Part shown: piece after piece, positions 1 to 64,000 of the stretch | How the letters are laid out: every line of letters starts with the position of its first letter | How positions within the stretch are numbered: position 1 is the stretch's first letter | Origin: a bacterium | GTDB taxonomy: Bacteria; Electryoneota; JAOADG01 | Length of the DNA: 64,000 bases | Reading direction: 5' to 3' | Assembly: GCA_963681965.1 (NCBI GenBank) | Contig: OY820579.1 | Coordinates: forward strand, 1,408,001-1,472,000 | Translations under genes and position numbers: made by a program | Notes under the pieces: generated by a model | What the model was told of the DNA's origin: nothing | The model's input: the letters and a program-made list of their open reading frames with translations, nothing else | Databases searched by the model: none

Positions 1-74
1 TGCTTCGCTTTGCATGGATTTCGTTGTATAATTTAGTTCGTATCGAAACTTCTCGATCGACATGATGGAGTAGA

Positions 75-806
75 ATGCCGACCGAAACCGTCTTTCAACG
101 ACTATTGGCTTTCCGCCGGGACCGGGGTCCCGGGCTGATTGTGCTGCTTGATCCCGACCGCACTGATGCGACCGCGATGGCAGCACTAGCTGCACGCGCC
201 GAAAATGCCGGTGCCGCGGCGATCCTTTATGGTACGAGTTATTTGACCGGGAACCACTTCGAAGAATCGCTCCGGAAAGTAAAATCAGCAACAACCTTGC
301 CGGTCGTACTATTTCCGAGTAATTCCCGTCAACTGACTGCCGAAGCCGATGCTGTCTTGCTGCTTTCGCTCCTTTCTTCACGAAATCCCCAGTATTTGAT
401 TGGTGAACATGTAATTGCTGCACCCATCATCAAACATCTCCGTTTGGAAGCAATAGCCACCGGTTATTTGCTTATTTCCTCCGGTCGGATGACCACTGCC
501 GAATTTATGAGTGGATCGCCGCCGATCCCGCGCGACAAACCCGAACTAGTTGCCGCACACGCTTTGGCTGCCGAACAACTCGGTATGAAATGTGTCTATC
601 TCGAAGCTGGCAGTGGTGCCGAATTTCCGGTTCCGGCGGAAGCTATCGCGGCAACCCGTCACGAGATTTCACTTCCAATTCTCGTGGGTGGTGGTATTCG
701 AACCCCCGAACAAGTTCAAACTGCCGTTAAAGCTGGTGCCGATTTCATTGTCATTGGAACCCTACTCGAACAAGTACCCAGCACCGAATTAACATCTCTT
801 CTTTAG
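75..806 (+). CDS. geranylgeranylglyceryl phosphate synthase (GGGPS/PcrB family, group II-like)
   Basis: Motifs LLDPD, LLSLLSSRNPQYLIGEH, YLEAGSGA, VGGGIR typical of the GGGPS/PcrB TIM barrel. Confidence 0.9.
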   Translation: MPTETVFQRLLAFRRDRGPGLIVLLDPDRTDATAMAALAARAENAGAAAILYGTSYLTGNHFEESLRKVKSATTLPVVLFPSNSRQLTAEADAVLLLSLLSSRNPQYLIGEHVIAAPIIKHLRLEAIATGYLLISSGRMTTAEFMSGSPPIPRDKPELVAAHALAAEQLGMKCVYLEAGSGAEFPVPAEAIAATRHEISLPILVGGGIRTPEQVQTAVKAGADFIVIGTLLEQVPSTELTSLL

Positions 807-847
807 ATATCTACTGGTATTACCAAGACAATTTTTGAGATAAGACA

Positions 848-873
848 AACCCGCATCAACGAGAATGCGGGTT
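848..873. terminator. hairpin between convergent genes
   Basis: AACCCGCAT-N8-ATGCGGGTT between the GGGPS and TonB receptor stops. Confidence 0.5.
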
Positions 874-901
874 GACTATTACATATAAAATTCTCTCTTG
901 A

Positions 902-3421
902 TTAAAATTCCGCTTCCACCCCGAGAATCGGGAAGAAAGCGTACTGGTACTCGGTTTCTTTAGTTCCATCTGTTCGATAGCTGTAGCCGAATATATTTTT
1001 CCGGTTCGTCACATTCTGAATTGCGACCACCGTATTGAGATCCCAATTCGAGAAATGATAGCGGCTGATCCATTGTAAATCGAGTCGTGAATAATCGGGA
1101 TACCGGATACTATTAATATTCGGGGAATCGATCCATGCGCCGCGCGACCATGCCATTCCACCGATTCGATCTTGCCGCCACGTTACAAATTCTTGCGGAG
1201 TGTAGGTTTTACCTGTCTGGTAGCGATATTTGAATCCGATTTCCATATCGTTGGAGAATGGTAAAATATAACTTGGATACTTTACAAAAAACGGCATATC
1301 GTTCAGTCGATTCCGAAAATTTTTAGTGATCTCACCCGTTGAAACCACCACGATCCAAGGAAAATCGTATTCATCCGGAAATTCATCCGATACTTTCGGT
1401 TTGCGGGGATCGAGATCCCGCGTCTTTGACCAGGATACGCTGAGCGTTCCATAGAAATTCTTTACCTGTTTCTGCTGTAAGAAAAATTCCGCTCCGTAGG
1501 AGTACTTCTCTCCGACATTATGCCGTTTTTCCGACCGGAGTGTATCGGTGGCTTGATAGATGAATTCCTCCGAAACCGCAAAATCGTTGTATTTCTTGTA
1601 GTACCCTTCGATTGAATACTTCAACCCTTCGCCAATAATCGATTCAATTCCGGCTGCAAAATTTCGGGCATGAATATTTTTCAGTCGAATATTATAACCG
1701 ACATTGTTCCGATCGCCATATTCCGGAAACGGCTGAGTCTGGTAGTATTCACCTACCGCGAATTTTAACTTGGTGGTTCTTGGTACGAGCTGATATTCTA
1801 GATTCAATCGCGGACTAATATTTCCCTGACGGGTGTAGCTGAAGTAATCGTATCGAACACCGACAGTCACTTTTAATTCGTGTGTAATGTGAAAATCGTC
1901 GCTCAAGTAGCCGTAGGATCTGTTTGCATTGCCAAATTTGATCTGTTGCTGAAAACTTCCCTCTGGTCGAACAATTGGTCCCGTCTCGAATACGCCATCG
2001 CCGTTTAAATCGTACCGGCTGGTATCGGCTTGGACATAAACATCGGTAGTCCACTTTTGAACCGACTGAATCTGACCACCAAGCGATACTTCGTGTCCTC
2101 GGTACGGTGGGAAGTAGTAGTCGAATTTCGCCGATACAAATGATTGGTCAGCTCGTTCGCCAAAATGAGGAAATGAATTTAAAATCCGGTAATTGTCAAC
2201 ATGTCCGTTGGCATCGAATTGTCGTTCGGTATATTCGCGATGTACCGAAATATTGTAATTATTCCCAATTGTCGCCAGTGTAAAATTGGAGTACCCTTTA
2301 TTGCCCCACAGACTTCTCAGAGTGACGCCGTAAGCATATTGTTGAGATCGAAAATTCGTCGTATTGATTGCCGAGGAATCGGTTACGCTCTTTAAGTAAT
2401 CGCTATCCTTTTTCGGATCCCCTTCGAATAATATTCGGTCGTCGCCGAATATTCCGTTGAAAACCAATTTCTGCCGTGGTGACAGGTCGTAAACGATTTT
2501 CGATTGCATATCCCAGTATTTCGGTACCGCCGTTAAGCCCAACGCATCGGCACCCACCACTTGATCGAAAACTTCGAGCAGACTTTGTCGTGCCGAAAAC
2601 ATCCACGATCCGCGACCGCCGTTAAGACGCCCTTCCATCAATGTACCGGCCCCGGCAAAATGCATCGATGTGTTCGACGCAAATCGGACATTCCGATCCC
2701 CTTCACGCAGCGTCACTTTCATCACCGAGGAGATTTTATCGCCGTAACGCGCCGGAAATCCTCCGGTCGAAAATTCGACATCTTCGATCATATCGGTATT
2801 TACCATATTGATCGGACCAGCCGAATTGTATTCGTTCGGATAGTGATTTGTCGATGGGATTTCAATCTCATCGAGAACCGTCAAGTTTTCAAATGGAGCA
2901 CCGCCGCGAACGATCAATTCGTTATTCATATCCTGTGAATTGGCAACGCCCGGAAGAATTTGAACGATTCGCTGCATATCCATCAGTGAACCGGGATTTC
3001 GCTTAATTTCGGATGCATCGATTACTGCTGAGCTCATTGCTCCTACAGTTCCACCATCGCGAAAGTAATCCGGCTTCACTGTCATCTCGTCTAGATGCGA
3101 TCGAGTGGCTGTCAGTTTAGCCTTTACTTTCGCGCTTCGACCGGTTGAAACGACGATATTCGTCACTACCGATGGTTGGTAACCGATTGCTGAACAGCGA
3201 AGTGAGTATTCTCCGACAGGTAATTTGGGGATTATGAATTTTCCGGTAGTATCGCTGATAGCACCGATTTTTTTTCCGACAATCTGAACGGAGGCGCCAA
3301 TTAATGGCTCTGAACTATTTTCATCGATAATTTGCCCGCTAATCGATCCTTCACGTACTTGAGCAATTGCCGCAATCGAAAATAGAAAGAGGAGTAAAAG
3401 AAGAGTTGCTAGTTTCATCAT
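902..3421 (-). CDS. TonB-dependent receptor with N-terminal carboxypeptidase-regulatory-like domain
   Basis: Signal peptide MMKLATLLLLLFLFSIAAIAQ (start chosen at 3421), ISGQIID...EPLIGASV domain, plug motif LIVRGG...GGFPARYGD, C-terminal Phe. Confidence 0.88.
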   Translation of the reverse strand: MMKLATLLLLLFLFSIAAIAQVREGSISGQIIDENSSEPLIGASVQIVGKKIGAISDTTGKFIIPKLPVGEYSLRCSAIGYQPSVVTNIVVSTGRSAKVKAKLTATRSHLDEMTVKPDYFRDGGTVGAMSSAVIDASEIKRNPGSLMDMQRIVQILPGVANSQDMNNELIVRGGAPFENLTVLDEIEIPSTNHYPNEYNSAGPINMVNTDMIEDVEFSTGGFPARYGDKISSVMKVTLREGDRNVRFASNTSMHFAGAGTLMEGRLNGGRGSWMFSARQSLLEVFDQVVGADALGLTAVPKYWDMQSKIVYDLSPRQKLVFNGIFGDDRILFEGDPKKDSDYLKSVTDSSAINTTNFRSQQYAYGVTLRSLWGNKGYSNFTLATIGNNYNISVHREYTERQFDANGHVDNYRILNSFPHFGERADQSFVSAKFDYYFPPYRGHEVSLGGQIQSVQKWTTDVYVQADTSRYDLNGDGVFETGPIVRPEGSFQQQIKFGNANRSYGYLSDDFHITHELKVTVGVRYDYFSYTRQGNISPRLNLEYQLVPRTTKLKFAVGEYYQTQPFPEYGDRNNVGYNIRLKNIHARNFAAGIESIIGEGLKYSIEGYYKKYNDFAVSEEFIYQATDTLRSEKRHNVGEKYSYGAEFFLQQKQVKNFYGTLSVSWSKTRDLDPRKPKVSDEFPDEYDFPWIVVVSTGEITKNFRNRLNDMPFFVKYPSYILPFSNDMEIGFKYRYQTGKTYTPQEFVTWRQDRIGGMAWSRGAWIDSPNINSIRYPDYSRLDLQWISRYHFSNWDLNTVVAIQNVTNRKNIFGYSYRTDGTKETEYQYAFFPILGVEAEF

Positions 3422-3713
3422 TCGCCCGGTTTGATGGTATGAAAATTTCGTGTGAATCAATATATTCAATTTCGATTTCATTTGTAAGTGTTGTAATAAA
3501 GCCGAAACGTTGCATTGAAGACATCTGCCGGTCATTTAATCCTTGAAAATGGGTTTTCAGTATTCACAAAGACTTATGAATCGAAATCAAAGATCAAAGT
3601 GAGCCATCGACAACCGAAAACAATTGGTTAATTCGAACATTTTTTGTAATTTCGATCCGTGAATTATCAGCACTATTGTTAAGTTTCAAATTTTTATCGC
3701 TAAAGGGGGACAG

Positions 3714-4856
3714 ATGTCTTCAAGCTCGCGTACAGCCTCTAAATTTCTTGCAATTATCGCTTTGTTGTCACTTTCATCGCTGGTTTGGTCTGAAGAAGCA
3801 AAACCATTGAAATGGAATGATTTAATCACGTTGTCTGGCGATTTTCGGTATCGTCATGAACTCATCAATTTGGAAGGAGATCCGATGCCGCGAAACCGCG
3901 AACGAATTCGCGCGCGGTTAGGGTTGGCTGCTCAAGTGAATGAAGACTGGAAAGTCAATTTTCGGCTTACAACCGGTGAAACCGAGAACTCGACTTCTGC
4001 GAATCAAACATTGGCAGATTCAGTCAACAAAGGCGATGGCGAAAGCCGGAAAATATTCTGGTTGGAAACCGCAAATGTCGAATGGAAACCCGCTGAAAAT
4101 GTGAATTTTTATATCGGTAAATTCCCGATGCCGTTGTTTCTCACCGATCTCGTATTTAGTCCCGACCTTAGTTTCGAAGGTGGTTTCGCCAAATCCGAAT
4201 TCAAGATGAATGAGAAAATGACGATGTTTGCATCATTCGGTGAATCGTGGTTGCGAGAGAATTCCAAGAGCAATGATCAGAGTTTGATGATTGCGACGTT
4301 GGGCATCAAAGGCAATTGTTGCGAGTATGGTTACTGGCTTGGCTGCGCCTATTTCGATTTTTCGAATGTGAAGGATTATCCGCTCTTTTACGGAAAGTCG
4401 TTGGGTAATACCCTCGATTCCAATCGGTCATTCGGTAGAACATTTGCTGCCTACAAATACGATTACGACTTAATGGATGTCGCCACCAAATTGGAATGGA
4501 ATGGACTCAAGGGGTATCCCGTCAATGTCTTCGGTGAATACGTGCAGAATGGCGATGTTGGCGAAAAGAATACGGCGTGGGTAGGGGGGTTCCAATTCGG
4601 AAAAGCGAAGAACCCGAAAAATTGGGGAATGCTTTATTCCTATCGGAAAATTGAAAGTGATGCTATTGTTGGTGCATTAGCGGAACCAAGCATCGGTGTA
4701 TTAGGATCAAATTACAATTGCAATCGCATCGAATTCGAATATTGTCTCGCAAAAAATGTCAATACCACCGTTCGAGCCTACGATGTCAAACTCGATCCCA
4801 CCGGTGCAAACAAAAAATTCCGGCAATATCAGCTCGACCTCGTGCTGAAATTCTAA
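3714..4856 (+). CDS. putative outer-membrane porin
   Basis: Signal peptide, GDFRYRHE...RNRERIRARLG N-terminal strands, C-terminal YQLDLVLKF. Confidence 0.75.
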   Translation: MSSSSRTASKFLAIIALLSLSSLVWSEEAKPLKWNDLITLSGDFRYRHELINLEGDPMPRNRERIRARLGLAAQVNEDWKVNFRLTTGETENSTSANQTLADSVNKGDGESRKIFWLETANVEWKPAENVNFYIGKFPMPLFLTDLVFSPDLSFEGGFAKSEFKMNEKMTMFASFGESWLRENSKSNDQSLMIATLGIKGNCCEYGYWLGCAYFDFSNVKDYPLFYGKSLGNTLDSNRSFGRTFAAYKYDYDLMDVATKLEWNGLKGYPVNVFGEYVQNGDVGEKNTAWVGGFQFGKAKNPKNWGMLYSYRKIESDAIVGALAEPSIGVLGSNYNCNRIEFEYCLAKNVNTTVRAYDVKLDPTGANKKFRQYQLDLVLKF

Positions 4857-4880
4857 TCTCAACTCGATTTAAGCGTACTG

Positions 4881-4910
4881 AGGGAGGATTGATGATCCTC
4901 CCTTTTGTTT
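4881..4910 (+). terminator. intrinsic terminator
   Basis: AGGGAGGAT-N5-ATCCTCCCT followed by TTTGTTT. Confidence 0.75.
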
Positions 4911-6041
4911 TTATCCTGAAGCGCCCCACGATTTCCAATAATCGGGATTTTCAATTCCTTTAGCGGTGTCCGTCATCTGTAATGGTCGCGAAGTATCCAG
5001 CATCACTGCCATTTCGTCGGTGTGAGATTTTTGTTGCGATGCTATCCGTGCCTTTGGATGAGGTCCGTGCGGAAATCCCTGGGGATGGAAGGTAATCATC
5101 CCGGCACGAATATTGTCGCGTGAGAAAAAGTCACCATCGTGATAAAACAGTACCTCGTCGTAATCGATATTGCTGTGATAAAACGGCACTTTCACCGCAT
5201 CCTCATCGGTTTCCAGTGGTCGCGGTAAAAAGCTGCAGATTACAAATCCCTTCCCGACGAAGGTCGTATGAACTGGAGGGGGAAGATGTTGTCGGTGTGA
5301 ATTAACTGGCAGATACTGATCGATATTCAATCGCCAGGGAAATAGATCTCCTTTCCAACCAATCACATCCAAGGGATGATGATTGAAGAAAAAACTCGTT
5401 GTCTCGCCCTGTCGAATTACCTGCACTTCATATTCGCGATTTGGCTCACTAGGATAAGCCATCGGTTCGGGGATGAATACGGCAGCCGGATCGTACAATG
5501 CGTGTTGTCCCAGTATTCCTCGCGATGGTTGTTCGATTTCACCACGGTATGCTTCGATTTGTAACAGTGTCGATGGGTCAGAAGGTACGATCCGATGCAA
5601 CAATCCACGGGGAATCAGCAAATAATCCCCCTGTCTATACGGCATCGGTCCGAACAGTGTCTCGCAGATCCCTTTGCCGCGATGGACAAAGTATATCCGT
5701 TCCGCATCGCTATCGCGAAGCCAGTAAGGCATCGGTTCCAATATCGACAATATTGAAAAAGCGACATCGTCGTTGTACAACAATTTCCGGCAATTATCCG
5801 GGCAGGAGGGAAGTGATGAGGTATCGAAACTTCTCGGTTTCAAGGTTCCCTCGATTCGTTGCCAGTCGGTAGGAGGATGGGTGTGAGTCAGGTGTGCTAC
5901 CCGCGAGAAAAAACCCGCTCGACCATATTCCTCTTCGAAGGTTCCATCTGGTAGATCCTTGTGGGCTGTGGTTGCCACCACCCCTTTGACCAAGTGTACA
6001 TTGCGCGATTCGTTCATCTTACTCCTCCCTTGAATAAACAT
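4911..6041 (-). CDS. hmgA: homogentisate 1,2-dioxygenase
   Basis: HPLDVIGWKG, HLPPPVHTTF, VPFYHSNIDYDEVLFYH, HPQGFPHGPHP, MAVMLDT motifs. Confidence 0.9.
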   Translation of the reverse strand: MFIQGRSKMNESRNVHLVKGVVATTAHKDLPDGTFEEEYGRAGFFSRVAHLTHTHPPTDWQRIEGTLKPRSFDTSSLPSCPDNCRKLLYNDDVAFSILSILEPMPYWLRDSDAERIYFVHRGKGICETLFGPMPYRQGDYLLIPRGLLHRIVPSDPSTLLQIEAYRGEIEQPSRGILGQHALYDPAAVFIPEPMAYPSEPNREYEVQVIRQGETTSFFFNHHPLDVIGWKGDLFPWRLNIDQYLPVNSHRQHLPPPVHTTFVGKGFVICSFLPRPLETDEDAVKVPFYHSNIDYDEVLFYHDGDFFSRDNIRAGMITFHPQGFPHGPHPKARIASQQKSHTDEMAVMLDTSRPLQMTDTAKGIENPDYWKSWGASG

Positions 6042-6152
6042 TGTACGAGAGTTATATCCATTCAGTAATCCATTGATTTCCTCCGTATCTTATATTCATT
6101 CTGTTGAAGTGTGATTCTGTAGCCAGCGCCTGTTATTGCGTTCACTTTTTTT

Positions 6153-6460
6153 ATAGCCGCAGACTTTAGCCTGCGTTCCGTTTCTTTTGAGTAGGGCGTA
6201 TGGCATACGCCCTAAGGTTCGATCGCGATCGAACCCTTCATTACCAGAATAGTGGACTAATGGTTATTACTATCAATCTTTACATCTTTTGTAGGGGCGG
6301 TTCGCGAACCGCCCGTAACAGTTGAATTGGCAGAATGCGCAGATTGAAATATTGAATCAAAGGATGCGGGTGTCTTACTTTCGGTGAGCGCTTTGCGGTT
6401 GCCATACGCCCCAAGGTTCGTTCGCGAACGCGCCTTTCATTACCAGATTAGCGGACTAAA
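6153..6460. repeat. cluster of GTAG-headed REP-like palindromes plus a ~60-bp imperfect direct repeat
   Basis: GTAGGGCGTATGGCATACGCCCT (6191-6213), GTAGGGGCGGTTCGCGAACCGCCC (6291-6314); ~6204-6260 is imperfectly repeated at ~6402-6460. Confidence 0.75.
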
Positions 6461-6564
6461 GGCCGCCGCTACCATGCGGTTAGTGAATAAAATGAAATGC
6501 CATTAGTCAGTATTTGAATCTGAATCTTGTATTGCAATCTGTCGCTATTATTTCGCGAGGGAAC

Positions 6565-7149
6565 ATGTCCGAAAAAAAAATCCGCATCTACACCCGTGTC
6601 GGCGACAAAGGGCAAACAGCGCTGTTCAGTGGTGATCGAGTTAGCAAATCCGATCCCCGCGTGGCAGCATACGGTACCATCGATGAACTCAATTCTTTGC
6701 TCGGATGGACTCAGGTTGCGATTGCGATGCTTTCCTGTGAAGGGGCTGCGCGGTTGGGAGCAATGCTCGATGCGTTGCAGCACGAGCTGTTCGAAGTAGG
6801 TGCCGACTTAGCAACGCCCCCTTCGAATAATGCCGACACGTACCAAATCAAGCGGATTGGTGAACCGGAAGTGAAACAGCTCGAACACTGGATTGATGAA
6901 TTGGAGACTGCGTTACAGCCGCTCCGCGCTTTCATTCTGCCGGGAGGAAGTGAAGCCGCAGCCCGACTGCATCTGGCACGTACCGTTTGTCGCCGTGCCG
7001 AGCGCGAAGCCGTCGCCGCACTGGAGTCTGTCCCCGATATCAATCCCGGTGTCATCCAGTACTTGAACCGGCTCAATGATCTTTTCTTTGTAATGGCACG
7101 CAATGCCAACAAAATCCAGAATCGCGATGATGTTGTTTGGAAAAGGTGA
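6565..7149 (+). CDS. ATP:cob(I)alamin adenosyltransferase, PduO type
   Basis: IYTRVGDKGQT, AYGTIDELNS, FILPGG...LHLARTVCRRAER, YLNRLNDLFFVMAR. Confidence 0.93.
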   Translation: MSEKKIRIYTRVGDKGQTALFSGDRVSKSDPRVAAYGTIDELNSLLGWTQVAIAMLSCEGAARLGAMLDALQHELFEVGADLATPPSNNADTYQIKRIGEPEVKQLEHWIDELETALQPLRAFILPGGSEAAARLHLARTVCRRAEREAVAALESVPDINPGVIQYLNRLNDLFFVMARNANKIQNRDDVVWKR

Positions 7150-7173
7150 TTGATCTTGAATTTTATGAGCACC

Positions 7174-7204
7174 AAAAAACGCCCCTTGCGGGGCGTTTTC
7201 TTTT
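7174..7204. terminator. bidirectional intrinsic terminator
   Basis: AAAAAACGCCCC-TTGC-GGGGCGTTTTCTTTT between convergent genes. Confidence 0.85.
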
Positions 7205-7230
7205 ACGATTCACTGATACGCTGCGAATTG

Positions 7231-7635
7231 TTAACTTGCTGACCCACTCGCGGCGAACTGCCGCAGCATTCGATCTGCAACCTTCTCCGCCAACCGTTCC
7301 AACAGCTCGGTCCGTCCTTCCGCCCAATCCTGGGCGACAGTCCGAATCGCGCCCTGCAATTCAGCCGGTTGATGAGCAGATTGAGGGTCTTCCAATTGAC
7401 GCTTGGCACCATGAAGCGACATCCCGTGATCAAGTATCATTGACTTCAATCGCTCGACACGTTCAACCACATCCGGTGCGTATCGCTTGTGCCCGCCAGG
7501 GGTACGAGCGACCTGCAAGTATTCGCGAAACTCACGTTCCCACTTCGATAATGTCGGAGGGGGAACGCCGGTGATCGCATGGACCTGAGAAGGGGTAAAA
7601 CCATCCCCGGTCGGTATGTTCGGTATTCGCTCCAT
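7231..7635 (-). CDS. MerR-family HTH transcriptional regulator
   Basis: FTPSQVHAITGVPPPTLSKWEREF...RTPGGHKRY winged HTH. Confidence 0.8.
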   Translation of the reverse strand: MERIPNIPTGDGFTPSQVHAITGVPPPTLSKWEREFREYLQVARTPGGHKRYAPDVVERVERLKSMILDHGMSLHGAKRQLEDPQSAHQPAELQGAIRTVAQDWAEGRTELLERLAEKVADRMLRQFAASGSAS

Positions 7636-7940
7636 TAATCGGTCCTCGCGATGGACCAGATCAATGAGGGGGCGCGAGCCCCACGACTCCGGTGACCTCC
7701 CCGTCGCCGACGGTTATGCCGTCCAACTTTGGGTTCAATACTTTATCGACAACTCCAAGTGAAATATTTACAATCTATTAACGGTTGAGAAATAGTTAAA
7801 GCAAATGTGACGGATTGTTACTCTAACACCTTAACGAAAATGAGACGCTCCTGAGATTTAACCAACGTGAAATCGAATTTCGACCGTTCAGTTTCGTGAT
7901 TGACCCGATTTCACTTATTTTACACCCAATTATTCGGAGT

Positions 7941-8594
7941 ATGAGAGTGGAGTTAATTTCCTTCATTACCGATTGGATCCTGCATCTTGACGTTCACTTA
8001 GCACAGGTGATACAGCAATACGGTAGCTGGACTTACGGAATCTTATTTTGTGTGATCTTCTGCGAAACTGGTTTGGTCGTGATGCCATTTCTACCCGGCG
8101 ATTCGTTGCTTTTCGTCGCTGGTGCCCTAACTGCGAAGAATCCCGATGTATTGAATATCGGTTTTCTGTTTGGGTTACTTTATTTTGCAGCGGTTGCAGG
8201 CGACAACACCAATTACGCCATCGGTCGATTCCTCGGGTTGAAACTGTTTACCAAACCCGATAGCAAATTCTTCCGGAAGGATTATCTTGATCGCACGCAC
8301 TCCTTTTACGAGAAATATGGCAAGAAAACCATCATTCTTGCTCGATTCGTACCGATCGTACGGACCTTTGCGCCCTTCGTCGCCGGTCTTGGGCGAATGA
8401 GCTATCTTACTTTTCTCACGTTCGATTTGCTCGGCGGGGCGCTCTGGATTGGCTCGCTAACTTTTGCGGGTTACTTTTTCGGTAATATCGAATTCATCCA
8501 GAAAAACCTGACCGTCGTTATTTTTTCCATTATCTTTCTTTCGATTCTTCCTGCGATCATTGAAGTTGTTCGCGAAAAATGGAGTAAGAAATGA
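7941..8594 (+). CDS. dedA: DedA family membrane protein
   Basis: FCETGLVVMPFLPGDSLLF, ARFVPIVRTFAPFVAG; start uncertain. Confidence 0.9.
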   Translation: MRVELISFITDWILHLDVHLAQVIQQYGSWTYGILFCVIFCETGLVVMPFLPGDSLLFVAGALTAKNPDVLNIGFLFGLLYFAAVAGDNTNYAIGRFLGLKLFTKPDSKFFRKDYLDRTHSFYEKYGKKTIILARFVPIVRTFAPFVAGLGRMSYLTFLTFDLLGGALWIGSLTFAGYFFGNIEFIQKNLTVVIFSIIFLSILPAIIEVVREKWSKK

Positions 8595-10645
8595 ACCGGA
8601 TATACATCTCACTTCTGTTATTGTTGACATGTAGTTTTCTGGCGATTGCCGCTACGCCGAATCCCCCCGCAGTATCGCATAAGATTGCGTTTACGCTGAA
8701 TCCGACGACTCAAATGCTAACGGGAATCGATACTATTTCCATTCACCACGGCAACCATAAATTCTATCTTGCGAAGAAATGCGATGCCAGCATTGTCGAT
8801 ATCACCGACAAAAAAAACGAGCCGCTGAAACTGGTGACGGCGAATCTGTTGGCGAAAACCGATGCCGAAGAGTGGGAAGCGAATGCGAATGCAATCGAAA
8901 TCAGTGGACCGAAAACAGTAGTTGCGAATTGGAGTGGCGTTTTCAACGATTCTTCCGCCAACGTGCAATTTTCACGCGAACAAGTCGCCGGTGTTCCTGA
9001 AGGGGTTATTGCCAAACAAGGAATTTTTCTATCGACCTCGGCGCTGTTTTATCCGATCGAATTCAATACTGTCCATGAATATACAGTGACGATTTCGACT
9101 CCGAGCGGTTGGACACCCATCACGACCGGGTTACGAACTAAAATCGGTCTTGCTCCGGAAGGTTTTGTCAATTGGTCGTTTGGTGGACCGTGGCAGAACG
9201 AAGGTTTGAGTATTGCTGCCGGTGAGTTTATTGTTCGATCTACCGACACACTCGGCATCTCCATCGAAACCTGTTTCTCGCCTGCACGCGATTCGCTTGC
9301 ACCAACCTACTTAGCTGCGGCGAAAAAGTATATTGCACGTTACTCACGCGAATTTGGAGCTTACCCTTGGCCATCATTTGCCATGGTCGAAGCATTTTTT
9401 CCCGCTGGTTATGGACTTCCGGGATACACTTTCCTCGGATCGGAAGTCATAGCATTGCCGTTTATCGTCACAACTTCGCTCGGTCATGAAGTTTTGCACA
9501 ATTGGTGGGGGAACGGCGTGTTCGTTTCCAGTAGCGGAAATTGGTGTGAGGGTCTGACGACATTTGGCGCCGATTGGGCGTACAAAACCGATCGTGGCGA
9601 GGATGCCGAGTATCGTCGTGGTTTGATCAAAGATTATGCCAGTTATGTCAACAATGGCAACGATTTTCCACTTCGCAAATTTACCTCGCGTTCCAGTGGC
9701 GCTACCCGCGCAGTCGGATACAACAAGTGCGCATTTCTGTTCTATGCATTAAAAAATCGAATCGGTGACGATGCCTTCAATCGCGCGCTACAGCGATTCT
9801 ACGCACAGTACCGGTATCGGTTCGCCGGATGGGACGAATTACGCGAGTGTTTCCAACAGGAAGCGCCGCATGAATCGTTGAAGTATTTCTTCCGTGATTG
9901 GATCGACGAGACTGGTGCGGTTGAGTTGAAGAATTTATCGATGAAGAATGTCGGCAAAACGACCGAGATTTCACTCGCTGTTTCCGGAAAACCATTCCCG
10001 ACATGGATTCCCGCCAAATTAAGCAATGGCGATAGTTCCCGGATCGTCCAGATCGACGGAAGAACCATTCGCAACGGGAAATTGACTTGGAGTAGTGCGA
10101 TCGAATCGACCATTCACAATTGGCAACCGAATGAAGTGACCATCGATCCCTATTATCAAGTCTGGCGTAAACCGGCTCCGGGCGAGATCCCCCCGTCACT
10201 ATCTGATCTGTACGGTGCGAAAAAAGTCGGTTGTTGGATCGAGGGAAATGGCGATTGGCAACTCGATTCTGCGTTGAGAAAATTAGCCGTGTCGCTGTTC
10301 GATACCACCGTCGTCTGGCTGAAAACAACCGAAGAATTTCCCGAGATCCCGATTGTCACACTTCGGAAAGATATATCGAAAACAGCACTCTATCTGCACG
10401 AACCGACACCCGAGCAGAAATTGCTGTTCGGCAAACCGCTCTTTGAAGTGAAAAACGAAGGGAAGCGAATCGTCGGTTTGATCTCTGTTGACAATCTTGC
10501 CGGTGTATCCTACTTGCAGCGCAAGGCACCCCATTACGGGAAATATTCCCGAATCGTCTTTGATGAGACTGGTAAGAACATTATCAAAGATCTGGCTCAA
10601 CCCGGGAAACACGCGCTTCACTACGTATTGCCGCAAGCTAAATAG
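8591..10645 (+). CDS. secreted M1-family metallo-aminopeptidase
   Basis: Signal peptide, HEVLHNWWGN...NWCEGL zinc motif, VGYNK catalytic Tyr. Confidence 0.85.
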   Translation: MNRIYISLLLLLTCSFLAIAATPNPPAVSHKIAFTLNPTTQMLTGIDTISIHHGNHKFYLAKKCDASIVDITDKKNEPLKLVTANLLAKTDAEEWEANANAIEISGPKTVVANWSGVFNDSSANVQFSREQVAGVPEGVIAKQGIFLSTSALFYPIEFNTVHEYTVTISTPSGWTPITTGLRTKIGLAPEGFVNWSFGGPWQNEGLSIAAGEFIVRSTDTLGISIETCFSPARDSLAPTYLAAAKKYIARYSREFGAYPWPSFAMVEAFFPAGYGLPGYTFLGSEVIALPFIVTTSLGHEVLHNWWGNGVFVSSSGNWCEGLTTFGADWAYKTDRGEDAEYRRGLIKDYASYVNNGNDFPLRKFTSRSSGATRAVGYNKCAFLFYALKNRIGDDAFNRALQRFYAQYRYRFAGWDELRECFQQEAPHESLKYFFRDWIDETGAVELKNLSMKNVGKTTEISLAVSGKPFPTWIPAKLSNGDSSRIVQIDGRTIRNGKLTWSSAIESTIHNWQPNEVTIDPYYQVWRKPAPGEIPPSLSDLYGAKKVGCWIEGNGDWQLDSALRKLAVSLFDTTVVWLKTTEEFPEIPIVTLRKDISKTALYLHEPTPEQKLLFGKPLFEVKNEGKRIVGLISVDNLAGVSYLQRKAPHYGKYSRIVFDETGKNIIKDLAQPGKHALHYVLPQAK

Positions 10646-10670
10646 AGATATGATCGAGTCTTGAGAATTT

Positions 10671-10699
10671 GGGGTGGTCGCAACCACCCCTTTTTTTTT
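10671..10699 (+). terminator. intrinsic terminator
   Basis: GGGGTGGT-CGCA-ACCACCCC followed by T9. Confidence 0.9.
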
Positions 10700-10838
10700 G
10701 TTTCGAATTGACAATCGTGAAAAATCTTGCAAATTTTCAATTTTCTATTGCACAATCAAAATTAACCCATTATTCTATAGATAGCTTACATGGCACTGCC
10801 GGCATGATTGTTGGTGAAACAAAATCAAATGGGGCAGG

Positions 10839-11084
10839 ATGATGGAAACGCAAATTGAATTTCAGCCGGCACTTCAAGTAGTCGATCTGAATATCTTGAA
10901 AGATGCAGCTCAGCATTTACTGCAACTCGGGTACCCTTCGCAGATTAAACCTTGGGAAGAAGTTACCCCTTCCGAATTGGAAGAATGGATGAATCCTGCG
11001 CAAGGGGGATACCTCCTTTCGCTTCCCGCAGATAATTTTTTCCAAGCGATGAATGAACTGGGTAAAATCTATAAAGCCACCTGA
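10839..11084 (+). CDS. hypothetical small acidic protein
   Basis: 81-aa ORF with purine-rich upstream sequence; no recognisable family. Confidence 0.5.
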   Translation: MMETQIEFQPALQVVDLNILKDAAQHLLQLGYPSQIKPWEEVTPSELEEWMNPAQGGYLLSLPADNFFQAMNELGKIYKAT

Positions 11085-11254
11085 TAGAGGAGGATTTTAC
11101 TCTAAGAATTGTAAGTATACCCCGAAATTGTTTTTAATTGATCGGAACCTTTTACTTCGAGGCGGTGTTTATATGTTGAACCCGCTATATCGAGTAAATC
11201 TATATTATTTCATAGAATTATTTAGATCGCTTTCTCATCCTTGGAGTTGCTGCT

Positions 11255-11896
11255 ATGACTGTCGCACCATTGAAGCGATACCGAATTCCCCACTTCCCAA
11301 CCTATGATTTTTTGCTCGAACATCCCATACTACTGGAGAAGCTACCAGACCGCTGGTGCAACAATAAGCTAGTGATGCTCGCGCTCGGAACACTGTCTTT
11401 TATGATGGGAAGCTGCAAGCCGGATGAACCAAAATGGGAAGGTGGAATTGTTGTACCAATTTTGACTGAAAATGAAGCACAACAGATTATCCGGGAAGAA
11501 GCGTCAACTGCTGGGATCACTTTCATCACCGACTCGCTCACAATACCTAATGTGAGAATTCCCATAAGCTTTATCAGATACTCTCATCCATCGGATTCAG
11601 TTCATCTCACTCCCGAAACCAACTTAACGCTCGACGGTCACGACACATTACGTCAGATCAGCTACGAATTCATATCGGAAACAGATTTATCCCAGTGGAG
11701 AATTCAATCGGATACGTTATACGAAATTTATAATATTAACCGCTCGAAAACTGCTAGGGAGCTTCAGACTGAACTCCGGACGCAGCGACCGGATCTGCAT
11801 GTGGGGGTATTTTCTGAGCAAAATGGCAACCCACAAGATCTCCGCCAACAGGTACGGGATTTCATCTCGTGGCTGCATCAACAAGGAGTTTACTAG
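11255..11896 (+). CDS. radical SAM-associated putative lipoprotein, paralog 1
   Basis: Shared 34-aa leader, h-region, MGSC (Cys54), conserved domain ending LRQQVRDFISWLHQQGVY. Confidence 0.85.
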   Translation: MTVAPLKRYRIPHFPTYDFLLEHPILLEKLPDRWCNNKLVMLALGTLSFMMGSCKPDEPKWEGGIVVPILTENEAQQIIREEASTAGITFITDSLTIPNVRIPISFIRYSHPSDSVHLTPETNLTLDGHDTLRQISYEFISETDLSQWRIQSDTLYEIYNINRSKTARELQTELRTQRPDLHVGVFSEQNGNPQDLRQQVRDFISWLHQQGVY

Positions 11897-11897
11897 C

Positions 11898-12533
11898 ATG
11901 TTGGTTGAACCACTTCGAAGATACGATACTCCGAAGTATCCAAACTTCGAGGGCACCGTGCAGCATCCGGAAATACTGCAAACAATTCCACACCGGTGGC
12001 GTCACAATAGCTGGGTATTTTTTTCTCTGAGCACGGTTGTTTGGTTCTGCACCGGTTGTCCTTGGGGAGGTGGATTTGCTACACACGGCATACCGCCCTC
12101 TGAAGCTGAGATGTTAGCAATTATCAACAGCGAAGCTCGAACAGCCGGAATTGTATTCAAGGGCGATACGCTAACGTTACCGAATGTGTCGTTACCTCTG
12201 CACTTTTCCACTCCTCATCACACCGATACTCTTTGTCCATCGTCGCCTATCGGTTTGAACATGGATGGATTCGATTCCACACATTCAATCGCCTATGAAT
12301 TCGTCGCATGGGAAGATCTCGACGCGTGGAACCGACTCGTATCGATTGAAGCATATCAATCCCTAATGATGAGGCAAACGGCAGAAGCGCTTCAAACGCA
12401 ATTGCGCGCGGATCATCCCGAATTGAAAATCGGTGTATTCCATGAGCCGAATTATCAGGGATCCGATACTCTTAATATCCGACAGCAAGTACAATCATTT
12501 ATCGCTTGGATCCGGTCACAGGGAGTGATGTAA
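11898..12533 (+). CDS. radical SAM-associated putative lipoprotein, paralog 2
   Basis: Start reassigned to ATG 11898 (SD AAGGAG, alignment with paralogs); CTGC (Cys54). Confidence 0.85.
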   Translation: MLVEPLRRYDTPKYPNFEGTVQHPEILQTIPHRWRHNSWVFFSLSTVVWFCTGCPWGGGFATHGIPPSEAEMLAIINSEARTAGIVFKGDTLTLPNVSLPLHFSTPHHTDTLCPSSPIGLNMDGFDSTHSIAYEFVAWEDLDAWNRLVSIEAYQSLMMRQTAEALQTQLRADHPELKIGVFHEPNYQGSDTLNIRQQVQSFIAWIRSQGVM

Positions 12534-12535
12534 CG

Positions 12536-13174
12536 ATGTTGATCCAACCGGTACGAAACTACCAAATTCCGAAATATCCCGTCTTCGCGGAAGTGCAATA
12601 CTATCCCGATTTAATGGAGACGATGCCCGCTTGCTGGGGGCATAGTAAATTCGCAATGTCTTCTTTCAGTGCCATAGCGATGTTGGTGTTGAGTGGCTGT
12701 CCCATTTTTTCCCGGACTGCCGGACCACCTTCGATACCACCAGTGATGACCGAATCCGAAGCTGCGCAAATTATCCTGCAAGTTGCCGATTCCGCCGGTG
12801 TTCATTTTAACGGCAGTCAGTTGACGTTGAACAATATTAGCATTCCTTTGCATTTCTATAGCGACACGACCACAACCGATACCCTCCATCATACCGCGAT
12901 CACCAATCTGGTGTTTGATGGTAACGATACAACGCATCACGTAGCATACGAATATATTTCATCGGAAGACTTGTCGATCTGGCGCAATCTGGATACTAGC
13001 AGGATATACCGATCAATCGATGGTGTGAAAACTGCCAGAGATCTTCAAAGTGAACTGAGAGTTCTTCGACCGGATTTACACATTGGTGCGTTTTATCCCT
13101 CCAATTACGAAGACGAATTGCGCCAACAAGTACGGGATTTCATCGCATGGTTGCGAACCGAAGGGGTGATTTGA
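12536..13174 (+). CDS. radical SAM-associated putative lipoprotein, paralog 3
   Basis: Start ATG 12536 (SD GGGAG); canonical lipobox LSGC (Cys55). Confidence 0.85.
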   Translation: MLIQPVRNYQIPKYPVFAEVQYYPDLMETMPACWGHSKFAMSSFSAIAMLVLSGCPIFSRTAGPPSIPPVMTESEAAQIILQVADSAGVHFNGSQLTLNNISIPLHFYSDTTTTDTLHHTAITNLVFDGNDTTHHVAYEYISSEDLSIWRNLDTSRIYRSIDGVKTARDLQSELRVLRPDLHIGAFYPSNYEDELRQQVRDFIAWLRTEGVI

Positions 13175-13176
13175 CA

Positions 13177-13938
13177 ATGCTAATCGAACCGATCAAACGC
13201 TATCCCAAACCCAATTACCCCATCTTCCAGTTTGTGCAGGAACACCCCGAATTGCTCGAGAAATTGCCGAAGCAGTGGTTCAACAATCCCGTGCTGCTAA
13301 GTGCTGCATGTGCTGCCGGAATGCTGATCGGTTGCGATCACGGAACCACCAGTCCCTCGACGATGAGATCCAGTAGTGTTGCTCCGGTCTATGCCCATGG
13401 TGAGGGAAGAGCGATTTGGGGCGGAGTCATTTTCGGTGCGGCGTATAGTTTTTTTACCGAAGCCGAAGCGCGGCGATTAATATTGGATGAATTTACGGCT
13501 GCGGGGTATTCGATTACCGATACGACAAAAGCCATCGAAAATGTGAAAATTCCGGCAACGAGCTATTTCGAAACGTTGGATAGCGTCGTTACGTATTTTC
13601 CGACCACAGTATCGCGATTGCAGCTTGATGGTTACGATTCGACTTTGTCGATTGGTTACGAATTTGTTTCCGATGACGATTTCTATAATTGGCGGAGATC
13701 GGATTCGGTGCTCAGCACAGTCTATGTCGAAAATTTGAAAACGACTGCAGAACGTCTGCGACAGGGATTAATGAAGAAACAGACCAATACACATCTTGGT
13801 GTTTTCTACGATCCACTAACATATTACCTGGGGTATGACGCTGCCGATTCGGTAGTAGCAGCGCAAAAGAATAAAACCGAACTGCAACGCCAAGTTCGAG
13901 ATTTCATCGGGTGGCTGCGGTCACAAGGAGCTTTATAA
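13177..13938 (+). CDS. radical SAM-associated putative lipoprotein, paralog 4
   Basis: Start ATG 13177; LIGC (Cys53); VAPVYAHGEGRAIWGG segment. Confidence 0.85.
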   Translation: MLIEPIKRYPKPNYPIFQFVQEHPELLEKLPKQWFNNPVLLSAACAAGMLIGCDHGTTSPSTMRSSSVAPVYAHGEGRAIWGGVIFGAAYSFFTEAEARRLILDEFTAAGYSITDTTKAIENVKIPATSYFETLDSVVTYFPTTVSRLQLDGYDSTLSIGYEFVSDDDFYNWRRSDSVLSTVYVENLKTTAERLRQGLMKKQTNTHLGVFYDPLTYYLGYDAADSVVAAQKNKTELQRQVRDFIGWLRSQGAL

Positions 13939-13940
13939 TC

Positions 13941-14735
13941 ATGCTAATCGAACCGGTTAAACGTTATGAAACTCCGCAATACCCGGCGTTCGAATATGTG
14001 CAAGAACACCCGGAAATCCTAAAGAAATTACCGAAGCGATGGCACGACCACAAACACGCAATCGCTGCAGTATCGATATTTGCATTAATAGTGGGAATCA
14101 GCCAAAGTAAAAATGTATTCAGCCTAAATGATAACATGACAGATAGTTTAAGATCCAGTTATCGAGATGGAAAATTGTCTTGGGGAGGAGAAGGTTCTAT
14201 GCAGCCTCAATCAAAATTTTTTACTGAAGCGGAAGCGAAATGTATTATCGATGACGAAGCAGCAAAATCGGGAATACAATTTAACTTGGGTACACGCGTT
14301 TTATCGAATGTGGAAGTACCAAAAACTTCGACCTATCTAAACTATCCTTCACAACGACAACTGGGAAATAGGATACGAAATCTTGAACTTGATGGCTTCG
14401 ATTCTGTCAAGAAAATAGGATTTGAATTTATTTCGTTAGACGATTTCAATGCATGGAAAGATTCGAGTAATATTAATGGAAGCACTCGCGGCGAAATCAA
14501 TCTGAAACAAACCGCGCAAGAATTACGAAATGGGTTAGAAAAAAAATCGTTACACATGCATATCGGCGTTTTCTACGATCCGATAGGGTCGGAATATTCT
14601 AAGTACACTCATTTCGCCGATCCTTCAATGAATACTGATAAAATGAACCGGAAATTAAGTCAAGAGACGGAACAAGCACTACGAATCCAAGTCCAAGAAT
14701 TTGTTAAGTGGATGAAAGAGCAAGGAGCGCAATAA
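13941..14735 (+). CDS. radical SAM-associated exported/membrane-anchored protein, paralog 5 (no lipobox Cys)
   Basis: Start ATG 13941; same leader and C-terminal domain; hydrophobic stretch without a following Cys. Confidence 0.85.
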   Translation: MLIEPVKRYETPQYPAFEYVQEHPEILKKLPKRWHDHKHAIAAVSIFALIVGISQSKNVFSLNDNMTDSLRSSYRDGKLSWGGEGSMQPQSKFFTEAEAKCIIDDEAAKSGIQFNLGTRVLSNVEVPKTSTYLNYPSQRQLGNRIRNLELDGFDSVKKIGFEFISLDDFNAWKDSSNINGSTRGEINLKQTAQELRNGLEKKSLHMHIGVFYDPIGSEYSKYTHFADPSMNTDKMNRKLSQETEQALRIQVQEFVKWMKEQGAQ

Positions 14736-14738
14736 CCG

Positions 14739-15878
14739 ATGCACCTGACGCTCCACCTGACCGGTCAATGCAATTTTCGCTGCAGCTACTGTTATGCCGA
14801 GAAGAATCCAGTCGATATGAGCTTTGAAACGGCGCAGAAAGCCATTCAGATGTCGCTGCGGATGCTCGAAGAAAAGCAGAGTGATAGTAGTCTGGGCATA
14901 GTTTTCTTCGGTGGCGAACCACTTTTGCGCAAACCGTTGATCCGCGAGATCATGACCTATTGCAAGCGCATCGAGACCGAAACGAAACGCCCCTTCCATT
15001 TCAAAATGACCACCAACGGCATGTTGCTCGACGAAGCATTTCTCACCGATCCGCTCACCTCACAAATCATGATTGCATTGAGTCACGACGGTATCCCGGC
15101 AGCACACGATGCTCACCGCCACGATGTCGGTGGACATCCCACTTCGCAAAAATTGGATCCGGTAATCGATCTACTGCTGAAACATCAACCCTATGCGCTG
15201 GTGATGCAAGTGGTTTCACCGGACACCGTGCCGTATTATGCACAATCGGTTCGCTACCACTATGCGTGCGGTTTCCGGTACCTAATCTATACGCTTGATT
15301 TCAAAGCGGATTGGAATGATAAGTCGTTTAAAGACCTTGCAAAGCAGTATAAGGAGTTGGCAGAGTGGTATGAGACCATGACATTGAAGGAAAAGAAATT
15401 TTATTTCAGCCCGTTCGATAAAAAAATCGCCAGCCATATTTTTCCGGAAGAGTGTAACGGCGAACGTTGCGACTTCGGAAAACGACAAGTCTCGGTCGCT
15501 GCAACCGGAAGGATCTTTCCCTGCATTCAATTTGTCGGCGATGGGAGCGACTCGCGGTTCTGTATCGGCGATGTCGAAACCGGTATCGATCAGAAGCGAA
15601 GCGCTAAACTCTACTTCGAGAATTTCGCCGAGAAAGCATCGTGCTTCGATTGCGCCATCAAAGAGCGCTGCAATCAGTACTGCGGCTGTATCAATCTTCA
15701 TACTACCGGCAAGATCAATACCGTCTCACCATACCTTTGCGCACATGAACGAATCGTCCTGCCGATTGCCGATCGGTTAGCGGAGAAGCTCTATAAAAAA
15801 CGGAGTGCGATGTTTATTCAGAAACAGTACAATCATCTTTACCCGCTACTGTCGCTGGTCGAGGATCGGACACGATAG
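14739..15878 (+). CDS. radical SAM/SPASM protein, putative peptide/protein maturase
   Basis: CNFRCSYC, FFGGEPLL, TTNG, SPASM C-X12-G-X4-C and C-X2-C-X5-C-X3-C(GC)...C. Confidence 0.92.
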   Translation: MHLTLHLTGQCNFRCSYCYAEKNPVDMSFETAQKAIQMSLRMLEEKQSDSSLGIVFFGGEPLLRKPLIREIMTYCKRIETETKRPFHFKMTTNGMLLDEAFLTDPLTSQIMIALSHDGIPAAHDAHRHDVGGHPTSQKLDPVIDLLLKHQPYALVMQVVSPDTVPYYAQSVRYHYACGFRYLIYTLDFKADWNDKSFKDLAKQYKELAEWYETMTLKEKKFYFSPFDKKIASHIFPEECNGERCDFGKRQVSVAATGRIFPCIQFVGDGSDSRFCIGDVETGIDQKRSAKLYFENFAEKASCFDCAIKERCNQYCGCINLHTTGKINTVSPYLCAHERIVLPIADRLAEKLYKKRSAMFIQKQYNHLYPLLSLVEDRTR

Positions 15879-15979
15879 GTGATGGGGGGTAGGGTGTGGG
15901 GATTAGGAAAAGATCGGGTGGACATATTCTTGTTCGCCCATTAGATAAACTGTATCTGAAAACATTTTGTGTCTTGATT

Positions 15980-16046
15980 TGTCGTTGCGAGGACTGCAAC
16001 GAAGGAACGTGCAAAGCACTTCCGAAGCGGAAGGACGAAGCAACCT
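15980..16046 (+). repeat. TGTC-headed palindromic element (same family as 22738-23788)
   Basis: TGTCGTTGCGAG...internal hairpin...GACGAAGCAACCT. Confidence 0.7.
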
Positions 16047-16156
16047 CCTCCTGTGTCTTGTCAATAAGACGATTGTGAAATGCCCGCAAGTCAGGTGAAG
16101 CCTGACACACCTTTGTGAAGATCTCCTGCCGCAAACGACTGAAATCGAATTAGATA

Positions 16157-16399
16157 CTACTTCAACAACACGATCTTCTGTGTCTTCGCAAAATCTCCAG
16201 CATTCAACCGCACGAAATACGTTCCGGTGGCCAGCGACTTCCCATCGAACTGGAAGGTGTATTCGCCGGGATCCTGATGGAAGTCTACGAGCTTTGCCAC
16301 TTCTCTTCCAGCAATGTCGTACACCCGCAAATCGACTTTCCTTGTCTTCGCAATCGTATATCGAATCTCGGTTGTAGCGTTGAAGGGATTGGAGTGTGA
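16157..16399 (-). pseudogene. orphan T9SS type A sorting (C-terminal) domain remnant
   Basis: Manual translation SHSNPFNATTEIRYTIAKTRKVDLRVYDIAGREVAKLV...SLATGTYFVRLNAGDFAKTQKIVLLK*; no start codon; resembles the C-termini of the genes at 24103 and 37288. Confidence 0.85.
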
Positions 16400-19300
16400 T
16401 TATTCAAATTTGCCGTCTTCGGAATTTTCCATATCGTGGACGATTTTCATCGTCTCGACACTGACGGTACAGACACGCTGCAATAGATCGATTACTTTAT
16501 CTTTGTAATCGGCAAAGCGATAGGTATTGAATAACTCTGCTATGGTTGGGTCGGATGGTTTCTTCTCTTTGTATTGATCGAGAATCCATTCGAGCGCACT
16601 GCGATTGCCAAGTTTGTATTCCCACGCCTCGGCCGGGATTCCGGTGAGCGAAGTCATTTCGTCCAATTCGATCGTACCGTGCTCTTTATCGGCCTTGAGT
16701 TTCACTTTGAGTTTGGGGACATAATCCGTCAACGTTCCCGGCTCGGTAACGGCGGGAAAAGATGTGGTCTGCTTGGGTCGCGAGGGTTGCCGGGGAGCTT
16801 CGACGAGTTGCAACCCGAACGGTGCGGCCGCTTCGAAGCCAATGTGCAGTTCCATCAATTGTTTGCCCCACTGCGACCACAACGAAAAGTCTTTGTAGAA
16901 AGGAATCCGGGGAAAGTCGCATTTCAGATTCTGAGCGTACTTTTTACGATACGCCGGGTTGTGCAACACTGCATAACAGTAGTGGAAAATCTGCTCGCGG
17001 CTGATCGTCTTATCTTTGTAATGCTTCTGGAATTCTTTCAAGCCCCAGTCGGTGAGGTTGTCTATAGGGTTTCCCGCTTCGTCAAATCGGAACAATGGAA
17101 TATTCTGACACCCACCTGGAAGACAATTCAAATCGACATAATATTTACTAGATAAACTTAAGAATTGATTTGCATGAGCAGAACCAGAAATACAAATAAT
17201 TTTGTTTTCAGAAGTCGTATGTCTAATTTTTGACCACTTAAACGTTCTTCCTGTTAAGTATTTATCACAATAAAACATTAAATAAGTAAAAGGTCGATAG
17301 ATACAACCACTAACTTGAGAATGGTTAAATGATATATGGAGTCGTTTCTGACGACATTTGTCAAGCTTTACGTTAAATTTAATTTTTGAGTCAGAAATGT
17401 TAGACATGTTCATCGAAATTTCATATTGTTCAATAAAGTATTTTACTTTGTTTTTTAGTAATTCTGAACTATAGTCATACATCCAATGATCACTTTTCGT
17501 CTCAATTCCTAATGAAAAAGTTTTGAACAGTGCGCATTGCCCTTTTTGTGATTTAACTAACTTGTCAATTAATGGTATTAAATGTTCCCAATCATTGTTC
17601 ACAAGATCAATCCAATGATGGTTCTTATCTGGAGTGATCGCTTGAAAATTGATTTGATGCAATGGATTTGATTTTAAAAATTCAAATTTTTCTTTTCTAG
17701 TTGCTCGTATGTTGCAAGGAAGTGCATAAAAGATGTTACATTTGTCATTTACTTTACATTTTTGTTTTATTAAAAATGCAATAGAAATACCGACTGCTGC
17801 TGATACACCAAAAATTGTATGTTTCTCATTCAAGAAGATACCGTCTAAACCAGATAAATCGTGAATGTTCCCACCTAAGTCGATAAAGTAAGCAGAATCA
17901 AATTCTGTTTGGATGCATTTGCGGAAGCCATTAAAGGCACAACCATGCAAAAATTTATTATTTGTTATGAAACAAATTATTCCACCATCATTAATCCTAT
18001 CTGAAGCCCACCGAAAAAATCTTACGTAAGGGTCATATAACATATATTGTGTTTGTGCAGTCCCATTTTTTACGTAAGTATCTTTTATTCGCTTGTCAAT
18101 TTCAAAATATCTTTTGTTGCTATTTTGATAATTATAGTTTGGTTGTTTCGCGTTATACGGTGGATTCCCAATCACGACCGAGATTTTCTTGTTGTTTTGT
18201 TCGCAAATTCGCTTGGCATTCTCGCTGCTGATTCCAAACAACGTACCCTGTTTCCCTTCGTACCCAAGCGCGGCAGTATTGTCCAGCGTATCGACAAAGC
18301 AGAGATTCGGAAACTCTTCGAAGGCACCCATTTTCTGCTTGTAAGAGTATTCGATATTCAAATTGGCGATGTAATACGGGAGGATGGCAACCTCGTTCGC
18401 CAGCAATTCGTTCTTGTATTTATCGAGCAGATACTGCTTGGGAATGTGCTCGATAATCTCGCAAATGAATGTCCCGGTTCCAGTAGCAGGATCGAGAATT
18501 TCGACATTCTTCGAGGCGAGTGTTTTCCCGAAATGCTTGTGCAGCAGATAATCGGTACTCTCGACCATGAACTTTACAATTTCATTGGGTGTATAGACCA
18601 CGCCCAAGCGGTCGGCCGCTTTCGGGTTGTACACTTTATAGAAATTCTCGTAGAGAACTTTGAGAAATTTCTGTTTTTCGTGGTGGTCGGGAATACCGGA
18701 GGCCGCTTCGTGAATGGTGCCGTAAAAATGCTCGATATTGCCCAGCAGTGTTTTCCGTTCCGGGTAAGTAAACAACTTTTCGATCAGCTCTTCCAACTTG
18801 CGCGCGATATTGTTGTGACGGTGGAAGTCCGGTTCGTCAAAGACTCTATTGAATATATCGGCAGTTAGGATATGCTGAATCATCATCTCGCGGATATCGT
18901 CGGCAGTAATGGCGGGATTGATTTCGGTCTTGCATAAATCGTGGAATTCTTCGAATGCGTCCAAATACGGCTGATTATTTTTGCTCTTGATGTCGATTTG
19001 CACGCGGATGGCCACCAGAATCTTGGGAATATCGGTTTTGAAGATCTCCAGTGCCGCTTCGAATTTTCGTATGATTTCGCGTTTGAATTCGATAAAGGAG
19101 ACAATCAAGCGGTCGAGTTGTGCCGGTTCATGAACATTCGCCCGCCCGACCAATTGACCGTTCTGAAACAGTACGGCACTTTGGCTGTCTTCGAATAAAA
19201 TGTTGGTGAGTGGGTATCCCTTTTTTATTTTTATATCGATCTCTTCGTCTAAACTGTCTTTTTCGTCTTTACTTTCCCAATACCCGATATCCAAACCCCA

Positions 19301-19510
19301 GCTATTTCGCAAAATGCCGTCGGGTTTGACGTTTTTTCCGGTCGTTCCAAGTACAAATACTTCCCGCACTACTCGTAAATTGCGGTCGTCGGCGTAACGA
19401 TTCAATAAATTACAAAAACATCCTTTGATAGTATCTTCATTGGCTGTTTTCGCAAACTTAACAGTTTGATCGTATTCGTTGTAGTATTCTTGGATATAAA
19501 GCTGCGACAT
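16400..19510 (-). CDS. single-polypeptide restriction-modification enzyme (type IIG / type ISP-like C-terminus), N6-adenine methyltransferase
   Basis: N-terminal KPDG...YWESKD nuclease-like motif, GVVYTP, LDPATGTGTF, VIGNPPY, C-terminal WEYKLGNRSALEW. Confidence 0.88.
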   Translation of the reverse strand: MSQLYIQEYYNEYDQTVKFAKTANEDTIKGCFCNLLNRYADDRNLRVVREVFVLGTTGKNVKPDGILRNSWGLDIGYWESKDEKDSLDEEIDIKIKKGYPLTNILFEDSQSAVLFQNGQLVGRANVHEPAQLDRLIVSFIEFKREIIRKFEAALEIFKTDIPKILVAIRVQIDIKSKNNQPYLDAFEEFHDLCKTEINPAITADDIREMMIQHILTADIFNRVFDEPDFHRHNNIARKLEELIEKLFTYPERKTLLGNIEHFYGTIHEAASGIPDHHEKQKFLKVLYENFYKVYNPKAADRLGVVYTPNEIVKFMVESTDYLLHKHFGKTLASKNVEILDPATGTGTFICEIIEHIPKQYLLDKYKNELLANEVAILPYYIANLNIEYSYKQKMGAFEEFPNLCFVDTLDNTAALGYEGKQGTLFGISSENAKRICEQNNKKISVVIGNPPYNAKQPNYNYQNSNKRYFEIDKRIKDTYVKNGTAQTQYMLYDPYVRFFRWASDRINDGGIICFITNNKFLHGCAFNGFRKCIQTEFDSAYFIDLGGNIHDLSGLDGIFLNEKHTIFGVSAAVGISIAFLIKQKCKVNDKCNIFYALPCNIRATRKEKFEFLKSNPLHQINFQAITPDKNHHWIDLVNNDWEHLIPLIDKLVKSQKGQCALFKTFSLGIETKSDHWMYDYSSELLKNKVKYFIEQYEISMNMSNISDSKIKFNVKLDKCRQKRLHISFNHSQVSGCIYRPFTYLMFYCDKYLTGRTFKWSKIRHTTSENKIICISGSAHANQFLSLSSKYYVDLNCLPGGCQNIPLFRFDEAGNPIDNLTDWGLKEFQKHYKDKTISREQIFHYCYAVLHNPAYRKKYAQNLKCDFPRIPFYKDFSLWSQWGKQLMELHIGFEAAAPFGLQLVEAPRQPSRPKQTTSFPAVTEPGTLTDYVPKLKVKLKADKEHGTIELDEMTSLTGIPAEAWEYKLGNRSALEWILDQYKEKKPSDPTIAELFNTYRFADYKDKVIDLLQRVCTVSVETMKIVHDMENSEDGKFE

Positions 19511-19649
19511 ATTGGTTTCCGTTTATTCAGACAAAGCAATATAACCATTTTTGCGGCTTGATAGTATGCATTTCCATAATTATTTCGGTGCTTGCGACCC
19601 GAGTTGCTCGCGAATAATACCGGTTACTGTCCGGCTACGCCGGACTCCC

Positions 19650-19673
19650 GGGCGCTTCGCGAAGCGCCCCTAC
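19650..19673 (-). repeat. GTAG-headed REP-like palindrome
   Basis: Reverse complement GTAGGGGCGCTTCGCGAAGCGCCC. Confidence 0.7.
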
Positions 19674-19942
19674 CAATAAATTGCCACATTGTGCGTGCAA
19701 AAAAATGCATACGAACGACCGAACAGGATAAAAAACAATTGATGGTCGCGGAGCGATGCGCGATTGCCCTGAACGAAGCACCAAGCACCATGCACCACCC
19801 CCATTTTCCCCACCGCAAAAATCTCGCTATCTTAAGGCTTGGCTGAGGGCAACGTCTTGAATGTATTACGTCCCCCATTTCGCCTCACCTTTTCTTGGAA
19901 CAAGTTACGCTCCCAACCCGCTTATGGAAGCAGGAGAACCGA

Positions 19943-21742
19943 ATGAACGAACCGAACGAAAACCGGGTATTGCTGTTCGGCAATGAAGCGATTGCTCAAG
20001 GCGCCCGCGAAGCCGGCGTCTATTTTGCTTCCGCTTACCCCGGAACCCCGTCGACCGAAATTCTCGAAGTATTCGCGACCTATCCCGGCGTCTTCGCCAA
20101 ATGGTCACCCAACGAAAAAGTCGCCCTCGAAGTCGGAATTGGCGCATCGATCAGCGGCACCCGCACCCTCGTCTGCATGAAGCATGTCGGTGTCAACGTC
20201 GCCATGGATCCCCTGATGACCTTCACCTACACCGGCGTTCGCGGCGGTTTCGTGTTGGTCAGTGCCGACGATCCCGAGATGCATTCCAGCCAGAACGAGC
20301 AGGATAACCGCATCATCGGAAAATTCGCCAAGATCCCCGTATTCGACCCATCCGACAGTCAGGATGCCCACGATTTCACGATGCTCGGCTATGAAATTTC
20401 CGAACGCTTCAACACCCCTGTGATGTTGCGCGAAACTACCCGCATCGCCCACGCTAAAGGTCTCGTAAAATTAGGACAGTGGCGCGACCCGGTACGTGGC
20501 GAAAAATTCGTACCCGAAATCAGCCGGTTCGTCATGATGCCGAACTTCGCCAAGCCGCGCCACACCTTTGTCGAAGCGCGTACTCTTGAATTGGCGAAAT
20601 TCTCCGACGAATGGGAAGGGAACAAACTCGAACTGAAGAGCAAGGAAATCGGTATTATCACCGGTGGTGTCGCAGTTCAGTACATTCGCGAATTGCTGCC
20701 CGATGCCAGCTTCCTGCAAGTCGGCATGGTATGGCCGTTCCCTGCCGAAAAAGCGAAGAAACTTGCCGCACATTGCAAGCGCATTATCGTCGTCGAAGAA
20801 CTCGAACCGTTCCTCGAAAATGAAGCGAAGATTCTCGGAATCGAATGCGAAGGCAAAAAATATTTCCCAATCGAAGGGGAATTGAATCTTGATAAGGTCG
20901 CGAAAGGCTTATTTGAAGCCGGTCTGCGCGACAGCCAGCCAGTTTATCCCAAACAAGCCGAAGTGATGGTTCGTCCTCCGGTGCTCTGCCCCGGTTGCCC
21001 GCATCGCGGTATTTTCATGGCATTGAAAGAGGTCAAAGCGCACGTCTTCGGCGATATCGGCTGCTATACGCTCGCCGCGCTGAAGCCGCTCGAAACGCTG
21101 CATTGCTGCTATTGCATGGGCGCCTCGATCGGGAATGCGATCGGCGTAGCACTGTCGACCACCGGTCAGAAAAACGCGGTGACGGCAGTACTCGGCGACT
21201 CGACGTTCCTGCATAGCGGTGTCACCGGTTTGATGGACATGGTCTACAGCAGTGCCAACATGACGCTCGTGATTGTCGACAACGACATTACCGCCATGAC
21301 CGGCGGTCAGGAAAATCCCGGTTCCGGGATGGACTTGATGGGTAAACCGGCACCGAAGATTTTGATCGAGGATATCGTCAAGGCATGCGGGATCAAGAAA
21401 CTCTTAATCTGCGATACCTATGACTATGATAAAACACTCGCCGATTTGAAAGACGCGATTGCATTCGAAGGTCCGTCGGTAGTGATCGCTCGGCGTCCCT
21501 GCGCGCTGTTCCCGCGGAAAGTCAAGATCGATCCCTACATCGTGAAAGACGATCCCTGCACCGGTTGTGGCTTGTGCCTCAAGATCGGTTGTCCGGCGCT
21601 GTCGATCACCGGTCGCAAGACGGCGAAGGGGCTTGACATTCCGATGATCGATCCGACGATTTGCACGGGTTGCACATTGTGCGTTCAGGTCTGCAAATTC
21701 GATGCGATTTTCCAGAAAAGTGCGGAAGGGGTCACAGCATGA
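19943..21742 (+). CDS. iorA: indolepyruvate:ferredoxin oxidoreductase subunit alpha
   Basis: GNEAIAQGA, YPGTPSTEI, MKHVGVNVA, RPPVLCPGCPHR, GDSTFLHSG, two C-terminal 4Fe-4S motifs. Confidence 0.93.
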   Translation: MNEPNENRVLLFGNEAIAQGAREAGVYFASAYPGTPSTEILEVFATYPGVFAKWSPNEKVALEVGIGASISGTRTLVCMKHVGVNVAMDPLMTFTYTGVRGGFVLVSADDPEMHSSQNEQDNRIIGKFAKIPVFDPSDSQDAHDFTMLGYEISERFNTPVMLRETTRIAHAKGLVKLGQWRDPVRGEKFVPEISRFVMMPNFAKPRHTFVEARTLELAKFSDEWEGNKLELKSKEIGIITGGVAVQYIRELLPDASFLQVGMVWPFPAEKAKKLAAHCKRIIVVEELEPFLENEAKILGIECEGKKYFPIEGELNLDKVAKGLFEAGLRDSQPVYPKQAEVMVRPPVLCPGCPHRGIFMALKEVKAHVFGDIGCYTLAALKPLETLHCCYCMGASIGNAIGVALSTTGQKNAVTAVLGDSTFLHSGVTGLMDMVYSSANMTLVIVDNDITAMTGGQENPGSGMDLMGKPAPKILIEDIVKACGIKKLLICDTYDYDKTLADLKDAIAFEGPSVVIARRPCALFPRKVKIDPYIVKDDPCTGCGLCLKIGCPALSITGRKTAKGLDIPMIDPTICTGCTLCVQVCKFDAIFQKSAEGVTA

Positions 21743-22329
21743 GCGACAATATGACCAATGTACTGCTCGTCGGAGTCGGCGGACAGGGTGTGGTTCTGGC
21801 ATCCAATATTATCTGTGAAGTAGCGCTCCGTGCCGGTTTCGATGTAAAGAAGTCGGAAGTACACGGCATGAGTCAACGTGGTGGCGTCGTATCGAGTCAT
21901 GTCCGGTTCGGTCCGAAAGTTTATTCCCCGTTGATTGCCGCCGGTGCGAGCGATGTGGTGCTCGGACTCGAAGCGGCGGAAGCGTTGCGCTTTGCCCATG
22001 AAGTCCGCAAGGGAGGTACGCTGATCGTTTCGACTCAGACGATCAAACCGCCATCCGCATCCGAACGCAAAGGACCGCGCTATCCCGACGATCCGATTGC
22101 GAGTGCGAAAGAAATCTGTGCCGGTAACGTGGTCTCGATCGCTGCCGAGGACATTGCGCTGAAGCTTGGCAATCCGCGTCTCTCCAGCACGATTCTGCTG
22201 GGTGCGCTGTCGACCAATCTTTCGATCGACGAAAAAACGTGGAAGGATACGATTGCGGCGATGGTTCCGAAAAAGACCATCGACCTCAATCTCGCTGCTT
22301 TCGATGCGGGTCGGAATGCGGTGAAGTAA
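21739..22329 (+). CDS. iorB: indolepyruvate:ferredoxin oxidoreductase subunit beta
   Basis: GVGGQGVVLAS, SEVHGMSQRGG; ATGA overlap with iorA. Confidence 0.93.
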   Translation: MSDNMTNVLLVGVGGQGVVLASNIICEVALRAGFDVKKSEVHGMSQRGGVVSSHVRFGPKVYSPLIAAGASDVVLGLEAAEALRFAHEVRKGGTLIVSTQTIKPPSASERKGPRYPDDPIASAKEICAGNVVSIAAEDIALKLGNPRLSSTILLGALSTNLSIDEKTWKDTIAAMVPKKTIDLNLAAFDAGRNAVK

Positions 22330-22349
22330 GTAATTCACCAAAAAATGAC

Positions 22350-22380
22350 AAAGCGCCTCCACAGGGGGCGCTTTACTTTT
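22350..22380. terminator. intrinsic terminator
   Basis: AAAGCGCCTCC-ACA-GGGGGCGCTTT followed by ACTTTT. Confidence 0.75.
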
Positions 22381-22606
22381 TATATTTATCTTTGATAAAT
22401 TTTATCTCTGCCTCATATACTCCGATAGCGTCTTTGGATATTTTGATTTCTTCTTCCATTGTTCTAACCCCAACAGAATTTCCTATTAATTCATCATGGT
22501 TACGATTAATCTCGCAAATTTCTATTTTCTCTTTAGCAAACTCGATACAATGAAGAAGTTTATTCATGCTTCTAACATCATCAAGGAACATTTCACTGTA
22601 ACACAT
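22373..22606 (-). CDS. small AT-rich hypothetical protein
   Basis: 77 aa, SD AGGAGAG upstream, helical charged sequence. Confidence 0.45.
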   Translation of the reverse strand: MCYSEMFLDDVRSMNKLLHCIEFAKEKIEICEINRNHDELIGNSVGVRTMEEEIKISKDAIGVYEAEIKFIKDKYKK

Positions 22607-22737
22607 AGTACTCTCCTGTTAGTGATAACCTAGAAAAATAATTGTAGTTGATTTAAATATAAAGTAACGTATTAATTTTACACAATCAATATAAAAATTG
22701 ATTGTTACCTAATAATGCTATGAATACTAATTTGTAG

Positions 22738-23788
22738 TATGCCACTGCCCTGCGGGGCTTCGCAATAACATACTAAAGAATCGAAGTTGGTTGGCACAAT
22801 TTCAGCGTTTCACCCACCTGTCGTTGCGAACACAGTCAGCCGCCTCGGCTGACGAAGTGTGGCAACCTTCTCTTGTTAACTCCACAGAAATAAAAAAAGA
22901 GCAGATTGCCACACTTCGCTTCGCTTCGTTCGCAATGACAGATCAAGACAAAAGATAAGAAAAGCGTCGAAGATGGTGGGTATAATTTCAGCGTTTCACC
23001 CACCTGTCGTTGCGAACGCAGTCAGCCGCTTCGGCTGACGAAGTGTGGCAACCTTCTCTTGTTGACTCCACAGAAATAAAAAAAAAGCAGATTGCCACAC
23101 TTCGCTTCGCTTCGTTCGCAATGACAGATCAAGACAAAAGATAAGAAAAGCGTCGAAGATGGTTGGCACAATTTCTGCGTTTCGCTCACCTGTCGTTGCG
23201 AACGAAGTCAGCCACCTCGGCTGACGAAGTGTGGCAACCTACTCCTTTTCACTACCTGATTTGATCGCTAATATCCTTCCATTCGGGATTCATCGATTCG
23301 ACCAATGCATTTTTCCTTGCCCGATTCCAATGTTTGATCTGTTTCTCCCGCATGATGGCTGAGGTGGGATTGTCGGTTACTTCGGTATAGACCAATTTTT
23401 TTACAAAGAATGTTTTCGTGAAGCCGGCTACAAACCCTTGTTGGTGTTCGTACACGCGGCGCGCAAGATTACTAGTAACACCGGTGTAGAGGACGGTATT
23501 CGTGTAGTTTGTCATCATGTACACGTAATATTGCTTCATAAAAGAAAATTAATACAAAAAAGAGTGGATAGCCACAGCCCCTACGGGGCTTCGCAACGAC
23601 AGATCAGGATACAAGACAAAAAAATAGATGAAAAGAGTAGATTGCCACACCCGCCTTGCGGCGGGTTCGCAATGACAGATCAAGATTCAAGATAAAAAAA
23701 AGAATCGAAATGGGCGGTACAATACCAGCGGTTCACTTACCTGTCGTTGCGAACGAAGGCAGCCGAAGGCTGACTAAGTGTGGCAACC
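22738..23788. repeat. array of nine TGTC-headed palindromic elements with a 186-bp tandem period, flanking a GIY-YIG gene
   Basis: Forward TGTCGTTGCGAAC...AAGTGTGGCAACC at 22819, 23005, 23191, 23742; inverted copies at ~22738, 22904, 23090, 23567, 23640. Confidence 0.9.
23252..23539 (-). CDS. stand-alone GIY-YIG nuclease
   Basis: YYVYMM...LYTGVTSNLARRVYEH...AIMREKQIKHWNRARK...NPEWKD. Confidence 0.92.
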   Translation of the reverse strand: MKQYYVYMMTNYTNTVLYTGVTSNLARRVYEHQQGFVAGFTKTFFVKKLVYTEVTDNPTSAIMREKQIKHWNRARKNALVESMNPEWKDISDQIR

Positions 23789-24102
23789 TGCGTTTGTAGT
23801 CGAAATCGGTATACTAAATCTCAGACCTCTACTTCCCAGCAGCGTCATGCAAAATTAGTTACGCTATAACATGAAGCCGCCTTCCTCACCGTCGATTAAC
23901 ATCCGACCATCCTAATTGTCCATTCGGTAGATCCCTGCAGTTCAAAATCGACTATCAATCAATCGAATATTTGGAGGCATTCTGCCACAATACTAGAAAT
24001 TTTCAATTCTTCCGGTTTACTGCTAAAAAATCTATTCAAGAATTACTATCTTGATTGCCATAGTCGATGATATTTCTGGATATATCCTCTGAAGGGTGTC
24101 AA

Positions 24103-26217
24103 ATGAACGAAAAAGCAATTTCACCAATCATATTAGTGATCTTTATTCAATTGGTACTCGCCGTTGCGTTGTTCGCTCAGCCGAAAATTGACAGTAGGCA
24201 AATCCACTCTTCAAATAAATCAATATTCCCCGCGCAATCTATTTCCTCAATCAATGAAACCGATTGGACGTCATTAGATACCAGTGGCTATACCCCCGAT
24301 CTCACCATGACTGAGAACGGTGTTTTCTATGCCTCTCTGGTTGTAAACAGCGGCACATTCCGAGTGCTGAAATCGTCCAATAACGGTAGTACCTGGTCGA
24401 CCATTTGCACAATGAATTATCCCAACGGTTATATCGATGGAACGCCGGTAATTGAAGCAATCGACGCGAGCAATTCCATCGTTGTAGCAGTTGCCTTGAA
24501 AGATACGATCAGCGCTGCAACTTACCGGACTTCGGTGAAGGTCTTCAAGTACGACACTACCGGTGCGAATCTGGTTCAGAACACGGTCTATACAAACAGT
24601 TGGTTAGCCGATGCTATTTATCTATCGCTCACAACAAATAAGTTCGAAACAGAATATCCAAGTCACACCGGTAATTATTATCTGGCAGTAAATGAATTTG
24701 TCGGCAACCGCGGTGTTAATAACGATATCCTCGTTTACAGCAGTACTAACAATGGTAATTCCTGGAGTGCCGGTGAAATGGCTGCTACCGATGTTCGGTA
24801 TGCCTCATCGGGCAAATCGATTGCCGCCAGTTATGGCACGATATACCTCTGCTATCTGGAATATGCTGATGCGACTCAAGTAAGAGTCAGTCAAAGCAGT
24901 ATGAATGGATGGACCAATGCGGTGGTATTGTCGAGTGACAACGGAGCGGTACGACATTGCGCGATCGCTGCGAAATCGGGAGTCATTATCGTTTCAGGAA
25001 CAAAAAGTACGCCCGACGATCGAATCTGCGTGAGCCGTTCCACTGACTTTGGTTTCAGTTGGTCGACCCAACAGACTTTCACCAACTTGGATAGTGCTTG
25101 TTGGCAACCGTCAGTGGCAGTAAATCGAACCGGACAATTCAGCATTTCAGCTTACAACTACCGAGTGAATACCAATATTGTCAGTTGGAGTTTGCCAACG
25201 ACGAACGGCGCTTGGGTTTACAATGGCGTACTAAGTAGTGCCAATGGCGTGAATTTAGCATGGTTGGAATCGGCACTTACCAACACCAACCTGACCTCGG
25301 TAGTATGGTCGGATGCGAGTTCAAGAGCACAGTTCGCGCTGGAACAACCACCACTACCACCCACTCTTAGTACCCCGATGAATAATGCGACCAGTGTAGC
25401 TATTTCTCCCAACTTTACTTGGCAAGCTTCCGAAACTGCTCAGAGCTATCGTTTCCAGTTATCCACCAGTTCGAATTTCGGCACGACACTGATCAACCAG
25501 ACGGGAATCACACAAACACGATATTCTGGTACTTCGTTATCATACTCAACGACATACTACTGGCGAGTTTGTGGCGATAATCATGCTGGAACGGGCGAGT
25601 GGTCTACTGTCTGGCATTTTACTACAGTGGGACAGCCACTTCCGATCGCACCTTTATTGCTGGCACCGATCAATTCAGCGACCAATGTCGGAACCAGTCC
25701 AACACAATTTGTCTGGCAACAAACCTCGAATGCGAGTTCATACCGTATTACCGTCGATAACGATCCGTTGTTTCAATCGCCCGAAATCAACGATACAACG
25801 CGAAATTTATTCTATTCATCAAATCTGCTGCAACCAAACACAGTGTATTACTGGAAGGTTCGGGGAATCAATGGCGGTGGACAGGGTCCGTACTCTACCA
25901 TCTGGTATTTTACTACTGCCGCTTCGGGTGTTGGCGACGAATCGACTCAGGTCACAGATTTTCGGCTCGACCCTGCTTACCCGAATCCCTTCAATCCATC
26001 TACGACCATTTCGTACAGTGTGAAAACCGCATCGCCGGTCGATTTGCGCGTCTTCACTCCCACTGGTGTCGAAGTGGCAACACTGGTTCATCGGCAGCAG
26101 CAGCCCGGTCGGTACTCAGTCTCGTTTGATGGATCGCAGCTCCCGTCGGGAATTTATTTTTATCGGATGGAAGCGAATCATTTTTCGATGATTCGTAAAA
26201 TGATCTTAGTTAAATAG
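24103..26217 (+). CDS. secreted protein with BNR/Asp-box repeats, two FN3-like domains and a T9SS sorting domain
   Basis: Signal peptide; SSNNGSTW, STNNGNSW, STDFGFSW; YYWRV/YYWKV FN3 motifs; AYPNPFNPSTTI...KMILVK. Confidence 0.85.
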   Translation: MNEKAISPIILVIFIQLVLAVALFAQPKIDSRQIHSSNKSIFPAQSISSINETDWTSLDTSGYTPDLTMTENGVFYASLVVNSGTFRVLKSSNNGSTWSTICTMNYPNGYIDGTPVIEAIDASNSIVVAVALKDTISAATYRTSVKVFKYDTTGANLVQNTVYTNSWLADAIYLSLTTNKFETEYPSHTGNYYLAVNEFVGNRGVNNDILVYSSTNNGNSWSAGEMAATDVRYASSGKSIAASYGTIYLCYLEYADATQVRVSQSSMNGWTNAVVLSSDNGAVRHCAIAAKSGVIIVSGTKSTPDDRICVSRSTDFGFSWSTQQTFTNLDSACWQPSVAVNRTGQFSISAYNYRVNTNIVSWSLPTTNGAWVYNGVLSSANGVNLAWLESALTNTNLTSVVWSDASSRAQFALEQPPLPPTLSTPMNNATSVAISPNFTWQASETAQSYRFQLSTSSNFGTTLINQTGITQTRYSGTSLSYSTTYYWRVCGDNHAGTGEWSTVWHFTTVGQPLPIAPLLLAPINSATNVGTSPTQFVWQQTSNASSYRITVDNDPLFQSPEINDTTRNLFYSSNLLQPNTVYYWKVRGINGGGQGPYSTIWYFTTAASGVGDESTQVTDFRLDPAYPNPFNPSTTISYSVKTASPVDLRVFTPTGVEVATLVHRQQQPGRYSVSFDGSQLPSGIYFYRMEANHFSMIRKMILVK

Positions 26218-26255
26218 GGTGAGTAAAACGATCCAATGGAAAAACTGGTTGAGTT

Positions 26256-26295
26256 AAAAAAACAGCACCCCCATCTGGATGTGCTGTTTTTCTTT
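26256..26295. terminator. bidirectional terminator
   Basis: AAAAAAACAGCAC...GTGCTGTTTTTCTTT between convergent genes. Confidence 0.7.
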
Positions 26296-26312
26296 CAAAA
26301 TGTCGACTGTAC

Positions 26313-27080
26313 TTACCGCTCGAGCATTACAGCATACCCGCCATTCGTCGTGATCGGTAGCGGATTATTGTCGTACGCAGCACCGACACCCCCGACTTCA
26401 ATCCAACCACTCGGGCGTAGTGTCTGCGGTGTCAAACCAGTAAAGGCAAAGAAGCCCCACGAATTCGTCGTAGTGGTTTGCAATACCACTTCGGCGGCAT
26501 TCAAACATCGTACCGTTACACCAGACACACCGATCCTGCGTGTCATGGCATTCTCATTATAGTCGGCACACACTCCGGCAATCTTCACATCGCTACCCAT
26601 CCGGGTATAAGCACTGTACGTAATCAAATTCGTCGAGGATCGACTCGCGGCAATCATCACACCATTGCTGTTGCTAAGGGTAATAGTCTGTTCTTGTGAA
26701 TCGCCGACACGAAACGTATCAGGACTAGCACCTGATTGATAGACTGTATCGACCGTCATATGTAAAGTCGGTGGATTGTAATGTCCGTGTCCAGCCATAC
26801 GCAACGTAATGACACCATTCGTTTTGTGCTCATACACATAATAGCCGCTGGAGTCGATTCGAAGATAAGCTGAATCCGCAGAAAAAGCGGAAACGGTATA
26901 GTTTGACGTTCCGGAAACTTGCTGCGCCCACACGGCATGTCGCCAATTACCAACTAAATCGTTGCTGGACTGCGTGCTAGATGGATTACTGGAGCTGTCG
27001 GAAGAACAGCTCAACATCGTTATACTCATCAGAATTCCGATGATACTAATTAGAAGAAAACGTGACATCGAATACCTCAA
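26313..27080 (-). CDS. putative lipoprotein (lipocalin-like plus carboxypeptidase-regulatory-like domains)
   Basis: Lipobox MLSC, Ser-rich linker, LVGNW, TTTNSWGFFAFTGL. Confidence 0.6.
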   Translation of the reverse strand: MRYSMSRFLLISIIGILMSITMLSCSSDSSSNPSSTQSSNDLVGNWRHAVWAQQVSGTSNYTVSAFSADSAYLRIDSSGYYVYEHKTNGVITLRMAGHGHYNPPTLHMTVDTVYQSGASPDTFRVGDSQEQTITLSNSNGVMIAASRSSTNLITYSAYTRMGSDVKIAGVCADYNENAMTRRIGVSGVTVRCLNAAEVVLQTTTTNSWGFFAFTGLTPQTLRPSGWIEVGGVGAAYDNNPLPITTNGGYAVMLER

Positions 27081-27171
27081 TTTTATGAATCACTATATCA
27101 ATAGTACGAGAATACGGATGAATACTCGATTTCAAAATAATAATCTGGTACTATTGTAAATAATCAGTGAT

Positions 27172-28320
27172 TTACTTCACTCTTAAAAATTCACCCACTT
27201 TTCGGTTTTGTAGATCGGTAAATTTGGGTATTCCGGTGACAATTAATGGTCGATCGGGAACCGTTTCCGTCCAAGCTGCGATATAGGCATTGATTGCCGA
27301 CAAATGTCGACCGCACCGTGTTTCCAACGAAATCCCGGTTTCCGGGTAATCCACTTTGAGCAATCCTGTTGCTACCGCTTTGAAATAGGCAGCATCGGCT
27401 CCTTGAACAATCATTTCATTCGTTGTTTTCCCGCGAAGCCGCCCTTGTGCCACATTCGCCGTCTCTACCAGAATCGGCTTCGTATTGGTATGATCGCCCA
27501 ATTCGCGATGCGACAGTCCACGCAACTTCTGTGGCGACGGCTCGAAACTGTATTTCAGATCTTCCCCATCCAATTCCATCAGAGCTGTCGATGCTAACTC
27601 CATCGAATTCTCGTGTGCAATCAGAGCATTGATCACCGGATATTCTAGCGACGCTTCGTGCATGTCGATCGTCAGATCGATCTTTTCTGCCATAACCATC
27701 GCTGTTATTCCTGCCGTTACCCGTTCGGTAAACAATCCACAACTATCACCGGGAAAGCAGCGATTCAAATTTCGCAGATCTTTACCTGATAACAATTGAC
27801 CACTCGGCACGTGTGGTTTTACATCCGGTGTCGGCCACTGATCCAGCATATTCGTCAAGCGCGAGCCGAACTGCACATGAATTGTTTTGCCGTCCGCCAC
27901 CGGCAACGTGTAAAAGGGTGGGTGTCCTTCACCAGGTTCAGTAGTCGAAAATCCGGAAGCATTCGCGCGCGGGATAATAAAAAGTCGACCCCGTTCCATC
28001 TTCGCAGTCGATAACGCCACCATCGCCGAAACATGTCCTGCCGGTTCATCGGGATGAGTGCCGCCAAGTAGCAATAACGATCCGCTATTTTCAGCAGTAG
28101 CACCTTCTGCAGCGAGAATGTATACTTCCGTATCGCCGCGCGTACCTTTCAGCCACGGTGCCCATTCCGACAACAAATGAAATTTAGCGTTGGCGGGAAT
28201 CGCGATCGGTAATGAATGCTCGGCGCGTTGCCGATAAAGCGGAACGCCCCCAAGCACCGCTAGTGCCAGCGCCATCGTCAGCCAGAAGAGACCTTCCCAG
28301 TGATGCCAAAACTTGTTCAT
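27172..28320 (-). CDS. succinylglutamate desuccinylase/aspartoacylase (M14-like) family deacylase
   Basis: GGTHPDEPAG, NLNRCFPG, IDMHEASLEYP; N-terminal TM segment. Confidence 0.82.
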   Translation of the reverse strand: MNKFWHHWEGLFWLTMALALAVLGGVPLYRQRAEHSLPIAIPANAKFHLLSEWAPWLKGTRGDTEVYILAAEGATAENSGSLLLLGGTHPDEPAGHVSAMVALSTAKMERGRLFIIPRANASGFSTTEPGEGHPPFYTLPVADGKTIHVQFGSRLTNMLDQWPTPDVKPHVPSGQLLSGKDLRNLNRCFPGDSCGLFTERVTAGITAMVMAEKIDLTIDMHEASLEYPVINALIAHENSMELASTALMELDGEDLKYSFEPSPQKLRGLSHRELGDHTNTKPILVETANVAQGRLRGKTTNEMIVQGADAAYFKAVATGLLKVDYPETGISLETRCGRHLSAINAYIAAWTETVPDRPLIVTGIPKFTDLQNRKVGEFLRVK

Positions 28321-28499
28321 TTTACACCCAACAAGCGAAGCAACAATGGTACCAAAACTAGCGCTGCAACTAATTTTTCCTGAGGAAGTGCCGAACGTAG
28401 CGGGTTACCCGCAATCGGTTTGCGCAGCAATGACCACACTACCGCTATTAATAGTAAAGCAGTAAATCCGTAATAGACATAGTAAAGAAATTGGTACAT
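28317..28499 (-). CDS. small two-TM membrane protein
   Basis: 60 aa, two hydrophobic segments, overlaps the deacylase start. Confidence 0.65.
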   Translation of the reverse strand: MYQFLYYVYYGFTALLLIAVVWSLLRKPIAGNPLRSALPQEKLVAALVLVPLLLRLLGVK

Positions 28500-28514
28500 G
28501 TTTCAATTTTACCG

Positions 28515-29789
28515 TTAATTCATACCCAATAATCCGGTGACAAATTTTGCATTCCACAAAATCACCAGCGCCCACCCGACTCCGATAATGAGCCACGGTA
28601 GTGCCGGTTTCAATAATGTTAAGTAGTTCTTTTCGCCGACAATTTCCGCCGCAAACGTTCCCGCCAATGCTGTTGGCGGCATCATATCACCTAGACCAGC
28701 ATACAACGATAGCGCAGCGCCGACGACGATTTCATTGCCGCCCAGCATCGCTAATAAAATCGGAACACCGAGTACTGTTGCCGAGCCAAATGCCGATAGC
28801 GCACCGAAAAGCGGCATTACGATTGCTGCTGCTAAGGGGAGTAATGGTTTCGGTAAGAGCAACGTTGAAACAACCAGATCGCCACGTCCGCCAATCAACG
28901 CCAATGCTTGCAAAAATGTCCCGATACCAACCAGAATTGCCGCAACCGGTAAGGTTGATCGATATGCTAAAATTGCGGCTGCAAGTTTCCGTTGTTTCGG
29001 AACAAACGGCAGTGTCAGTGTCGTACCGAGTAAGAACAGCGCCGGAATTCCGGGATCGCGAACCATATTTGGAATAAACCGAATGACCATCAACAGTGTA
29101 ATCACAATGACGAGTGGCAATAGCGCAAATAACTTCGTCGCTGATACCGGTTCCGTGTACTTCTCAAGGTGCAATGTTCCTTGCGCTTTGAGTGTCCGGC
29201 GTAACGCCGGGTATGCCATCCCGAAGGCGGTGATCAGAGCTGGTGGAATCGTCAATAGCAATAATGGTTTATCGAAACCAAGGAACGGCATATCGACGCC
29301 GTTGGCGAGCATCATGACCGGAAGATTAATCGGAGGTGCAATCATGCCGTAGATTGCGAGGAGCGCAATCAGTGCTCCGGTTTTTCGTCGTTCGACACCA
29401 AGATCGATCAGTAGCGGAGCGGTCAATGCACCGGTTGTCAAGACTGCGGAACTACTGAGACCGGTAACTGCCCCCGGCATCAGGAGAAAAAAAGTAACGG
29501 CGACAATAAATGCCGCTGGTGAGCGCGAGGTTCCACGCAATAGCAAACTGCGCAATGTTCGTAATGCGCCCGCTTCTTCCAGCATCCGCAAAAATAGCAG
29601 TGCCGCTGCTACGATCAGTAGCGGATCGATAAAAACGAACATTCCTTCAACTAAATCGCGCCAAGGGAGACCGTAGCCACCGATCAGACATCCTGCCACA
29701 CCGGCAAGAAACAGCGCAATACCGCGAGGTAATTTTACTGCGAACGACAACACGCCGAAAATGGCGATCATGACAAGTAAGTAGATCAT
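28515..29789 (-). CDS. TRAP large-permease-like (DctM/IT superfamily) transporter
   Basis: About 11 TM segments, GMIAPPINLP, LGDMMPPTALAG. Confidence 0.75.
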   Translation of the reverse strand: MIYLLVMIAIFGVLSFAVKLPRGIALFLAGVAGCLIGGYGLPWRDLVEGMFVFIDPLLIVAAALLFLRMLEEAGALRTLRSLLLRGTSRSPAAFIVAVTFFLLMPGAVTGLSSSAVLTTGALTAPLLIDLGVERRKTGALIALLAIYGMIAPPINLPVMMLANGVDMPFLGFDKPLLLLTIPPALITAFGMAYPALRRTLKAQGTLHLEKYTEPVSATKLFALLPLVIVITLLMVIRFIPNMVRDPGIPALFLLGTTLTLPFVPKQRKLAAAILAYRSTLPVAAILVGIGTFLQALALIGGRGDLVVSTLLLPKPLLPLAAAIVMPLFGALSAFGSATVLGVPILLAMLGGNEIVVGAALSLYAGLGDMMPPTALAGTFAAEIVGEKNYLTLLKPALPWLIIGVGWALVILWNAKFVTGLLGMN

Positions 29790-29956
29790 GCGATAACGAA
29801 TCTTTCGATGATTGCTGCGATTTTACAGCTAAAAGGTACGCTGTAAATAGGTTAAGGCAAAATCGATTTACTTTTACACTTGGTTGAAAACGGTTGGACT
29901 TTCGACGTGCGACAAATTACCTTGGGAGCACGTGAGTTGTAGTAAAATTAGGAAAG

Positions 29957-30385
29957 TTGGAAATGGTCATCGATTTATCGGCATTACAAACAGCGGTGGG
30001 ATCGTTAGAGCGAGCGCTAACTGTCAAGCACAACAAAGCTTTTATGGAAAAGCTTTCCCCTGCTGAAGCCGAGACGATAAACTACGGTGTGATACTCTGT
30101 TTCGAGTTTACGTTCGATTTATGCGGTAAATTTCAAAAACGCTGGATGGATGTTCACTTTGGATCAGCCAGTACCGAAGGGATTCTTCGGAAGGAATTCT
30201 ATCGCCGTTGTGCTGAAAAAGGTTTGAATATCGACGTAAAACGCTGGATGGAATTCTACGAGGCGAGGAGCGCTACCGGACACACTTTTGATCAGGCAAA
30301 TGCAGAAGCAATTGCCAATGTCGCGACCCGATTCTATACCGATGCGCGGCGATTTCTGATTTCGATCGTAGCCGCAAATAAATGA
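29957..30385 (+). CDS. HEPN-domain nucleotidyltransferase substrate-binding protein (HI0074 family)
   Basis: GVILCFEFTFDL, W...EARSATGHTFD (R-X4-H). Confidence 0.8.
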   Translation: MEMVIDLSALQTAVGSLERALTVKHNKAFMEKLSPAEAETINYGVILCFEFTFDLCGKFQKRWMDVHFGSASTEGILRKEFYRRCAEKGLNIDVKRWMEFYEARSATGHTFDQANAEAIANVATRFYTDARRFLISIVAANK

Positions 30386-30461
30386 ACGTCGGTTTCCCTT
30401 TATCACCTTATCATATTTGAATTCAACCACCATAAATCAAACTCAATGCCGAGATACTTAT

Positions 30462-30947
30462 ATGACAATTGATACTGAATCAAACCGAATGTTTCTCCGT
30501 CATATTCTTGCCACGATTGCCTATCGGATCCGGAAACCACTCACCAATATTCCAGACAGTTATCCCGGGTACCGTGTCGGCGAGCAATCGATGACGCCAC
30601 TCGAATTGTTTTCGCATCTAGCTGACCTCTTTGAATGGGCACTATCGATGGCTCGTGGAGAGAACAAGTGGGAATTTAACAAACCGCAATCGTGGGAAGT
30701 GGAAGTAGAACGATTCTATTCGGCACTAAAGAATCTTGACGACTATCTGGCTTCCTCGGAAATAGTGCACTGCTCGCTGGAACGACTTTTTCAGGGACCG
30801 ATTGCCGATTCGATGACACATGTCGGACAACTCGCAATGCTTCGCCGGCTTGCAGGATCGCCAATTCGCGGTGAGAATTATTTCGTCGCCGATATTGAAG
30901 TGGGTTCGGTAGGAAAAGACCAAAAGAAGGCGGTGAGGGAGTTTTAG
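30462..30947 (+). CDS. DinB/YfiT-like helical bundle protein
   Basis: RHILATIAYR, TPLELFSH, QGPIADSMTHVGQLAMLRRLAG. Confidence 0.65.
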   Translation: MTIDTESNRMFLRHILATIAYRIRKPLTNIPDSYPGYRVGEQSMTPLELFSHLADLFEWALSMARGENKWEFNKPQSWEVEVERFYSALKNLDDYLASSEIVHCSLERLFQGPIADSMTHVGQLAMLRRLAGSPIRGENYFVADIEVGSVGKDQKKAVREF

Positions 30948-30992
30948 GAGATAATCTACCCACTTTGTGGTGTTATGAAATTTAGAGTTATT

Positions 30993-32294
30993 CTATACTT
31001 TTCTGTTAATTAAGTTCGACATTAAATACTTAACATTCTCTATCGACGGATTAAAAAAATTCATACGTTGTAGGATATACTCAGCAATTTCTGAAGCATT
31101 GTCGATTGGCAATATTCTCCAATTCGCGATGCTTTTGCTTGCATTATACTCAATATCATTTTCCGATGAAGAAAATCTTGTCATTCGAGAGAACCCAAGA
31201 TTCGAGCTAGTTTTAAGAAATTTATCTTTTACTCCTTTCAAAGCAAATTGTAACGAGACTTCTTGTTCGATATTTTCAAACTTCTCGAAAAATTGATTTA
31301 ATAACAAAAGACACTCGATTGCTGAGTATGCAATAATTTCGTAAGAGATATACTTTTCTTCAATGCCTTTCAAATCGCAATACCTATCTTCCCACAGTTC
31401 TTCAATGATATAAATTAAACCAGATTCTTCCAGTTCCCAAAATTGAATACCCGCACCAAATAAATCATCTTCTCGCGAAATTATAACACTCCTGATTCCC
31501 TTTTTTACAGCCTTCACTAAATTGGTGTCAAATTTGTTACAAAAAAGCATCGGCCACCCTCTATACTCGACACTGATTTGCTGCGCCAATTCGGTCAATT
31601 CCTTAATTTGGTATCTTCTCTCAACATATTGACTTGGATAGATGATTATTTCTCTATAGCTTCGATTCCTATTTTTATAGGGATTCACGTTGTCAAAATC
31701 AGCTCTTAGTCTCTCAATGTCCTTTAAATATCGATCTTCAGGTTCTGTTGGTAAACTAGTTATGCCATGTTTTAATATCGAAGAAAACATTGAAACTAAT
31801 TGATTCGATCTGTTTCGAATAGCTTTTTCAATAAGCTCAGAAAAATCTTTTGTGGAAACGATTTCAATCGATTCGTTGTTATCAGAACGGATGTATAATG
31901 CCGCTTTTCGAAGAATGTTGGGAAATTCGGACTTGCAAAGATGAGGCGTTGATTTGAACTGTGGAATCTGCAATATTCCAAAAAATTTCTCATTTTCATT
32001 TTGTATTTTGAAATACGTGTTAATTGGAGGCTCAGAGTACTTTTGAAGAAATTGGTTTATTTTAGTTGTATCGAAAGTTTTCAGTTGATCTGGACTTAAA
32101 CCCTCCCAATTATAGGTCTTATTTTCATTTTCACTGACTCCAAAAACAATTATTCCACCGTTAGTGTTTGCCATTGCAAGAACATCTTTAACTAACTTAC
32201 ATCGCTCTTCTTTGTTACTGTCATCCCAAGACATCGGTCCTTTGTAGTCGAATTCTTTTGTTTCATAACCATGCCGTATGTTAATTGTGTCCAT
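30993..32294 (-). CDS. Schlafen AlbA_2-domain protein
   Basis: ETKEFDYK...KDVLAMANTNGGIIVFGVSE; AT-rich; unknown C-terminal domain. Confidence 0.82.
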   Translation of the reverse strand: MDTINIRHGYETKEFDYKGPMSWDDSNKEERCKLVKDVLAMANTNGGIIVFGVSENENKTYNWEGLSPDQLKTFDTTKINQFLQKYSEPPINTYFKIQNENEKFFGILQIPQFKSTPHLCKSEFPNILRKAALYIRSDNNESIEIVSTKDFSELIEKAIRNRSNQLVSMFSSILKHGITSLPTEPEDRYLKDIERLRADFDNVNPYKNRNRSYREIIIYPSQYVERRYQIKELTELAQQISVEYRGWPMLFCNKFDTNLVKAVKKGIRSVIISREDDLFGAGIQFWELEESGLIYIIEELWEDRYCDLKGIEEKYISYEIIAYSAIECLLLLNQFFEKFENIEQEVSLQFALKGVKDKFLKTSSNLGFSRMTRFSSSENDIEYNASKSIANWRILPIDNASEIAEYILQRMNFFNPSIENVKYLMSNLINRKV

Positions 32295-32477
32295 TCTATC
32301 CTCTCAAATTTTCGAATTATCAGTGAACATATAGAAACAAAATATAACAACAATAGATACAAATCAACGTTATTATGTAATTTGCTTCATTTTTCAGTCA
32401 AGCAAAGTATTTCTTGCTAGCGTCATTACTCATATATAAATTGCTGATGGGTAAATTTCTGATAACAAAGGTCGCTA

Positions 32478-32735
32478 ATGCAGAAAGAAAAACTGTTCAA
32501 GCGGATTCTGAAACACCCAGTAAACGTGTCGTTTGCCGATTTCGTACTTATTGTGGAGGCTTTTGGGTTTCAGTTGTCACGCATTAGTGGAAGTCACCAT
32601 ATTTTCAAACATGCAAGTATTCCTGAATTAATCAATATTCAGGATGTTGACGGGCAGGTGAAGCCCTATCAAGTAAGACAATTTCTTTCGTTAGTCGAGC
32701 GTTATTCGCTGAAGATGCAACGGGAGGTACAATGA
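32478..32735 (+). CDS. hicA: HicA-family toxin
   Basis: FGFQLSRISGSHHIFKH, KPYQVRQ. Confidence 0.88.
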   Translation: MQKEKLFKRILKHPVNVSFADFVLIVEAFGFQLSRISGSHHIFKHASIPELINIQDVDGQVKPYQVRQFLSLVERYSLKMQREVQ

Positions 32736-32953
32736 CCGATTACCACATTAACATCTTCTATAGTCAAGAAGATGAAGGGTATGTTGCCGATATTCCCGAT
32801 TTGCGATTCTGCTCGGCATTCGGTCATACACCTGAAGAAGCATTACAACAGATTTTGATTGCGAAAACCGCGTGGCTGGAAGCCGCGAAAGCGGAAAATC
32901 GACCCATCCCGCGCCCCAGTTATCGCCCGGCGATTTATCAGACGGCGATCTGA
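32732..32953 (+). CDS. hicB: HicB-family antitoxin (short form)
   Basis: EDEGYVADIPDLRFCSAFGHTPEEAL...IPRP; ATGA overlap with hicA. Confidence 0.88.
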   Translation: MTDYHINIFYSQEDEGYVADIPDLRFCSAFGHTPEEALQQILIAKTAWLEAAKAENRPIPRPSYRPAIYQTAI

Positions 32954-32962
32954 CCCGAATAT

Positions 32963-35545
32963 TCAATAAAAACAACACTGGCGCAAACCATCGGTCTGCG
33001 CCAGTAAATTGTAATGAATGTAATGATGACTATTTGGCGGGTTCGTATTGATGCCGCCACGCTTCGAGAACAGGATCGCCCCTGTCAACACTGCCAGCGC
33101 GAATGCCACAACCACCCACTTCATCGGGCTGTCCTGCATCATCACACAAGTCGGTGCAACCAGAATTGCGACTAAGTTCATCACCTTGATCATCGGGTTC
33201 AATGCCGGACCAGCCGTATCCTTTAACGGATCGCCTACCGTATCGCCAATGACGCCAGCTTTGTGTGCTTCGGAACCTTTGCCGCCGAGGAAACCGTCTT
33301 CGATTTTCTTCTTGGCATTGTCCCACGCACCACCGGTATTCGACATGAACACCGCCATCAACTGACCGACCAAAATCGCACCAGCTAAGAAACCACCGAG
33401 TGAATAAGCGCCCAACCAGAAACCGACGAAAATCGGAGCAAACACTGCCAGCAAGCCCGGTCCAAGCAACTCTTTCTGAGCGGCTGCAGTGGAAATTTCC
33501 ACGCATCGCGCATAATTCGGCTTACCGTAATCGCCGACACCGGTATATTCCCAGATGCCCGGAATCGTCTTGAATTGGTGCCGCACTTCTTCTACCAACT
33601 GCACTGCTGCACGCGAAACGGCGCGAATGGCGAAGCTTGAGAACAGGAACGGAACGGCACCACCGATCAACAAGCCGATGAATACATCGGGCAGGTTGAC
33701 TTGAATGTTCTTCACCAAAATCGAGGGGTCTTTCACAGCGACGGTATCAAGGAACGAACGATACAACGCCACTGCCGCAATCACTGCTGTAGCGATGGCA
33801 AATCCCTTGGTGAGTGCTTTCGTGGTGTTACCAACCATATCCAATCGCGCGACGATGTTGTGTGCTGCCTTGTTTTCCGAACCGTCGGCATTCTTCAATG
33901 CGCCCGACATTTCGAAAATACCGTTCGCATTGTCCGAAATCGGTCCGTACGTATCCATCGCCAACACATAACCGGTCGTCGCCAACAAGCCGAGACCTGC
34001 CAATGCGACTGCGTAGGAAGCAAACGCCGGATCCGGGAACAAGATGAATGCGGCATAAATCGTACCGGCAATAGCGAGGATACCCCACACCGCCGATTCG
34101 AGACCTTCCGACAGACCTGCCAGAATTAATGTCGCGGCGCCGGTCTTAGCCGAAGAGGCAATTTCCGTTACCGGTTTCTTGTCGTCGGCAGTAAAGTATT
34201 CGGTAATTTTTCCAATAATCTGCGTCAGTACGATACCGAAGAATGTTGCCGCAAAAGCCAGGATCGAGAAATTATTGATCACTTCTGCAAGCTTCGGATC
34301 GGCACCAGCCGGAATTGCCGGTAGATTGCCGAACACCCAACTCGAGACCCCGAAAAAGCCGATTGTCGCAATAATCGAAGAGACATAGAAGCCGAAGTTA
34401 ATCGGTTTCATCGGATTCATCTTCGGATCGTCTTTACCGCGAACTGCCATCACACCGATAATCGATGCAAAGACACCGACGGCGCGGACGAGCAATGCGT
34501 AAATCACCAGTTTCAGTGTGAAGACGGAGGTAAACGATCCAACGCCAAGTACCGGACCGAAACCAGCATTTGCCAGTGTCTTGCCGACTGCCGCCGCGAG
34601 AATGATCGCAGCTACCAACGTTACTTCGTACGATTCGAATACGTCCGCTGCCATACCGGCACAGTCGCCAACGTTATCGCCGACGTTATCGGCAATGGTC
34701 GCTGCGTTGCGCGGATCGTCTTCGGGAATGCCAGCTTCCACTTTACCGACCAGGTCGGCACCAACGTCGGCTGCTTTCGTGAAAATACCGCCGCCAACGC
34801 GCATAAACAGCGCTGCGAGCGATCCACCGAACCCGAACCCGACCAACACGAACATTGCATTCTCTTGGAATACCATGAACGTAATTGTAGCACCCAACAG
34901 ACCGAGACCGACGGTAAACATACCCGATACGGCGCCGGCTTGGAATGCGGTTTCCAATGCGACTTTGAAGCTTGATAGTGCCGCATTCGCAACGCGCACA
35001 TTACCGCGCACTGCCACACCCATCCCGACATAACCGGCAAGATAGGACGCAGTCACACCGAGTAAAAAGGCGACGGCAACACCGAGAGCCAATTCATTCG
35101 ATTCATATTGATTCTGATACAGGAAAAAGAGCCCAATCCCCATAACAATCACTAGCGGTGCCATCGTCTTTACCTGACGTGCCAGATATGCCATCGCCCC
35201 TTCTTGGACGGCTTTGGCAACACCCTGCATCCGCTCGCTTCCGGGATTCTGCTTGATTGTCTTTTTCCACCAAAATACTCCAAATGCCAACGCCACTAGA
35301 GCTGAACCTAAAACGATGAACAAAGGCGCCCAGGCATCTTCGCCGAAGGGGAGCTGAATTGCTTCGCCACCATGTGCTTCGGGTTGTGCCGCTACCACCG
35401 CAGGTGGTTGTCCCGGCGTTTGCGCGAACAATTTCGGTCCCGCGAATAAGAAACCCAGCAGAGCAAGCGCAATTCCCGCGATGAACCATGTTTTCAAGGA
35501 TTGAAATCCCGTTTTACGGTGGTTAGGATTCCGGTTCGAAGTCAT
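32963..35545 (-). CDS. hppA: membrane-bound H+-translocating pyrophosphatase, K+-independent type
   Basis: GGIFTKAADVGADLVGKVEAGIPEDDPRN, IADNVGDNVGD, GNTTKA (Lys variant), GDTVGDPLKD; SD GGAGG before ATG 35545. Confidence 0.93.
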   Translation of the reverse strand: MTSNRNPNHRKTGFQSLKTWFIAGIALALLGFLFAGPKLFAQTPGQPPAVVAAQPEAHGGEAIQLPFGEDAWAPLFIVLGSALVALAFGVFWWKKTIKQNPGSERMQGVAKAVQEGAMAYLARQVKTMAPLVIVMGIGLFFLYQNQYESNELALGVAVAFLLGVTASYLAGYVGMGVAVRGNVRVANAALSSFKVALETAFQAGAVSGMFTVGLGLLGATITFMVFQENAMFVLVGFGFGGSLAALFMRVGGGIFTKAADVGADLVGKVEAGIPEDDPRNAATIADNVGDNVGDCAGMAADVFESYEVTLVAAIILAAAVGKTLANAGFGPVLGVGSFTSVFTLKLVIYALLVRAVGVFASIIGVMAVRGKDDPKMNPMKPINFGFYVSSIIATIGFFGVSSWVFGNLPAIPAGADPKLAEVINNFSILAFAATFFGIVLTQIIGKITEYFTADDKKPVTEIASSAKTGAATLILAGLSEGLESAVWGILAIAGTIYAAFILFPDPAFASYAVALAGLGLLATTGYVLAMDTYGPISDNANGIFEMSGALKNADGSENKAAHNIVARLDMVGNTTKALTKGFAIATAVIAAVALYRSFLDTVAVKDPSILVKNIQVNLPDVFIGLLIGGAVPFLFSSFAIRAVSRAAVQLVEEVRHQFKTIPGIWEYTGVGDYGKPNYARCVEISTAAAQKELLGPGLLAVFAPIFVGFWLGAYSLGGFLAGAILVGQLMAVFMSNTGGAWDNAKKKIEDGFLGGKGSEAHKAGVIGDTVGDPLKDTAGPALNPMIKVMNLVAILVAPTCVMMQDSPMKWVVVAFALAVLTGAILFSKRGGINTNPPNSHHYIHYNLLAQTDGLRQCCFY

Positions 35546-35901
35546 AAGGTTGTTGTTCCTCCATAATGTTAAGAATGTTGTCGATAGTAGCGAATTTCGC
35601 GTAATAATGCAAATCAAACGTTAACAATAACAGAGTTTAGGCGATTCTCCCACGATACAATACCCATAATATACTCGGTTATTTTACATATTTCTTGATA
35701 CGAGTAACGATCTCATCATGTTGAACACGATTCTCGTATACTCCCAGAGAGTTCGACAAACTACTTCGATTTTGCTAGATAAATATTATTTTCACAATAT
35801 GAATGAATTCCGCGAATCGCGATCAAAATGACTAGACGATTATGTCGATGGAAATCGATAATTTCATGATACCGTAATTGCAATAGAACTTCAACCGTAT
35901 A

Positions 35902-37005
35902 TTGAGTATTGAAAAAATATCTTGGAGACGAATGATCGCAGGATTGGGACTTCGGCAATTTTTAGGGATCGCGCAGACTTCGCTAGCGCGACCATCCCGC
36001 TATGGTCAATTGCTGTCGCAATTCTGGAAGCGCTCGCACCAGCCTACTACCGACGCTGCCCCTATTCCCAGTTCGGCGATGATCGAACCGATCGCGCGCT
36101 GCAACCTGAAATGTCCCGAGTGTCCAGTCGGACGTGGGGAGTTGGGACGGACTGGCGAGCTGTCTGCGGAAGCATTCGCGGAAATCTGGAAAATGCTCCG
36201 CGGAAAAATTGCCCACGTACTGCTATTCAATCAGGGTGAACCGCTGATGGTGCGGCATTTCGATCAAATCGCGAAAATCTGTGCCAGTACCGATAGCTAT
36301 TCGGTGACCTCGACGAATGCGACGCTGCTCAGTCGCGAAAATTGGTCGGAGCGGCTAGTAGCATCCGGTTTGAGTGAATTGATTCTCTCGATCGACGGGA
36401 TAACGCAGGAGTCTTTTGAACAATACCGGGTGGGGGGGCGACTCGATAAAGTAATTGTGGGAGTCAAAGCGCTACGTGCCGCCCGCGACCGTGCAAAATC
36501 TCATACCCCGATTCTGACGATGCAGATGTTGCTGTCGAAAACGAATGAGGCGGAATGGCGGGATGCACCGGACTTTGCACAGAAAATCGGTTGCGACGGG
36601 ATGGTATTCAAGACGATGCAGATTGATCGGTTGGATAATCCAGCGGTGCAAAAAATCTTCCTACCGACCGATCCGAAATTCTGGCGGTATCGCGAGAGTG
36701 CCGATGGCAAGCTGGTGCTGCGACGCGAGTGGGCAGGATGCCGACGACTTTGGTGGCATCCGGTGATACATGCCGATGGGGCGCTCGTGCCATGCTGCTT
36801 TGATAAATCGTCGGAACATGCTTACGGCAATGTGTTGGAATCCGGGTTCGACGAAGTCTGGAATGGTAGCGCGGCGAAAATGTTCCGAAGGCGATTCATC
36901 GACAGCAAGCAACCACCTTTGCCGATTTGCCACAACTGTACCGAAGGGGTCTGGCGGGTGGAACTGCTCCCCTCCGAAATGAAGAAAATTCATGATCGTA
37001 CTTAG
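35902..37005 (+). CDS. radical SAM protein with SPASM/twitch domain
   Basis: CNLKCPEC, NQGEPL, CRRLW...DGALVPCC...CHNC. Confidence 0.88.
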   Translation: MSIEKISWRRMIAGLGLRQFLGIAQTSLARPSRYGQLLSQFWKRSHQPTTDAAPIPSSAMIEPIARCNLKCPECPVGRGELGRTGELSAEAFAEIWKMLRGKIAHVLLFNQGEPLMVRHFDQIAKICASTDSYSVTSTNATLLSRENWSERLVASGLSELILSIDGITQESFEQYRVGGRLDKVIVGVKALRAARDRAKSHTPILTMQMLLSKTNEAEWRDAPDFAQKIGCDGMVFKTMQIDRLDNPAVQKIFLPTDPKFWRYRESADGKLVLRREWAGCRRLWWHPVIHADGALVPCCFDKSSEHAYGNVLESGFDEVWNGSAAKMFRRRFIDSKQPPLPICHNCTEGVWRVELLPSEMKKIHDRT

Positions 37006-37025
37006 TTCTTGGTGCTTAGTGCTTG

Positions 37026-37274
37026 GTGGCGCAAGCTTTTGAGCCTGCGAGTACATTATTTCAGTAGGTCGGAATTTCTTCCGACTACATTTTGTATCCG
37101 GTAGTAGGGGATGGCTCGCGAGCCATCCCGTTTTTGTTTCTTGTATCCTGTTGTAGGGGGTATCCCTGCATGCCCCTGTTTCTGTATCCTGTATCTTGCC
37201 GTAGGGGCGTATGGCATACGCCCTGTGGGCGCGAATGCGCCCAGATGCGGGAGGGCGTGGGAGCCCGCCCCTAC
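37026..37274. repeat. array of divergent GTAG-headed REP-like palindromes
   Basis: Palindromes at 37026, 37064, 37104, 37153, 37201 and 37253 (inverted), with repeated TGTATCC spacers. Confidence 0.85.
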
Positions 37275-37287
37275 TTCACAATATGAA

Positions 37288-39954
37288 TTACTTCAACAAC
37301 ACCATCTTCTCCGTCTTCGAAAACATTCCCGCCTGCAACCGCACAAAATACGTTCCACTCGCCAACCGCGAACCATCGAGCAGCACGCGATACGATCCGG
37401 CACGCTGCTCACGCTGCACCAGCGTCGAGACTTCGCGACCGGTAAGATCGTAGAGACGAAGATCAACGTGAGAAGTGATTGGGAGAGTGTAAGATAGTGT
37501 GGTGGTGGAGTTGAAGGGGTTGGGATAATTCTGTACTAACGCGAAACCGGATGGTCGTATGAATCGTTCCGGTGTACTGGCTGACGAGTCGGGAACAAGT
37601 GTCAAACGCGCAATGAACCCATCAGTAACCCCGTTGAAACTCGTGTCACCGACCTCCGGTGTCGTTGGAAAGCCTGATCTGCAGAGACCAGTAAAAATAA
37701 TCCCATTAGAGTTGTGCTTTATACATGCATAAGCGACATCATTGCCATTTCCACCAAAATACGTGCTGTAAATTAATCGAGATGTATTGACTTTAAAATG
37801 AGTAACAAAACAGTTTCCTGTTCCGCTAAGGTGTTCTGAGTAAGCACCTAACGTTGTTGGAAAATTATCACTTCTCGTTCCTCCAACTAACGCAATGCTT
37901 GTATCTCTAAAAAATACCATATCCCAACCAGCATCAGAACCTGAGCCCCCGAAAAAAGTACTGTATAATAGATTGGATCCGGTACTATCTAAATAAGTAA
38001 TGAAAGCATCTCCAGATGTGGTTGATCCCCCGTTATAGACTGTATCAAACGCACCGACTGTAATAGGAAAATTGGGACTGGTAGTAGAACCAGTTACAAA
38101 ACAGTTTCCTCTTCCGTCCCCTTTAATCCCAATTGCCCACTCTTGATCGCTTGAACCACCGAGATAAGTACTGTACAGCAACTGCGAGCCGGTCGAATTC
38201 AAGCGTAGCACAAATGCATCCAAATCACCACCATTAAAAGTCGTATCGAACGCATTGGGGGTTGTTGGGAGTCCTGAATGACAATATCCAGTTGAGATAA
38301 TTCCACCCGATCCATCAGGTGTAATCGAATAACTATTTGTCATAGGACTTATAATTGTACTATACAATAAACCAGAGCCCGAGTCGTTGAGATGAATTAA
38401 TACACCACCAATTTCTGCCGAATCGAATACTCCCGGTGTGGTTGGAAAATTCAAACTATTAGTAATGCCTCCAATAAACACACTTCCGCTATCACCAGAC
38501 AGAATGGAATGTCCATCATCATAGCCATTACCACTGATATAGGTACTATAAACTAATCTCGAGCCAGAGCTATTTAATCGAGCTACAAAACAATCCCACT
38601 CTGAGCCATTGAATATTCTGTCAAATGAACCACTAGTGGTCGGAAACAGAGTATCGGCATACCCGGTGATCGTGCAATTACCCAAAGAATCGCAGACAAT
38701 ACTTTCCGCGCGATCGTCACCCGGTCCACCTAGAAAAGTACTGTAGATCAGTTGAGAAAAAGTACTGTCCACTCTTGTAATAAAACAGTCGCCGATACCG
38801 ACCGATGCACCATTGTAGCTAACATCGATAGCTCCAGTAGTGACTGGAAAATCGAAGCTGTTTGTGCAACCACAAACGATGACTCCCCCACTACCGTCAT
38901 CGACGATGCCATCGCCATAATCGTTTCCACCACCTCCCAAATACGTACTATACACCAGCGGATCGATTCGGAGCGTTTGCGATGCATCGTACCCATTTGG
39001 TAAATCGATCGCGAAGAGATTATCTGACACGAGTCTGAATTGTGCAGTGACAGCGTTTCCACGAGTGCCATTCGTGCTGGTTTGGTATGCCTCCGGAATT
39101 TTCATTCGGAGTTCGCCGAGGGAAGTGGGAAGCGAAAGTTCATTCGATAAGTGGAGGTCGGACACTCCTGTCCGACTCCCTTTTGTGACAGAAATATCTG
39201 AGTCGACGGACAAGAGTGTCCGTCCTCCGCCTGCGATTGGCGCTTCTAACCCCTCACACACTATCATGATTTGTTTCGGGTCGGCACCAGGATGAATCAC
39301 GAAATCGAATTCGAGATGTCCCTTGCTCTCATACCACTCAACATCGATACCCTCCCAGACATCATGATACACGATGCAAGTAAAGTTCCGGCAATCCGGT
39401 GCCCACTTCGTTGAATCATTCCCCAAGAAATAATTGTTGTGCCAGGATAGTTCGCCTTGAGCATTGATCCATTTTGCGCAAGTGTATTTTCGTAGGTCGG
39501 AATTTATTCCGACATCCTCTTGTGTCGTGCAATCGGTGATGAACTTGAATTTGAGCGCGTGCGATTTTATTGGGAAATTATCAGACACAAGAGGATCGCA
39601 GGCTCGGAGGCCTGCGCCACCAGACGGATCAAAAGATAGGTTGCCACGTCCACCGCTTTGCGGCGTCCTCGCAATGACAGCGGAAGAATCGATCACGGAG
39701 GTAACAAGGGTGACACCATCGCGCTCGAGGAACCAGGTAAAGCCATCGTGCCGCACTTCGCATTTGTAGAGGACTGCCGAGTCCCATTGTCCCTTATTCT
39801 CGGTGAACTGGAATGGATGCGGAAGGCGCGAGGATTGTACCGACACGGCGTATGTTCGTTGCGGGAGTAATGAAAGCAAAAGCGAGAGGACGAAGACGAG
39901 AGTCGTCACGAATGCGAGCATGTATTGTGGAAATCTGTGATGGCAGAAAGTCAT
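37288..39954 (-). CDS. secreted SBBP beta-propeller repeat protein with T9SS sorting domain
   Basis: FTENKGQW N-terminal domain, repeated YSTYLGG/FPTT motifs, NYPNPFN...KMVLLK; SD GGAGG before ATG 39954. Confidence 0.88.
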   Translation of the reverse strand: MTFCHHRFPQYMLAFVTTLVFVLSLLLSLLPQRTYAVSVQSSRLPHPFQFTENKGQWDSAVLYKCEVRHDGFTWFLERDGVTLVTSVIDSSAVIARTPQSGGRGNLSFDPSGGAGLRACDPLVSDNFPIKSHALKFKFITDCTTQEDVGINSDLRKYTCAKWINAQGELSWHNNYFLGNDSTKWAPDCRNFTCIVYHDVWEGIDVEWYESKGHLEFDFVIHPGADPKQIMIVCEGLEAPIAGGGRTLLSVDSDISVTKGSRTGVSDLHLSNELSLPTSLGELRMKIPEAYQTSTNGTRGNAVTAQFRLVSDNLFAIDLPNGYDASQTLRIDPLVYSTYLGGGGNDYGDGIVDDGSGGVIVCGCTNSFDFPVTTGAIDVSYNGASVGIGDCFITRVDSTFSQLIYSTFLGGPGDDRAESIVCDSLGNCTITGYADTLFPTTSGSFDRIFNGSEWDCFVARLNSSGSRLVYSTYISGNGYDDGHSILSGDSGSVFIGGITNSLNFPTTPGVFDSAEIGGVLIHLNDSGSGLLYSTIISPMTNSYSITPDGSGGIISTGYCHSGLPTTPNAFDTTFNGGDLDAFVLRLNSTGSQLLYSTYLGGSSDQEWAIGIKGDGRGNCFVTGSTTSPNFPITVGAFDTVYNGGSTTSGDAFITYLDSTGSNLLYSTFFGGSGSDAGWDMVFFRDTSIALVGGTRSDNFPTTLGAYSEHLSGTGNCFVTHFKVNTSRLIYSTYFGGNGNDVAYACIKHNSNGIIFTGLCRSGFPTTPEVGDTSFNGVTDGFIARLTLVPDSSASTPERFIRPSGFALVQNYPNPFNSTTTLSYTLPITSHVDLRLYDLTGREVSTLVQREQRAGSYRVLLDGSRLASGTYFVRLQAGMFSKTEKMVLLK

Positions 39955-40095
39955 GGCGCCTCCGTTCAGACAGGTGGTATCAATAGTATAACAAGCATCA
40001 TGTCTGTTTACAAACAAAATGGAGTGTGATGAAAGAATTTATTTGGGTGATGGATTCGGTGATATGTATGTTCTTCAATTCATGACACAGGAGGT

Positions 40096-40118
40096 GGTCA
40101 GAACAAGTTCTGACCTAC
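40096..40118 (-). repeat. GTAG-headed REP-like palindrome
   Basis: Reverse complement GTAGGTCAGAACTTGTTCTGACC. Confidence 0.65.
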
Positions 40119-40153
40119 GGGAACGAAGAATATCGCCAGAAAACAAATCGGAA

Positions 40154-41071
40154 TTATTGCGCCGGTGAGATTTTCGGTCTGCGACCGGGTAGTGGAATCT
40201 GCACAATGAAATTTGCGAGCAGAATCAACGTACCGCCTGCTAATTCAAAGTTCGTGAGATGTTCGCCAAACCACAACCAGGCGAAAAGCGCGGCAAACAC
40301 CGGTTCTCCGGTATAGATCAGCGACGCCGTTACCGCATTTGTGCGTGGTTGAAATTTATTCATCAATCCAAGCGCGAGCACCGAGCCGCCGATCGTTGTA
40401 TAAACGACCGCGACCCACAGCGCATTCGACCACTTGGTTGCAATCATCGCATCCCAATGAAATAGCCCGAGTAGCGGCAGACTCATTAGACCGGTGAATA
40501 GCGACGGGTAGAGAACCATCGCCATGAAATTGGTGTCGCGACCGACCCGACTCGTCCAGACTATCTGAAAGGCAAAAGCGAATGCGCACGCAATCGTAAG
40601 CAGATCGCCGACATTCCACTGCCCGCCGATATCGAGCCGCATCATCAGCGCCGACCCGAGTACCGCAATCGGAATTGAAACATAACTCGTTTTCGGGACA
40701 TGGTCGTGCGCGATCTTCATCGCAAACACCGGCACCCAGATCACATACAACGACGTGAGAAATCCCGATCGTGAGGCACTGGTGTACTGCAATCCGTAGG
40801 TCTGCAGGATAAATCCGAGACCGTACGAAATAATCAAACCCCAGCCGTGCTTGTCGAATTTATATTTGAACGAAAAACCGAATGCGAGCATGATGATAAT
40901 GATGACCGGAACGACGCAGAACATTCGCAACGCGATAAACAGCATTGCCGGTGCATCGTTGAGCGCAGCTTTGATCACCGGGAACGTCATGCCCCATAGT
41001 GCGACTGTGGTCAAGAGCCAAAGATTAGCGCGGCGCGCCTCAGCGTGGAGTTTCGGAGGAGTGGACTTCAA
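40154..41071 (-). CDS. EamA/DMT-family transporter
   Basis: LWGMTF, GLQYTSASRSGFLTSL, EPVFAALFAW; two EamA repeats. Confidence 0.88.
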   Translation of the reverse strand: MKSTPPKLHAEARRANLWLLTTVALWGMTFPVIKAALNDAPAMLFIALRMFCVVPVIIIIMLAFGFSFKYKFDKHGWGLIISYGLGFILQTYGLQYTSASRSGFLTSLYVIWVPVFAMKIAHDHVPKTSYVSIPIAVLGSALMMRLDIGGQWNVGDLLTIACAFAFAFQIVWTSRVGRDTNFMAMVLYPSLFTGLMSLPLLGLFHWDAMIATKWSNALWVAVVYTTIGGSVLALGLMNKFQPRTNAVTASLIYTGEPVFAALFAWLWFGEHLTNFELAGGTLILLANFIVQIPLPGRRPKISPAQ

Positions 41072-41414
41072 GGATTGCGTTCATCGGGTCGACAAAAATG
41101 ATTTTCGCCTCGACCGGTTCGTTGGACCAAGTGAATGCCATGATAATAATTTCTTCACCTGGTCGCATATGATGTGCGGCAGCACCATTCAAACAGATCT
41201 CGCCGCTACCGCGTTTACCAAGAATGACGTACGTTTCCAGTCGGGCACCGCTCGTTACGGAAACCACGAGCACATGTTCGTGATTCCAAAGATCGACGGC
41301 TTCCGCCAGAATCGGATCGAGCGTAATCGATCCGACATAGTCGATATTCGCCTCGGTCAGACGAGCGCGGTGAATTTTCGATTTAAGCTGTTTCCGGAGT
41401 ATTTCGTTGGGCAT
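41040..41414 (-). CDS. panD: aspartate 1-decarboxylase
   Basis: KSKIHRA, YVGSIT self-cleavage site, GARLETY, ICLNGAAA. Confidence 0.95.
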   Translation of the reverse strand: MPNEILRKQLKSKIHRARLTEANIDYVGSITLDPILAEAVDLWNHEHVLVVSVTSGARLETYVILGKRGSGEICLNGAAAHHMRPGEEIIIMAFTWSNEPVEAKIIFVDPMNAILEVHSSETPR

Positions 41415-41421
41415 CGTTATC

Positions 41422-42474
41422 TCAAGTCAATTCATAATAATATACGTCGCGCCAGCCGCCGACTGCACCAAAATTCTCTTTGAACCGAATGAGACCGGGT
41501 CCCGGCACGCCGTTAACCGTTGATATTCCGAAGTCGAGCCAGATTGCTCCTTCCGCTTTCGCCTGTTGAATCGAGTAGTTATTGAGCGGAATCACCGCTT
41601 TCAGGTCTTCCCGATCGCGCAAATGAGTGATGTAAAACGTCAAATGGAGGCGAGCGTTCGCGACAAAGATCAAAGTACCGGCGACGACATTGCCCTCAGC
41701 GTCGTAAGCGAAGTACAACCGCAATCGTTCCGGCATCAATTGGGTCAGTACTGATAAATCTTCACGGCTATGTGCCGGAGTTACTCCATGTTTCTTGCGA
41801 TTTTCGACGAGCATCGGGTGGAATATATCCCAATTTGCATCGCATAATTCCACCGAGCGGACTTCAACACCCAATTTCGCGGCATGTCGCAAGGCACCGC
41901 AGGATTTGTTGTCATAACGTTCGGCAGGATCGCCGAGCCAAAGCGGCACGACTTGTGTATAGTCGCGCTTGCGGTATTTGAAACCGAGCTGCATCATTGC
42001 AAAATGCCAGACATCGGAAGGGATTGCGTGATATGCCAACGGTACCGGCGTAATTTCGATACCATTCAATCCCTGATTTCTGGCGGTATCGAGAAGCATA
42101 GCACCAGCTTCCATCGCTTCGTCGAAATCAAGAATTTTTTTCGAAACGATACCACCGTAGCTGGCACCGGGGTGCGAGATCAACCATTTTTCGGTATGCT
42201 CGCCGTTGGCGCGGTCGCGTATGGCTGCCGGGAAAACCCCGAACAGGTTGCCGCGCTTGGTCAGTGCAAGCGAACCATCGACAAATTTGCCGGCGGGATG
42301 ATAAGCGAGAAAGCGACGCGTCTGAAACATCGTCCCTTCGTTAGCGGCTTCTACCAAACGATCCCACTCATCGTCGGAGAATTGATTGCCGGAAACCCAC
42401 TCGTATGTATTACTCAAAGTTCTGTTCCAAAAATTACTTGCGTTCCGATAATGGACCCTGCGCACGTCGGGCAC
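41422..42474 (-). CDS. GNAT/FemAB-like acyltransferase
   Basis: SHPGASYGG, LDFGIST...GLIRFKENFGA; start uncertain. Confidence 0.75.
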   Translation of the reverse strand: MPDVRRVHYRNASNFWNRTLSNTYEWVSGNQFSDDEWDRLVEAANEGTMFQTRRFLAYHPAGKFVDGSLALTKRGNLFGVFPAAIRDRANGEHTEKWLISHPGASYGGIVSKKILDFDEAMEAGAMLLDTARNQGLNGIEITPVPLAYHAIPSDVWHFAMMQLGFKYRKRDYTQVVPLWLGDPAERYDNKSCGALRHAAKLGVEVRSVELCDANWDIFHPMLVENRKKHGVTPAHSREDLSVLTQLMPERLRLYFAYDAEGNVVAGTLIFVANARLHLTFYITHLRDREDLKAVIPLNNYSIQQAKAEGAIWLDFGISTVNGVPGPGLIRFKENFGAVGGWRDVYYYELT

Positions 42475-43393
42475 GGTACCATTTCACATATTCAGCCACC
42501 CCTTCGTCGAAGCCCATCGTAGGACTCCAGCCCAGCAGTTCGCTGGCACGGCGATTGGCAAGCGAAATGCGCAACACTTCGCCGGGACGGAAAGGGGCGT
42601 AAGCGTAGTTGAATTGACTATCAGTCGCCGCTTTCACGGCGGAAAAGACTTCGTCGTCGGTGACTTCGATGCCGCGACCGATATTGATCCAACGATTGTC
42701 GCCGCGTTCCAGTGCTGCCATTAATGCCCGAACGACATCGCCGACATAAATGTAGTCGCGGGTTTTTTTACCGTCGCCGAAAATCACCGGCTGTTTGGCG
42801 CTTTCCATCTGTTCGGTGAAGATTGCCACGACCCCGGCTTCGCCCCACGGATTCTGTCGCGGTCCGAAGACATTACCCAGTCGGCAGGAAACAAATGAAA
42901 TCGGTTTCGTTGCTGCTGTGGCTGCAAGATAAAGATCGAATGCCATTTTTGCAGCGCCGTACGGTGATTCCGGTATCGGGGGTACAGTTTCGGGTACTGG
43001 CAGATGATCGGGATCGATCGATCCATAGCCCGCGCCGCCACTGGAAGTGAAGATAAACCGTTTCACGTTGTGGCGAGTCGCTGCATTGAGCAGCGTCACA
43101 CCACCGGTCATATTCACCGAAAAGTCGAACATCGGATCGGCGACCGATTTCCGGACATCCATCTGAGCAGCGATGTGGTATACAACATCGGTGGGATGTT
43201 CGGTAAAGAACCGATCCCAATCGATCGTAACGATATCGTCTTCGACTAAGGTGGCTGCAGGATTGAGATTTTCTCGGAAGCCAGTCGAGAAATTATCGAC
43301 GATTACTACTTTGTGACCAGCAAATAGTAAAGCATCCACTAACGTGGAACCGATGAAACCTGCCCCACCAGTTACAAGAATGCGCAAATTCAT
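42434..43393 (-). CDS. NAD-dependent epimerase/dehydratase (UDP-glucose 4-epimerase-like)
   Basis: TGGAGFIGS, YGAAK, RLGNVFGPRQ, TRDYIYVGD. Confidence 0.9.
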   Translation of the reverse strand: MNLRILVTGGAGFIGSTLVDALLFAGHKVVIVDNFSTGFRENLNPAATLVEDDIVTIDWDRFFTEHPTDVVYHIAAQMDVRKSVADPMFDFSVNMTGGVTLLNAATRHNVKRFIFTSSGGAGYGSIDPDHLPVPETVPPIPESPYGAAKMAFDLYLAATAATKPISFVSCRLGNVFGPRQNPWGEAGVVAIFTEQMESAKQPVIFGDGKKTRDYIYVGDVVRALMAALERGDNRWINIGRGIEVTDDEVFSAVKAATDSQFNYAYAPFRPGEVLRISLANRRASELLGWSPTMGFDEGVAEYVKWYRARRAQGPLSERK

Positions 43394-43551
43394 GAATAAT
43401 CCCTGAAGATCTGAAAAAGTAATCAGTGACTGTTTCGAAGTCGATCCAATAACGTGCTGATAAAGATCTTACGCGTGAACAACACAATTGGTTCAATAGA
43501 TTAATCGCGAATACTGGAATGTCGCGTTGGGTAAGATACTAAGTGGTAGGC

Positions 43552-43584
43552 AAAAACGAAAACCGGTTAGCAGAACCGGTTTCG
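43552..43584 (-). terminator. probable terminator of the CDF gene
   Basis: AAACCGGTT-N5-AACCGGTTT preceded by an A-tract. Confidence 0.55.
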
Positions 43585-43627
43585 AGCAGAATAAATGATG
43601 AACTGATGTCTAATAGTCGAAAAGAGA

Positions 43628-44503
43628 TTAAATATTGCTTGCGGAATCATCATACGGATCGAGGTGGACAATCACATTTGCACCGGGAAAGTGTTGCATA
43701 ATTTCGGAGCTGATTTCGTCACCACGGGTATGTGCCACTTCGACGGATAGGAGCGGGTCGACTTCAAGATGGAATTCGATGTACCGGGTAACGCCTACTC
43801 GACGTGTACGTAATCCATGATACCCATTTACCGGATTTGGAAGAGATTTCAGATATTTATCCAACCATTCTTCCTCATCCTCAGGTAAGCTCGTGTCGAG
43901 TAGGGTATCGATTGTCCGTTTCCCGAGCCGATAGCAAACGGAAAGAACAATCACTGCTACAACCAAAGCTGCAACCGAGTCGACCCAATCGATATTGAAT
44001 GCAACGAATATTAAACCGATCAGTACTACGATCGAGCTGGCAACGTCGCTGGAAAAGTGCAATGCGTCAGCTTCGAGCGCTTCGCTATGATGTTTCTTTG
44101 CAGCCCGGGAAAGAGCGATCGATCGGCTAATATCGACGAGGATCGTAAATATGATGACGACAAAACCCCAAATACTGGAATCGACATCGGAAGATTTGTA
44201 GAAAATTCGCTGAATGGCTTCCCAGATAATCCACGCACAAGTGACGACAAGCAACAGGGTTTCGAACAAAGCGGAAACACTTTCGACTTTGCCGTGTCCA
44301 TATGGGTGTTTTTTATCGGCAGGGCGATCACTCACAGTAACTGCGAAATAGGTCATTGCAGCCGCGAGAAAGTCAAGCGCAGAATGAGCCGCCTCGGATA
44401 AAATACCAAGGCTGTTCGTTTGGATACCAACAACTAGTTTTAAACCAGTGATGAATACCGCTGCGACAACTGAGGAAAGTGCTACTTTCCGCTTTTCATT
44501 CAT
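43628..44503 (-). CDS. cation diffusion facilitator (FieF-like)
   Basis: SEAAHSALD, HPYGHGKVES, ADALHFSSD, VIVHLDP. Confidence 0.92.
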   Translation of the reverse strand: MNEKRKVALSSVVAAVFITGLKLVVGIQTNSLGILSEAAHSALDFLAAAMTYFAVTVSDRPADKKHPYGHGKVESVSALFETLLLVVTCAWIIWEAIQRIFYKSSDVDSSIWGFVVIIFTILVDISRSIALSRAAKKHHSEALEADALHFSSDVASSIVVLIGLIFVAFNIDWVDSVAALVVAVIVLSVCYRLGKRTIDTLLDTSLPEDEEEWLDKYLKSLPNPVNGYHGLRTRRVGVTRYIEFHLEVDPLLSVEVAHTRGDEISSEIMQHFPGANVIVHLDPYDDSASNI

Positions 44504-44788
44504 TGCGACCTTAACTGGGAAGAGTGTGATTCAATTGAATTTCTGATCTCACAATTAGCAAAGATACGGAATTAAGTATAAGTCTAGCAAACTCTTGCGA
44601 TTAAGTTTCAGTCCCAGAGTGCACAAAAACAAAGATGTCGGAGCACTTGGAATGATCCAATAGAAAAAATATCTTCTGAAAACAGATCATCAGGATTCTC
44701 TCAGAGTAACAAGATTTGCAGACATCTTTGAAATGATGTATACTTAGCTTTTGCTTTCGAGTAGGTAAAAAGAAAGGCTTAGCTCAAC

Positions 44789-44941
44789 ATGAAGCGCACG
44801 TTTCAACCATCGAATCGTAAACGACGTAACAAACACGGATTCCGTTCCCGAATGGCAACTGCCAATGGGCGTAAAGTACTTGCTGCACGCCGTGCCAAAG
44901 GTCGTAAGCATTTGACTGTCAGCGATACTATTGCAGCATAA
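44789..44941 (+). CDS. rpmH: 50S ribosomal protein L34
   Basis: Manual translation [50 protein letters not shown] (below ORF-track cutoff). Confidence 0.97.
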
Positions 44942-45018
44942 TCATCTTTGATTCTGTAATGTATCACTTCTCGCAGAGAGCTATTGAGAAAATCTCGATA
45001 GTTTCGATTTTGTTAATT

Positions 45019-45041
45019 CCCCGCGTACAGCGGGGTTTTTT
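45019..45041 (+). terminator. intrinsic terminator/attenuator between rpmH and rnpA
   Basis: CCCCGC-GTACA-GCGGGG followed by T6. Confidence 0.7.
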
Positions 45042-45049
45042 GTTGTTTT

Positions 45050-45421
45050 TTGAAGATGTTATCTGAAAATTCACCATTCAAACCTACCTATCCTTTCCCG
45101 CGCAGTCGTCGGGTACACGGACGCACGATTTTTTTATTACTCCGAAAATCGGGTCGAAAAAAGTATAGTAAGAATTTAGGAATCAATTATTTAAAATCGA
45201 CAGAAGATGTGCAGATCGGATTTGCCATCAGCAAAAAAGTCGGAAATTCGGTAACAAGGAACCGAATTCGCCGAATTATCCGGGAATATCTTCGAACACA
45301 TCCCGAAATTCTACCGAAAACCGGCAAAATCTTACTATCTGCTCATCGTCGATTTAGTGGTTGGTCTCTCGAACTCGAGCAACAACTGAGAGATTTGCTC
45401 ATTTTTACTACAATCGATTGA
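45050..45421 (+). CDS. rnpA: ribonuclease P protein component
   Basis: IGFAISKKVGNSVTRNRIRRIIRE RNR motif; follows rpmH. Confidence 0.9.
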   Translation: MKMLSENSPFKPTYPFPRSRRVHGRTIFLLLRKSGRKKYSKNLGINYLKSTEDVQIGFAISKKVGNSVTRNRIRRIIREYLRTHPEILPKTGKILLSAHRRFSGWSLELEQQLRDLLIFTTID

Positions 45422-45500
45422 CTCACCTTGAATCCGGAAATATATTCCTAATACTCACTTGATAATCCCGCAATTGGTTGTAATTTTCCTGGTTAAATAG

Positions 45501-46772
45501 ATGTATCGGCAGATGTTGCCGATTTGTTCGGAGCAATCGATGGAGCTACCGGTACCCGGTTCCCCTGATGAAGCACTCACGGTTGAGAGATTAGTGGAGC
45601 TTTTTCGCGATTTTTCCGAACAATCGACTTCCCTGCGGTCGGCATATTCCGATCTCGAACAACGTGTCGTGGATTTATCCGCTGAACTCGCAAAGAAAGA
45701 TCGTGAGATTTACACGGGTTATAACAATCTGTGGGAATTCCAAACGTATCTCGACAGCATTTTGGAATCTTTACCCATCGGCTTAGTAGTGTTCGATTTG
45801 CAATGGCAAGTGACCCGGATCAACCGTACCGCTCGAGAGATATTAAATCTTGCACCGGAAGAATTACCCACCGGTACCGTCTTTCTCGATCAAGAACCGC
45901 TCATGACATTACTGGATGAACGGAACGAGAACACCGAACTCGGTGTACCCATGGAGCGCGTGATTGAACGTCCGCAGGGATCGATCGTCGTTCGTCAGAT
46001 TGTGTCCTGGCTCTACAATCGTTCGCATGAGCGAATTGGATTATTGCTTTCTTTGGAAGATTTGACGGCAGTACACGAGTTGGAGCGGCGGATCGACGAA
46101 CAAAAGACGCTGGTAGCGTTAGGAGAGATGGCAGCTCACGTAGCCCATGAACTACGCAATCCGCTCTTTGGAATATGCGGATTCGCACAAATCCTACTCG
46201 AAGAGACTCCGGAAACCGATCAACGTTATCGGCTAGTACAGAAAATTAATGAAGGGGTCGATTCGCTAAATCGAATCGCAACCACATTACTCAATTATAC
46301 AAGATCCGGCGAACCAACCTTCGAACGTACCGACTTACAGAGTCTCTTAACCGATATTTCCGAATGGACACGCACTGATAAAACCGACCGAACTTCACAA
46401 ATCAACATTATACTCGATCTACCGCAGGAAAATATTCCAGTTAAGCTGGACAAGGAATTGATGCGCGAGGCGCTACTCAATATCGCCAAAAATGCCAAAC
46501 AAGCCATGCCCAAAGGGGGAACACTACAATTCGGTATGAAGTGGGATCTGTTAAAAAACCGGGTCATGATTATTATTAGCGATACTGGTGTCGGTATTTC
46601 ACCCGAAAATCTTGATAAAATATTCAACCCCTTCTTCACGACTCGATCAACCGGAACCGGTCTAGGGCTAGCTGTCGTACACAAAATTATCCGATTGCAC
46701 CGTGGTAATGTCACGGTCGATTCACAAGTCGGAAGCGGAACCAAATTTACTGTGGAGTTACCGATCGTATGA
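45501..46772 (+). CDS. PAS sensor histidine kinase (FleS/FlrB-like)
   Basis: AHELRNPL H-box, NAKQA, DTGVGI, FFTT, GTGLGL; upstream of the flagellar operon. Confidence 0.9.
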   Translation: MYRQMLPICSEQSMELPVPGSPDEALTVERLVELFRDFSEQSTSLRSAYSDLEQRVVDLSAELAKKDREIYTGYNNLWEFQTYLDSILESLPIGLVVFDLQWQVTRINRTAREILNLAPEELPTGTVFLDQEPLMTLLDERNENTELGVPMERVIERPQGSIVVRQIVSWLYNRSHERIGLLLSLEDLTAVHELERRIDEQKTLVALGEMAAHVAHELRNPLFGICGFAQILLEETPETDQRYRLVQKINEGVDSLNRIATTLLNYTRSGEPTFERTDLQSLLTDISEWTRTDKTDRTSQINIILDLPQENIPVKLDKELMREALLNIAKNAKQAMPKGGTLQFGMKWDLLKNRVMIIISDTGVGISPENLDKIFNPFFTTRSTGTGLGLAVVHKIIRLHRGNVTVDSQVGSGTKFTVELPIV

Positions 46773-48175
46773 ACCTATTCGAAGGACGTCGAATTGCCGT
46801 TGTAGATGACGAGCGGTTGAATCAGGAAATGCTGGAAGAGTATCTGACGAGAAATGGTGCCGAGGTAGAACTGTTTTCCAGCGCCGAAGACGCACTCAAA
46901 GGATTGGAATCGATCGAAGTCGATGCTGTAGTAACCGACATTAAACTCGGGGGAATGAGTGGTATCGAACTGCTACGGTCGTTACGGGTACGCTATCCCG
47001 AATTACCGGTGCTGCTAATGACGGCTTACGGTACAATTGAATCGGCAGTAGCCGCTATGTACGAAGGGGCGTTTTATTATCTCACAAAACCATTTAAACT
47101 TAAAGAATTTGGCGTATTAATTAATCGTGCTCTCGAACATTCTCACTTAGTTGCTGAAAATGATCGACTCAAACGCGAACTGAGTGCTCACACCAACTCA
47201 CACGGAATTATCGGTGGTAGTTTTAAGATGCGCGACATTCTGAGCTTAATTGATACTGTCGCCCCAACTTCATCCAATGTTTTAGTGTTGGGTGAATCAG
47301 GTACGGGTAAAGAAATGGTTGCCCGTGCAATTCACCAGAAATCGCTTCGTGCCGAAGGTCCGTTTGTAACGGTAAATTGTGCCGCTATGCCGGAAGGGTT
47401 AATTGAATCGGAGTTGTTTGGACACGTTCGCGGATCTTTTACCGGTGCGATCAAAGACTACCGCGGTAAATTTGAGACTGCCGACAACGGGACGATTCTA
47501 CTCGATGAGGTTTCGGAAATGCCGTTAACCCTCCAACCTAAACTGTTACGGGTAATTCAGGAGCGAGAATATTTCCGGGTGGGTAGTTCGGATGTTCGAA
47601 AAGCAAATGTTCGTGTTATTGCAACATCGAATCGTAACCTCGAAGAGGAAGTATCCGCTGGACATTTTAGGCAGGATCTCTATTTCCGGTTGAATGTGAT
47701 TCCGCTCCAACTCCCACCCCTTCGTGATCGGAAAGAGGATATTCAAGATTTATCCCTTCATTTTGTAAATCGTTACGCAGCAGAGTGTAAAAAAGACATC
47801 AAAGGGATCACGGAAGAAGCATTTGGGGTTTTGCTTAGTTATTCTTGGCCCGGTAATGTTCGCGAATTGGAAAATGCGATCGAACGTGCGGTCGTACTCT
47901 CCACCACTGGTGAATTAGAAAAGAAGCATTTTCAACATCTTCTCGGTTCCAGCCTGCAAACTCAAAGCAATCCGTTATCTGGCACGAGTGGTATCTCACT
48001 TCACGATCTAGAGAAGAAACACATTTTGGCAACCCTGTCAGCAAACAATAATAATCGTACTCGAACTGCAGAAGTTCTTGATATTTCAATACGTACACTC
48101 CGCAATAAATTGAATGAATACCGTGCGGATGGGTCATTCATTGATGATCGGGACGATACCGATCTAGGTGAATAG
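46769..48175 (+). CDS. sigma54-dependent response regulator (FleR/FlrC-like)
   Basis: Receiver domain, GESGTGKE, GSFTGA, LLDEV, WPGNVRELEN, Fis-type HTH. Confidence 0.93.
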   Translation: MNLFEGRRIAVVDDERLNQEMLEEYLTRNGAEVELFSSAEDALKGLESIEVDAVVTDIKLGGMSGIELLRSLRVRYPELPVLLMTAYGTIESAVAAMYEGAFYYLTKPFKLKEFGVLINRALEHSHLVAENDRLKRELSAHTNSHGIIGGSFKMRDILSLIDTVAPTSSNVLVLGESGTGKEMVARAIHQKSLRAEGPFVTVNCAAMPEGLIESELFGHVRGSFTGAIKDYRGKFETADNGTILLDEVSEMPLTLQPKLLRVIQEREYFRVGSSDVRKANVRVIATSNRNLEEEVSAGHFRQDLYFRLNVIPLQLPPLRDRKEDIQDLSLHFVNRYAAECKKDIKGITEEAFGVLLSYSWPGNVRELENAIERAVVLSTTGELEKKHFQHLLGSSLQTQSNPLSGTSGISLHDLEKKHILATLSANNNNRTRTAEVLDISIRTLRNKLNEYRADGSFIDDRDDTDLGE

Positions 48176-48269
48176 GCATGCTCTGCCTATCCTGACGTTT
48201 TCTTCCTCTCGATAACTCGTTATCGCACTTTAACTATCTATTTTTCAATAATCGATCCATCAAAAGTCT

Positions 48270-48286
48270 TCGGCATAGTAGTTGCT
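48270..48286 (+). promoter_or_regulatory. sigma54 (-24/-12) promoter of the flgB operon
   Basis: CGGCATAGTAGTTGCT has GG-N10-GC spacing and lies directly downstream of a sigma54 activator gene. Confidence 0.8.
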
Positions 48287-48303
48287 CTCAATGATGTGGA
48301 ATT

Positions 48304-48744
48304 ATGGAGCATATCATTATGTCATTAAAAGATATGATCTTCGAGAAAACACCCATTCCGGTATTGGCGAAGGGACTGGATGCTTATACCCGTCGGCAGC
48401 GAACAATTGCTCACAATGTTGCCAACATTGAAACCCCCGGGTATCAGAGGAAGTATGTCAAATTCGAAGATGAGTTGAAACAGATTTTGGATACCCGTAA
48501 TCAAGCGTTGAAGGTTACATCGGAGAATCATCTGCCATTTACCCGTCAGCAACTGGAAAAGCTCGAGGGTGAAATCGTCGTAGACGATGTCACTGGACCG
48601 CTGAATGGTGTCAATAATGTTTCATTGGATCGCGAAATGGCAGATTTGGCGACGAACAATATGCAATATCAAGCGGTAACGAAACTGATGAAAACTTACT
48701 TCGATAGTTTGAAAAATGCGATTCGCGGTGGTGGTGCTGCTTAA
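48304..48744 (+). CDS. flgB: flagellar basal-body rod protein FlgB
   Basis: IAHNVANIETPGY, NNVSLDREM. Confidence 0.93.
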   Translation: MEHIIMSLKDMIFEKTPIPVLAKGLDAYTRRQRTIAHNVANIETPGYQRKYVKFEDELKQILDTRNQALKVTSENHLPFTRQQLEKLEGEIVVDDVTGPLNGVNNVSLDREMADLATNNMQYQAVTKLMKTYFDSLKNAIRGGGAA

Positions 48745-48759
48745 GCAGGAGAATAGATC

Positions 48760-49260
48760 ATGATTAGAGGCATTTTTTCTTCCATCGATATCAGTTCAAG
48801 TGGTTTGATGGCGCAACGCCGGCGATTGGATGCCGTCGCACAAAATCTTGCCAATAGTGAAACAACACGAACTGCGGAAGGTGGACCCTACAAACGTCGA
48901 ATCGTAACCTTTGGCGAAGATTTACAGAGCAGCACGATGATTACTTCGGAGCAAACCGATAGCTCGAAGTTAAAACTTGACTATACCGACCTCGATCATT
49001 TAAACACCAGTGGCGCTGCTGGCGACAGAGCGCATTTGTCCGGTGTGATGGCGCGAGAAACGCGCGATACGACCGAACCACCGGAACTGGTATACGATCC
49101 CGGTCATCCCGATGCCAATGAACAGGGGTACGTAGCGTATCCCAAAATTAATCCTATTCAGGAAATGTCCGATCTGATTATTGCGGCACGGGCATACGAA
49201 GCGAATTCCGCAGTAATTCAATCTGCCAAGTCAATGTTTCGCAAAGCACTGGAGATTTAA
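48760..49260 (+). CDS. flgC: flagellar basal-body rod protein FlgC
   Basis: QNLANSETTRT, YDPGHPDA, ARAYEAN. Confidence 0.95.
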   Translation: MIRGIFSSIDISSSGLMAQRRRLDAVAQNLANSETTRTAEGGPYKRRIVTFGEDLQSSTMITSEQTDSSKLKLDYTDLDHLNTSGAAGDRAHLSGVMARETRDTTEPPELVYDPGHPDANEQGYVAYPKINPIQEMSDLIIAARAYEANSAVIQSAKSMFRKALEI

Positions 49261-49263
49261 TCG

Positions 49264-49584
49264 ATGCCGTTTCCGATTCAACAACTCCAAGCACAAGCGA
49301 TTGCACCTCAGCCAAAATCGAAATCGAATGCGGCACAATTTATCGCAACGCGTCGAAATCGCGTGGAAACTTTCGAACGGTTGCGTGAACAAAGTGTCTA
49401 TGAACAACAGACTGAAATGGAGATGTCGCGCGCATCAAGCGAATTACGATTGGCGCGGATGCAAACCGAAGTCGAATCCAAACTTCAGCAACGAGGCGCA
49501 CTTCCAGTAGGTACGGCGTACGATCCCAGTGGAAAACCCGACGCTGCAAAATTCGTCGGTCGCCATATTGATCTTTACGCGTAG
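49264..49584 (+). CDS. hypothetical protein within the flagellar operon
   Basis: Tightly packed between flgC and fliE; C-terminal GRHIDLYA. Confidence 0.6.
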   Translation: MPFPIQQLQAQAIAPQPKSKSNAAQFIATRRNRVETFERLREQSVYEQQTEMEMSRASSELRLARMQTEVESKLQQRGALPVGTAYDPSGKPDAAKFVGRHIDLYA

Positions 49585-49593
49585 GAGATCGGG

Positions 49594-49995
49594 ATGAATA
49601 TCAATGAGTTAGGGCGATTTGCTCAAGACCTTCCGGGAATGACCAATCAGGTTGGTAAAACCGAATTGGATGAACTCAAACGGAAAAATCTGGTCGATAA
49701 CGCAAGACCGGTCAAAGATGTCTCGGGAATTAATACCGAAATTTCGAATGCACCTTCGCGAATCAATCCCGATCGCGGTTCATTCGGTGATACACTTCAG
49801 GGAATGTTGCATGAAGTGAGTAATCTGCAACAACAAGCCAATACTGGTTCACAGCGATTGATGACGGGCGAAGTGGAAGACGTGCATCAAGTCATGGTCG
49901 CAGTCGAAAAAGCAAGCACTAGTTTTATGCTGATGATGGAGATTCGCAACAAGCTGGTGGAAGCGTACCGCGAAGTTATGAGAATGCAGGTCTAA
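49594..49995 (+). CDS. fliE: flagellar hook-basal body protein FliE
   Basis: DVHQVMVA...EIRNKLVEAYREVMRMQV. Confidence 0.93.
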   Translation: MNINELGRFAQDLPGMTNQVGKTELDELKRKNLVDNARPVKDVSGINTEISNAPSRINPDRGSFGDTLQGMLHEVSNLQQQANTGSQRLMTGEVEDVHQVMVAVEKASTSFMLMMEIRNKLVEAYREVMRMQV

Positions 49996-50043
49996 TAACA
50001 CACAATTTTTTTGCGAAAAGCTGGTTAGCCGGGAACTCGAACG

Positions 50044-51660
50044 ATGAATGGAAAAGAACTAATCACCCAGACAAAATCGACGCTGAATCGGTTGTCGAAT
50101 CCACAAAAGTTGTTACTGGGAATCCTCGGATTTGGTGGAATCTTTGCCATATCGCTGATTCTTTGGTGGTCAGCTCGTCCCGATTACGTTGTCTTGTTCT
50201 CCAATATGAATCAACAAGACGGTGGCAAAATCCTTACTTTTCTTCAAGAATCGAATATCCCCTATCAATTCGAAGGTGGTGGATCGACCATCAAAGTTCC
50301 TCAAGAAAAAGTCTATGAAATCCGCTTAAAATTAGCCAATCTGGGGCTTCCGCAACAAAAGGGCAATGGCTACGAATTGTTCGATAAAGTCAATTTCGGC
50401 ATGAGTGACTTCATGCAAAAATTGAATTATCGACGGGCGCTGGAAGGGGAATTGCAACGAACGATCATGTCGATGGAAGAGATTGAAGCAGCGCGTGTTC
50501 ATCTCGTGATTCCTGAACAATCATTGTTTGCCGATAAAGAAAAACCGACGACCGCTTCGGTGACACTCAAGTTGAAAGCCAATTCGACACTAAATCAACA
50601 GCAGGTCCAAGGTATGGCATTCTTGGTTTCAGGCGCAGTTGAAGGTTTGAAAATGGAGAATGTTATGATCGTCGACTCGCGCGGAAATGTATTGTCAAAT
50701 CCGCTGGAGCGCGATCCAATCGTTGCATTATCTGCTACTCAACTCCAGATGCAAAAACAGCTCGAGCAGTCGATCCAAAACAATGTGCAATCGATGTTGG
50801 ATAAATTACTGGGAAGTAATAAATCGATTGTAAGAGTCACTGCAAAATTGGATTTTCAGCGGATCGAGGAGCAACGCGAAACCTACGATAATTTAAATCC
50901 GGCAATTCGCAGTGAAGAACGGAACGAATCGACCAGCAACGGTGGATCCGATGGTTCAACCAGTACAGAAAGTACCGTCACCAATTACGAAGTAAGTCGA
51001 ACGGTTCAGAAGCTCCAGAACAGTGTCGGTGGTGTTCAGAAATTATCGCTTGCGGTAATCATCGATGGTGCTTACAAGAAAGTAGGAACCGGCGACAATG
51101 CCAAACTGGAATATCAACCCCGCTCCGATGTTGAATTGAAGAGTATTGCCGGCGCGATTCGCGGTGCGGTCGGATTTGATTCTTTGCGTGGTGATCGATT
51201 GGAGTTATCGAATGTACCATTCGATGTAACGCAGACCGAACAACAGAATGAAGAATTCCGTCAGACTGAGAAAATGGAATTCTGGCGAATGGTGATCGAG
51301 CGAAGTGTGTTGGTTCTGGGTGCGTTGGTCATACTGTTGATGGTGCGTGGATTATTGAAGCGGCACGCTAAAGCTTCCGAAGCGGCACTTGAAAAGACGA
51401 TGGTCGAAATTCGACCGCAACCGCCGGAACAATTAAGTCCAGGGCACCATGTTGCCGGGGCATTACCGTCTGGAAGCTCTGCAGTACGGCAAATCGAGGA
51501 GCATCAACGCAGGATGTTGAGTGGATTACCTGATTTGGATACGCAACTTTCCGATGAAGTGGTCCAGATGAAACAGTTGCAAGAACAACTGGAAGAGTTT
51601 GCGGTAAGTAGTCCGGAAAACGCGGCTCGGTTGTTGAAAACCTGGTTGATTGAGGGATAG
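50044..51660 (+). CDS. fliF: flagellar M-ring protein FliF
   Basis: GYELFD, RALEGELQRTI, ARVHLVIP; two TM segments. Confidence 0.95.
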   Translation: MNGKELITQTKSTLNRLSNPQKLLLGILGFGGIFAISLILWWSARPDYVVLFSNMNQQDGGKILTFLQESNIPYQFEGGGSTIKVPQEKVYEIRLKLANLGLPQQKGNGYELFDKVNFGMSDFMQKLNYRRALEGELQRTIMSMEEIEAARVHLVIPEQSLFADKEKPTTASVTLKLKANSTLNQQQVQGMAFLVSGAVEGLKMENVMIVDSRGNVLSNPLERDPIVALSATQLQMQKQLEQSIQNNVQSMLDKLLGSNKSIVRVTAKLDFQRIEEQRETYDNLNPAIRSEERNESTSNGGSDGSTSTESTVTNYEVSRTVQKLQNSVGGVQKLSLAVIIDGAYKKVGTGDNAKLEYQPRSDVELKSIAGAIRGAVGFDSLRGDRLELSNVPFDVTQTEQQNEEFRQTEKMEFWRMVIERSVLVLGALVILLMVRGLLKRHAKASEAALEKTMVEIRPQPPEQLSPGHHVAGALPSGSSAVRQIEEHQRRMLSGLPDLDTQLSDEVVQMKQLQEQLEEFAVSSPENAARLLKTWLIEG

Positions 51661-51662
51661 TC

Positions 51663-52685
51663 ATGGCACAAGTTGGCGCAAAATACCATCCCGGCAATAT
51701 CTCCGGTAAAATGAAAGCCGCGATTTTTCTGGTCGCATTGGGCATCAAAGCCTCAAGTGGAATCTATCGCTACTTGAGCGATTCCGAAATCGAAATATTG
51801 ACGACTGAAATCGCTCGACTTGATAATGTACCTTCTTCGGTGATACAAAGTATTATTGAAGAATATCACCACATGGTCCTCGCGCAGGAATATATCGCAA
51901 CCGGTGGTTTGGCGTATGCTCAGGAAATTCTCGAAAATTCCGTGGGTGAACAACGTGCGATGGAAATTATCCGGAAAGTTCAACTATCGTTGCAAGTCAA
52001 GGGTTTCAATATTCTACAAAACGTCGATAGCAACCAGTTGCTTGCATTCCTTCAGAAAGAGCATCCGCAAACAATCGCACTGGTTATGACGCAACTCAAT
52101 CCGATTCAAGCCGCTAATGTTATGCAAGATTTTCCACCGTCGTTACAAGTCGAAGTTGTATATCGATTGGCGCAAATGGAACGTGTTTCGCCGGAAACTA
52201 TCGCAGCAGTGGAACGCGTCTTGGAATCCCGTATCGATTTCTCACAGAGTACATCGAAACTGGGTGGTGTTAAAGCCGCTTCCGAGATCTTGAACCTGAT
52301 GGGAACTCGGCATGAGAAATCGATTCTATCCGGGATTGCACGGGATAATCCAACGCTTGCTACCGAAATCAAAAACTTGATGTTTGTTTTCGAAGATCTG
52401 ATGAATCTCGATGATCGATCGCTGCAGAAGGTATTGAAAGAAGTCGACAACAAGGAACTCGCGATGTCGTTGAAGGCTTGCAGCAACGAACTCAAAGGTC
52501 GAATTCTCTCGAATATGTCGAAACGTGCTGCCGAAATGATCGAAGAAGAGTTGGGATATATGGGTCCGGTTCGTTTACGAGAAGTGGAAGAAGTGCAACA
52601 GCGAATTATCGATATCGTTCGACGATTGGAAGAAGAAGGTCAAATAGTAGTTACTGGCTCGACTACGGAAGATCAGTTGGTGTAA
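51663..52685 (+). CDS. fliG: flagellar motor switch protein FliG
   Basis: EHPQTIAL, GGVK, MFVFED. Confidence 0.96.
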   Translation: MAQVGAKYHPGNISGKMKAAIFLVALGIKASSGIYRYLSDSEIEILTTEIARLDNVPSSVIQSIIEEYHHMVLAQEYIATGGLAYAQEILENSVGEQRAMEIIRKVQLSLQVKGFNILQNVDSNQLLAFLQKEHPQTIALVMTQLNPIQAANVMQDFPPSLQVEVVYRLAQMERVSPETIAAVERVLESRIDFSQSTSKLGGVKAASEILNLMGTRHEKSILSGIARDNPTLATEIKNLMFVFEDLMNLDDRSLQKVLKEVDNKELAMSLKACSNELKGRILSNMSKRAAEMIEEELGYMGPVRLREVEEVQQRIIDIVRRLEEEGQIVVTGSTTEDQLV

Positions 52686-52692
52686 TATCAAA

Positions 52693-53418
52693 ATGAATCG
52701 CAAAGACCCGTTGGAAGCAACATCGGTTAAATCGCGCAGAATCTCGGCGATCGAAGGGATGCCGATCGATACCGAACCGATGTGGGTCAGACCGCAACCG
52801 ATAATAAAACTACCAAAACGCGAAACCGAGCCGCGTAGTAATGTGTTTGATATAGCTAAGAAATTGGCATCGGAACGCAATGAAGATCGTAATGCCGCTG
52901 TCGAAGATGCTTACCAACGAGGATTTGACGAAGGGTATGCCACGGCGGAACGCGAGTGGCAAGAACGATCGGCAACAATTGCCCGAAGATTCGAATCGTA
53001 CGCATTGCAAATCGACCAAGCAGTCTCATCGATTTACCGGGAATTGGTCGATCCGATGACCGAACTGTCATTACTGATTGCAAAGCGTGCATGTGCAACG
53101 GAATTGCAGATCACTCCGGAAATAGTCGCGAAACTAATCTGGAATGTGTGTAAAGAAATCGGTGATCGATCCGAATTGAATATTCTCATTAATCCCGATG
53201 ATTTAGTCGCGATGCAAGAAGCTGGAGTTGATATACTTTCCGGTGTTGCCGCGACTAGTAAAATTAAAATTACACCGGCAAAAGGAATGACTCGCGGCGG
53301 ATGTATTGTCGAGACTCCGCAAGGCACTTGGGATGCCCGTTGGGAAACCCGCTGGAATGAATTAGTCAATACGATGTTGCAACGAGGATCGACCTTATCG
53401 GAGCGAATCGATGCGTGA
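52693..53418 (+). CDS. fliH: flagellar assembly protein FliH
   Basis: AYQRGFDEGY GxxxG repeat, INPDD, GGCIVET. Confidence 0.85.
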   Translation: MNRKDPLEATSVKSRRISAIEGMPIDTEPMWVRPQPIIKLPKRETEPRSNVFDIAKKLASERNEDRNAAVEDAYQRGFDEGYATAEREWQERSATIARRFESYALQIDQAVSSIYRELVDPMTELSLLIAKRACATELQITPEIVAKLIWNVCKEIGDRSELNILINPDDLVAMQEAGVDILSGVAATSKIKITPAKGMTRGGCIVETPQGTWDARWETRWNELVNTMLQRGSTLSERIDA

Positions 53419-54733
53419 AGGATCGCCATTTGCCGAGCCATTTGCACCTGCGTTTCAACGGGCATCGGAAGTAAATCCGGTCGTCCAGAGCGGAAAAGTC
53501 GTGCAAGTTGTTGGATTAGTAATCGAAGCGAATGGACCATCGGCTACGGTCGGTGAGGCATGCCGTATCGTTACGAAAACCGGAATGGTACCTGCCGAAA
53601 TTGTTGGATTTCGCGAAGGTCGAGTGTTATTAATGCCGCTAGGCGAACCAGAAGGCATCGCACCCGGTTCGGAAGTGATCGCATTACGACATCACTGGAC
53701 TGTTCCAGTAGGCGACGAGTTATTAGGACGAATCCTGGATGGTCTAGGTCATCCGATGGATGGTAAGGGTCCACTCAATTGCATGAAAGTTCGTTCTTTG
53801 CGTGGAAGTGCGCCGAATCCATTAACTCGATCCCGGATCAATGAGCCATTCATAACCGGACTAAGAGCAATCGACAGTCTGACAACAATCGGTAAAGGGC
53901 AGCGAATGGGCATCTTTGCCGGTTCCGGTGTCGGAAAATCGGTATTGCTCGGACAGATTGCCAAATTCAGTAAATCCGATGTAGCAGTAATTGGTTTGAT
54001 CGGCGAACGCGGTAGAGAAGTACGAGAATTTATTGAACGCGATCTTGGTGAAGAAGGTTTGAAGCGTAGTGTTGTGGTTGTGGCGACTTCCGATCAGCCC
54101 GCATTGGTAAGATTGAAAGCTTCGTTGGTCGCAACGGCGATTGCCGAGCACTTCCGCAGTGAAAGTAAAGATGTCGTATTAATGATGGACTCGGCAACCC
54201 GACTCGCAATGGCGCAACGCGAAGTAGGTCTCACAATCGGCGAACCACCGACAACAAAAGGGTATACACCGTCGGTTTTTGCGATGTTACCGAAATTGTT
54301 CGAACGTGCCGGAAAAGATGAACACGGTTCAATCACCGGTCTATATACGATTCTGGTGGATGGAGACGATTTAACCGAGCCGGTTGCGGACGCAGCACGA
54401 TCAATTCTCGATGGTCACTTATGGTTGTCGCGAAAATTGGCGGCGATGAACCGCTACCCGGCAATCGATCCGTTGCATTCTATCTCGCGCGTGATGCCGG
54501 ATGTAGTATCGAAAGAACACTACAAAGCCTCCAAAGAAATTATCTCGAATCTTGCCGCATATGCCGAAGCAGAGGATTTAATCAATATCGGTGCGTATGT
54601 GACGGGTTCGAATCCGAAGATTGACCGTGCCATTTCCAAATATTCTGCGATTGTAGAATTTTTGCGACAGGGAATTTTGGATGTTTCGTCGTTCGAATTG
54701 ACAATTGAGTCATTAATGCGATTGGCACAATAG
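53411..54733 (+). CDS. fliI: flagellar export ATPase FliI
   Basis: GIFAGSGVGKS, GERGREV, GEPPTTKGY. Confidence 0.96.
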   Translation: MREGSPFAEPFAPAFQRASEVNPVVQSGKVVQVVGLVIEANGPSATVGEACRIVTKTGMVPAEIVGFREGRVLLMPLGEPEGIAPGSEVIALRHHWTVPVGDELLGRILDGLGHPMDGKGPLNCMKVRSLRGSAPNPLTRSRINEPFITGLRAIDSLTTIGKGQRMGIFAGSGVGKSVLLGQIAKFSKSDVAVIGLIGERGREVREFIERDLGEEGLKRSVVVVATSDQPALVRLKASLVATAIAEHFRSESKDVVLMMDSATRLAMAQREVGLTIGEPPTTKGYTPSVFAMLPKLFERAGKDEHGSITGLYTILVDGDDLTEPVADAARSILDGHLWLSRKLAAMNRYPAIDPLHSISRVMPDVVSKEHYKASKEIISNLAAYAEAEDLINIGAYVTGSNPKIDRAISKYSAIVEFLRQGILDVSSFELTIESLMRLAQ

Positions 54734-54747
54734 CACGATAGGCGAGT

Positions 54748-55200
54748 GTGATGGAAAAATTCAAGTTTCGCCTCGAACGGGTACTGGATGTCAAACGAAT
54801 TCGCGAGAAGGAAAAGCAACGCGAATGGGTGGTTGCTCGAATGGAGCGTGAAGAACGTCAGCGCGAAGAACATGAGCTGAAACTGGATCATCAAGCATTC
54901 AACAATCGTCGGAAAACCAACGCCAGTATCGGTGAGATGAAAATTGAGGCGGAATTGTCACGAGGAATTCGCTTCAAAATCCGCAAACAAGCGATTAAAG
55001 TAGCTCAGGCAACACTTCTAGAAGATCAGGCAAATCAGCGACTTCTCGAAGCAATGAAGGAACGAAAAGTGCTAGACAATCTTCGCGATCGAAAGCAGGA
55101 AGAACATCGCATCGAAGAAAATCGACAGGAGCAGAAATCGATCGATGAAGTCGCATCGCGAAGATACATCGATACGCTTCATAAAGGTAGCCGATCATGA
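54748..55200 (+). CDS. fliJ: flagellar export protein FliJ
   Basis: FKFRLERVL...EQKSIDE coiled coil; follows fliI. Confidence 0.88.
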   Translation: MMEKFKFRLERVLDVKRIREKEKQREWVVARMEREERQREEHELKLDHQAFNNRRKTNASIGEMKIEAELSRGIRFKIRKQAIKVAQATLLEDQANQRLLEAMKERKVLDNLRDRKQEEHRIEENRQEQKSIDEVASRRYIDTLHKGSRS

Positions 55201-55892
55201 GTTTGCGACAAATGATCACTTTATTCTTGATTACACTGTTGTCTTTGATCCTTTTGATATGTGTCGGATGTGGCAAGAAAGAAGCAGAAAATCAGGAAAC
55301 CAAAAAAGACGTAGACACTTTGAGTGTGGTGAAAGCCAAGAATCCGATGAAAGTATCGTTGGATACAATTCCCTTTCGACCACTGCCCAATCATGGATTA
55401 ATGCGGGACTTGTCGTTGCAGGATGATTCTACTCTGGATGCTCAAAATGCCGCAAATGAAACACCTGCGATTGATTCGTTTGTCGTTCATGTTCCTGCAG
55501 ATACCCAGAAAATTTTACAATTATCCGGATATCCTCGCAAACTCGATTCGTTACTCGCAGTGAAGCGAACGATCGAACAGTCTTCGATCAATCTAAAGGA
55601 TTCGCTAGTTCGAACAATAAGCAATTTGACCGATTTACGCGATGGTCTGGGTAAGAAAAAAGTCGACGACGAGAAAGCTGAAGAAGCTCGATTAATCAAA
55701 TTGGCAAAGCTCATTGAGGGGATGAAACCGCAACAAGCCGCACCGATGTTGGATAAACTTCCACCTAAAGTTGCCGCTCAGATCGTTGCGAGACTAAAGG
55801 AACGAACGGCAGGTCGAGTACTGGCAGCAATGCCATTGGCGAAATCATCGCAGATCGCAATGCTAATTAAATCGGGTGATTATCAAAATTAG
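55197..55892 (+). CDS. MotE/FlbB-like flagellar protein (MgtE_N-like C-terminus), putative lipoprotein
   Basis: CVGC after h-region; MKPQQAA...LKERTAGRVLAAM. Confidence 0.72.
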   Translation: MSLRQMITLFLITLLSLILLICVGCGKKEAENQETKKDVDTLSVVKAKNPMKVSLDTIPFRPLPNHGLMRDLSLQDDSTLDAQNAANETPAIDSFVVHVPADTQKILQLSGYPRKLDSLLAVKRTIEQSSINLKDSLVRTISNLTDLRDGLGKKKVDDEKAEEARLIKLAKLIEGMKPQQAAPMLDKLPPKVAAQIVARLKERTAGRVLAAMPLAKSSQIAMLIKSGDYQN

Positions 55893-55909
55893 AAATTAGG
55901 TTGATCGTT

Positions 55910-55925
55910 CGGCACGGATTTGGCT
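55910..55925 (+). promoter_or_regulatory. possible internal sigma54 promoter upstream of fliK
   Basis: CGGCACGGATTTGGCT, GG-N10-GC spacing with a deviation just upstream of the -12 GC. Confidence 0.5.
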
Positions 55926-57134
55926 CTCTATCGAGCTGATCAAAAAGTATCAGGAAAAATGAGCACACAAATCGGAACTGGAGTGACATCGAAAAAGCCC
56001 CGTCGGGATGCCGTGGGGTTACCACTGTTTGCTGCAACGCGTCCGTCGCGAGTAGGCAACAGTACATGTCAACTACTCCCGATCGGATCGAAAAAGACCG
56101 GTAAACTGGTTGCAAACTCACCTATCCCACAAAATTCGATGGCAACATTCACAAAGCTGTTATCGGATAAATCGCGCGAAGTGACTCCACATGGACGCGA
56201 TAAAAATATTGCGAACATTCAACTTACATCCGAAAATCGAGCAGATATTCCGAATTCTTTTATCGATCCGTTGCAGAAAAAGCTGCAGGTGCCAGTAGAA
56301 AAAGTTGCCGCTCGACTTGAAGTTTCCGATCCACTCGGTCTACTTGGACAGACAAAACACCTTCAGAAGAAGATGCCATCGATCCTTCAATCTGAAACTT
56401 CTCAATCATTTACACTGGATAACTCGAAATCGCAATTCAATAAACTGCTAGATGAAGCCGGTACTCGAAGAGTGAATCGGAAATCAGATGCGGAGGATGC
56501 GTCAGTTGATGTAACTCGATCAAAAGCGACTCCTCCGAAAGAAAAGTTCGCTGAAACTCCAATATCGATGTCAACTCAACGAGCACCTGTCAATGAAACC
56601 AATACGTCGATCTCGCCATTGATCCACACCAATCGAAATTCGGCGAATTTACATTCGACCAAAACCGAAACCACATCGAAATCTTCTGCTCCGAATACCC
56701 CCCCTGTCAATTTCTCCGACCTCTTGGTAAAATTGGGAGCGGAACTGAAGCAACGGATGGTTAATGGCGATCGCACGTTGGACGTCATGATCGCTACTCC
56801 CATGCTCGGCAAACTGAAAATCGAACTCGTCGAGCAAGAGGGTAAAATGCAGGCGACGTTTATTGCCGAATCGCCTGCGTTACGCGATCAATTATTGCGA
56901 GATCGCGACCGTTTACAATCGCTGTTACCGGTAATCGATGGAAAAACGGCTGAAGTATTTGTCTCGACCGACCCCTCGTCGCAACAATCTGCACAATATC
57001 AGTCCACCTCTCGTGAAAGTCACGAAACAACTTCGAATCATTTCTCCGATATGGCACGAAATTTGAACCATTTTGAGCCGGTAGCAGAGCGTCGCGTCCT
57101 TTCGCCGAATGCTACCCGTGAATGGATTGGATAA
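55920..57134 (+). CDS. fliK: flagellar hook-length control protein FliK
   Basis: Low-complexity N-terminus, PMLGKLKIEL...MQATFIAES T3S4 domain, position before flgD; true start probably ~55960. Confidence 0.75.
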   Translation: MALYRADQKVSGKMSTQIGTGVTSKKPRRDAVGLPLFAATRPSRVGNSTCQLLPIGSKKTGKLVANSPIPQNSMATFTKLLSDKSREVTPHGRDKNIANIQLTSENRADIPNSFIDPLQKKLQVPVEKVAARLEVSDPLGLLGQTKHLQKKMPSILQSETSQSFTLDNSKSQFNKLLDEAGTRRVNRKSDAEDASVDVTRSKATPPKEKFAETPISMSTQRAPVNETNTSISPLIHTNRNSANLHSTKTETTSKSSAPNTPPVNFSDLLVKLGAELKQRMVNGDRTLDVMIATPMLGKLKIELVEQEGKMQATFIAESPALRDQLLRDRDRLQSLLPVIDGKTAEVFVSTDPSSQQSAQYQSTSRESHETTSNHFSDMARNLNHFEPVAERRVLSPNATREWIG

Positions 57135-57218
57135 TTCGTCACCAACTCAACACCAGAATCAACTATTTGAAGTAATTGTCTTTTCAAACTGGTTTCCGTT
57201 GGTGTAATCGGAGGATTT

Positions 57219-57938
57219 ATGGAAACATCTCAAATTAGTTCGACCTCTCCTCCAGTATCGTTGCTTCAGAGAACGTCAAGTTCCACGTTGGGAAAAGACG
57301 ATTTTCTGAAATTGTTAATGACGCAAATGTCGCATCAGGATCCGCTATCGCCGATGGATAGCAACGAAATGATGTCGCAAATGTCGCAACTAGGTCAGGT
57401 GGAACAACTCACAAATCTCAATACGGCAATTCAACAATCATTGCAGAATGATGCCGTCTATCAACAATCGTTGCAGAACCAGCTAGCTGCTAACATGATT
57501 GGAAAACGCGTTCGCGGTACTGGCGATACGATCAAGGTCGAAGCGGAAGCAACCCAATCGTTGGGATACCGGTTCGAGAGTACGATTTCGAGTGGGAACG
57601 TTGAAATTTACGATTCCAATGGAAAATTGGTCAGAACCTTGGCATTATCGACCCAAGCTAGTGGCGATCACACCATTTCGTGGGATGGTAAAGACGAAAG
57701 CGGAGTGGCAGTAACTGCGGGAACCTATACAGTCAAAGTAACCGGAACCGATGCCAATGGCGATAGCGTTTCCGGAACACCCTCCAACTGGTACCGGATT
57801 GACGGTGTTACTTATCGAAACGGCACTGCTTATCTCACCAGCGGTACGAAAGAAATTGCATTTGCCGATATCCGCGAAATCAAAGAAGCATCCACAACAT
57901 TGCTGAAGCAACTCGGATTGGCAGGGCTATCGAAATGA
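57219..57938 (+). CDS. flgD: flagellar hook capping protein FlgD
   Basis: LGKDDFLKLLMTQMSHQDPLSPMD, WDGKD. Confidence 0.95.
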   Translation: METSQISSTSPPVSLLQRTSSSTLGKDDFLKLLMTQMSHQDPLSPMDSNEMMSQMSQLGQVEQLTNLNTAIQQSLQNDAVYQQSLQNQLAANMIGKRVRGTGDTIKVEAEATQSLGYRFESTISSGNVEIYDSNGKLVRTLALSTQASGDHTISWDGKDESGVAVTAGTYTVKVTGTDANGDSVSGTPSNWYRIDGVTYRNGTAYLTSGTKEIAFADIREIKEASTTLLKQLGLAGLSK

Positions 57939-58375
57939 TCGCTCCTATCGATGCTCTCCGTGCTGTCGATCGCTATCAACAATCGGTTTCGGCAATCGAT
58001 GGCGGTATCCGAACCCGCCAACTCGATCCGGCAACGATTCATCGCAATAAACCACAACCCCCACCGGTTGCTGGCGAATCATTTTCCGAAGTACTGCGTA
58101 AACGGGTCGACCTCGATAATCGACCAGTTGAATTCAGTCGTCATGCGATCGATCGCATTGCCGAGCGCGCAATTCCATTTGGGACACAGCAGCTTCAACG
58201 ATTGTCGGAAGGAATTGATCGTGCACAGGCAAAAGGGTCGCAGACTGCTGCAGTGATGGTCGACGATGTTGCGATGGTGGTGGCGGTTAACAATCGAACA
58301 GTCATTACGGCTGTACCAGTGAACCAATTGAAAGAAGGGGTTTTGACCCAGATCGATTCGGTTCTGTTCGTGTAA
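57935..58375 (+). CDS. flagellar operon protein (TIGR02530-type)
   Basis: FSRHAIDRI...KGS...NRTVITA...TQIDS; between flgD and flgE. Confidence 0.85.
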   Translation: MIAPIDALRAVDRYQQSVSAIDGGIRTRQLDPATIHRNKPQPPPVAGESFSEVLRKRVDLDNRPVEFSRHAIDRIAERAIPFGTQQLQRLSEGIDRAQAKGSQTAAVMVDDVAMVVAVNNRTVITAVPVNQLKEGVLTQIDSVLFV

Positions 58376-58488
58376 TTTTTACGAAATCTAATTGGAAAAT
58401 TTAGCGACTTGGAAGTAGGCTGGACCTCAGGGGAGCCGAACCGGTGGATCGACTGAAGCCGGTAGGAGTCGCGAAAGGAGAAGTCATT

Positions 58489-60411
58489 ATGATGCGTAGT
58501 CTGTTTGCTGCAATGAGTGGTTTGCAAGCTCACCAAACAATGGTGGATGTCACTTCGAACAATATCGCCAATGCGAATACCCACGGATACAAGCAGAGTC
58601 GAGTGTCGTTTGCCGATCAACTCTCGCAGAATATTTTTGGCGGCAGTCGACCGACCGAAAATCTCGGTGGAATCAATGGAGTACAAGTAGGACTTGGCGT
58701 ACGAGTCAATTCGATCGATCAGATCATGTCCCAGGGAAGCTTGGAGCAAACGGGAAATACGTTGGATCTGGCGGTTTCCGGTGACGGTTTCTTTGTCGTA
58801 TCGGATGGCGCGAAAAATTACTATACCCGGAACGGCGCATTCGGTATGGACGGCGACGGCTTTATAACCCTGCAAGGTTCAGCGTATCGCGTAATGGGTC
58901 GGATGGCAAGCGAAGATGGAACGATTACCGGCACGGAATCTACCGGCGCACTTAAACTCCCGCTACAGATGAAGATTGCTGCGAAGGCAACATCGAGTAT
59001 CGACTTTGCCTGTAACCTTGATGCCGATGCCACGAATTCAATTGCGACACTAGGTAGTGCAGGAACAACCGGGTTGTCGCAAGTCAGCGGTACTGCTGTT
59101 GACGGTGCCGGTGGAACGCATGCCCTTTCGATCACCGGAGCCAATGCTACTCGTGATTCGCTCACTTCTACGCAAACCACGTTGACTACCGATACAATTT
59201 TAAGTAGTCTAGGTGTATCCGGTGCTTCGTTTACAATTACAGTAGATGGCGGTACGGCGCAAACGATAACTGGACTATCGAGTGGATCATCGATCGGCGA
59301 TTTGATCAATGCAATCAATACTCAAGTTCCCGGTGCAGTAGCACAATTGGTCACTTCAGGATCGCCGGCCACTACTAGCTTGGTGGTCGAACGGAAGACT
59401 TACGGGGATCATGCGACGCACAATCTCGAATTTGCCGATGTGGCTGGTGGCACCAATAATATCGTTGGTGTGTTGTTTGGAACGAATACTGTCACATCTG
59501 GTGGCACGAATTCGACTTTGTCTGCGTTGGATACATTTACCGCCACCGGTTCGACGACCCCGTCGTATACCGATCGTGCTCTGACTCTATCCAGAAATTC
59601 CGATGGATTAGTGATTGGAATCGATGGTCTTGGAAATGGTGGAGTTACGATGACTGCCGCGAACGGTCTCGCGAGCGGCACCGCTTCTATCACTACTACC
59701 GATACTAGCCACTCGACTTCGATGGTGGTCTACGATTCACTTGGTGTCGGGCACAATTTAAACGTAACCTTTAGTAAGAGCGGAAATGCCAATGAATGGC
59801 GTTGGGCGGCAACGCTTCCGTCGGAATCGAGTGCGACACTTGCAGGAAATACCGGAACGATTAAATTCAATTTGGATGGATCGTTAAATTCATTCAATTA
59901 CGACGGTGGTGCGAGTGGGGTATCGCTGCAAGCCAGTAACGGTACCGAAGCGTTGAATATCAATTTGAATGCCGGTTTAATCGGTTCGCTCAAAGGGATT
60001 ACTCAAACCAGTGCCGCATTTAGCACGGCCGCCGTCAGTCAAAACGGGTATGCTTCCGGTAAACTCGATGGTATTAGTGTTGACAATTCGGGTAAAATTA
60101 TCGGTTCATTTACTAACGGTTTGAATCGAACACTCGCCGAGGTCGATTTGGCAACTTTCAGTAATGCCCAGGGATTGACCAAAACTGGTGGAAACCTGTT
60201 CGAAGTATCGGCAAATTCCGGCGACCCGAAAATCGGTGCCGCGACCACCAATAATAGTCAAATATATTCGGGATATCTGGAATTGTCGAATGTCGACCTG
60301 ACGAAAGAATTCACCAATCTGATTATCGGACAGCGCGGTTTCTCGGCAAATAGCCGTGCAGTGCAAAGTGCCGATCAGATGTTGATGGAAGTTCTGCAGA
60401 TTAAGCGGTAA
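58489..60411 (+). CDS. flgE: flagellar hook protein FlgE
   Basis: MMRSLFAAMSGL, NNIANANTHGYK, YTRNGAF, LELSNVDLTKEF; SD AAGGAG. Confidence 0.93.
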   Translation: MMRSLFAAMSGLQAHQTMVDVTSNNIANANTHGYKQSRVSFADQLSQNIFGGSRPTENLGGINGVQVGLGVRVNSIDQIMSQGSLEQTGNTLDLAVSGDGFFVVSDGAKNYYTRNGAFGMDGDGFITLQGSAYRVMGRMASEDGTITGTESTGALKLPLQMKIAAKATSSIDFACNLDADATNSIATLGSAGTTGLSQVSGTAVDGAGGTHALSITGANATRDSLTSTQTTLTTDTILSSLGVSGASFTITVDGGTAQTITGLSSGSSIGDLINAINTQVPGAVAQLVTSGSPATTSLVVERKTYGDHATHNLEFADVAGGTNNIVGVLFGTNTVTSGGTNSTLSALDTFTATGSTTPSYTDRALTLSRNSDGLVIGIDGLGNGGVTMTAANGLASGTASITTTDTSHSTSMVVYDSLGVGHNLNVTFSKSGNANEWRWAATLPSESSATLAGNTGTIKFNLDGSLNSFNYDGGASGVSLQASNGTEALNINLNAGLIGSLKGITQTSAAFSTAAVSQNGYASGKLDGISVDNSGKIIGSFTNGLNRTLAEVDLATFSNAQGLTKTGGNLFEVSANSGDPKIGAATTNNSQIYSGYLELSNVDLTKEFTNLIIGQRGFSANSRAVQSADQMLMEVLQIKR

Positions 60412-60423
60412 TTGAATTAACCT

Positions 60424-60445
60424 TCCCCCCGCCATGGCGGGGGGA
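60424..60445. repeat. perfect 22-bp GC-rich palindrome after flgE
   Basis: TCCCCCCGCCATGGCGGGGGGA. Confidence 0.7.
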
Positions 60446-60461
60446 TTCAAAGGGTACGCAG

Positions 60462-60953
60462 ATGGCGGAACCAAAACGCGAACGCGCGAACAAGAAAAAA
60501 CGAATACTCTTCTTTGTTACGATTATCTCGATGATTCTGATCGGAATGGGATCGTTTCAGTTTATCGGATGCAGCAAATCGTCCAGTAAAACCGAGACGA
60601 AGAAGACCGAAGAGAAAACCGAGGGGAAGACCGAAGAAGGGGGTGGCGAAGTTGGTGAAATCGTTACCATCAATGAACTGGTCGTGAATCCGAAGAATAC
60701 CCGCGGCACCAGATTTTTCGTTGCTTCGATCGGAATCATGTGCGGTACGAAACCGCAAGCCGACGAAGTGAAGAAAAAAGAGCCGTTGATTCGCGACCGA
60801 TTGATTCTGTTCTTCTCGTTGCAGACGTTGGAAGTATTGTCGGATATCAGCCGACGTGAGCAAATCAAAGCTTACGTGAAAGCGATTATCGATCGTGAGA
60901 TTACGACGGGACCGGTTAAAGAAGTCCTCTTCTCGAGATACATCGTTCAATAG
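60462..60953 (+). CDS. fliL: flagellar basal body-associated protein FliL
   Basis: Single N-terminal TM, LVVNP, IRDRLI, VLFSRYIVQ. Confidence 0.88.
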   Translation: MAEPKRERANKKKRILFFVTIISMILIGMGSFQFIGCSKSSSKTETKKTEEKTEGKTEEGGGEVGEIVTINELVVNPKNTRGTRFFVASIGIMCGTKPQADEVKKKEPLIRDRLILFFSLQTLEVLSDISRREQIKAYVKAIIDREITTGPVKEVLFSRYIVQ

Positions 60954-60962
60954 GGTTACACC

Positions 60963-61952
60963 ATGAACAAAATACTCTCACAAGAGGAAATCGATGCCTT
61001 GCTGCAGAACGTCAGCAAGGGCAAATCGATTGATATCGCTACCAAAATCGAACGAAAGGTCGCTCTATACGATTTTAAACACCCCGATCGTATTAGCAAG
61101 GAGCAAACCCGGTCGCTGCGCGGCATTCACGACAGTTTTGCGCGACTGTTTGCGACCTACCTTTCAACGACTCTTCGAACTTTGGTCGATGTCAATATGT
61201 TATCGATCGATCAGGTGACTTACAGCGAATATACGATGTCGCTTACCGTACCAAGTTCGTTGTTCATTCTCAATCTAAAAAATATCGACGGGAAAGCACT
61301 GCTCGAAATCAGCCCCCAGTTCCTATTGTTTGTTGTGGATCGATTGTTAGGGGGACAGGGCGACACCGATGTCGAAATTCGCGAAATTACCGCGATCGAA
61401 CAGACGGTATGCCGGAAAGTTATCAATTCATCCATATCGATGTTGAATGATGTTTGGCATCAAATCGTCGATTTGGGTGCCGACTTTGAAACATTTGAAA
61501 GCGATCCACAGTTTGTTCAAATAGCGCGCGGTTCGGAAACCATTGCGATTGTCTTTTTTGAAATTCGGATGCGTGGAACCACGTACACCATGAATTTCGG
61601 TTATCCGTATTACGTACTGGAACCGCTGCTCCAACGACTATCGACCCAAACCATGATTCAATCGGGGAAACGGCGACCGACCGAAGAAGACATGGTGTCG
61701 ATCCATACGCGTGTAAAGGCGTCGAAAGTGCCAATTACCGCCCAACTGGCACGGACCTCGATTTCAATTCGCGATTTTATCGATTTTAAAGTCGGGGATA
61801 TACTTCAATTGGAGCAACCAATTCAAGGCGAAATGCCGGTGCTTGTCAGCGGTAGACTGAAATTTTTCTCCGTACCGGGAACGCTGGGACGCAAGCGTGC
61901 CATTCGAATTACTCGCTTCCTGGAAGCGGACGAGGAGTTGATCTATGAGTGA
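60963..61952 (+). CDS. fliM: flagellar motor switch protein FliM
   Basis: ILSQEEIDALL, YDFKHPDR, VDRLLGG. Confidence 0.96.
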   Translation: MNKILSQEEIDALLQNVSKGKSIDIATKIERKVALYDFKHPDRISKEQTRSLRGIHDSFARLFATYLSTTLRTLVDVNMLSIDQVTYSEYTMSLTVPSSLFILNLKNIDGKALLEISPQFLLFVVDRLLGGQGDTDVEIREITAIEQTVCRKVINSSISMLNDVWHQIVDLGADFETFESDPQFVQIARGSETIAIVFFEIRMRGTTYTMNFGYPYYVLEPLLQRLSTQTMIQSGKRRPTEEDMVSIHTRVKASKVPITAQLARTSISIRDFIDFKVGDILQLEQPIQGEMPVLVSGRLKFFSVPGTLGRKRAIRITRFLEADEELIYE

Positions 61953-62871
61953 AATGACTAGCAAAACCATCCGACAGATTTCCGACACAGTCGGACAAAA
62001 AATCGGGGAAGTTTTTGGTGCGATTCTGGGAAAGAACGTCAAAGTTTCCACTGGCGAGATACAAAAAGTTTCTGCCAATATTATGGATATTGAGTATTCC
62101 AGTGGTTTGGTCACAGCCAGTGTCGAAGGGGATCAAATACCCGGTTCACTCACATTCTGGTTTACTCCCGAAGCCGCGGCGGCAATTGTTGATTTGATGG
62201 TGATGGGAGACGGTACCGCGCCGTTTCGACCGGAAGAGCATTTGGATGGAGTCTCTGAAGCAATTCATCAAGTGGTTGAGTCGTTGGCACTGGATTGGCG
62301 TAATGAAGGATTCCCCGTTTCGTTCAAATCAGTCGTATCGAATGTGCACGACGATCCCAAGAGTTATAGTACAAATTTCACCGGTCAACCGATTATTCGG
62401 CTGGAAATCGAAATCGATACTTTTGGAGAAGCCGGAATTTGGTTGCTAATTGACCCACAACTTGCGATGTTATTAGTACCGCCAACTGTCAGTGACTCTC
62501 GCGGCGCACAAGCATCGGCAGGAGGCGTTGCCAAGCAAGCTCCAGCGGTGAATGTCCGACCCGCGGTATTCGCGCCGTTCGACGGTTCAGCCGGCAATGA
62601 AGCCGAACCTCGAAATCTCGATTTATTACTGGATGTATCACTTCCGGTTACGATCGAATTAGGTCGCACATCAATGTTAATTCGAGATGTACTTGATCTA
62701 GGTCCCGGATCCGTCGTTGAATTAGACAAATTATCAGGCGAACCGGTGGATTTATATGTAAATGATCGTAAATTTGCTCGGGGAGAAGTTGTGGTGGTCG
62801 ATGAGTATTTCGGAGTTCGAATTACCGAGTTGATGCATATTGAAGACCGGTTGAAGTCATTGCGAGGATAA
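61945..62871 (+). CDS. fliN: flagellar motor switch protein FliN with N-terminal CheC-like/FliY-type domain
   Basis: C-terminal LLLDVSLPVTIELG...GEVVVVDEYFGVRIT SPOA domain. Confidence 0.88.
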   Translation: MSEMTSKTIRQISDTVGQKIGEVFGAILGKNVKVSTGEIQKVSANIMDIEYSSGLVTASVEGDQIPGSLTFWFTPEAAAAIVDLMVMGDGTAPFRPEEHLDGVSEAIHQVVESLALDWRNEGFPVSFKSVVSNVHDDPKSYSTNFTGQPIIRLEIEIDTFGEAGIWLLIDPQLAMLLVPPTVSDSRGAQASAGGVAKQAPAVNVRPAVFAPFDGSAGNEAEPRNLDLLLDVSLPVTIELGRTSMLIRDVLDLGPGSVVELDKLSGEPVDLYVNDRKFARGEVVVVDEYFGVRITELMHIEDRLKSLRG

Positions 62872-62887
62872 ACGCTAGAAGGAACAA

Positions 62888-63295
62888 ATGCTCGATACTA
62901 ATTTGGTCGTAGATACTGCGCGTGTCCTTTCGCAACCGTATTACCCAACATCGGTATCTCCGGACTTATCAGTTGGGTACACAATTCTTAGAATGACGGT
63001 CGGAATGGCGATCGTCATTGCCGTTTTATGGATTGTGTCGGTTACTTTGAAACGAACCAAGAATTTTGGGCAAGCGGGAAAAAATGTTTCGGTGATCGAA
63101 TACCGTTCTTTGGGAGGCAAGCGATCTGTTGCGCTGGTCAGGGCATTGGATAAAATTGTACTTCTAGGTATAACCGATCAGGAAGTAACGAAACTATCGG
63201 AATGGGACGATGCCGATCGGTTCAAGGAACAGATCGATCCTCAACCGGTAGAATCTTCGTTTGAAAAAATCTTATTTCGAAAACGTCAATCATGA
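62888..63295 (+). CDS. fliO: flagellar biosynthesis protein FliO
   Basis: Single TM, SLGGKRSVALV...LLGIT. Confidence 0.82.
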   Translation: MLDTNLVVDTARVLSQPYYPTSVSPDLSVGYTILRMTVGMAIVIAVLWIVSVTLKRTKNFGQAGKNVSVIEYRSLGGKRSVALVRALDKIVLLGITDQEVTKLSEWDDADRFKEQIDPQPVESSFEKILFRKRQS

Positions 63296-64000
63296 ACGAA
63301 ACCGACCGAGCAGCAATCGCGCAACCATTTATCGAAGTATCCAACGATGGTATGCAGGCAACTCTTCGTATCCCGAAATTAGGTTTTCAGGTGACCGATA
63401 AGCATGTGCGAACTGCACTATCCGATGCCGGTGTGACGTTCGGTATTAATGAAGTAATTGTGAATTGGGTAACTCGATCTCCGGCTATGACCCTCGAGAT
63501 TATTGTTGCCAATGGAATACCACCCAAATCCGGACGGAATGGGTGGATTGAATACAAATTCAATCCTGAATTGGCGACAGAATTCGGTCGACCGGACCAA
63601 TTGCATCAATATTCTTTTCAGAATATTGAAGCGGGCACCCTGTTGGCTATTCATCATAACCCTGTTCCCGGTGAAGCAGGCAAGACTGTTCGTGGAAATC
63701 GAGTAGAACCGGCGCCGATCAAGGATATTGCGATATCAGCCGGTGAAAATACCAATTTCCGAAATTCCGATAACAACGAATTGCTCGCAAATAAAGCGGG
63801 TTGTACCCAAATCGACGATCTAGGGAAGATTTCAGTATTGGATCACATCTCGTTGATGCGCGATGTCGACAACAGTGTTGGAGATATCGAGTATTTTGGC
63901 GATCTCTATATTCGCGGTGATGTCAAATCGGGATTCTCGATTAAAACCCGAGGAAAACTCCATGTTGCCGGTACGATCGAAGATGCCAATATCGAAGCAA
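63292..64000 (+). CDS. FapA/DUF342 family flagellar assembly protein (truncated by window edge)
   Basis: Manual translation: VSNDGMQA, GVTFGI, VANGIPPKSG, PVPGEAGKTVRG, DVDNSVGDI...IRGDVKSGF. Confidence 0.85.
   Translation, partial: MNETDRAAIAQPFIEVSNDGMQATLRIPKLGFQVTDKHVRTALSDAGVTFGINEVIVNWVTRSPAMTLEIIVANGIPPKSGRNGWIEYKFNPELATEFGRPDQLHQYSFQNIEAGTLLAIHHNPVPGEAGKTVRGNRVEPAPIKDIAISAGENTNFRNSDNNELLANKAGCTQIDDLGKISVLDHISLMRDVDNSVGDIEYFGDLYIRGDVKSGFSIKTRGKLHVAGTIEDANIEA

What the first reader, a model, noticed from the sequence alone, without database searches (positions are those of the whole stretch)
11255..15878. Five leader-bearing (lipo)protein paralogs coupled to a radical SAM/SPASM enzyme: candidate RiPP-like protein-maturation system
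Seen: five tandem paralogs separated by 1-3 bp are followed directly by a radical SAM/SPASM gene. All five start with a 34-aa segment that aligns without gaps (M-x-[IV]-x-P-[VIL]-[KR]-x-Y-x-x-P-x-[YF]-P-x8-P-x2-[LM]-x3-P-x2-W34). Only then comes a hydrophobic h-region and, in four of five, a lipobox-like Cys at position 53-55. A hypervariable linker follows, then a conserved ~150-aa domain (TExEA...DG.D....YEF.S..D...W...GVF...RQQVRDFI.W...QG). Established: normal signal-peptide n-regions are short and poorly conserved; SPASM radical SAM enzymes often modify peptides or proteins; YxxP is the leader motif recognised in lasso-peptide maturation. Inference: the pre-signal segment is a maturase-docking leader, the enzyme modifies each preprotein in the cytoplasm before export, and signal peptidase removes the leader. 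One enzyme would thus yield a library of modified surface proteins. I do not recognise this as a characterised family; it may be analogous to the rSAM/lipoprotein pair TIGR04133/TIGR04134.
Basis: partly seen in the sequence, partly recalled or inferred. Interest (0 to 1): 0.9.

Follow-up and report, generated by a model that had tools for sequence, protein, structure and literature searches.

The report
Leader-tagged lipoproteins with radical SAM maturase
Five neighbouring genes for exported, mostly lipid-anchored proteins each start with a conserved tag in front of their export signal, and the radical SAM enzyme encoded next to them is predicted to grip that tag; the pair belongs to a large, widespread and so far unnamed protein-maturation system.

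Summary
Five tandem paralogs (gaps of 1-3 bp) precede an RRE-less radical SAM/SPASM gene. Each paralog has a 34-aa segment in front of its signal peptide, and four have a lipobox.

This is not a local oddity. The lipoprotein family has 1840 cluster representatives and no Pfam or NCBIfam model. The rSAM lies directly downstream in 71 of 80 loci from many phyla. In two genome samples (79 and 200 genomes) exactly the same 4 genomes held both families. No third gene is conserved.

A complex model puts the leader on the enzyme's SPASM domain and C-terminal extension (ipSAE 0.85, best control 0.00).

A sister rSAM clade in Clostridia sits next to short lipoproteins with the same leader core fused to the signal peptide, followed by acidic repeats (V-x-L-x-G).

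The chemistry is unknown. The family's conserved Cys is missing in all five window copies, so a thioether is unlikely here. The invariant L-x-L-D-G-x-D motif is a weak candidate site.

It is not a member of TIGR04133/04134, PapB, QhpD or anSME. It is best read as a radical SAM, leader-dependent variant of the RiPP-lipoprotein hybrids ("DAG-RiPPs") described in 2026. No modification has been shown.

The parts
11255..11896 (+). Paralog 1 (213 aa). Leader aa 1-34 (nt 11255-11356), h-region, lipobox MGSC with Cys54 (nt 11414-11416), short linker, and a C-terminal domain with L-T-L-D-G-H-D (D127-G128).
11898..12533 (+). Paralog 2 (211 aa). Leader nt 11898-11999, and lipobox CTGC with Cys54 (nt 12057-12059).
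12536..13174 (+). Paralog 3 (212 aa). Leader nt 12536-12637, and classic lipobox LSGC with Cys55 (nt 12698-12700). This copy was modelled: AF2 pLDDT 88.6.
13177..13938 (+). Paralog 4 (253 aa). Leader nt 13177-13278, and lipobox LIGC with Cys53 (nt 13333-13335). It keeps most of the family motif (VAPVYAHGEGRAIWGG) but has Gly where the family has Cys.
13941..14735 (+). Paralog 5 (264 aa). Leader nt 13941-14042 and a hydrophobic segment without a lipobox Cys. It may be cut by signal peptidase I or stay as an uncleaved anchor.
14739..15878 (+). Radical SAM/SPASM enzyme (379 aa) with no N-terminal RRE. CX3CX2C lies at aa 11-18 (nt 14769-14792). The SPASM Cys residues are C239, C244, C262, C302, C305, C311, C315, C317 and C334. 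A clade-specific C-terminal extension spans aa ~339-379 (nt 15753-15875), and the model puts it against the leader.
10671..10700 (+). Terminator-like hairpin plus T-run that ends the upstream gene. It marks the 5' limit of the cassette's transcription unit.

Best explanation
What it is. The locus is a self-contained two-component maturation cassette: tandem precursors plus one enzyme. Each precursor is an exported protein, a lipoprotein in 4 of the 5 copies, whose signal peptide is preceded by a conserved ~34-aa leader with the core P5-x-[KR]-x-Y9-x-x-P12-x-[YF]14-P15. The enzyme is a cytoplasmic SPASM radical SAM protein. It lacks the usual RRE and instead carries a clade-specific C-terminal extension.

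Proposed steps:
1. The leader of the nascent or pre-export protein docks on the SPASM domain and C-terminal helices of the enzyme. This step is modelled, not measured.
2. The enzyme modifies the still unfolded preprotein in the cytoplasm. This step is inferred.
3. Sec export follows. Lgt and signal peptidase II then cut before the lipobox Cys, which removes leader and signal peptide in one step and leaves a lipid-anchored, modified protein. This is inferred from the lipobox.

One enzyme serves all five paralogs.

Site and chemistry are unknown. In this window the reaction cannot be the Cys-based thioether typical of the enzyme's nearest named relatives: three of the five mature proteins have no Cys at all. 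The best, still weak, candidate site is the invariant L-x-L-D-G-x-D hairpin. It resembles the V-x-L-x-G repeat of the short precursors that accompany the sister enzyme clade.
For: Linkage.
- The rSAM clade lies next to 1-7 tandem family members (scored at >=80 bits) in 71 of 80 loci from many phyla.
- Of the other 9 loci, 3 end at a contig edge. The remaining 6 are orphan loci in 5 genomes, and all 5 genomes hold the rSAM clade elsewhere (E <= 1e-149).

Co-occurrence.
- In the window's phylum, 4 of 79 genomes have the lipoprotein family and the same 4 have the rSAM clade.
- In a sample of 200 Clostridia genomes, 4 have the family and the same 4 have the clade (E <= 1e-125), adjacent in each.
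- No third gene is conserved among the 80 loci.

Leader conservation.
- P31 and W34 are 99% conserved, P15 98%, R33 97% and P12 96% among 150 representatives. In 120 of 150 the PxRW motif sits at exactly the same distance from the start.
- The leader carries more information than the mature domain.
- In the own genome the leader is found only in these 5 genes, and it is under purifying selection.

Docking model.
- rSAM plus leader aa 1-40, with SAM and three 4Fe-4S clusters: ipSAE 0.85, 0.83 and 0.86; best of 3 controls 0.00.
- That mark was reached by 58 of 80 solved complexes and 2 of 110 mismatched pairs. The counts hold only roughly here, because my own alignments and riding ligands were used.
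- Partner pLDDT was 63-71, and the runs shared >=80% of contacts.
- Leader residues 1-9, 12-17, 20 and 26-31 touch enzyme residues 192-194, 218, 233-236, 301-307, 329-338 and 345-365.

No RRE. The enzyme aligns to CteB (5wgg) from CteB residue 99 onward.

Export signal. A lipobox-type Cys lies 10-23 residues after W34, mostly 19-20, in about 88 of 150 representatives.

Sister clade.
- 86 of 301 genomes of one Clostridia order hit the sister rSAM at E <= 1e-60.
- 27 of 31 sister loci hold 42 unique short precursors. They have the same leader core in the same register, fused directly to an SPII signal, and an acidic repeat peptide follows.
- These look like true RiPP-style substrates. They show that leader plus signal is the shared element between the two clades.

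Precedent. RiPPs that use the lipoprotein pathway are documented for MNIO enzymes (PMC13056109; abstract and passages read).
Against: - No mass change or modified residue has been observed. Everything about catalysis is inferred.
- The complex score is the model's own confidence. The leader is placed on the outer SPASM surface, so the model says nothing about which segment reaches the active site.
- The most conserved stretch of the wider family is VAPIFxHGxGRGxFGC (2.63 bits per position). It is degenerate in the window, and its Cys is absent in all 5 copies. The local copies may therefore be poor substrates or not substrates at all.
- The LxLDGxD lead is weak. A Gly-centred profile from the sister precursors ranks that Gly first in only 52 of 150 proteins, against about 10 expected from a mean of 15.6 Gly sites. 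The sequences are related, so this is not an independent test. The motif may be conserved for the fold alone.
- Paralog 5 and about 40% of relatives lack a lipobox, so lipidation is not universal.
- A long N-terminal extension could also serve export or timing rather than recognition.
Confidence: 0.62

Rival explanations
1. The real reaction of the family is a PapB/QhpD-like thioether from the conserved Cys of the HGxGRGxFGC motif to a downstream acidic residue such as the invariant Glu of 'FLSE-EA'. On this reading the window's five Cys-less paralogs are no longer modified. They keep the leader for another reason, such as competition, regulation or holdase-like binding.
For: - The nearest named models are thioether formers. 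PapB family NF047865 scores 209 bits, the SCIFF maturase 122, QhpD 125, and CteB is the best solved structure.
- The Cys column reads C in 99 of 136 family members in the loci. In multi-copy arrays the copy next to the rSAM usually has it.
- The motif is the most conserved region of the family.
- PapB links Cys to a downstream Asp or Glu at flexible spacing (PMC9413430, passages read).
Against: - Every named model scores far below its cut-off.
- An intact rSAM is kept in lineages where no linked copy has the Cys: the window, G001, G005, G036, L070 and L075.
- The Cys-less copies keep a fully conserved leader under purifying selection.
- Half of the sister-clade precursors (21 of 42) have no Cys after the lipobox.
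Confidence: 0.17
2. The N-terminal segment is the cytoplasmic tail of a membrane-anchored partner rather than of a substrate. It would tether or regulate the rSAM at the membrane, and the enzyme would act on some other molecule.
For: - The model puts the leader on the outer SPASM surface, not in the active site.
- No modification site is identifiable in the window copies.
- About 40% of relatives, and paralog 5, lack a lipobox and could stay as N-in anchors.
Against: - Most members have SPII or SPI-type signals whose cleavage would separate tail and domain.
- Up to 7 paralogs at >=80 bits (9 at E <= 1e-5 in L019) share one enzyme.
- The sister clade pairs the same leader with short repeat peptides typical of RiPP cores.
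- No other candidate substrate gene is conserved nearby.
Confidence: 0.1
3. The product is the leader itself. The enzyme would modify the N-terminal segment, for example its Tyr or Pro residues, and signal peptidase II would release a modified leader-signal peptide as the active molecule. This would resemble the enterococcal pheromones cut from lipoprotein signal peptides (recalled from memory, not checked here).
For: - The leader core is the only element shared by the main and sister families apart from the signal peptide.
- Its invariant residues include two aromatic residues.
Against: - The mature domain and, in the sister clade, the repeats are also strongly conserved.
- The modelled contacts are with the C-terminal helices and the region of the last SPASM cysteines (residues 301-307, 329-338) rather than the SAM site.
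- No protease or exporter for such a peptide is linked.
Confidence: 0.06

Closest known systems
DAG-RiPPs / RiPP-lipoprotein hybrids (DybH/DybA, lipidated bufferins and oxazolins; PMC13056109, PNAS 2026; PMC12452194)
   Same: - A cytoplasmic modifying enzyme without a signal peptide.
- Precursors with an SPII lipoprotein signal, so the lipoprotein pathway does the proteolysis, lipidation and localisation.
- A short gene cluster with no dedicated protease or exporter.
   Different: - The enzyme there is an MNIO, not a radical SAM protein.
- Recognition there is by a C-terminal motif. The authors expect leader-independent or follower-type pathways to use this route (passage read). Here a conserved leader sits in front of the signal peptide.
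- The window's products are ~150-aa folded domains.
- The paper's main text does not mention radical SAM (0 occurrences). Its supplementary datasets could not be seen.
QhpD/QhpC (quinohemoprotein amine dehydrogenase gamma-subunit maturation) and CrpC/CrpA (PMC13692751)
   Same: - A SPASM radical SAM enzyme of the same broad clade acts on a protein rather than a short peptide.
- It is guided by an N-terminal leader, and CrpA and CrpB share one leader.
   Different: - Both use an RRE (passages read). This enzyme has none.
- Both make Cys thioethers on Cys-rich targets. The window's mature proteins have 0-1 Cys.
- Model scores fall far below the cut-off (TIGR03906: 125 bits against 453).
- Neither has a lipoprotein signal behind the leader.
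Anaerobic sulfatase-maturating enzyme (anSME) with sulfatases
   Same: - An RRE-less SPASM radical SAM enzyme.
- It modifies an exported protein in the cytoplasm before export. This point is recalled knowledge; only the sequence similarity was tested here.
   Different: - anSME recognises the (C/S)xPxR site itself, not a pre-signal leader.
- TIGR03942 scores 75 bits against a cut-off of 349.
- There is no sulfatase motif in the paralogs.
PapB and CteB ranthipeptide/SCIFF maturases
   Same: - PapB family NF047865 is the best-scoring named model (209 bits, covering aa 3-328).
- CteB is the best solved structure (5wgg, E 1.8e-25).
   Different: - The scores are below cut-off (340 for NF047865).
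- The enzyme has no RRE.
- It has an extra C-terminal extension.
- Its substrates lack CX3D-type motifs.
TIGR04133/TIGR04134 radical SAM-lipoprotein pair
   Same: The idea of a radical SAM enzyme paired with a putative lipoprotein.
   Different: - TIGR04134 finds nothing in the whole genome at E <= 10.
- TIGR04133 gives 36.8 bits at the window's rSAM, against a cut-off of 425.

Membership tests
Radical SAM / SPASM superfamily | A CX3CX2C cluster motif and the Pfam Radical_SAM domain | tested here: met
   CNFRCSYC lies at aa 11-18. PF04055 scores 46.8 bits (cut-off 29.5) and PF13353 scores 32.8 bits (cut-off 22).
Radical SAM / SPASM superfamily | A C-terminal SPASM cysteine set for two auxiliary clusters | tested here: met
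   C239, C244, C262, C302, C305, C311, C315, C317 and C334 are invariant in 120 homologs. The protein aligns over the SPASM region of CteB. PF13186 itself did not score in the window protein, but it is precomputed on some homologs.
PapB family ranthipeptide maturase (NF047865) | Score over the curated cut-off (340 bits) | tested here: not met
   209 bits. The sister clade scores 186-190 bits.
PapB family ranthipeptide maturase (NF047865) | A substrate with Cys followed by Asp/Glu motifs (CX3D) | tested here: not met
   Mature paralogs 1, 3 and 4 have no Cys. Paralogs 2 and 5 have one each.
QhpD (TIGR03906) and SCIFF maturase (TIGR03974) | Score over the cut-off, and an N-terminal RRE | tested here: not met
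   125 bits against 453, and 122 bits against 425. The match starts at profile positions 96 and 99, so the N-terminal domain is absent.
Anaerobic sulfatase maturase (TIGR03942) | Score over the cut-off (349 bits) | tested here: not met
   75.3 bits.
TIGR04133 / TIGR04134 rSAM-lipoprotein system | Both models over their cut-offs (425 and 39.8 bits) | tested here: not met
   36.8 bits for the rSAM, and no match at E <= 10 for the lipoprotein model in the whole genome.
RiPP-lipoprotein hybrid (DAG-RiPP) concept | A precursor with an SPII signal and lipobox, next to a cytoplasmic modifying enzyme | tested here: met
   A lipobox Cys is present in 4 of 5 paralogs. The enzyme starts directly with its radical SAM motif and has no signal peptide. 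No SignalP-type predictor was available.
RiPP-lipoprotein hybrid (DAG-RiPP) concept | An MNIO-family modifying enzyme, as in the described members | tested here: not met
   The enzyme is a radical SAM/SPASM protein.
RiPP-lipoprotein hybrid (DAG-RiPP) concept | Diacylglycerol and N-acyl modification of the mature N-terminal Cys, and an enzyme-made modification | not testable with these tools
   Needs expression and mass spectrometry.
Lasso-type YxxP leader recognised by an RRE | Presence of an RRE domain or protein | tested here: not met
   The enzyme has no N-terminal domain. No third gene is conserved in the 80 loci.
PD-(D/E)xK restriction-endonuclease-like fold (mature domain) | Fold match and catalytic D...(D/E)xK residues | tested here: inconclusive
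   Two models were searched. The top hits are endonuclease-like folds, but only at Z 5.0-6.5: 3r3p Z 6.5, rmsd 3.7, 92 aligned; 6p4w Z 5.8; 4qbn Z 5.2-5.7; 1cw0; 3hrl. The best Foldseek E-value is 0.022. E, D and E are conserved, but no conserved Lys lies at the ExK position.

The most novel reading that the evidence does not exclude
A large, unnamed superfamily of radical SAM 'lipo-RiPPs' and lipoproteins. It has at least 1840 clusters at 50% identity, plus a sister clade present in 86 of 301 genomes of one Clostridia order. In it, the recognition leader is built into the n-region of a Sec/SPII signal peptide. An RRE-less SPASM enzyme reads that leader with a C-terminal extension. The enzyme then installs a Cys-independent modification, possibly on a hydrophobic-x-L-x-G motif. 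Chemistries such as epimerisation or side-chain cross-linking would be candidates. Signal peptidase II would act as the leader peptidase, giving lipid-anchored modified proteins and peptides.
Probability: 0.3. Interest if true: 0.88.

Novelty: new variant of a known kind. Interest (0 to 1): 0.77.

Why it matters
If the model holds, it would matter in four ways.

1. It would add a radical SAM branch to the RiPP-lipoprotein hybrids recognised only in 2026. It would also show that a leader-dependent pathway can use the lipoprotein route, by placing the leader upstream of the signal peptide. One housekeeping protease would then remove both.

2. It would define a new way for SPASM enzymes to recognise substrates without an RRE.

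3. It would give a function to a very large set of 'hypothetical' exported proteins found in Armatimonadota, Acidobacteriota, Planctomycetota, Verrucomicrobiota, Clostridia and other groups. This includes the short acidic lipopeptides found in one Clostridia order.

4. It offers a compact two-gene system for making modified, membrane-anchored proteins.

The Cys-free substrates suggest a chemistry that differs from the enzyme's nearest named relatives.

Tried and rejected
Searches that gave little or nothing.
- Word-based homolog search with paralog 3 found only itself. The profile search was needed to see the family.
- Pfam and NCBIfam gave nothing for the paralogs or for eight canonical relatives, apart from a Cu_amine_oxidN1 insert in long forms.
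- A profile search against PDB sequences gave nothing meaningful (best E 0.98).
- The ESM Atlas returned only unnamed clusters and one automatically named 'Metalloprotease', none with a common Pfam family. These are probably the family itself.
- Fold searches gave only middling matches (Z <= 6.5). The endonuclease-like reading stays a lead.
- Promoter and terminator scans were at chance level, apart from the terminator at 10671-10700.
- No RNA holder was listed for the region.

Literature. Five searches found no description of this pair. This covers only the held open-access library.
- For PMC13056109 I saw the abstract and passages.
- For PMC13692751 and PMC9413430 I saw the abstract or outline and passages.
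- For PMC12452194 I saw the search listing only.
- Supplements are closed. The genome-mining datasets of PMC13056109 could list related precursors and could not be checked.
- RadicalSAM.org cluster membership could not be checked.

Ideas considered and set aside.
- A wrong start codon as the source of the 'leader'. Rejected because of the SD sites, the 1-3 bp gene spacing and a conserved N-terminus in 120 of 150 relatives.
- A Tat signal. There is no twin-arginine motif; the conserved motif is P-x-R-W.
- The lipobox Cys as thioether donor. It is needed for lipidation, and the downstream acidic residues are not conserved.
- A link between the leader's second half (HPELL..PxRW) and the enzyme's last ~20 residues. 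The sister clade lacks both, but G005 and G036 keep the enzyme tail with a shortened leader.

Caveats on counts.
- The sister-repeat regex count (95 hits, against a shuffle mean of 5.4 and a maximum of 11 in 200 shuffles) was designed after seeing the data.
- The lipobox count of 88 of 150 comes from a simple regex that misplaces a few sequences.
- In the Clostridia samples one genome (G190) could not be scored.
- Of 117 confirmed stretches in genome contigs, only the best 80 were kept and analysed.

Full report
**The observation**

ORF listing and alignment confirm five co-directional paralogs at 11255-11896, 11898-12533, 12536-13174, 13177-13938 and 13941-14735. A 379-aa gene follows at 14739-15878. 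The gaps between genes are 1, 2, 2, 2 and 3 bp, and every start codon has a GGAG-like ribosome-binding site 7-12 nt upstream.

The five proteins are 33-41% identical. Their first 34 residues align without gaps, with M1, P5, Y9, P12, P15, P24, P31 and W34 invariant. A hydrophobic segment follows, then a lipobox-type Cys at residue 54, 54, 55 and 53 in paralogs 1-4 (paralog 5 has none). After that come a variable linker and a conserved domain of about 150 aa.

The leader is not a DNA repeat. The leader-coding DNA is 52-74% identical between copies and synonymous sites are near saturation (pS 0.57-0.96 against pN 0.19-0.44). A loose leader pattern at start codons, run over all six frames of the 4.24-Mb genome, finds these five genes and nothing else. 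A profile of the five finds no further copy in the genome.

**The enzyme**

It has Pfam Radical_SAM and Fer4_12, CNFRCSYC at residues 11-18, and a full set of SPASM cysteines that are invariant in 120 homologs.

All named NCBIfam models fall far below their cut-offs:
- PapB family NF047865: 209 bits against 340.
- nif11-type: 129 bits.
- QhpD: 125 bits against 453.
- SCIFF maturase: 122 bits against 425.
- anSME: 75 bits against 349.

The best solved relative is CteB (5wgg, E 1.8e-25). The alignment starts at CteB residue 99 and ends at residue 338 of the window protein. So the usual N-terminal RRE is missing, and about 40 C-terminal residues lie beyond the known SPASM fold. That tail carries invariant residues within the clade (D345, L351, F359, Y364, P369, S372, E375).

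More than 1100 proteins match this enzyme in the word-based search. The best 120 are 53-61% identical and are named only 'radical SAM protein' or 'uncharacterized'. They come from Armatimonadota, Acidobacteriota and other groups.

**The lipoprotein family is large and unnamed**

The word-based search with one paralog found only itself. A profile of eight sequences, run against 1.84 billion cluster representatives, found 1840 proteins at E <= 0.001, 1239 at <= 1e-10 and 226 at <= 1e-30. Nearly all match from their first residue.

The consensus of the best 150 reads, in order:
- Leader: MkvkPVKrY..P.YPTr.iLdeHPELLRlvPkRWrgN.
- Hydrophobic stretch with a gC lipobox.
- Variable linker.
- Motif: srVAPiF.HGdGRGsFGCvaVnPPVFLSEdEA.
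- Domain with L.LDGtD, FEFVS..D, GVFYDP and a C-terminal LR.QVRDFIkWLKAQGVI.

P31 and W34 are 99% conserved, P15 98%, R33 97% and P12 96%. Mean information per position is 2.39 bits for the leader, 1.99 for the hydrophobic stretch, 0.93 for the linker, 2.63 for the VAPIF...FGC motif and 1.84 for the domain.

About 88 of 150 have a lipobox Cys 10-23 residues, mostly 19-20, after W34. The others have signal-peptidase-I-like or anchor-like ends (a simple regex, so the count is approximate).

Neither Pfam nor NCBIfam has a model for the family. Sources call its members 'hypothetical protein', with a single 'metalloprotease'.

**Linkage and co-occurrence**

A scan of one genome per species found 117 confirmed stretches. 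The best 80 loci come from Armatimonadota, Acidobacteriota, Bacillota/Clostridia (including Hungatella hathewayi, Pseudobacteroides cellulosolvens and Ca. Formimonas warabiya), Planctomycetota, Verrucomicrobiota, Lentisphaerota, Hydrogenedentota, Myxococcota, Nitrospirales and Bacteroidota, according to their record titles.

With my own HMMs, the rSAM clade (>= 400 bits) lies next to the family in 71 of 80 loci, usually directly downstream. The number of tandem paralogs scoring >= 80 bits is:
- 1 in 51 loci.
- 2 in 16 loci.
- 3 in 9 loci.
- 4-7 in 4 loci.

Of the 9 loci without an rSAM, 3 end at a contig edge. The other 6 are orphan loci in 5 genomes, and all 5 genomes have the clade elsewhere (E <= 1e-149). 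One of these orphan loci (L088) still has a 36-bit remnant of the enzyme.

Clustering all neighbouring ORFs shows no third conserved gene: no protease, transporter or RRE protein.

Two presence/absence samples agree exactly:
- In the window's phylum, the same 4 of 79 genomes have both families.
- In 200 Clostridia genomes, the same 4 have both, adjacent in each. One further genome could not be scored.

The scattered distribution, together with about 60% identity of the enzyme across phyla, points to horizontal spread of a two-gene cassette.

**Docking**

The input was the enzyme (alignment of 120), leader residues 1-40 of paralog 3 (alignment of 150), SAM and three 4Fe-4S clusters.
- ipSAE was 0.85, 0.83 and 0.86. 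The best of three controls scored 0.00.
- In the tool's calibration that mark was reached by 58 of 80 solved complexes and 2 of 110 mismatched pairs. The tool warns that these counts hold only roughly here, because my own alignments and riding ligands were used.
- Partner pLDDT was 63-71, and the runs share at least 80% of contacts.
- Leader residues 1-9, 12-17, 20 and 26-31 touch enzyme residues 192-194, 218, 233-236, 301-307, 329-338 and 345-365. This is the SPASM region plus the clade-specific C-terminal helices.

This supports binding but does not show it. It also does not say which part of the substrate reaches the active site.

**What is modified?**

For the wider family the obvious candidate is the HGxGRGxFGC motif. 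It is the most conserved stretch, and its Cys is present in 99 of 136 members of the loci. In arrays, the copy next to the enzyme usually has it.

Several facts speak against that Cys as the required site:
- All five window paralogs lack it (WGG, WEGG and similar in its place).
- So do the linked copies in the sister species G001, in G005 and G036, and in L070 and L075. All of these keep an intact enzyme.
- Three of the five mature window proteins have no Cys at all.
- The Cys-less copies nevertheless keep a fully conserved leader.

So the reaction is unlikely to depend on that Cys, at least in this window.

**A sister clade gives an independent hint**

Two Clostridia genomes had a more distant enzyme (E 1e-90 and 1e-88 against the clade profile). 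It ends about 15-20 residues earlier.

Next to it lie two or three short lipoproteins (74-122 aa). They begin MKI[TD]P.K.YKKPLYA, which has P5, K7, Y9, P12 and Y14 in the same register as the window's leader. This is followed at once by a hydrophobic stretch and a lipobox.

- The enzyme is found in 86 of 301 genomes of that order at E <= 1e-60.
- In 31 loci I found 42 unique precursors in 27 loci. Three of the four empty loci are short contig-end pieces.
- All 42 have a lipobox.
- The mature part averages 66 aa, is rich in E, T, D, G and V, and has no Cys in 21 of 42.

A profile around all 219 Gly residues, made without prior selection, shows:
- V at -4 (33%, 3.8-fold enriched).
- L (37%, 8.2-fold) or Y (13%, 5.5-fold) at -2.
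- A, D or G at -1.
- E, D or G at +1.
- V at +2.
- V or I at +4.

This is a repeat of the type V-E-L-D-G-D-V. The main family's invariant hairpin L-x-L-D-G-x-D is present in all five window paralogs and in the minimal G005/G036 forms. Scored with this profile, its Gly is the best-scoring Gly in 52 of 150 proteins and ranks first or second in 90 of 146, with a mean of 15.6 Gly sites per mature region.

This is only a lead. The sequences are related, and the motif may be kept for the fold alone.

**The mature domain**

AlphaFold2 models of paralog 3 (pLDDT 88.6) and of a canonical relative (86.7) give a compact alpha/beta domain.

Fold searches find nothing strong. The top hits in both models are restriction-endonuclease-like folds:
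- I-Bth0305I, 3r3p: Z 6.5, rmsd 3.7, 92 aligned.
- Bax1, 6p4w: Z 5.8.
- VRR-NUC, 4qbn: Z 5.2-5.7.
- Vsr and NGO0050 also appear.
- The best Foldseek E-value is 0.022.

The tool notes that Z under 8 may reflect only a common arrangement. I keep this as a lead and make no claim of nuclease function.

**Comparison with what is known**

It works most like a leader-guided SPASM protein maturase such as QhpD/QhpC or CrpC/CrpA (PMC13692751, passages read). But it has no RRE and no Cys-rich target.

Like anSME, it would act on an exported protein before export. That point is recalled knowledge, not tested here.

Its use of the lipoprotein pathway matches the 'DAG-RiPPs' described in March 2026 for MNIO enzymes (PMC13056109, abstract and passages). 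That paper expects leader-independent or follower-type pathways to use this route. Its main text does not mention radical SAM, and its supplements could not be read.

The window's system would be a radical SAM, leader-dependent variant in which the leader sits in front of the signal peptide.

It is not a member of TIGR04133/TIGR04134, PapB, QhpD, SCIFF or anSME.

Five literature searches found no description of this pair in the held library.

**Verdict**

- The docking-leader idea is supported by conservation, strict co-occurrence and a controlled model.
- The modification itself, its site and its chemistry remain unshown.
- I rate it a new variant of a known kind, with high interest.

Noticed in passing
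L098:2002-4102 (+), L099:3050-4859 (-), and L100-L129: A sister radical SAM clade of about 355 aa, present in 86 of 301 genomes of one Clostridia order. It is preceded by 1-4 short lipoproteins that begin MKITPAKDYKKPLYA, then a lipobox, then acidic V-x-L-x-G repeats. Neither the enzyme nor the precursors have an NCBIfam model.
   Followed up: partly
window 10839-11084 (+): An 81-aa acidic ORF with no Pfam or NCBIfam match. It lies between the upstream terminator (10671-10700) and paralog 1. No counterpart lies upstream of the single-copy locus in the sister species (L006).
   Followed up: partly
window 16400-19510 (-): A 1036-aa protein with Type_ISP_C (272.9 bits), ISP_coupler, Eco57I and N6_Mtase domains. 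This is a Type ISP-like restriction-modification methylase/specificity protein, convergent with the cassette. It is not conserved next to the cassette elsewhere.
   Followed up: no
window 8591-10645 (+): A 684-aa protein that starts with a hydrophobic, signal-peptide-like segment and has an HExxH motif. Its Peptidase_M1 match is just under the cut-off (24.5 bits against 27.7). It is not conserved next to the cassette in other genomes.
   Followed up: no
L088:5153-7622: Two family members are followed only by a 36-bit fragment of the rSAM. The same genome (G079) has an intact copy about 70 kb away. This looks like a decayed second cassette.
   Followed up: partly
P0141, P0157, P0258 (relatives of 380-410 aa): Long family members carry a Cu_amine_oxidN1 domain inserted into the C-terminal domain (E 2.9e-13 to 2.4e-08).
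   Followed up: no
L086:4360-10869: Three family members are separated from each other and from the rSAM by several small unrelated ORFs of 76-158 aa, unlike the tight arrays seen elsewhere.
   Followed up: no
L007:1495-3214 (-), L008:1381-3186 (-): In two distant genomes of the window's phylum the gene order is reversed (rSAM first). The leader is shortened to the K-x-Y-x-x-P-K-Y-P core, and the VAPIF...FGC motif is absent altogether.
   Followed up: partly
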